From an uncultured Acidimicrobiales bacterium (GTDB taxonomy: Bacteria > Actinomycetota > Acidimicrobiia > Acidimicrobiales > CAZWDB01): DNA of 24,000 nt. The first letter of the stretch is position 1, and the number at the start of each line of letters is the position of its first letter. The DNA lies in NCBI GenBank assembly GCA_964632885.1, contig CAZWDB010000001.1:93462-117461 (forward strand), read 5' to 3'. Shown here piece by piece: positions 1 to 24,000 of this stretch. Under the pieces are notes generated by a model. It searched no databases, was not told the origin of the DNA, and worked only from the letters and a program-made list of their open reading frames with translations. The position numbers and the translations under genes are program-made.

Positions 1-530
1 CGCTCGACATATTGCGACACGCCGAGCCACGTGACGAAGACGGGTTCGTCGAGCCGCAAGCCGGCGGCGGCGAGCAGGTCAACCGCGCTTTCGCGGCCAA
101 AGTCGACAGCGACATAGTTGACCGGGGGACGGCCGAGGTCCGCCTCGTCCAGTCGCGTGAGCTTCCATGCTTGGGTGGCGGGGTGGTCGACCTCGAAGAA
201 GTCGAGGCCGGCCACGAGGTCGCGATGACGAAGCGCAAAGCTGTCGAGGCCGGCGCCCAGCACGACCACCTGCCGCGTGCCGGCTTTTATCGCCGCCAAC
301 ATCAGATCCTCGGCGAAGCGGTGGCGAAACGCGAAGTACGCACACGCCGCCTCGAGGAACTGTGGAACCTGCGGCCGCATCAAAGCCACCAGTTGGTCGA
401 CGTCGTCGACCCCGACGAGGCGCATCGCGTACTGGTCTTCGTGAATCGTCGGCCCTCCCAACCCGTAGGCGTGGATCGCCCTAAACGCGGCCGTCCCGAT
501 AGCCGTCTGACTGGCCTGTCCCGCCTGCAT
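1..530 (-). CDS. Class I SAM-dependent methyltransferase, leucine-carboxyl-MTase-like / TIGR00027-type; 3' end lies beyond the window
   Basis: Not in the ORF track because it runs off the window. My reverse-strand translation from ATG (528-530) reads MQAGQASQTAIGTAAFRAIHAYGLGGPTIHEDQYAMRLVG...RQVVVLGAGLDSFALRH...FFEVDHPATQAWK...PVFVTWLGVSQYVE. The VVVLGAGLDS and EVDHPxTQxxK motifs are typical of this family. The + strand ORF 12..578 is its antisense shadow. Confidence 0.75.
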   Translation of the reverse strand, partial: MQAGQASQTAIGTAAFRAIHAYGLGGPTIHEDQYAMRLVGVDDVDQLVALMRPQVPQFLEAACAYFAFRHRFAEDLMLAAIKAGTRQVVVLGAGLDSFALRHRDLVAGLDFFEVDHPATQAWKLTRLDEADLGRPPVNYVAVDFGRESAVDLLAAAGLRLDEPVFVTWLGVSQYVE

Positions 531-634
531 TTCCCCAATCCCCTTCCCGGCCGCCCGACGCCGGCCCGCGCCGTCTAACTCGCCCGCGGTGACCGGCAAA
601 CCCTACTGGAGGCGGGCGAACATGCTGCGTTTCG

Positions 635-1465
635 CTATGGCAGCAGCGCGTCAGGTGGGAGCGCGACTATGCCGCTCGCTCCGAGGGTTCGGAGGTCGCC
701 GAGGCGTTGGAAGAGCGAGCCGGCGTCGGTGACGAGGTGGACGGCGACGAGGTCGTCACGGCCGGAGAGCGGCAAGACTGTGGGTGCGGCCAGCCCCGGG
801 AAGAGTTGGGCTAGCTGATCGAGCTTGTCGGGTGCGAGGTGGAGCATCAGGTATCGGTGCTTCCGCGCCGCGAGCGCAGCCTCGAGACGGACTTGTAGGT
901 CGTCGAGGCCCGTGGCGGCCACGAACTCTGCCTCGCAACGCTCGATCTCGGCGATCACGCGCATCCGATTCTGAGCAAGGCTCGTTCCCGTCTCACGCAG
1001 GTCGACAATCGCGTCTGCAAGTCCAGCAGCACAGACACCCTCCAGCGCCCCGCCCATCGTCACGACCTGGACGTCAACGCCCTGAGTATCGAACCATCGA
1101 GACACCGCGCCGGGCAGATGGGTTGCGACCGTCGCACCACCGAGATCTTGCGCGCGCGTCCTCGTATCATCGTCACGAGCGGCGAGCACAAGGTCGCTGC
1201 GCGCAAAGCCCAGACGAGTGCGGGCGAGGTCGTCGAGTTGTTCCTCCAGAACGACGTCGGTCGAGATGAACGCTGCATCGAGGCGGCCCGCGGCCAGCCA
1301 CGATCCTGCGTCGCGGGGCCGCATCTCGATGAACTCCACTCCGTCGACTCGCGCGCGGGCGCCCGCGCCCTTGAAGCCAGACGTGGCGTATCCGGCGTGA
1401 TCCAGCAGCATCAACGTCGCATCCCGAAGACGGCCCTTCGAGGGGACCGCGACCCGTGCACTCAT
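635..1465 (-). CDS. hisG: ATP phosphoribosyltransferase, long form
   Basis: 276 aa. N-terminus VAVPSKGRLRDATLMLL and the central LVDLRETGTSLAQN-type segment (IVDLRETGTSLAQNRM) are HisG hallmarks. Its start overlaps the hisE stop by 4 nt (ATGA, 1462-1465). Confidence 0.9.
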   Translation of the reverse strand: MSARVAVPSKGRLRDATLMLLDHAGYATSGFKGAGARARVDGVEFIEMRPRDAGSWLAAGRLDAAFISTDVVLEEQLDDLARTRLGFARSDLVLAARDDDTRTRAQDLGGATVATHLPGAVSRWFDTQGVDVQVVTMGGALEGVCAAGLADAIVDLRETGTSLAQNRMRVIAEIERCEAEFVAATGLDDLQVRLEAALAARKHRYLMLHLAPDKLDQLAQLFPGLAAPTVLPLSGRDDLVAVHLVTDAGSLFQRLGDLRTLGASGIVALPPDALLP

Positions 1466-1743
1466 CGCCGTTCCTCGAGCACGCGCCCGACGTCGGCGAC
1501 TGCCACATCGACTGAGACCAGTCCCACGAGCAGATGGAAGAGCAGGTCCGCGGCCTCCTCCGCCACCCGCTCCTTGTCGGTCACGGGTCGGCCCAGCTCG
1601 AGGCAGATCTCGAAGGCTTCCTCCATGACCTTCCTGAGCAAGTGCTCGCGGTCGGCGAATAGTTCGGCCGAGTAGGAGCCGGCGGGTCGCTCATCGCGGC
1701 GCGATCGCAGTAGTTCTTCGAGTTCGGAGAGAGTTTCGTCCAC
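1462..1743 (-). CDS. hisE: Phosphoribosyl-ATP pyrophosphatase
   Basis: 93 aa. The RPAGSYSAELF...KVMEEAFE...EEAADLLFHLLV pattern is typical of HisE (MazG-like). It is translationally coupled to hisG, the usual actinobacterial hisE-hisG order. Confidence 0.9.
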   Translation of the reverse strand: MDETLSELEELLRSRRDERPAGSYSAELFADREHLLRKVMEEAFEICLELGRPVTDKERVAEEAADLLFHLLVGLVSVDVAVADVGRVLEERR

Positions 1744-1833
1744 GGCAACATGATCGCCGCCGAGTCGGGCACCGCCTGGTCGATTTGTTGTGGGCGAGGC
1801 CGCGCCGGCGGTTGCGTGTCACGATTTCGGGGC

Positions 1834-2595
1834 ATGGTCTTCGAGGATCGAGCTCGGGCGGCTTCCTTCGGCGATGACGCCGCCCGATACGACCGAGCCC
1901 GCCCGGGTTACCCCTCCCAGCTGTTCGATGACTTCTTGCCCGACGAGAAGTGCAGCGTCCTTGATGTCGGATGTGGAACCGGGATCGTCGCACGCCTTCT
2001 CGTTGCCCGCGGCTGCTCGGTGATCGGTGTGGAGCCTGATGATCGCATGGCGGACGTCGCCAGAGGGCATGGACTAACGGTCGAGGTCTCGGCGTTCGAG
2101 GACTGGGACAGCGAGGGCCGGACCTTCGATGCAATGACCGCGGGACAGTCTTGGCACTGGGTGAATCCGGCTCGTGGTGCCGAGAAGGCCGCGGCCGTTC
2201 TTCGACCGGGTGGCCGGGTAGGCCTCTTTTGGAACGGTCTCCGCCATCACCCCGCAGTTGCCGCCGGCTTCGACCGGATCTACTCCCGTGTCGCTCCCCA
2301 CTTGCTGGTCGAGTCGGTCGCGCTGGGGACCGTCGGTCCCTCGGGGGAGCCGGATGAGCCGGCCTTCAGACAGGTGGGTGCGTTCACGCGTCTGGAGAGG
2401 CGCTCCTACTCCTGGCAGAAGTCGTACACCACGGAGGAGTGGTTGGACGAGCTTCCAACCCATAGTGGACACCGCGTGCTTCCTCCCGACGTGCTCGCTA
2501 CCGTTCTCGCCGACGTAGGCGGGCTGATCGAGGGACTCGGCGGTGAGATCGTGGTCGAGTACACGACGGCAGGACTGTTCGGCGAGCGTAGGTGA
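1834..2595 (+). CDS. Class I SAM-dependent methyltransferase
   Basis: SAM-binding motif I VLDVGCGTGIVARLL, followed by VIGVEPDDRM. I prefer ATG 1834 (MVFEDRA...) to the ORF-track start 1750, which would leave only 6 bp to the divergent hisE start. Confidence 0.8.
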   Translation: MVFEDRARAASFGDDAARYDRARPGYPSQLFDDFLPDEKCSVLDVGCGTGIVARLLVARGCSVIGVEPDDRMADVARGHGLTVEVSAFEDWDSEGRTFDAMTAGQSWHWVNPARGAEKAAAVLRPGGRVGLFWNGLRHHPAVAAGFDRIYSRVAPHLLVESVALGTVGPSGEPDEPAFRQVGAFTRLERRSYSWQKSYTTEEWLDELPTHSGHRVLPPDVLATVLADVGGLIEGLGGEIVVEYTTAGLFGERR

Positions 2596-2636
2596 CATCG
2601 GTCCGACCAGAGCGCGGCCGGTGACATGCTGAGCCG

Positions 2637-3065
2637 GTGGCTCTAACCGACGCTCAGCAGACATTCATCCGCAACCATCCGGCGGCCGCGATGATCACGG
2701 TCGGGAGGGATGGCTTCCCGAAACCAGCGCGTGTCGCGGTTGCGGTGCTCGACGGGCGGCTACTGAGCAGCGGCACCGTCGACCGGGTTCGGACGCGCCG
2801 CCTTCGGCGTGACCCGAGATGCAGCTTGTTCCACTTCGATGCGGGCTACCAGTGGCTTGGCCTCGACACGAACGTGACGCTCGTCGAGGGCCCGATCGCG
2901 ATCGACCTCAGCGTGCAGATGTTCCGCGCCGTGCAGGGCAAGCCGGACGGCAAGCTCTCGTGGTTCGGCGCAGAACACGACGAGGCCGCGTTCCGGGAGC
3001 TGTTGGTGCAGGAGGGGAGGCTTCTGTACGAGTTCGAGGTCGTACGTGCCTACGGGATGGCGTGA
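2637..3065 (+). CDS. PPOX-class (pyridoxamine 5'-phosphate oxidase-like) probable F420-dependent oxidoreductase
   Basis: 142 aa with a GTG start. FIRNHPAAAMITVGRDGFPKPARVAV and RTRRLRRDPRCSL match the split-barrel PPOX/F420 family pattern. Confidence 0.7.
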   Translation: MALTDAQQTFIRNHPAAAMITVGRDGFPKPARVAVAVLDGRLLSSGTVDRVRTRRLRRDPRCSLFHFDAGYQWLGLDTNVTLVEGPIAIDLSVQMFRAVQGKPDGKLSWFGAEHDEAAFRELLVQEGRLLYEFEVVRAYGMA

Positions 3066-3072
3066 TCGAGTG

Positions 3073-3642
3073 CTATCCCCGGGCTGACGATTCCGGTGCA
3101 GGAACGCGCCAGTAGCGGCCGTGGTCGCGCTTGAGGTAGCCGTGGTCGATGAGGAGGCGGCGGAGGAGTGCCCAGTCGCTGTACCAGCCGTAGAGGATGG
3201 TGTTCACCTCACGCTCGGAGTACACCTCGTCTGGTTGAAAGTCCTCGGCGATCACGTCTAGGAACACCCTGACCGCCCAGGGTTCTGATGGCATCGCGAC
3301 GAGGCGGTTTCGGTACAGGTAGCGCCGCGCAAGCTGGGTGTGTTGGTCGTTGAGAGCTCCAACCCGCAACGTGGCGGCATCTCGGACTGACCGGGCGAAG
3401 ACATCACCATCTAGGGAGTACACACCGTCGTGGTTCTCGATGAGCCGGGCCGCCTCGAGACGCGCTAGATGTTCAAGGATCGCTCGTGGTGACGCCTCGA
3501 CGGCCGCGATCAGGTCGTCCGTCGTGCGGTCTTTCTCGTCGAGGACGGCAATTATGTGACGCCGGTGCGGGTCGGCGAGCAACCCCACGATCTCCTCCGG
3601 GGCAGGCGCGCGATCTGGAAGGCGTGCGGGAGGGCCAGGCAT
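3073..3642 (-). CDS. ArsR-like winged-HTH + DUF2087 domain protein
   Basis: N-terminal LLADPHRRHIIAVLDEKDRTTDDLIAAVEASPRAILEHLARLEAARLI is an ArsR-type wHTH. C-terminal FQPDEVYSEREVNTILYGWYSDWALLRRLLIDHGYLKRDHGRYWR is the DUF2087 pattern. Confidence 0.7.
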   Translation of the reverse strand: MPGPPARLPDRAPAPEEIVGLLADPHRRHIIAVLDEKDRTTDDLIAAVEASPRAILEHLARLEAARLIENHDGVYSLDGDVFARSVRDAATLRVGALNDQHTQLARRYLYRNRLVAMPSEPWAVRVFLDVIAEDFQPDEVYSEREVNTILYGWYSDWALLRRLLIDHGYLKRDHGRYWRVPAPESSARG

Positions 3643-3690
3643 GGGAGAAGGTTAACCCTCTATAACGTAGGATGACGTATCTTTTCGCGT

Positions 3691-4122
3691 ATGGACGAGA
3701 AGCTCATCTTCTATACGTCGGCGGAGGTCGCCGAGATGCTGCGGCTCCACGTCCAGGTGGTGCAACGGAAGCTGCAGGCAGGTGAGATACCCGCCTACCG
3801 GATCGGAAAGGAGTGGCGCGTCGAGCGCGGCCAACTACTCGAGTGGCTCGAAGAACACTCGAACCAGCGCGCCCGACCACTCGCGAATCGATGGTTCGAT
3901 CGGGAAGGCCGCCTCAAGGCGATGCCGTCGCAACGAGCGAAGCGGCGCGCGGTTCTTGAACGCATCGGCGAACGATTCGAGCCGGGCCGGGCCTACCCCG
4001 AACGAGAGGTCAACGCCGTGCTCCGCCTCGTGTTCGACGACACCGCTTACCTACGTCGGGAACTAGTGGCTGAACGGATCCTCCGGCGGAGCAAGGGCGT
4101 CTACCACCGCCCGCTCGGATGA
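3691..4122 (+). CDS. Excisionase/MerR-type HTH + DUF2087 domain protein
   Basis: N-terminal YTSAEVAEMLRLHVQVVQRKLQAGEIPAYRIGKEWRV is the Xis-family HTH_17 pattern. C-terminal FEPGRAYPEREVNAVLRLVFDDTAYLRRELVAERILRRSKGVYHR is DUF2087 and paralogous to the divergent neighbour. Confidence 0.7.
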   Translation: MDEKLIFYTSAEVAEMLRLHVQVVQRKLQAGEIPAYRIGKEWRVERGQLLEWLEEHSNQRARPLANRWFDREGRLKAMPSQRAKRRAVLERIGERFEPGRAYPEREVNAVLRLVFDDTAYLRRELVAERILRRSKGVYHRPLG

Positions 4123-4138
4123 CGGTCGCTCGGTCGAG

Positions 4139-6328
4139 GTGGCTGAGCCCCCGGTACCGGCATATCGTGCCCCCATGGCGATCGCGATTTCCGATGACCA
4201 CCGGGCCCTGGCGAGCACCGCCGCGGAGTTCCTTCTGAAGCGAGAGGCGCGCCGCTCGTCTCGTGAGCTCCTGGAGGCCGAGACCGAGCCGTTGCCGCCG
4301 ATGTGGGATGACGTGATCAACCTCGGCTGGCTGGGCCTCCACTTGCCGGAAGAGTACGGAGGCTCTGGGTACGGGATCGAGGAGCTCGTCGTGGTGGTCG
4401 AGGAGCTGTCGAAGGCGGTCGCACCGGGTCCGTTCGTACCCACCGTGATCGCGAGCGCGGTGATCGCCGCCAAGGCGGACGAGGCCACCAAGAAGCGACT
4501 TCTTCCGGGTTTTGCGGCCGGAGAACTTACCGGCGCAGTTTCACTCGAAGGATCGGTGTCGGTGAAGGGAGGGTCCGCTTCTGGCGATGCGGGCGTCGTG
4601 CTTGGCGGCGGTCTCGCCAAGGTCTTCCTGGTGGCGGCGGGCGACGACGTGGTGGTTGTAGAGGCGGGCGAGGGGGTCGCGGTCGACGTCCCGCGCAACA
4701 TGGACCCGACCCGTCGAAGCGCGCGAGTCATGCTCGACAAGGCACCGGCCACCGTGATTCCGGGCGGTCACCGCCTCTTGGTCGACCTTGCCCGAGTGAT
4801 CCTGTCTGCGGACGCGGTCGGTCTCGCCCGCGAGTGCACCGACATGGCGGCCGGATACGCGAAGGAGCGTCTCCAGTTCGGTCGAGTGATCGGCACGTAT
4901 CAGGCTGTCAAGCACCACTGCGCCAACATGGCTGTCGCGACCGAACTCGCAACGTCCGCCGTGTGGGACGCGGCGCGCGCCGCGGCGACGGGCGGCGACC
5001 AGTTCACCTACGCCGCGGCAGTCGCCGCGACCCTCTCGGCTCCCGCGGCCGACCTCTGCGCCAACCTCAACACTCAGGTGCACGGCGGCATCGGCATGAC
5101 CTGGGAGCACGACGCCCATCTCTTCATGCGGCGGGCGACCAGCCTGCTCGGCTTCCTCAACCCAGCGAGCGCGGCCGCCGAAGTCACCGACCTCGCACGG
5201 CGCGGAGTGGAGCGGGCCCGTGCGGTTGAGCTGCCGCCGGAGGCCGAGGCGATCCGCAGCGAGGTCCGTACGTTCGCGGAGCGCATCAAGGACCTGACGG
5301 CCGATGAGCAGCGGGCGGAGCTCATTGAGACCGGCTACGTCAACCCCGCCTGGCCGCGTCCCTACGGTCGGGAGGCCGGCGCGGTCGAGCAGCTCGTGAT
5401 CGAGCAGGAGTTCGACACGGCAGGCATCCGCCGGCCCGGATACGGCATCACGGGCTGGGTGATCCTCACGCTGATCCAATACGGCACCGACGACCAGATC
5501 GCCCGTTGGGTCAAGCCGGCCCTGAACCAGGAACTGACCTGGTGTCAGCTGTTCAGCGAGCCCGACGCGGGCTCTGACGCGGCCGGCATCAAAACCCGCG
5601 CGAAGCGCGTCGACGGCGGCTGGTTGGTCAACGGCCAGAAGGTCTGGACGAGCGGCGCCCACGTCGCCGGCATGGGCTTCGCGACCGTCCGCACCGATCC
5701 TGACAAGCCCAAGCACGACGGCATCACGATGATGGTGATCGACATGCATGCCGAAGGGGTCGAGGTGCGGCCGCTGCGACAGACGTCGGGCCAGGCCTCG
5801 TTCAACGAGGTCTTCTTCAATGATGTCTTCGTGCCTGACGACGACGTCGTCGGACCAGTGGACGGAGGTTGGACCGTGGCCCGGGCGACGCTCGGCAACG
5901 AGAGCGTGAGCATCGGAGGCGGTCGGGGCGGCATGACCGCACAGGCCGCCACGATGATCAAGAATTTCGACGCCCAGCCCGATCGCCTGGTTGGTGGTGC
6001 CACCCGGATCGGTCGCTACATCGCGGGCAACCAAGCACTCGGACTGCTCAACCTGCGCAGCGCGCACCGCGCCGTTGCAGGAACCGAGCCCGGACCGGAG
6101 GGCGCGATCACCAAGCTCGTCTCCTCTGAGCTCGGACACGAAGCCGCCGCGATACTGACCGAGCTCAACGGCACCGCGGCCGCCTTCATGGACGGCCCCA
6201 GTGCGACGAGCAACGGGCTCGTGCTCATGCACCGCGGCATGTCGATCGCGGGCGGCACATCCGAGATCAAGCGCAACCAGATCGGCGAGCGCATCCTCGG
6301 CCTACCTCGGGACCCGCTCATCAACTAG
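4139..6328 (+). CDS. Fused two-module acyl-CoA dehydrogenase
   Basis: 729 aa with two ACAD-like halves. The first carries YAKERLQFGRVIGTYQAVKH and VHGGIGMTWEHDAHLFMRRA. The second carries CQLFSEPDAGSDAAGIKTRA, WLVNGQKVWTSGA and the C-terminal IAGGTSEIKRNQIGERILGLP. Start is uncertain: GTG 4139 or ATG 4175. Confidence 0.85.
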   Translation: MAEPPVPAYRAPMAIAISDDHRALASTAAEFLLKREARRSSRELLEAETEPLPPMWDDVINLGWLGLHLPEEYGGSGYGIEELVVVVEELSKAVAPGPFVPTVIASAVIAAKADEATKKRLLPGFAAGELTGAVSLEGSVSVKGGSASGDAGVVLGGGLAKVFLVAAGDDVVVVEAGEGVAVDVPRNMDPTRRSARVMLDKAPATVIPGGHRLLVDLARVILSADAVGLARECTDMAAGYAKERLQFGRVIGTYQAVKHHCANMAVATELATSAVWDAARAAATGGDQFTYAAAVAATLSAPAADLCANLNTQVHGGIGMTWEHDAHLFMRRATSLLGFLNPASAAAEVTDLARRGVERARAVELPPEAEAIRSEVRTFAERIKDLTADEQRAELIETGYVNPAWPRPYGREAGAVEQLVIEQEFDTAGIRRPGYGITGWVILTLIQYGTDDQIARWVKPALNQELTWCQLFSEPDAGSDAAGIKTRAKRVDGGWLVNGQKVWTSGAHVAGMGFATVRTDPDKPKHDGITMMVIDMHAEGVEVRPLRQTSGQASFNEVFFNDVFVPDDDVVGPVDGGWTVARATLGNESVSIGGGRGGMTAQAATMIKNFDAQPDRLVGGATRIGRYIAGNQALGLLNLRSAHRAVAGTEPGPEGAITKLVSSELGHEAAAILTELNGTAAAFMDGPSATSNGLVLMHRGMSIAGGTSEIKRNQIGERILGLPRDPLIN

Positions 6329-6365
6329 CTAAGCTAGCTACAGCTAGGTGAAGCTAGCGGGCTAC
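6323..6365. repeat. Phased CTAG / AGCTAG array filling a convergent intergenic gap
   Basis: aaCTAGctaagCTAGctacagCTAGgtgaagCTAGcgggCTAc. CTAG occurs at 6325, 6334, 6344 and 6354. It includes both flanking stop codons (TAG 6326-6328 on +; TAG on - at 6362-6364). Confidence 0.6.
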
Positions 6366-6736
6366 TTCGGAACCATCTGGGCAGCGAACGTCTGCACGGC
6401 GATCTTGCCGTCTTGGACGACGAATGTGTCGGTGCCCATGGGGATCTGATGGGATGCAGTGTCAGCGTGCCAGGCTATAAACGCCACATGTCCGGTGACC
6501 TCGGTGTTGTCGAGCTCGAACTCGTAAGTGCCCGGCTCGAAGATCCCGCTGAAGAAGCCCTTCAATGCCTCGCGGATCGCGGCTCTTCCCACGACCTGGC
6601 CGCCTTGGGTGATGAGCACCGATTCGTCGTCGTAGTCCTTCGCTGCCTCGTCAGCATCCCCCGCGCCGAAGGCCTGGAGGTGGTGGTTCAATACTTCTTC
6701 CGTCGCCACACTCGGGCGCAGGTTGGTCGTTGCCAT
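6362..6736 (-). CDS. SnoaL-like / NTF2-fold protein
   Basis: 124 aa. The layout (HHLQAFGAGDADEAAKDYDDESVL...GRAAIREAL...FIAWHADT...DTFVVQDGKI) fits SnoaL-like small proteins. A strong SD (AAGGAGAG) lies 8 nt upstream of the ATG. Confidence 0.7.
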   Translation of the reverse strand: MATTNLRPSVATEEVLNHHLQAFGAGDADEAAKDYDDESVLITQGGQVVGRAAIREALKGFFSGIFEPGTYEFELDNTEVTGHVAFIAWHADTASHQIPMGTDTFVVQDGKIAVQTFAAQMVPK

Positions 6737-6996
6737 GTGAAACTCTCCTTAGAACAGGCGGCTTGGCGCCAGGGCAAGGATTTGCGTTCCTTGGCCAGCC
6801 AGGTAGGTGACCGAGAGGGCACAGACGTGGGCCGGTAGGAAGGTTCCGCCTCGCCGCCCACTGTGCACTGGCAAGGGCACCTCCACAAGGATGGACGGAG
6901 CATTTCCGGCCAATGGCGCGAGCTAACGGTGTCGGTTGTCGCGATCGGACAGGTTCTTCTAGTCAATACGACTACTGGAGTCCGGTACTTGTGCCC

Positions 6997-8457
6997 TCAA
7001 CTTGTGACGGGGGTGAGCTCGTCCTGAGCCATGCGGATGCGCGCCCGCTCGAGGTCGGCGTCGAAGTGGATGAGTTTGGGCCCACCGTCTTCGTTCGACC
7101 ACGGCTCCCACTCGGGCACTCCGGCCTGGGGCGATGGTGCGCCGGTGTGAGCAAAGTTGCGGAGGTAGCCCATCATCGCCGCAGCCAGGGCTTCGCGGCC
7201 CGGGCGGTTTTCCTCGGAGTAGCGGCCGTCGCCGTTGGCGCTGGTGCGGCCACCGCCGTGCAGGAAGAACGCGATGTCCATCCCGTGGGCGGCGCCTAGT
7301 TGCCAGTTGAGGGGCTCGGGGAGGGGGCTCGGGTGATCGCCGCCATCCCATCCCCACAGGAACTCATAGCCGTAGACCGGTGGCTGATCCGCGTTGGAGC
7401 GGAGCCGGCGGAGGAGGTCGTCGCAGCCGGTCGCGCGCTTGTCGAGGCTTGCCTGACGGGCCATGGCCTCGTATCGCTCGCGGTCATCGAAGAGCTCGCG
7501 GCGACGACTGAGCTGGAACTTGGCTTCCTCCTTGTTCATGCCGATTATCGCGGGCACCTTGTTCGGGTAGGTCCCGTCGTCGAGCGCGCCGAAGCCGGCG
7601 GGGTGGATGACGGCTCCGTCGCGGTAGCCGGCGAAGAAGCGGACCGATCGAGCGGCCGCAGACAGGTCTTCGGGCGAGGTCTGGCGTAGGAAGGCGGCGA
7701 TGTCTCCGTCGGAGCGAGGACGGGTCGTGCCGTTGCGCTCGAGCAGCGCGGTGAGGATGGCCTCGCCCCGTTCGTCGGCCTCCGCCATGGTGTGGGTGTC
7801 CTGCCGGCCGCTCTGAGCCATCGCCTTGTGGAACAGGCCGGTCGCCGCGGGCGAGATCAGCAGCGACAGAGTGTTGTATGCGCCAGCAGACTCGCCCGTG
7901 ACGAGCACATTGTCGGGGTCACCACCAAAAGCCAGGATGTTGGCCTGGATCCACTGCAACCCCTTGATGATGTCGAGCGTGCCGTAGTTCCCCGAGTCGT
8001 CCAGAGGGTCGCGACCCTCCCGTTGGGTCGGATGGGTGAACCATCCGAGATTGTTGAGGCGGTACGGCACGGTCACGACGACGACGTCGGAGCGGGCCGC
8101 GAGCAGCGAGCCGGGCGTTTGAGGTAGCGACGGCATCTGCACCTGGTTGCCGCCGCCGGGGATCCACACGTACACGGGGAGGCCTTCGCGTCCGTGGGCG
8201 GGACGCCACACATTGAGATAGAGGCAATCCTCCGATGCTCCCGGCACACGGAACTGCCATGGCACCGGGGCGTACTCGCGTGCCTCGCGCACGCCGTCCC
8301 ACGGTGCCGGATCTCGCGGCGCCTTCCAGCGGCGGTCGCCCACGGGCGGCGCCGCGAACGGGATGCCCCGCCACGAGAGCGTGTCGTGGCGGTCGTCGAT
8401 CCCCTGCAGCCGGCCCGTGGTGACGGTGACCTTGGATGCGAAGCGTGTGTCCCCCAT
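6997..8457 (-). CDS. Type-B carboxylesterase/lipase family protein
   Basis: WRGIPFAAPPVGDRRWKAP, EDCLYLNVWRP, VYVWIPGGGN (oxyanion hole) and the nucleophile elbow VTGESAGA. I prefer ATG 8457 (MGDTRF...) to ORF-track start 8598, which would overlap the divergent DUF1697 gene. Confidence 0.85.
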   Translation of the reverse strand: MGDTRFASKVTVTTGRLQGIDDRHDTLSWRGIPFAAPPVGDRRWKAPRDPAPWDGVREAREYAPVPWQFRVPGASEDCLYLNVWRPAHGREGLPVYVWIPGGGNQVQMPSLPQTPGSLLAARSDVVVVTVPYRLNNLGWFTHPTQREGRDPLDDSGNYGTLDIIKGLQWIQANILAFGGDPDNVLVTGESAGAYNTLSLLISPAATGLFHKAMAQSGRQDTHTMAEADERGEAILTALLERNGTTRPRSDGDIAAFLRQTSPEDLSAAARSVRFFAGYRDGAVIHPAGFGALDDGTYPNKVPAIIGMNKEEAKFQLSRRRELFDDRERYEAMARQASLDKRATGCDDLLRRLRSNADQPPVYGYEFLWGWDGGDHPSPLPEPLNWQLGAAHGMDIAFFLHGGGRTSANGDGRYSEENRPGREALAAAMMGYLRNFAHTGAPSPQAGVPEWEPWSNEDGGPKLIHFDADLERARIRMAQDELTPVTS

Positions 8458-8536
8458 GGGCTTGACCTTAACTTGAGCGACAAGGTGCGGAAACTCGCCC
8501 GTGGTTGGCTTGAGCGCGGCCCGTAGGCTGGTCGAC

Positions 8537-9085
8537 GTGCCCGCAACACCGACGACGTGGGTGGTACTCCTGCGAGGGATCAATGTCGGCCGCGCCAAGC
8601 GCGTCGCGATGGCCGACCTGCGGGACCTGCTGAGCTCCCTCGGCTACGAGGACGTGCGGACGCTGTTGCAGAGCGGCAACGCCGTGTTCGGCGCCCCTGC
8701 CGGATCGCGCGCCAAGATCGAACAGGCCGTGTCCGGGGCCATCGAGGAACGACTCGGGCTCGAGGTCTCTACCGTCTCCCTCACCGCCGCTGAGCTCGAC
8801 GCTGTCGTCCAGGCCAACCCATTCGTGGCGCGTGGTGTCGATCCGAGCCACCTCCACGTTGTGTTCCTTGGGGCCAAGCCGCCGGCAGACCGGCTCGCCA
8901 CCGTTGATGCGAAGAGCCTGATGCCGGACGCGTTCGAGGTCGGTGACCGCGTGCTCTACGTGCACCAACCCGAAGGCTTCAAGGCGTCCCGGCTGCCCGA
9001 CTGGAGCACACTCCTCGGCATCACGGTGACCCAGCGGAACTGGAACACGACGACGCGCCTCCATGAGCTGGCACTGTCCTCCTGA
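8537..9085 (+). CDS. DUF1697 domain protein
   Basis: WVVLLRGINVGRAKRVAMADLRDLLSSLGYEDVRTLLQSGNAVF is the characteristic DUF1697 N-terminus. Start is GTG 8537 or the ORF-track start 8501. Confidence 0.75.
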   Translation: MPATPTTWVVLLRGINVGRAKRVAMADLRDLLSSLGYEDVRTLLQSGNAVFGAPAGSRAKIEQAVSGAIEERLGLEVSTVSLTAAELDAVVQANPFVARGVDPSHLHVVFLGAKPPADRLATVDAKSLMPDAFEVGDRVLYVHQPEGFKASRLPDWSTLLGITVTQRNWNTTTRLHELALSS

Positions 9086-9152
9086 GATCCTTCGCGGGTG
9101 AGGCGCGAGGCCTCGGGCGGCAGATGCCGCTAGATGGGTCGAGAATGCCGCT

Positions 9153-10541
9153 ATGGCGTTCCGCACGATCATCGAGCCGTTCCGCATCCATTCCGTCGAG
9201 CCCCTTCGGATGACGGACCAGGAGTACCGGCGCGAAGCGTTGGTGGCGGCGGGCTACAACCTGTTCGGTCTCCACTCTGCCGACGTGTTGATCGACCTGC
9301 TCACTGACTCGGGCACGGGCGCGATGTCGAGCGAACAGTGGGCGGGCGTCCAGCGCGGCGACGAGAGCTATGCCGGATCACCTTCGTGGTTCCGGTTCCT
9401 CGAAGCGGTAACGGACCTGTTCCCCTTCGGGCACGTGATCCCCACCCATCAGGGGCGCGCGGCGGAGAAGATCCTCTTCACGGTCATCGCCGGGCCGGGA
9501 AAGGTCGTGCCCAACAACACCCATTTCGACACCACGCGGGCGAACGTCGAAGCCACCGGCGCAGAGGCGGTCGACCTCGTGATCCCAGAAGGGCTGGATC
9601 CCGCTGATTCACATCCGTTCAAGGGGAACATGGATCTCGACCGGCTGGACCAACTGTTGCGCGAGCGGTCGGCCGATGTCCCGGCGGTGTTCGTCACGAT
9701 CACGAACAACTCGGGCGGGGGTCAGCCGGTATCGCTCGAGAACCTGCGGGGCGTGCGAGCGGTCACGGAGGGTTACGGAATACCGCTCTTCCTGGACGCG
9801 TGCCGGTTCGCCGAGAACGCCTGGTTCATCAGGGAGCGTGAGCCGGGACAGCAACATAGAACGGTGCGAGAGATCGTGCTCGAGATTGCTTCGCTCGCTG
9901 ACGGGATGACGATGAGCGCCAAGAAGGACGGCCTCGCCAACATCGGTGGGTGGCTGGCGATGCACGATGACGACCTCGCCGAGCGCTGCCGCAACCTGCT
10001 CATCCTCACCGAGGGCTTTCCCACCTATGGCGGCCTCAGCGGGCGCGATCTGGAGGCAGTGGCCCAAGGTCTGAGCGAGGTCGTCGAGCACGACTACCTC
10101 CGCTACCGCATCCGGTCCACGGGGTACCTCGGTGACGGACTGATTGCCGCGGGCGTTCCGGTCGTGAGGCCGATCGGTGGCCACGCCGTGTACATCGACG
10201 CGCGTGCGCTCCTCCCTCACGTCCCGCCGCTGGAGTACCCCGGCCAGTCCCTCGCCGTGCACCTCTACGAGCTGGGGGGTATCCGGACGTGCGAGATAGG
10301 AACCGTGATGTTCGGGAGTCAGCCCGACGGGACCGAGCGCCCCGCTGCTCTCGATCTCGTCCGTCTCGCGGTGCCCAGGCGCACGTACACCCAGAGCCAC
10401 ATCGACTACGTCATCGAAGTGTGCGGGGAGGCGGCTGCTCGCGCCGCGGATCTTGCCGGTTACCGCATCGTGGACGAACCGAGGACCCTCCGGCACTTCA
10501 CCGCGCGCTTCGAGCCGCGGAGTGGGGTCAACCAGGGTTGA
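9153..10541 (+). CDS. tnaA: Tryptophanase (beta-eliminating lyase, PLP-dependent)
   Basis: 462 aa and colinear with my recollection of E. coli TnaA: EPFRI, DLLTDSGTGAMS, THQGRAAE, NTHFDTTRAN, NNSGGGQPVSLENL, FAENAWFIRERE, PLP-lysine motif MSAKKDG, EGFPTYGGL, LLPHVPPLEYPGQSLA, RLAVPRRTYTQSHIDYVIE and RHFTARF. FDTT and SAKKD favour tryptophanase over tyrosine phenol-lyase (FTTT and SGKKD). Confidence 0.85.
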   Translation: MAFRTIIEPFRIHSVEPLRMTDQEYRREALVAAGYNLFGLHSADVLIDLLTDSGTGAMSSEQWAGVQRGDESYAGSPSWFRFLEAVTDLFPFGHVIPTHQGRAAEKILFTVIAGPGKVVPNNTHFDTTRANVEATGAEAVDLVIPEGLDPADSHPFKGNMDLDRLDQLLRERSADVPAVFVTITNNSGGGQPVSLENLRGVRAVTEGYGIPLFLDACRFAENAWFIREREPGQQHRTVREIVLEIASLADGMTMSAKKDGLANIGGWLAMHDDDLAERCRNLLILTEGFPTYGGLSGRDLEAVAQGLSEVVEHDYLRYRIRSTGYLGDGLIAAGVPVVRPIGGHAVYIDARALLPHVPPLEYPGQSLAVHLYELGGIRTCEIGTVMFGSQPDGTERPAALDLVRLAVPRRTYTQSHIDYVIEVCGEAAARAADLAGYRIVDEPRTLRHFTARFEPRSGVNQG

Positions 10542-10572
10542 CACGGTGGCCTGGGTCAACATAGGTTGACCC
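10527..10572 (+). promoter_or_regulatory. Putative leaderless promoter overlapped by two GTCAAC-N4-GTTGAC palindromes (candidate operators)
   Basis: Palindrome A is GTCAACcaggGTTGAC (10527-10542) and palindrome B is GGGTCAACatagGTTGACCC (10553-10572), centres 28 bp apart. TTGACA (10538-10543), an 18-nt spacer, then TAGGTT (10562-10567, TANNNT type). The A of ATG 10574 lies 7 nt after the -10. Confidence 0.5.
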
Positions 10573-10573
10573 T

Positions 10574-10804
10574 ATGAGCGAGGCAACGCGGCTGGCCGGA
10601 GCGGCCAGCAACAAGGACCCTGCCGTCGGCTTGCGGGCGGTGCGGGCGCTGCGGGACCTCCTCGAGGATCTCGAGGGCCTCCAAGTCGAGAATGCCCGCT
10701 CGGCCGGCTGGTCGTGGGAGCGCATCGCAGGCGCGCTTGGGGTGACGAAGCAGGCCGTGCACAAGAAGTACGCCGGCCGCCGACTGCTGAGAAGGGGGAA
10801 GTGA
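10574..10804 (+). CDS. Small helix-turn-helix protein, first gene of an HTH + Clp_N module
   Basis: 76 aa. ARSAGWSWERIAGALGVTKQAVHKKY is an HTH-like segment. The stop is 2 nt before the downstream ATG (10807), which has its own SD (GGGGGA). Confidence 0.6.
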   Translation: MSEATRLAGAASNKDPAVGLRAVRALRDLLEDLEGLQVENARSAGWSWERIAGALGVTKQAVHKKYAGRRLLRRGK

Positions 10805-10806
10805 CG

Positions 10807-11381
10807 ATGTTCGAGCGGTTCACTCGCCGGGCGCGACAAGCGCTGGCCACTGCGCAGGAGGAAGCCACCAGCCTGGGACACAACTTCCTTGGCACCGAGC
10901 ACATCCTGCTGGGCCTGCTCCGGGAACCACATGGTGTAGCCGCCGGCGTACTCGGCGCGTGTGGAGTGTCCTACGAGGCGGCGCGCCGTACTGTCCTCGC
11001 GATCCTCGGCTCCGATCCGGAAGGTGTCGGACTGCGCGACGCGGATGCCCTTGCCACGATCGGTATCGATCTGGAAGCCGTCCGGTCGTCGGTTGAAGAG
11101 GCCTTCGGGGAGGGCGCGCTCGAACGATCGAGGCTCGGGCGAAACGGACGGGAGGCGCGCCGAAATTCGCGCCACGAGCGAAGGAGGTCGTCGAACTGTC
11201 GCTCCGTGAGGCCCTCAGTCTCGGCCACAGCTACATCGGGACCGAGCACCTCCTCTTGGCGATTCTCCGCCTCGGGGAGGGCGTCGCCTACCTGACGATC
11301 GACCGGCTGGTGTCGGAGCGGCCCGACGAGATCCGGGGCCTGGTCATGGAACGCCTGGAGCAACTCGGGCAGGGTGCCTGA
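10807..11381 (+). pseudogene. Clp N-terminal (Clp_N/ClpR repeat) domain protein, interrupted by a 1-nt frameshift
   Basis: Repeat 1 in frame 1: MFERFTRRARQALATAQEEATSLGHNFLGTEHILLGLL. Repeat 2 is readable only in the -1 frame from about 11160: KFAPRAKEVVELSLREALSLGHSYIGTEHLLLAILRLGEGVAYL...LGQGA* (stop 11379-11381). The span is 575 nt, one short of a multiple of 3. Frame 1 continues as arginine/serine-rich nonsense to 11295. Confidence 0.7.
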
Positions 11382-11423
11382 GCATCGTGGACGGTGGGAT
11401 GCGCGGCGGCTGCTCGACGGCGA

Positions 11424-12845
11424 TCAGAAGAAGACGTGGTCTGTGTAGATCCCGGTGTGCTGGGCGTCGTCGGGGATCCGGGCGCTCGTCCCTGTGTTGA
11501 AGCGGTACGCCTCGACCGTGCTCTTCATCTGCCGTAGTAGAGGCTGGCCACGAGAGCCGCGTGAGGTGAAGATCGACAGTTGGTCGATGCCGCGTTCGTC
11601 GAGGGCGGTACTCCACGCTCCGAGCAGCTGCCGGAACGCGTCGTCGGCACCATCGACGAAGCCGTAGTCCATGACGTGGCCCCGCCGGCTCCGGGTGACC
11701 TCACCGTCGCGCTCCGTCACGACCTGGACCTTGTTGCCTGCGGGCCAGATTCCGAGCACGGCTCCGTCGGCGAGGAGCACCTCGTCCCACGAGTAGAGCG
11801 GGTCCCGCTCGAGGCGCTCGACGAAGGACTGCTCGGTGTAGGGGAGGTAGAACTCTTCGCCGTCGTGGAAGGTGTTGAGGATCTCGACGATCTCGGGGGC
11901 ATCAGCGCGGGTGGCCCGCCGAACGCCACTGGCAGTCGTGGCAAGCGAGGCGGTCGGTAACAGGAGGCGGTAGACGGTCGGCACCCACTCGCGTGCCACG
12001 AAGTCCGGCCGGGACTGGACCTGTTCGGCGACATGGGACCAGGCGGGGTTCTCGATCATGAAGTACCCGACGTAGAGATCCGTCCTTCCGCGGTAGCGCC
12101 ACCAGACCGCGTTGTCGAAGGCGCCCCACAGTCCCTTCCGCTGGTGTTTGGGCAGGATCCGAAGGTGGATGAAATACGTGGTACGGGCTTCCTCCCCGCC
12201 GAACTTGGTGCGACCGCGGGCGCCCCATGCCACACCAGCCGGTTCGCCCTCGACTTCGGCGATGCAGACCATCACGTCTTCCATCAGCCGCGCGGCGGCA
12301 AAGTAGTCGTCGCCCCGGTCGGTAGCGATGCGCGTGTCACCCAGCACCACCGGAGCACCGCGCTCGATCTCAGCGAGTGTCGCGGCGTCGTCGGCCGTTG
12401 CCTCGCGGATCTGTAGGTCGAAGTCGAAGACGCGCTCCCACCTCTCGACCTCGATGCGATGAGGCTGACTCTCCTCAACCATGAAGGTGATCTTCTGGCG
12501 GTGGCCCTTCTCAGGAGCGAGCACGACGGCGACCTCGCTCGGGGACGACTCCTCGATCGACTGGATCGAGAACGGGCCGAATCCGTTCCAGTCATCGATC
12601 CACTTCCTCCGACCTTCGTCGTCGCCTTTGAACCAAGGCGACTGGGGCCACATGTCGACGTAGCGGCTGAGGACGTCGGCTGCCGACAACGTCTCGGGAC
12701 GCTCCACTCCGTCGAGCCACCACGCGAGCTGATGTCCAGCAGGAGTGTCGGGAATGTCCGGTCTATCCACACCGGAAGGGTTGTGGCCGTGGCGCCTGGA
12801 TGCAACTGATTTGCTGGCGCGATCGGGTTGCGGAAGTGCGAGCAT
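11424..12845 (-). CDS. Multidomain protein with tandem GNAT-like acyltransferase domains
   Basis: 473 aa. Two segments start IREATADDAATLAEIE and VRRATRADAPEIVEILN, as GNAT domains do. A HQRKGLWGA-type acyl-CoA loop is present. The N-terminal roughly 130 aa (HQLAWWLDGV...) resemble Cpe/LpqF-type N-domains. Domain calls are pattern recognition only. Confidence 0.55.
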   Translation of the reverse strand: MLALPQPDRASKSVASRRHGHNPSGVDRPDIPDTPAGHQLAWWLDGVERPETLSAADVLSRYVDMWPQSPWFKGDDEGRRKWIDDWNGFGPFSIQSIEESSPSEVAVVLAPEKGHRQKITFMVEESQPHRIEVERWERVFDFDLQIREATADDAATLAEIERGAPVVLGDTRIATDRGDDYFAAARLMEDVMVCIAEVEGEPAGVAWGARGRTKFGGEEARTTYFIHLRILPKHQRKGLWGAFDNAVWWRYRGRTDLYVGYFMIENPAWSHVAEQVQSRPDFVAREWVPTVYRLLLPTASLATTASGVRRATRADAPEIVEILNTFHDGEEFYLPYTEQSFVERLERDPLYSWDEVLLADGAVLGIWPAGNKVQVVTERDGEVTRSRRGHVMDYGFVDGADDAFRQLLGAWSTALDERGIDQLSIFTSRGSRGQPLLRQMKSTVEAYRFNTGTSARIPDDAQHTGIYTDHVFF

Positions 12846-12877
12846 TGGCTGGTGGCCGCGAACGGGAGGGCGGGTTG

Positions 12878-13459
12878 ATGACGTCGATGTATCACGAGGG
12901 CTCTCGCGCCCTCCAAGACCGGTTTGACAGCCGGAGGATCGCCGACCGGTTGGAAGAGGTGGTCGTCCACGAGGAGTTCTCGTCCGGCGACAAGGAGTTC
13001 ATCGAGCGATCGCCGATGTTCTTCCTCGCCACCGCAGACGCGGACGGTTGGCCCGACTGCTCCTACAAGGGAGGGATGCCAGGCTTCGTGCGGGTGGTCG
13101 ACCCGACAACGCTTGCCTTCCCGAGCTACGACGGCAATGGCATGTTCCGGAGCCTCGGCAACATCGCCGTGAACCCGAAGGTGGGGCTCCTCTTCCTCGA
13201 TTTCGAAAAGCCGAATCGGACGCGCGTGAAGGGGACAGCGGCGCTCCATTACGACGACGAGCTGCTCGCCTCCTTCGAGGGAGCGCAGCTCATCGTGCGT
13301 GTCACGGCCGAAGCGATCTTTCCGAACTGTCCGCGATACATCCACCGGATGGAGCTGGCCGAATACTCGGTGTATGCGCCGCGCGCAGACCACACACCGC
13401 CGGTTCCCGACTGGAAAGAGATGGAGGTGTTCCGGGATCACCTTCCCCGGCCGCGCTAG
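12878..13459 (+). CDS. Pyridoxamine 5'-phosphate oxidase-family FMN-binding split-barrel protein
   Basis: MYHEGSRALQDRFDSRRIADRL...ERSPMFFLATADADGWPDCSYKGG.PGFVRV...FPSYDGNGMFRSLGNI..NP.VGLLFLDF...R.RVKG is a recognisable PNPOx-like family. ATG 12878 is preceded by the SD GGGAGGG. Confidence 0.7.
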   Translation: MTSMYHEGSRALQDRFDSRRIADRLEEVVVHEEFSSGDKEFIERSPMFFLATADADGWPDCSYKGGMPGFVRVVDPTTLAFPSYDGNGMFRSLGNIAVNPKVGLLFLDFEKPNRTRVKGTAALHYDDELLASFEGAQLIVRVTAEAIFPNCPRYIHRMELAEYSVYAPRADHTPPVPDWKEMEVFRDHLPRPR

Positions 13460-13486
13460 ACGACAGCGTCGCCGCCGCGGGCCCAA

Positions 13487-13906
13487 CTAGCCGGGTTGCG
13501 TTCCGGTGACCCAGGCGAACTGCCACGTGTCGGTGTATTGCCGGAATGATGCGAGCTTGCCGGCACGGATCCCCCAGATGTGGCAGACCTGGGCGTCGAG
13601 AGGGTCTCCCGTGTTCGCTGCCTTGGCCCGGTAGCGGCCCTCGACGATGACGACTTCTCCCGCGTCGTGGAACCCGAAGGGATCGACCTCAAAGCTGTCG
13701 AAGCTGTCGGGGATGCGGGCGAACACGTTCGCAAGAACTGCGGCCGGACCATGGTGGCCGCCGGCCGCATGCCAGAGCGAGTGCTCGGCCTCGTCCCACG
13801 AGATGTCTGGGTCCATGGCGTTGACGACGGCGTCGATATCGCCGCGGCTGAACGCTCCGTAAGCGTCCTTCACGAGACGGACGTTCGGTGAAGTGGTATC
13901 GGTCAT
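13487..13906 (-). CDS. SnoaL-like / NTF2-fold protein
   Basis: VRLVKDAYGAFSRGDIDAVVNAMDPDISWDEAE...VIVEGRYRAKA..TGDPLDAQVCHIWGIRAGKLASFRQYTDT is the ketosteroid-isomerase-like pattern. I prefer ATG 13906 to 13957. Confidence 0.65.
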   Translation of the reverse strand: MTDTTSPNVRLVKDAYGAFSRGDIDAVVNAMDPDISWDEAEHSLWHAAGGHHGPAAVLANVFARIPDSFDSFEVDPFGFHDAGEVVIVEGRYRAKAANTGDPLDAQVCHIWGIRAGKLASFRQYTDTWQFAWVTGTQPG

Positions 13907-14105
13907 GGAGCCAGCATCGTCCTCGGGGCGGGAGCGAGCATCCTGCAAAGGGGCCATTTCGCTGAGGAACGCGCATGATCAAATCTGACCATCGCGCCGG
14001 CGTATCGACAGGTAGGGTTGCGGCGGTGGCCTTCAGTTGACCGCGGGCTCCTCCGCCTTCGAGTGCCTCCCATTCAGGTGATCGAAGACGAGACAGGAGA
14101 CAAAC

Positions 14106-14996
14106 ATGAGGATTCCCGAGGGTCTCGCCGCGTTCGCGGCGAATCAGGGCGCCGCCGGCACGGCGTGGTTGGACCGGCTGCCTGACCTGATCGACAGGTT
14201 TGCCCGCCGGTGGTGTGTGGACGAGCTCGCGACACTCGATGGCTGCGGCGAGGTGGCGTGGGTCGGAGGCGGACGGCGCGAGGGCGTGGAGGTGGTGTTG
14301 AAGCTTTCCTGGCCGCACGCCGAAGCAGCAACCGAGGCAGCCGGCCTGCGGTTCTTTGACGGCCGGGGCGCGGCGGAACTGTTGGAGGCGGACGAGCCCG
14401 AGTTCGCGCTGCTCATTGAACGCTGCCGTCCAGGTGCAGACATCTGGTCGATCGGGCCGGAGCAAGCTCACCGCGTGGCTGCCTCGGTTCTCGAGCGGTT
14501 GTGGCGAGAACCGGGGGGCTCGGTGGCGCCGATCGGCACCCTCGCCGACACCGTGGCGGAGTGGAACGCGCAGTTCCCGTCAACGCGACAGTCCTACCCG
14601 GCGGCACTCGTCGGTGAGGCGACGGAGTTGGGCGTGGTGTTGAGCGAGTCCACCCGGAAGCCCGTCGTTGTGCATGGCGACTTCAATCCGTTCAACGTGT
14701 TGTCGTCGCGCCGCGACGGCTGGCTGGCCATCGACCCGAAGCCTCTACTCGGTGACCGCGCGTACGACCTGGCGCAGTACCTCGGGAACTGGATCGAAGC
14801 GGCGGATGAATCCGGTGACGCGGTGCGATGGATGGCCTCGGCGGTGGACTTCTTCGCCGACCGGCTCGCCCTCGATCCTTACCGGATCGCGGCGTGGGCG
14901 TTCGTCAAGTCCCTCGGTTGGAACTGGGGCGTGCACACGGCGCAGGTGTTCAAGACGCTGGCCGACCAGACCCGTGGCCGGTCGGTTAGTCGGTAA
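14106..14996 (+). CDS. Aminoglycoside/streptomycin 6-kinase-like phosphotransferase, APH(6) family
   Basis: 296 aa. Brenner-type catalytic motif VVHGDFNPFNVL followed by LAIDPKPLLGDRAYDLAQ. The N-terminal WLDRLPDLIDRFARRW is typical of StrA/APH(6)-like proteins. SD AGGAGA lies upstream. Confidence 0.75.
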   Translation: MRIPEGLAAFAANQGAAGTAWLDRLPDLIDRFARRWCVDELATLDGCGEVAWVGGGRREGVEVVLKLSWPHAEAATEAAGLRFFDGRGAAELLEADEPEFALLIERCRPGADIWSIGPEQAHRVAASVLERLWREPGGSVAPIGTLADTVAEWNAQFPSTRQSYPAALVGEATELGVVLSESTRKPVVVHGDFNPFNVLSSRRDGWLAIDPKPLLGDRAYDLAQYLGNWIEAADESGDAVRWMASAVDFFADRLALDPYRIAAWAFVKSLGWNWGVHTAQVFKTLADQTRGRSVSR

Positions 14997-15435
14997 CCGG
15001 GGTCGCGAGGAAGACGGGGATCCGTCGGGAGGTGCGCTCCTGGTACTGGGCATAAGGTGGGAAGGCGGCCACGGCGCGTTCCCACCAAGTATCCCGTTCG
15101 ACGCCATCGAGTTCCCGTACCCGGACCGGGAAGGGTGCCGGACCGTCCTGCACCAGAACGGCGTCTGGGTTGGATCGGAGATTGTGCACCCACACCGGGT
15201 GCTTCGGTGCGCCGCCCATGGAGCCGATGAGGGCGTAGTCGCCGTCGTGTTCGACGCGCATCAGCGCGATCTTCCGCTGCTTCCGGGATTTCTTGCCCGA
15301 CATGGTGACGATGACAATTGGCAGTCCGGTATCGCGAAGGGTGTGTCCCTCGCGTCCGCCCGTGCGCTCGTAGACCTCCACTTGGTCGCGGACCCACCGG
15401 ACGGGGCTTGGTTCGTAGTCGCCTTCGAGGGTCAC
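14986..15435 (-). CDS. Deazaflavin (F420)-dependent nitroreductase family protein (Ddn-like)
   Basis: 149 aa. LPIVIVTMSGKKSRKQRKIALMRVEHDGDYALIGSMGGAPKHPVWVHNLRSNPDAVLV...WWERAVAAFPPYAQYQERTSRRIPVF matches the Ddn/F420H2-dependent reductase pattern. GTG start. The 3' end overlaps the APH gene by 11 bp (convergent). Confidence 0.8.
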   Translation of the reverse strand: MTLEGDYEPSPVRWVRDQVEVYERTGGREGHTLRDTGLPIVIVTMSGKKSRKQRKIALMRVEHDGDYALIGSMGGAPKHPVWVHNLRSNPDAVLVQDGPAPFPVRVRELDGVERDTWWERAVAAFPPYAQYQERTSRRIPVFLATPVTD

Positions 15436-15474
15436 ACCACGACCCTAGACGGGCACCAACAGCGAGCTCGCCCG

Positions 15475-15523
15475 GAACTTGAGGCAATAACGATCGGATT
15501 CCGATCGTTATTGCCTCAAGTTC
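15475..15523. repeat. Palindromic intergenic element, copy 1 (49 bp: 24-bp arms, central T)
   Basis: GAACTTGAGGCAATAACGATCGGA-T-TCCGATCGTTATTGCCTCAAGTTC, a perfect inverted repeat. It lies between the yiaA-like stop (15562) and the Ddn-like start (15435). Confidence 0.9.
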
Positions 15524-15561
15524 GGCCGGCGGATGGTGGGGGTGATAGTGGGGGTGGGGGT

Positions 15562-15852
15562 TCAGGCGGCGGCGGTGAAGGGGTCGTGGTCGGACAGGAA
15601 GCGTTCGAGACGCGCCTCGTCGACCCGATGGACGACGGTGCTGGCCTCGTGCTGGTCGCGGACGCACTTGGCGAGAGTGAAACTCGACGTCACCGTGTAG
15701 AGGAGTCCCACCGCCAGGAACGAGCGGGTCCAGCCGGGCACGGGCAGATAGGCGATGCCCAACAGCACTCCCGTGATCGAGACGCCGAACGAGATCGCAG
15801 ACTGCGCGAAAAACGCCGACGTGGGCTTCTGGTTGATGGTTATGGCTGACAT
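15562..15852 (-). CDS. YiaA/YiaB-family small inner-membrane protein
   Basis: 96 aa with two predicted TM helices (FFAQSAISFGVSITGVLLGIAYL; RSFLAVGLLYTVTSSFTLAK) followed by CVRDQHE, as in the YiaAB two-helix domain. Confidence 0.6.
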   Translation of the reverse strand: MSAITINQKPTSAFFAQSAISFGVSITGVLLGIAYLPVPGWTRSFLAVGLLYTVTSSFTLAKCVRDQHEASTVVHRVDEARLERFLSDHDPFTAAA

Positions 15853-15952
15853 GGGACGAGCATGCGCCCCTCTCGTTCAGCGCACCATCCGGATTTGCCC
15901 CCAAAAGGTCCCACGGAACACCCCAAAGCTCGACCAGAGCCACGCCCGGCTC

Positions 15953-16001
15953 GAACTTGAGGCAATAACGATCGGATTCCGATCGTTATTGCCTCAAGTT
16001 C
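15953..16001. repeat. Palindromic intergenic element, copy 2 (49 bp, central T)
   Basis: Identical to copy 1 at all 49 positions. Its right end overlaps the typA stop codon (16000-16002) by 2 nt. Confidence 0.9.
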
Positions 16002-17823
16002 AGCCGGCGCGGGGTGCGGCGCGGCGGCGGTCGGACTCCTTCAGCCGCCGCTTCCGGATCCGGAGGTCGGTGGGGGTGATCTCGACGAGCTCGTCGTCAG
16101 CGATCAGCTCGATCGCGGATTCGATCGTGAGGACGCGGGGTGGCACCAGCTTGATTGCCTCGTCGGACGCGTGGGTCCGGATGTTGGTCTTCTGCTTCTC
16201 GCGGACGATGTTGACGACCATGTCGCCCGGGCGGCTGCTCTCGCCCACCACCATGCCCTCGTACACCTGCTGGCCGGGGCCGATCAGCATCTCACCCCGT
16301 TGCTGCAGGTTTCCCAGCGCGTACGACGTCGCAGTGCCGGTGCGGTCCGCGACGAGCGCGCCGCCCCGGCGATGAGGGAGGTCGCCGGCCCACGGGCCCC
16401 AGCCGCGATGGCGGGTGTGGAGGAGCGCGGTGCCACGCGTCGCGGTGATGGCCTGAGACCGGAACCCGAGCAGCCCGCGCGCGGGTGCTTCGAAGCTCAG
16501 GATCGTGCGACCGTGATCGCCCGGCCTCACGTCATGCACCACGCCCTTGCGCGGCGCGAGCGCCTGAGTGATCGTGCCGGCAAACTCGTCGGGGACGTCG
16601 ACGATGCCTTCCTCGATGGGCTCGTGCCGCCGCCCGTCGACCTCGCGCGTGACGACCTCCGGCCGGCTCACCTCGAGCTCGTATCCTTCCCGCCGCATCG
16701 ACTCGATCAGGACCGCCAGCTGGAGCTCACCCCGGCCGGTCACCTGTAGGACGTCGGCGGAGGAAGTGTCGTCGACCCGGATCGCGACATTGCCAAGCAC
16801 CTCGCGGGCCAGACGCTCGCGAAGGTGCCGAGATGTGAGGAACTTGCCGTCGCGTCCCGCTAGGGGTGACGTGTTGACGCCGAAGGTCATGCGGAGCACC
16901 GGCTCGTCGACAGTAAGACGGGGGAGCGGATCGGGATCGGCTGGGTCGGCCACTGTGTCGCCGATCTGCACTTCCGGGAACCCGGCGAGGACGAACAGGT
17001 CGCCCGCCTGGATCGTGTCGGCTTCGCGCCGGCCGAGGCCGTCGATCGCAAGCAACTGGGCGGGACGTCGAGTGACCCCCGCACCGTCCGCGTGCACGAG
17101 CGTCACGGCGTCAGCAGCACGGAGCGTGCCTCGCACGACTCGGCCGATGGCGAGACGTCCGAAGTAGTTCGAGGCGTCGAGGTTCGTCACGAGCGCCTGG
17201 AGCGGCGCCTGACTGTCGCCGATCGGCGCCGGCACCGTACGGAGAACCGCGTCGAGCAAGGGCGCGAGGTCGGCGTCGGCGGCTGGCATGCCGACGCCGT
17301 CCATGGCCCTGCCTTCCCTCGCGATGGTGGAGACGACCGGGAACTCGATGTGGCGGTCGGCGACCTCGAGGTCGAGGAAGAGCTGGTAGAGCTCGTCGAG
17401 CACAGCGTGGGGACGGGCGTCGGCACGGTCGACCTTGTTGAGTACGACGACGGCGGGGAGGTCCGCAGCCACCGCCTTCGAAAGCACGTAGCGGGTCTGG
17501 GGAAGCGGTCCCTCGGCGGCGTCGACCAAAAGCAGCACACCGTCGACCATCGCCAAGGCCCGCTCCACCTCGCCACCGAAGTCGGCGTGGCCGGGAGTGT
17601 CGACGAGGTTGATGGTGATGCCCCGCCAGGGGACAGAGGCCGCCTTGGCCAGGATGGTGATGCCCCGTTCCCGCTCCTGGTCGTTCGAGTCGAGAACGCG
17701 ATCGACGGCCTGCTGGTTGCGTTGCAGCACGCCTGTCTGGCGGAGTATGGCGTCGACGAGCGTGGTCTTACCATGGTCGACGTGCGCCACGAGGGCGACG
17801 TTTCGGAGGGGGGCGGCATCCAT
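16000..17823 (-). CDS. typA: Translational GTPase TypA/BipA
   Basis: RNVALVAHVDHGKTTLVD (G1), DTPGHADFGGEV (G3), LNKVDR (G4) and colinear EF-G-like domains with the BipA C-terminus. I prefer ATG 17823 (MDAAPLRNVALVAHVDHGKTT). The ORF-track start 17874 lies inside palindrome copy 3. Confidence 0.95.
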   Translation of the reverse strand: MDAAPLRNVALVAHVDHGKTTLVDAILRQTGVLQRNQQAVDRVLDSNDQERERGITILAKAASVPWRGITINLVDTPGHADFGGEVERALAMVDGVLLLVDAAEGPLPQTRYVLSKAVAADLPAVVVLNKVDRADARPHAVLDELYQLFLDLEVADRHIEFPVVSTIAREGRAMDGVGMPAADADLAPLLDAVLRTVPAPIGDSQAPLQALVTNLDASNYFGRLAIGRVVRGTLRAADAVTLVHADGAGVTRRPAQLLAIDGLGRREADTIQAGDLFVLAGFPEVQIGDTVADPADPDPLPRLTVDEPVLRMTFGVNTSPLAGRDGKFLTSRHLRERLAREVLGNVAIRVDDTSSADVLQVTGRGELQLAVLIESMRREGYELEVSRPEVVTREVDGRRHEPIEEGIVDVPDEFAGTITQALAPRKGVVHDVRPGDHGRTILSFEAPARGLLGFRSQAITATRGTALLHTRHRGWGPWAGDLPHRRGGALVADRTGTATSYALGNLQQRGEMLIGPGQQVYEGMVVGESSRPGDMVVNIVREKQKTNIRTHASDEAIKLVPPRVLTIESAIELIADDELVEITPTDLRIRKRRLKESDRRRAAPRAG

Positions 17824-17859
17824 AGGGGGGTTCCGCAGCGTACAACGCGCGTGCCCTAC

Positions 17860-17912
17860 CCGAACTTGAGGCAATAACGATCGGAATCCGATCGTTATTG
17901 CCTCAAGTTCGG
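17860..17912. repeat. Palindromic intergenic element, copy 3 (49-bp core 17862-17910, central A; stem extended by CC/GG to 53 bp)
   Basis: CC-GAACTTGAGGCAATAACGATCGGA-A-TCCGATCGTTATTGCCTCAAGTTC-GG. All 48 stem positions match copies 1 and 2. It contains the stop codon of gene 17903..18925. Confidence 0.9.
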
Positions 17913-18925
17913 TCGAGTCGGTGGTGGAAGGGCAACGCTCCTGACAGTTGCGGCGAGGCTGCCAGCTGCCGAGAGAGACGGTGCGACAGGCGTTCCGACG
18001 CGGGTTCGCCCAGGTGGGTGTAGTCGAGGAAGTCCGCGTTGCTGAAGCCGTCGCTGACGTCGAGGAAGTCGGCGTCGAAATCGGCGGCGAGCTGGCGGGC
18101 CTTCTGGCGTGCGAGCACCTCCATCCCCGGGTGGGGCAGGAGCTCGAGGAGTCGATCCGGGACGGGGAGCCAGGCGATCACGACCGTGATGCCGCGATCC
18201 TGGAGCTCCTCGATCGTCCGCCGGGCACTCGCCACCATCGTTCCGCCGACGTCGAAGTCGGAGACCACCTGGGCGCGCACGCGGCGTCGCTCGGCTTCTG
18301 TCGGGGTGCGGTCCGCTGGCTGGCGCTGCCCGTCGTGCCGGATTACCGAGCGGATCGCCTCCATCTTGGTGCGGTTCGCCCATGCGTCCGGATCGACGAG
18401 TTGACGCCGGTAGCGGAAGATGCCGGAGCGTTTGGCCAACCAGCGTTCCGCCTCGGCGAGGCGACCCGGTCGAGTGGCGTGGGCGGACTCATAGGAGTCG
18501 ACCACGCTGAGGTCGCGACCGTCGTTGAGGTCGAGCACCGACATTCCCCACACGACTACGTCGGCTTCGACGTTGTCGAGCACGGGGTCGAGCAGCCAGC
18601 GTTCCTGAATCGGTGGGACACCGGCCGGGACGGCTGCGTTGTAGCTCTTGGTGCCCAAAGTCTCGTCGATCACCCGCGGTCCGATGGCGTAATAGCTCTG
18701 CGAGGTTCCCGTGAAGAGGATGTCGAGCTCGGTGCCCTTCATGCCGCGCAGCTGTTCGGCCTTGGCCTGCGCGATGTCGTGGTACCAGTTGCGGGGCTCG
18801 GGGAGCAGCGCGCCGAACAGGCGGACGGCGATCTCCGCGACGAGCAACACCGCGACGAAGCCCGCGGTCATGCGCCTGATGGGGCGCGGTATTGACGAGA
18901 GCCGGTCGACGGCGAGTGCAGTCAT
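17903..18925 (-). CDS. Membrane-anchored SGNH/DltD-like partner of the MBOAT acyltransferase
   Basis: 340 aa. N-terminal anchor MTAGFVAVLLVAEIAVRLFGALL. Candidate block I ILFTGTSQSYY and C-terminal DxxH (DFLDYTHLG). The ATG overlaps the MBOAT stop by 1 nt (TGATG). Assignment rests on weak motifs plus context. Confidence 0.5.
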   Translation of the reverse strand: MTALAVDRLSSIPRPIRRMTAGFVAVLLVAEIAVRLFGALLPEPRNWYHDIAQAKAEQLRGMKGTELDILFTGTSQSYYAIGPRVIDETLGTKSYNAAVPAGVPPIQERWLLDPVLDNVEADVVVWGMSVLDLNDGRDLSVVDSYESAHATRPGRLAEAERWLAKRSGIFRYRRQLVDPDAWANRTKMEAIRSVIRHDGQRQPADRTPTEAERRRVRAQVVSDFDVGGTMVASARRTIEELQDRGITVVIAWLPVPDRLLELLPHPGMEVLARQKARQLAADFDADFLDVSDGFSNADFLDYTHLGEPASERLSHRLSRQLAASPQLSGALPFHHRLDRT

Positions 18926-20346
18926 CAGAACTGGAAGTAGAAGAAGGGTTCGGGGGCGGCGCCACTGAACAGGACGAGAAGTGTCACCGCACTGCCGGCC
19001 ATCGCCCCGGTGAAGGCCGGGACGTTCTGGGGAGCGCGAACCATTGTTGGACGCGTGCGGTGCACAAGGTCGATGCCGAAGAGCATCAGGGCGGCGACCG
19101 TGACGACGACCAGGTCAGCGGCCGCCTGGAAGTCGAGGCCCCACGATCCGGTGACGAGCTTGCTGAACACCCCCCCGGCGTTGCCGAGCGTGCCGGCGCG
19201 GAAGACGACGAGAGCGAGACAGTGGATCGCGAAGGTACGGAGGATCAGCGGCCACTCGCGGGCGCGTGGCAGACCGCCCTCCGTACCGTCATACACGGTC
19301 GCTCCCCGAAGACGCTCGCCCGCAAGGATCAGCCCGTGGATCAGACCCCATAGAACAAAGTTCCATCCCGCGCCGTGCCAGAGGCCGCCGAGCGTCATCG
19401 TGATGATCAAGTTGCGGTAGGTGCGGGCGTTACCGTGGCGGTTCCCGCCGAGGGAGATGTACACGTACTCCCGCAACCAGTCGGAGAGCGAGATGTGCCA
19501 GCGGCGCCAGAACTCGGTGACGTTGCGCGCCAGGTGGGGTTGACGGAAGTTGACCACCAGCTCGATTCCGAGCAGTCGAGACGTGCCTCGGGCGATGTCG
19601 GTGTAGCCGGAGAAGTCGCCGTACACCTGGAGAGCGAAGCCGACGACTGCAACGGCCACCGGAACGAAGCCCAAATCGGCGGCGCCGCCATAGCCGCGGT
19701 CGACGATCGGAGCGACGGTGTCGGCGATCACCACCTTCTTGACGAGGCCCATCAGTACCAACGTGATCGCCGACATCACCTGCTCCGTCCGAACCCGGGG
19801 CCGGGGAGCCCGCAGTTGGGGAAGCAGGTGTGTCGCCCGTTCGATGGGACCGGCGACGAGTTGGGGGAAGTAGGCGACGTAGAGGGCGAACGTCGTCAGG
19901 TCACGCTCGGGGTCGAGGCGGCCGCGGTAGACGTCGACGGTGTAGGAGATCGTCTGGAAGGTGTAGAAGCTGATGCCGACCGGCAAGATCACTTCGAGCA
20001 GTGGCGGGTTCGGGGCGAGCCCGAAACGCTCGAGGAAGACGCCGGCCGAGGCCACGAAGAATCCGGCGTACTTGAAGAAGCCCAGGATCCCGAGATTCAC
20101 CGCGATGCTGGTGAACAACAGTTGCCGGCGTTGGCGCTCTCTCGTTTCGACGCCCAGCCGCCGCCCGACCACGAAGTCGACCGCGGTCGAGAGCCAGATC
20201 AGGCCGAGGAAACGCCAGTCCCATCCCGCGTAGAAGAAATAGGACGCGACAAGGAGCAGCCGCTGTTGGGTGCGATGACCGCACCGCCAGTACAGCGCCA
20301 GCACTGTGGGAAGGAAGATCGCGAACGCGAGGGAGTTGAAGAGCAT
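18925..20346 (-). CDS. MBOAT-family O-acyltransferase (AlgI/DltB-like)
   Basis: 473 aa, polytopic. MLFNSLAFAIFLP..., GISFYTFQTISYTVDVYRG, YFPQLVAGPIER, FWRRWHISLSDWLREYVYI.LGGNR (conserved His) and LGGLWHGAGWNFVLWG. Confidence 0.9.
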   Translation of the reverse strand: MLFNSLAFAIFLPTVLALYWRCGHRTQQRLLLVASYFFYAGWDWRFLGLIWLSTAVDFVVGRRLGVETRERQRRQLLFTSIAVNLGILGFFKYAGFFVASAGVFLERFGLAPNPPLLEVILPVGISFYTFQTISYTVDVYRGRLDPERDLTTFALYVAYFPQLVAGPIERATHLLPQLRAPRPRVRTEQVMSAITLVLMGLVKKVVIADTVAPIVDRGYGGAADLGFVPVAVAVVGFALQVYGDFSGYTDIARGTSRLLGIELVVNFRQPHLARNVTEFWRRWHISLSDWLREYVYISLGGNRHGNARTYRNLIITMTLGGLWHGAGWNFVLWGLIHGLILAGERLRGATVYDGTEGGLPRAREWPLILRTFAIHCLALVVFRAGTLGNAGGVFSKLVTGSWGLDFQAAADLVVVTVAALMLFGIDLVHRTRPTMVRAPQNVPAFTGAMAGSAVTLLVLFSGAAPEPFFYFQF

Positions 20347-20454
20347 CAGGGAGACCTGTGTTCACCCTGCCGGGGGCGTGGCGCTCTTACCCTACGATCG
20401 GCCAGTCGAACCGCCGTGCCTTTACACGGCAAAGTCCGCGGGAGGGAGCAAGGG

Positions 20455-20970
20455 GTGCCGGTAAGGGCTGTCGGAGGGCGAACGCCGCGGATCGCGGAGT
20501 CCGCATGGGTGAGCGAGGGCGCCTACGTCGTCGGTGACGTGGAGCTGGGGGAGGGGTCGAGCGTGTGGCCCGGCGCGGTGATCCGGGGCGACTTTGCGTC
20601 GATAACGATCGGGTCCAACACCCACGTCGAGGACAACGTGGTGATCCACTGCGGTGAAGACATGACGATCGGCGACAACGTAACGATCGGTCACGGGGTC
20701 GTCGTGCACGGGAGGCGGGTCGGGAACAACTGCCTTCTGGGAAACAACTCGACGATCCTCGACCGGTCTGAGATCGGCGATGCATGCATCGTCGGGGCGG
20801 GCGCGCTGCTACTCGGCGACACGGTCGTGCCCGACGGTTCTTTCGTTGTCGGCGTGCCAGCCACCGTGCGGCCGGGACGGCCCGACCAGGCCGAGCGGAT
20901 GCGCCGCCGAGGTAGGTCCGAAGGTGGGTACGCCTCAATGATGAAGCTCTATAAGAGCGAGGGCCTGTAG
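20455..20970 (+). CDS. Gamma-carbonic-anhydrase-like left-handed beta-helix (hexapeptide repeat) protein
   Basis: 171 aa from GTG 20455 (SD GGGAGGGAG upstream). AWVSEGAYVVGDVELGEGSSVWPGAVIRGD...ITIGSNTHVEDNVVIH...IGDNVTIGHGVVVHG..VGNNCLIG matches the YrdA/PaaY-like pattern. The upstream 1 kb of ORF-track entry 19375..20970 is antisense to the MBOAT gene. Confidence 0.8.
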   Translation: MPVRAVGGRTPRIAESAWVSEGAYVVGDVELGEGSSVWPGAVIRGDFASITIGSNTHVEDNVVIHCGEDMTIGDNVTIGHGVVVHGRRVGNNCLLGNNSTILDRSEIGDACIVGAGALLLGDTVVPDGSFVVGVPATVRPGRPDQAERMRRRGRSEGGYASMMKLYKSEGL

Positions 20971-20999
20971 CCATCGATGAGGACCGAGCCGTCGACGCG

Positions 21000-21806
21000 G
21001 TGCCGATCGATGATCCTGACGACCCCCGCCTCGTCGATTACCGCGATCTGACCGACGCCGAACTGCGGGCGCGCCGCGAGGCGGACGAGGGCCTGTTCGT
21101 TGCGGAAGGGGTTCACGTGATTCGCCGCCTGGTGCGATCGGCCTATCCGGTGCGTTCCGTGCTGGCGGCACCGCGCAAGCTCGAGGCCATGCGTGACGAT
21201 CTGGCAGGACTCACGGCCCCCGTCTACGTCGCGAGTCAGCACGTGTTGAACGGGGTCGTCGGCTTCAACATCCACCGCGGCGCGGTGGCGGTCGCCGGTC
21301 GTCTGGCGCCTCAGCGGGCGGAGGCTGTGGCGGCGGACGCGGCGCGGGTCGTGGTGGTCGAGGGGATGACCGATCAGGAGAACCTCGGCCTCATCTTCCG
21401 CAACGCGGCCGCACTCGGCATCGATGCGGTGCTGCTCTGCCCGCATACCTGCGATCCGCTCTACCGCCGGACGGTGCGGGTGTCTATGGGTCATGTCCTG
21501 GCCACGCCGCACGCACGGTTTGTCCGCTGGCCCGACGGTCTCGACGACCTGACCGCGTCGGGGTTCAAGACGGTCGCCCTGACCCCGGACCCGAGCGCGG
21601 TCGCCCTCGACGCCGTCGACCCACGCCCAACGGACAAGGTCGCCTTATTGGTCGGCGCCGAGGGTCCCGGCCTGACGCCGGGCGCGATGGCCCGGGCCGA
21701 CGTCCGCGTCCGCATCCCGATGGCTGCGGGCGTCGACTCCCTCAACGTCGCCGCCGCGGCCGCGATCGCCTTCCACCACTTCCGCCCGCCGAACTTGAGG
21801 CAATAA
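21000..21806 (+). CDS. TrmH/SpoU-family RNA 2'-O-methyltransferase
   Basis: 268 aa. GLFVAEGVHVIRRL, NLGLIFRNAAALGIDAVLL, LLVGAEGPGLT and IPMAAGVDSLNVAAAAAIAFHH (SPOUT knot motifs). The last four codons and the stop (NLRQ*) are supplied by palindrome copy 4. Confidence 0.85.
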   Translation: MPIDDPDDPRLVDYRDLTDAELRARREADEGLFVAEGVHVIRRLVRSAYPVRSVLAAPRKLEAMRDDLAGLTAPVYVASQHVLNGVVGFNIHRGAVAVAGRLAPQRAEAVAADAARVVVVEGMTDQENLGLIFRNAAALGIDAVLLCPHTCDPLYRRTVRVSMGHVLATPHARFVRWPDGLDDLTASGFKTVALTPDPSAVALDAVDPRPTDKVALLVGAEGPGLTPGAMARADVRVRIPMAAGVDSLNVAAAAAIAFHHFRPPNLRQ

Positions 21807-21841
21807 CGCACGGATTCCGCGCGTTATTGCCTCAACTTCGG
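21789..21841. repeat. Palindromic intergenic element, copy 4 (diverged variant)
   Basis: CC-GAACTTGAGGCAATAACGCACGGA-T-TCCGCGCGTTATTGCCTCAACTTC-GG. It has five substitutions relative to copies 1-3 and contains the stop codons of both convergent flanking genes (TAA 21804-21806 on +; TGA on - at 21832-21834). Confidence 0.8.
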
Positions 21842-22287
21842 TTGAGGTGCTGGTTGAGGCGGCCCCCGGCGCGGCGGATCTCCTGGCGGAGGATGCGGTC
21901 GAGGCCGGGCAGCCACCCGGATCCCCCGTAGTGCAGGTCCATACGAACCCGGCAGGTGCCGGCAGCATCGCTGGAGTCGTGGTCGATCGCGGCGCTCAGA
22001 GTCCAGGGACTGTGCGATTCGCCGTCGTGCTCCCGTCGCTCGAAGCGCACGCGGACGTCGGGTTCGTGGATCGTCCTCACCATCCTGACCCGTTTTGTGC
22101 GGCGGACCGGGCCGAGGCGCGCGCCGAGGTCGACGAACCACGCCGGCCCCGCGTCGTCTTGATGGGCGGTGGCCGACGAGACCTCGACCACGATGCCGAG
22201 CCACGCCGGGTAGGTGCCGAGATCAGCGATTACCGCAAAGGCGCGGTCGGCGGGGTGCTTGAGGTCGGCGCGCCCGTAGAGGTCCAC
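21832..22287 (-). CDS. SRPBCC-family (polyketide cyclase/dehydrase-like) protein
   Basis: 151 aa. ADRAFAVIADLGTYPAWLGIV...W.VDLGARLGP..R.KRVRMVR matches the small SRPBCC ligand-binding pattern. Confidence 0.65.
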   Translation of the reverse strand: MDLYGRADLKHPADRAFAVIADLGTYPAWLGIVVEVSSATAHQDDAGPAWFVDLGARLGPVRRTKRVRMVRTIHEPDVRVRFERREHDGESHSPWTLSAAIDHDSSDAAGTCRVRMDLHYGGSGWLPGLDRILRQEIRRAGGRLNQHLNRS

Positions 22288-22308
22288 GTGTTGAGTTGAC
22301 GCCGACGG

Positions 22309-24000
22309 CTACGCGTTCGATGCCAGGACGTCGTCTCCCATGTGCTCCATCCATTGGGCGAACATGCCCGCGTAGATGCCACCCAGGGCGACAAGCTCAT
22401 CATGGCTTCCGAGCTCGACGATGCGGCCGTCGCTGACGACGCCGATCCGGTCGGCCCGCATCGCCGTGGAGAGGCGGTGGGCGATGATGATCGCGGTGCG
22501 GCCCTCGAGCACGTTGTCGAGGGCGCGCTCGATGATCGCCTCAGACTTGAGGTCGAGGCTAGAGGTCGCCTCGTCGAGCACGAGCACGCGGGGCTGGGCC
22601 AGAAACGCCCGGGCAAGCGCGAGCAGCTGACGCTCGCCCGAAGACAGGGACGATCCCCGCTCGTAGACCGGTGCATCGATGCCTTCAGGAAGGCGGGCAA
22701 CGAGCTCGTCGAGACCCACCGCCCGGCACGCCTCCATGACGTCTTCGTCGGTCGCCTCCGGGCGGGCGAAGGCAACGTTGTCGCGGATGGTGCCGCCGAA
22801 GAGGAAGGCCTCCTGCGGAACGATGCCGAGCTGGCTGCGCAGTGAATCGATGGTTACGTCGCGAAGGTCGTAGCCGTCGAGGAGGACGCGACCCTCGGTC
22901 GGGTCGTAGAAGCGAGTGACGAGCTTGGCGATCGTCGACTTGCCGGCGCCGGTCTGGCCCACGAGCGAGAAAGTCTCACCCGCCTCGATCGTGAGGTCGA
23001 CGTCGCGCAGCACCGGTTCCGCCGGCCGGTAGCCAAAGGTGACGTTGTCGAGGGTGATCTCACCGACGATGGCCGGAAGCTCGATGGCGTCGGGCCGCTC
23101 TGCCACCGAGGGCTTCGTCTCGAACAGGTCGGCGAGCTTGTGCACCGCCGCCTGGCCCTTCTGGTAGCTGTTGTACAGCTGGACGAGCTGCTGGATCGGG
23201 GCGAAGAACGTCGTGAGGTAGAGCACGAACGCGGTGAGCTCGCCCACCTGGAGGTTCCCCTGGAGCACCATCCAGCCGCCGACCACAAGGACGAGCATCT
23301 GGGAGAGGGTGCCGACGGCGTCGGCGCCCGGACCGTAGATAGCGGCCACACGAGCGGCCCTGTTGTTGGCGAACTGGTGGTCACCGACATAGTTGCGGTG
23401 CTTGGTCTCGTTGAACCGCTGCCGGTTGTAGGCAGCGATGATCCGGATTCCCGAGAGGTTCTCCTGGAGGTCGGCGAGCAGGTCGGCGATGCGGTTTCGG
23501 ACGTTCTCGTACTCGCGTTCCGAGGCGTTCCGGAACCACAACGTCATGACGAACATGAGCGGCACGATGCCGAACAGCACGACCATCGCCAGCTGCGCGT
23601 TGAGGATGAACAGCGCCGTCACGACGATTATGAGGGTGAAGCCCTGGACGACGAACTGGATGATGCCCTGTCCGAGCAGTTCCTGGAGCGCTTCGATGTC
23701 GCTCGTCATGCGGGTCATGATCCGGCCCGCCTTCTCCTCGGTGAAGAAGTCGAGCGACAGCCGCTGGAGGTGGGAGAAGACCCTCACCCGCAGGGTGCGC
23801 ATGAGTCGCTGACCGAGGCGGCCCGTCCACGCGGTGCGGCCCCATGTGGAGAACCCGTTGATGATCACGGCTCCCACGAAGAGGAGGCCCATGATGAGGA
23901 CGACACCGAAGTCGCCCTTGATGATCCCCTCGTCGATGGCGCGCTGGGTGAGCATCGGGCCTATGTTCATCGTGACGGCTTCGACCGCCACGATCGCGAC
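22309..24000 (-). CDS. ABC exporter, fused permease + ATPase (type I, MsbA-like); 5' end lies beyond the window
   Basis: TMD with a six-helix pattern, then Walker A GQTGAGKST, signature LSSGERQ, Walker B VLVLDEATSSLD and H-loop IIIAHRL. The reading frame stays open to position 24000. Confidence 0.9.
   Translation of the reverse strand, partial: VAIVAVEAVTMNIGPMLTQRAIDEGIIKGDFGVVLIMGLLFVGAVIINGFSTWGRTAWTGRLGQRLMRTLRVRVFSHLQRLSLDFFTEEKAGRIMTRMTSDIEALQELLGQGIIQFVVQGFTLIIVVTALFILNAQLAMVVLFGIVPLMFVMTLWFRNASEREYENVRNRIADLLADLQENLSGIRIIAAYNRQRFNETKHRNYVGDHQFANNRAARVAAIYGPGADAVGTLSQMLVLVVGGWMVLQGNLQVGELTAFVLYLTTFFAPIQQLVQLYNSYQKGQAAVHKLADLFETKPSVAERPDAIELPAIVGEITLDNVTFGYRPAEPVLRDVDLTIEAGETFSLVGQTGAGKSTIAKLVTRFYDPTEGRVLLDGYDLRDVTIDSLRSQLGIVPQEAFLFGGTIRDNVAFARPEATDEDVMEACRAVGLDELVARLPEGIDAPVYERGSSLSSGERQLLALARAFLAQPRVLVLDEATSSLDLKSEAIIERALDNVLEGRTAIIIAHRLSTAMRADRIGVVSDGRIVELGSHDELVALGGIYAGMFAQWMEHMGDDVLASNA

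Follow-up and report, generated by a model that had tools for sequence, protein, structure and literature searches.

A 24-kb window (the whole stretch of DNA analysed here, from one contig of a MAG of an uncultured member of the Acidimicrobiales) carries four near-perfect palindromes at gene ends, and raises the question of whether such hairpins are terminators, RNA stabilisers or tolerated mobile DNA, and whether the conservation of their sequence comes from a binding factor or from copying. In high-G+C actinobacteria, canonical terminators are few and the formation of gene ends is still debated.

Palindromes sit at gene 3′ ends

A sequence-only reading of the window had placed four palindromes here, and our searches found them where claimed: exact matches to GAGGCAATAACGATCGGA on both strands cover 15481-15517, 15959-15995 and 17868-17904, and a fourth site, 21797-21833, departs from it by 2 mismatches in each arm, which makes 8 arm matches in the window against 0.03 expected from shuffles. 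Copy 1 (15475-15523) is a perfect palindrome of 24 bp on each side of a central T, copy 2 (15953-16001) is identical to it in all 49 nt, and copy 3 (17860-17912) is a perfect palindrome of 26 bp on each side of an A; the three stems are identical and the central bases are T, T and A, as had been reported. The statement that each copy forms a perfect stem held for copies 1 to 3 (100% complementary) but not for the diverged copy 4 (21789-21841), whose 26-nt arms are 92% complementary with two mismatches (C.C and A.C on the plus strand). The low G+C content noted for the arms was borne out, being 11/24 (46%) as opposed to 66.6% in the window. It was also noticed that the three identical copies lie within 2.4 kb of a MAG, in which the joins between them might be due to misassembly at identical repeats.

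RNA folding in 60-nt pieces ranked the four copies as the most stable of the 24 kb, with energies of -43 to -57 kcal/mol and z-scores of -8 to -13 (copy 1, -49.8 kcal/mol, z -10.6; copy 2, -57 kcal/mol, z -12.9; copy 3, -49 kcal/mol). In the alignment, 94% of the cells were paired, compared with 31-43% in slid controls. Four inner pairs had changed on both sides and the covariation score was reached by 0 of 500 shuffles, with few independent events behind the covariation; the pairing survives sequence change. A canonical (L-shaped) intrinsic terminator consists of a G+C-rich hairpin and a U-tract of 7-9 nt, whereas no T-run follows any window copy on either strand, as stated before, and no canonical terminators were detected in the scanned region.

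Pfam identified MBOAT, DUF1574, YiaAB, F420H2 quinone reductase, SpoU methylase and SRPBCC around the copies, and homologues identified TypA, in agreement with the gene names proposed earlier. Copy 1 is located 38 nt past the stop of the YiaAB-domain gene (15562-15852, minus strand; PF05360, 5.8e-19) and 39 nt before the start of the F420H2 quinone reductase gene, all on the minus strand. The final two bases of copy 2 are the GA of the TGA stop (16000-16002, minus strand) of typA, a translational GTPase gene (16000-17823, minus strand) 100% identical to P0001 and with homologues named TypA, so that the two overlap by 2 nt; the position of this stop is the same in the window and in the relative L008. 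The YiaAB-domain gene is bracketed by copies 1 and 2, and typA by copies 2 and 3. Copy 3 ends 38 nt from the typA start and holds the TGA stop (17903-17905, minus strand) of the DUF1574-like gene (17903-18925, minus strand; Pfam), the last of the MBOAT pair. Copy 4 lies between the convergent genes for a SpoU-family methylase (21000-21806, plus strand; Pfam domain complete at residue 258 of 268) and an SRPBCC protein (21832-22287, minus strand; Pfam), whose stops are 25 nt apart and are both held by the palindrome: it encodes the final four codons (NLRQ) and the TAA (21804-21806, plus strand) of the former, and the final two codons (RS) and the TGA (21832-21834, minus strand) of the latter.

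Taking the window and its relatives together, the palindromes sit only at gene 3′ ends, with 17 of 17 adjacent gene ends lying within 40 nt of a palindrome. For 11 of these 17 genes the stop is the TGA or TAA of the arm or overlaps the palindrome; every arm contains both codons, in two reading frames. The earlier description of the copies as lying precisely between genes has to be corrected, since three stops are inside palindromes and the typA stop overlaps copy 2. In the DUF1574 and SRPBCC genes, and in the HRDC gene of L007, the distance from the palindrome start to the end of the TGA is 8 nt. A TTGCCT in the arm, which resembles a -35 box, was considered as part of a typA promoter and rejected, since the nearest TANNNT is ~26 nt away and the spacing is too long.

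Palindromes form a multi-copy family with genome-specific subfamilies

At least 11 further copies were found outside the window, in related metagenome or MAG contigs, in support of the proposal that the palindromes are a repeat family with counterparts in relatives. The covariance model R1 recovered the four window copies (81.6 bits for copy 1 and 86.2 bits for copy 3) and 11 others, with scores of 30-86 bits, and found no additional copies over 125 kb (window and related loci). A partial match at 20583-20612 is inside a hexapeptide gene and was missed by R1, and we regard it as due to chance. The unit has the form CC-GAACTTGAGGCAATAAC-(~15 nt, a variable, self-complementary core)-GTTATTGCCTCAAGTTC-GG. 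The 17 bp at its outer end, GAACTTGAGGCAATAAC, hardly vary among 13 copies that come from several genomes with a gene identity of 76-94%; the inner 3-6 bp of the arms change from genome to genome with complementarity kept, and the copies of one genome form a set of identical sequences particular to it. The stems of copies 1 to 3 are identical to that of L001; the metagenome Ga0299907 has the core CGCAAATTCCGCG in three copies and CGCGGAATTCGCG in one; the copy in L006 (Ga0214471) is the same as the CGCGGAATTCGCG-core copy of Ga0299907 in reverse orientation; and L013 has a third core type, AACCGAAATTCGGTT. The palindromes are thus a multi-copy family with genome-specific subfamilies. In addition, L002 has a copy nested within the loop of another copy and L004 has a decayed tandem copy; the density of copies is patchy, with 4 in the 24-kb window and 0 in L009-L011. 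Contigs end at or inside copies, as is typical for multi-copy repeats.

The earlier remark that the sequence was not recognised as a named repeat family agrees with our searches, since no match to the palindrome was found in Rfam or by a string search of the literature, and no real match in phage, plasmid and viral collections. A tripled profile of the read-through translation (ELEAITxGxRxLLPQVR) gave no match in the protein database at E <= 10. No transposase or recombinase was found in the window or the fetched loci, and the absence of a transposase from the window and of a GTAG head, noted previously, was confirmed by domain search and by the arm sequence, respectively. No direct repeats indicative of target-site duplication were found beside any of 13 copies, and the palindromic extension beyond the arms consists of C/G or CC/GG only; a longer outer stem or target duplication was rejected, for beyond this extension the left flank is merely C-rich and the right flank G-rich. 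No clean pair of empty and filled sites was present among the compared loci. A MITE-like element, one of the candidates put forward earlier, was discarded in view of the missing target-site duplications and a unit of 49-53 bp with no internal sequence between the arms.

The copy at the SRPBCC-SpoU junction is common to five genomes, namely those of the window, L014, L013, L015 and L008, whose SRPBCC genes have a nucleotide identity to that of the window of 94% (L014), 76% (L008), 76% (L013) and 72% (L015); it is kept in L008 although SpoU is deleted there. In the window, L008 and L013, 33-34 of the 34 outer-arm positions agree with the consensus. The arms of L015 have drifted to ~26/34, yet this copy still folds (z -6) and keeps both stops. 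One copy has been held at the convergent junction through substantial divergence. The junction therefore forms a natural experiment, in which one lineage has a copy that has drifted and other lineages have fresh ones of consensus sequence; in L013, the flanks of the consensus copy are 11 and 7 nt shorter. At other loci, no copy is present next to typA in L008 and L009 or next to DUF1574 in L008, and the context of typA differs among all relatives. A rearrangement mediated by the palindrome was considered for the SpoU deletion of L008 and rejected, as the deletion ends ~16 nt outside the palindrome.

Comparison with known repeats and terminators

The palindromes, an uncatalogued family, come closest to two known types, REP elements and TRIT, a terminator motif of mycobacteria. 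The 147 copies of TRIT, the "Tuberculosis Rho-independent terminator" (Gardner et al. 2011, PMC3152330), are palindromic and bidirectional and begin within the coding sequence, ~8 nt from its end; according to the authors, TRIT is restricted to Mycobacterium. Both are conserved-sequence palindromic stem-loops of a high-G+C actinobacterial genome poor in canonical terminators, multi-copy, bidirectional and tied tightly to gene termini; both start in the coding sequence, with GAACTTGA leaving 8 nt from the start to the end of the TGA in our case; and in both, hairpin function alone fails to explain the conservation of the sequence. They differ in sequence and in clade, the host here belonging to the Acidimicrobiales. 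A mycobacterial palindrome that we take to be a candidate TRIT is present in an M. ulcerans plasmid record (L012), and it was not matched by R1; homology to it was rejected, because GAGGCAATAACG and GACGCAAAATCG are identical at 9/12 positions, yet this is at chance level (p = 0.13). The candidate-TRIT arm has no internal stops, whereas the Acidimicrobiales arm contains TGA and TAA. A different class of the phylum here has a second family of conserved-sequence hairpins placed over stop codons, unrelated to the first, which makes an independent case beside TRIT. The sequence-only reading had missed both TRIT as the closest published analogue and the stop codons supplied by the palindrome.

Hairpins formed by REP RNA stabilise upstream mRNA. 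The REP-like character suggested earlier was upheld by copies identical within a genome, by the genome-specific subfamilies and by a presence or absence in relatives that differs by locus. REP/REPIN elements, mobilised by RAYT, consist of inverted units with a spacer of 34-110 bp (Bertels and Rainey, PMC3337134, PMC3116915). They resemble our family in having conserved inverted arms around a middle that varies in sequence with pairing kept, extragenic copies, families particular to each genome and copies that persist and turn over within lineages; target-site duplications are absent in both. In a REP unit the core is an imperfect palindrome and the head is conserved, being GTAG in the classical groups. 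However, neither GTAG nor any other head can be recognised in the arm GAACTTGAGGCAATAAC, which is not itself palindromic (nothing beyond 3 bp), the middle measures ~15 nt in a unit of 49-53 bp, and the palindrome overlaps stop codons, whereas REPs lie cleanly outside genes. REPINs are also accompanied by a single-copy, repeat-flanked RAYT (HUH/Y1), and no RAYT was found in the window or the fetched loci; as for numbers, REP/REPIN families have tens to hundreds of copies per genome, and 4 were counted here in 24 kb, from assemblies that break at copies.

The "I-shaped", tail-less terminators proposed for actinobacteria are likewise stable hairpins at gene ends with no U-tract, but they are defined by structure only and have unrelated sequences, whereas the palindromes here repeat one family of sequence; whether I-shaped terminators are active is disputed (PMC3993855; bioRxiv 10.1101/2022.06.01.494293). 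The DUS/USS pairs of Neisseria and Haemophilus also form hairpins from a conserved inverted pair at gene ends, but those sequences are short, occur singly as well, number thousands of copies and are found in genes too, and no such pattern was seen here.

Possible functions and their alternatives

On balance, we consider it probable that the palindrome is a lineage-restricted, REP/TRIT-like dispersed repeat of Acidimicrobiales, which would be copied or homogenised at the DNA level and act at the RNA level as a tail-less two-way terminator or 3′-end protector. The latter role had been suggested earlier and fits the location of the copies; the action on RNA, like the means of spread, is what we infer. 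Transcription of either strand would give an RNA hairpin of 23-26 bp that could mark the 3′ end of the mRNA, either by making RNA polymerase pause or terminate in the absence of a U-tract, perhaps in concert with Rho or NusG, or, alternatively or additionally, by blocking 3′-to-5′ exonucleases. Tandem and convergent neighbours would in this way be insulated in a region without canonical terminators. The sequence of the outer arms would not be required for this local role, and their near-invariance may come from copying, by new insertions, by replacement or by gene conversion among copies; the copying activity would leave no target duplication, and its obvious candidate would be a HUH/RAYT-type enzyme acting on single-stranded hairpins. 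It counts against this reading that with stops inside the 5′ arm a terminating ribosome must melt the stem, and also that, according to the title of an mBio paper (PMC3993855), the RNA polymerase of mycobacteria depends on a U-tract at intrinsic terminators. In M. tuberculosis Term-seq, predicted TRITs and I-shaped hairpins each made up only 2-4% of the mapped 3′ ends (bioRxiv 10.1101/2022.06.01.494293).

A purely selfish mobile palindrome, without host function and found at gene ends because insertion elsewhere in a compact genome would be lethal, appears rather unlikely. Its built-in stops would make insertions at last codons tolerable, and it would agree with the identical copies and subfamilies of each genome, the nested copy of L002, the decayed tandem copy of L004, the copies missing from the L008 typA and DUF1574 ends and the L009 typA end, and the shortened flanks around the L013 consensus copy, which resemble a re-insertion. 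However, the SRPBCC-SpoU copy persists down to 72% nucleotide identity, retention of the hairpin and both stops by the drifted L015 copy suggests that the structure itself is retained, and neither a mobilising gene nor a target duplication was found in the window or fetched loci. We give a lower probability to a self-propagating "gene-end cassette", a stop-carrying hairpin whose invariant 17-bp arms would be recognised by a dedicated factor, such as a hairpin-specific HUH enzyme that has been domesticated, or a termination or processing protein that binds double-stranded RNA; if true, it would point, together with TRIT, to a general actinobacterial definition of gene ends by sequence-specific hairpins where canonical terminators are scarce. 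More doubtful still is a conserved module recognised by a sequence-specific factor, in which the identity of copies would come from selection on sequence and not from mobility. Candidate factors would be a double-stranded-RNA-binding termination or processing protein, a DNA hairpin-binding protein or RNase III, for which a perfect duplex of at least 23 bp is a plausible substrate. The 17 outer base pairs, shared without change by 13 copies of several genomes with 76-94% identity between their genes, would fit, and a factor of this kind was proposed for TRIT by Gardner et al. (PMC3152330), but the consensus was lost in L015 with hairpin and stops kept at the same junction, identical genome-specific subfamilies and contig breaks are better explained by copying, and no candidate factor was identified.

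A site of site-specific recombination marking gene cassettes (integron attC or Xer/dif-like) is very improbable. Bracketing of typA and yiaA by identical copies, a gene order at these boundaries that differs from that of L008, and internal stop codons, which attC sites can also contain, would be in its favour; yet the R″/R′ cores are lacking (CAATAAC and GTTATTG depart from RYYYAAC and GTTRRRY), the perfect palindromes have no extrahelical bases to mark the strand, no integrase or recombinase was found in the window or fetched loci, typA is a housekeeping gene, and the boundary of the L008 SpoU deletion falls outside the palindrome. An operator for a dimeric DNA-binding regulator, to which the palindromic form and the position of copies 1 to 3, which precede the start of the next gene by 39-101 nt, might be ascribed, has an even smaller chance of being correct: at the site of copy 4 and its orthologues the genes converge and there is no promoter to control, the 24-bp half-sites are far longer than those of a typical operator, and the variable positions stay complementary, which a protein site would not need. 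The least probable explanation, in spite of a conserved inverted pair at gene ends, is the inverted pair of DNA uptake sequences that had also been suggested, as in Neisseria and Haemophilus: apart from the decayed and nested copies there were no isolated arms in 125 kb (up to 2 mismatches), copies inside genes were not seen, the density is low and patchy, and the unit is much longer than the known uptake sequences of 10-12 nt. From a practical point of view, palindromic repeats of this kind break metagenome assemblies and alter the called C-termini of the neighbouring genes.

Palindromes of the window and their stop codons

Four palindromes were located in the window, at bp 15475–15523 (copy 1) and 15953–16001 (copy 2), each a perfect stem of 24+1+24, at bp 17860–17912 (copy 3), a perfect stem of 26+1+26, and at bp 21789–21841 (copy 4), with 26-nt arms that were 92% complementary. 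The 18-mer GAGGCAATAACGATCGGA was found on both strands at copies 1–3 and with two mismatches per arm at copy 4; arm matches in the window numbered 8, against 0.03 expected from shuffled sequences. RNA folding gave −43 to −57 kcal/mol (z −8 to −13), and the four copies were the four most stable 60-nt folds in the whole 24 kb. These positions confirmed the palindromes described in the sequence-only reading, as did the arm composition it had estimated at about 46% G+C in GC-richer surroundings (46% versus 66.6% for the window) and the absence of a U-tract 3′ of any window copy. Canonical terminator-like sites scanned for in the region were not above chance. An unrelated stable hairpin (bp 13441–13500, −33 kcal/mol) was located between convergent PNPOx-like and SnoaL-like genes, indicating that other convergent pairs in this genome use hairpins from outside the family.

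On the minus strand, the order was MBOAT, DUF1574, copy 3, typA, copy 2, YiaAB, copy 1 and an F420H2-dependent quinone reductase, while copy 4 lay between the convergent SpoU (+) and SRPBCC (−) genes; the gene names proposed earlier were upheld by Pfam and homologue searches. The claim that every copy sits precisely between genes did not hold, since several neighboring stop codons were inside or overlapped the palindromes. Two stop codons in separate reading frames are present in each arm whichever strand is read 5′ to 3′, a TGA within CTTGAGG and a TAA within CAATAAC. DUF1574 stops at the TGA of copy 3, SRPBCC and SpoU stop at the TGA and TAA of copy 4, respectively, the TGA of typA shares 2 nt with copy 2, and YiaAB ends at a stop of its own that lies 38 nt upstream of copy 1. 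The typA stop was at the same codon position in the relative L008, so copy 2 begins exactly at the native stop. In the window and the other loci together, all 17 adjacent gene ends were no more than 40 nt from a palindrome, with the stop inside or overlapping it in 11; the family is thus strictly tied to gene 3′ ends. The order of segments between the identical copies 1–3, within 2.4 kb of a metagenome-assembled genome (MAG), could be an assembly error, but each gene-palindrome junction in the window is real despite possible misordering. Elsewhere in the window, a divergent HTH-DUF2087 pair (bp 3073–4122) was followed by a gene whose 729-aa product carries acyl-CoA dehydrogenase domains in two sets (bp 4139–6328).

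Distribution, pairing and proposed copying of the family

A protein encoded on an NCBI contig of 132 kb was 100% identical to the window TypA, and the homologues ranking next came from Acidimicrobiales MAGs. Pattern scans and locus look-ups revealed at least 11 further copies outside the window: one, identical to copy 3, on MAG contig L001; six on five short metagenome contigs (L003–L007); one each in L008, L013 and L014; a diverged one in L015; and a nested pair in the Acidimicrobiaceae MAG L002, in which GAGGCAATAAC is kept by both arms of the inner copy and the outer copy has diverged arms. Counterparts thus exist in relatives (L008, L013, L014, L015) as well as in other contigs, and these palindromes form a dispersed repeat family. 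When 13 copies were used to build a covariance model, it recovered every copy at 30–86 bits, with no other match in the 125 kb searched. No family copy was found in L010 and L011, whose typA is about 81% identical to that of the window, or in the more distant SRPBCC loci L016 and L017. Since L001 is labelled a Burkholderiales MAG and yet carries a copy identical to copy 3, it may be mis-binned. In L006 (bp 506–1775), a RES-domain and a PIN-domain toxin gene, belonging to two toxin-antitoxin-like modules arranged tail to tail, converge on the palindrome.

Across the 13 copies, the outer 17 bp (GAACTTGAGGCAATAAC) were invariant or nearly so, and a C/G or CC/GG extension was usual. Genomes differed in the 15 nt at the centre, whose two sides paired in each case: GATCGGA-W-TCCGATC in the window, GCGCGGA-A-TTCGCGC and relatives in contigs of the Ga0299907 and Ga0214471 metagenomes, and AACCGAA-A-TTCGGTT in L013. 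In the aligned copies 94% of cells were paired, versus only 31–43% in slid controls; four pairs had changed on both sides and none of 500 shuffles reached the observed covariation score, although the independent events are few. Pairing itself is therefore maintained, beyond sequence.

Identical copies tended to recur several times within a genome or sample, each of which had a variant of its own, and several contigs began or ended at or inside a copy (L001, nt 7; L005, nt 73; L004, nt 136 and 82 nt from the end; L014, contig end), as expected of a multi-copy, assembly-breaking repeat. Neither target-site duplications flanking the copies nor lone half-sites were found in the loci examined. In L002 (bp 1027–1125), one copy lies within the loop of another, and the two fold into a coaxial hairpin of considerable length (−65 kcal/mol); the inner arms share GAGGCAATAAC with one of the outer arms, the second outer arm deviates from it at one base, and the innermost sequence is unlike that of the window family. 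In L004, a decayed copy (bp 56–118) stands in tandem with an intact one (bp 136–184), and CAAGTTCGGCTGG, the right flank, occurs twice, suggesting that element and flank were duplicated together at this site.

The SRPBCC/SpoU junction across genomes

A copy was carried at the SRPBCC/SpoU junction in five genomes, the window, L014, L008, L013 and L015, the SRPBCC genes of the latter four being 94%, 76%, 76% and 72% identical, respectively, to that of the window at the nucleotide level. Collinearity extended through every codon to the TGA in the window, L014, L008 and L015, indicating that the junction copy is old and inherited; it has been retained for long at this convergent junction. The outer arms matched the consensus at 33–34 of 34 positions in the window, L008 and L013, and were far better conserved than the adjoining gene (76%). 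In L015 the arms had drifted to about 26/34; its hairpin remained exceptional (z −6), and the stops of the two genes remained at homologous positions (TGA and TAG). In L013 the palindrome matched the consensus without flaw around a new core, and shortening of its flanks by 11 and 7 nt placed the stops of both genes in the alternative frame; this copy looks like a replacement or re-insertion. In our reading, what is retained locally is the hairpin with its stops, and the consensus sequence is kept by copying at the level of the family, wherever that family remains active.

In the window, L013 and L015, SpoU is located between a hexapeptide gene and the palindrome. Comparison of L008 (bp 4021–4042) with the window (bp 20967–21790) revealed that L008 has lost the SpoU methylase gene and kept the palindrome; a palindrome-mediated deletion was rejected, since a remnant of about 16 nt from the SpoU 3′ end is still next to it. 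In L008, typA is followed by an IMS/DinB polymerase gene, just upstream of which is an actinobacterial SOS-box-like palindrome, GCGAACGTGTGTTCGC (bp 11468–11486).

Relation to known repeats and possible function

A comparable palindrome from Mycobacterium was confirmed in an M. ulcerans plasmid record (L012, NZ_CP083743.1, bp 1499–1561), where 21-nt arms, CGCGAGCAGACGCAAAATCGC...GCGATTTTGCGTCTGCTCGCG, lie between convergent genes, start about 10 nt past a stop codon and fold at −54 kcal/mol. It is probably of the TRIT ("Tuberculosis Rho-independent terminator") type, and neither arm similarity nor the covariance model detected a relationship to our family. The sequence-only reading had not recognized the element as a named family, and indeed no match was found in Rfam, in phage, plasmid and viral collections or by a literature string search. 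Absence from Rfam says little, because the L012 palindrome has no match there either; the family is real and apparently uncatalogued.

The closest published analogue is TRIT, with 147 conserved palindromic, bidirectional copies in Mycobacterium that start about 8 nt inside coding sequences and whose sequence conservation is unexplained (PMC3152330). The Acidimicrobiales element shares all of these properties, but differs in sequence, clade and the stop codons in its arms. As in REPINs, conserved arms in inverted orientation enclose a middle that varies but pairs (PMC3337134), whereas the arms of this element are not REP-like. For MITE, attC, uptake-sequence and operator readings, a defining feature does not in each case fit the element, and the family belongs to the REP/TRIT-like conserved palindromic repeats at gene ends. 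Two traits set it apart: both arms come with stop codons, and at one orthologous site a retained structure contrasts cleanly with sequence turnover.

A simple terminator role is weighed against by the lack of a U-tract, which mycobacterial RNA polymerase is reported to need at intrinsic terminators (PMC3993855), and by M. tuberculosis Term-seq, in which predicted hairpin terminators including TRITs explain only 2–4% of mapped ends (bioRxiv 10.1101/2022.06.01.494293). By our proposal, the transcript hairpin would define or protect mRNA 3′ ends in both directions, and the DNA would spread or homogenize by some activity leaving no duplication. REP elements act as a barrier to 3′-exonucleases; such a role needs no U-tract and would be at least as likely as termination.
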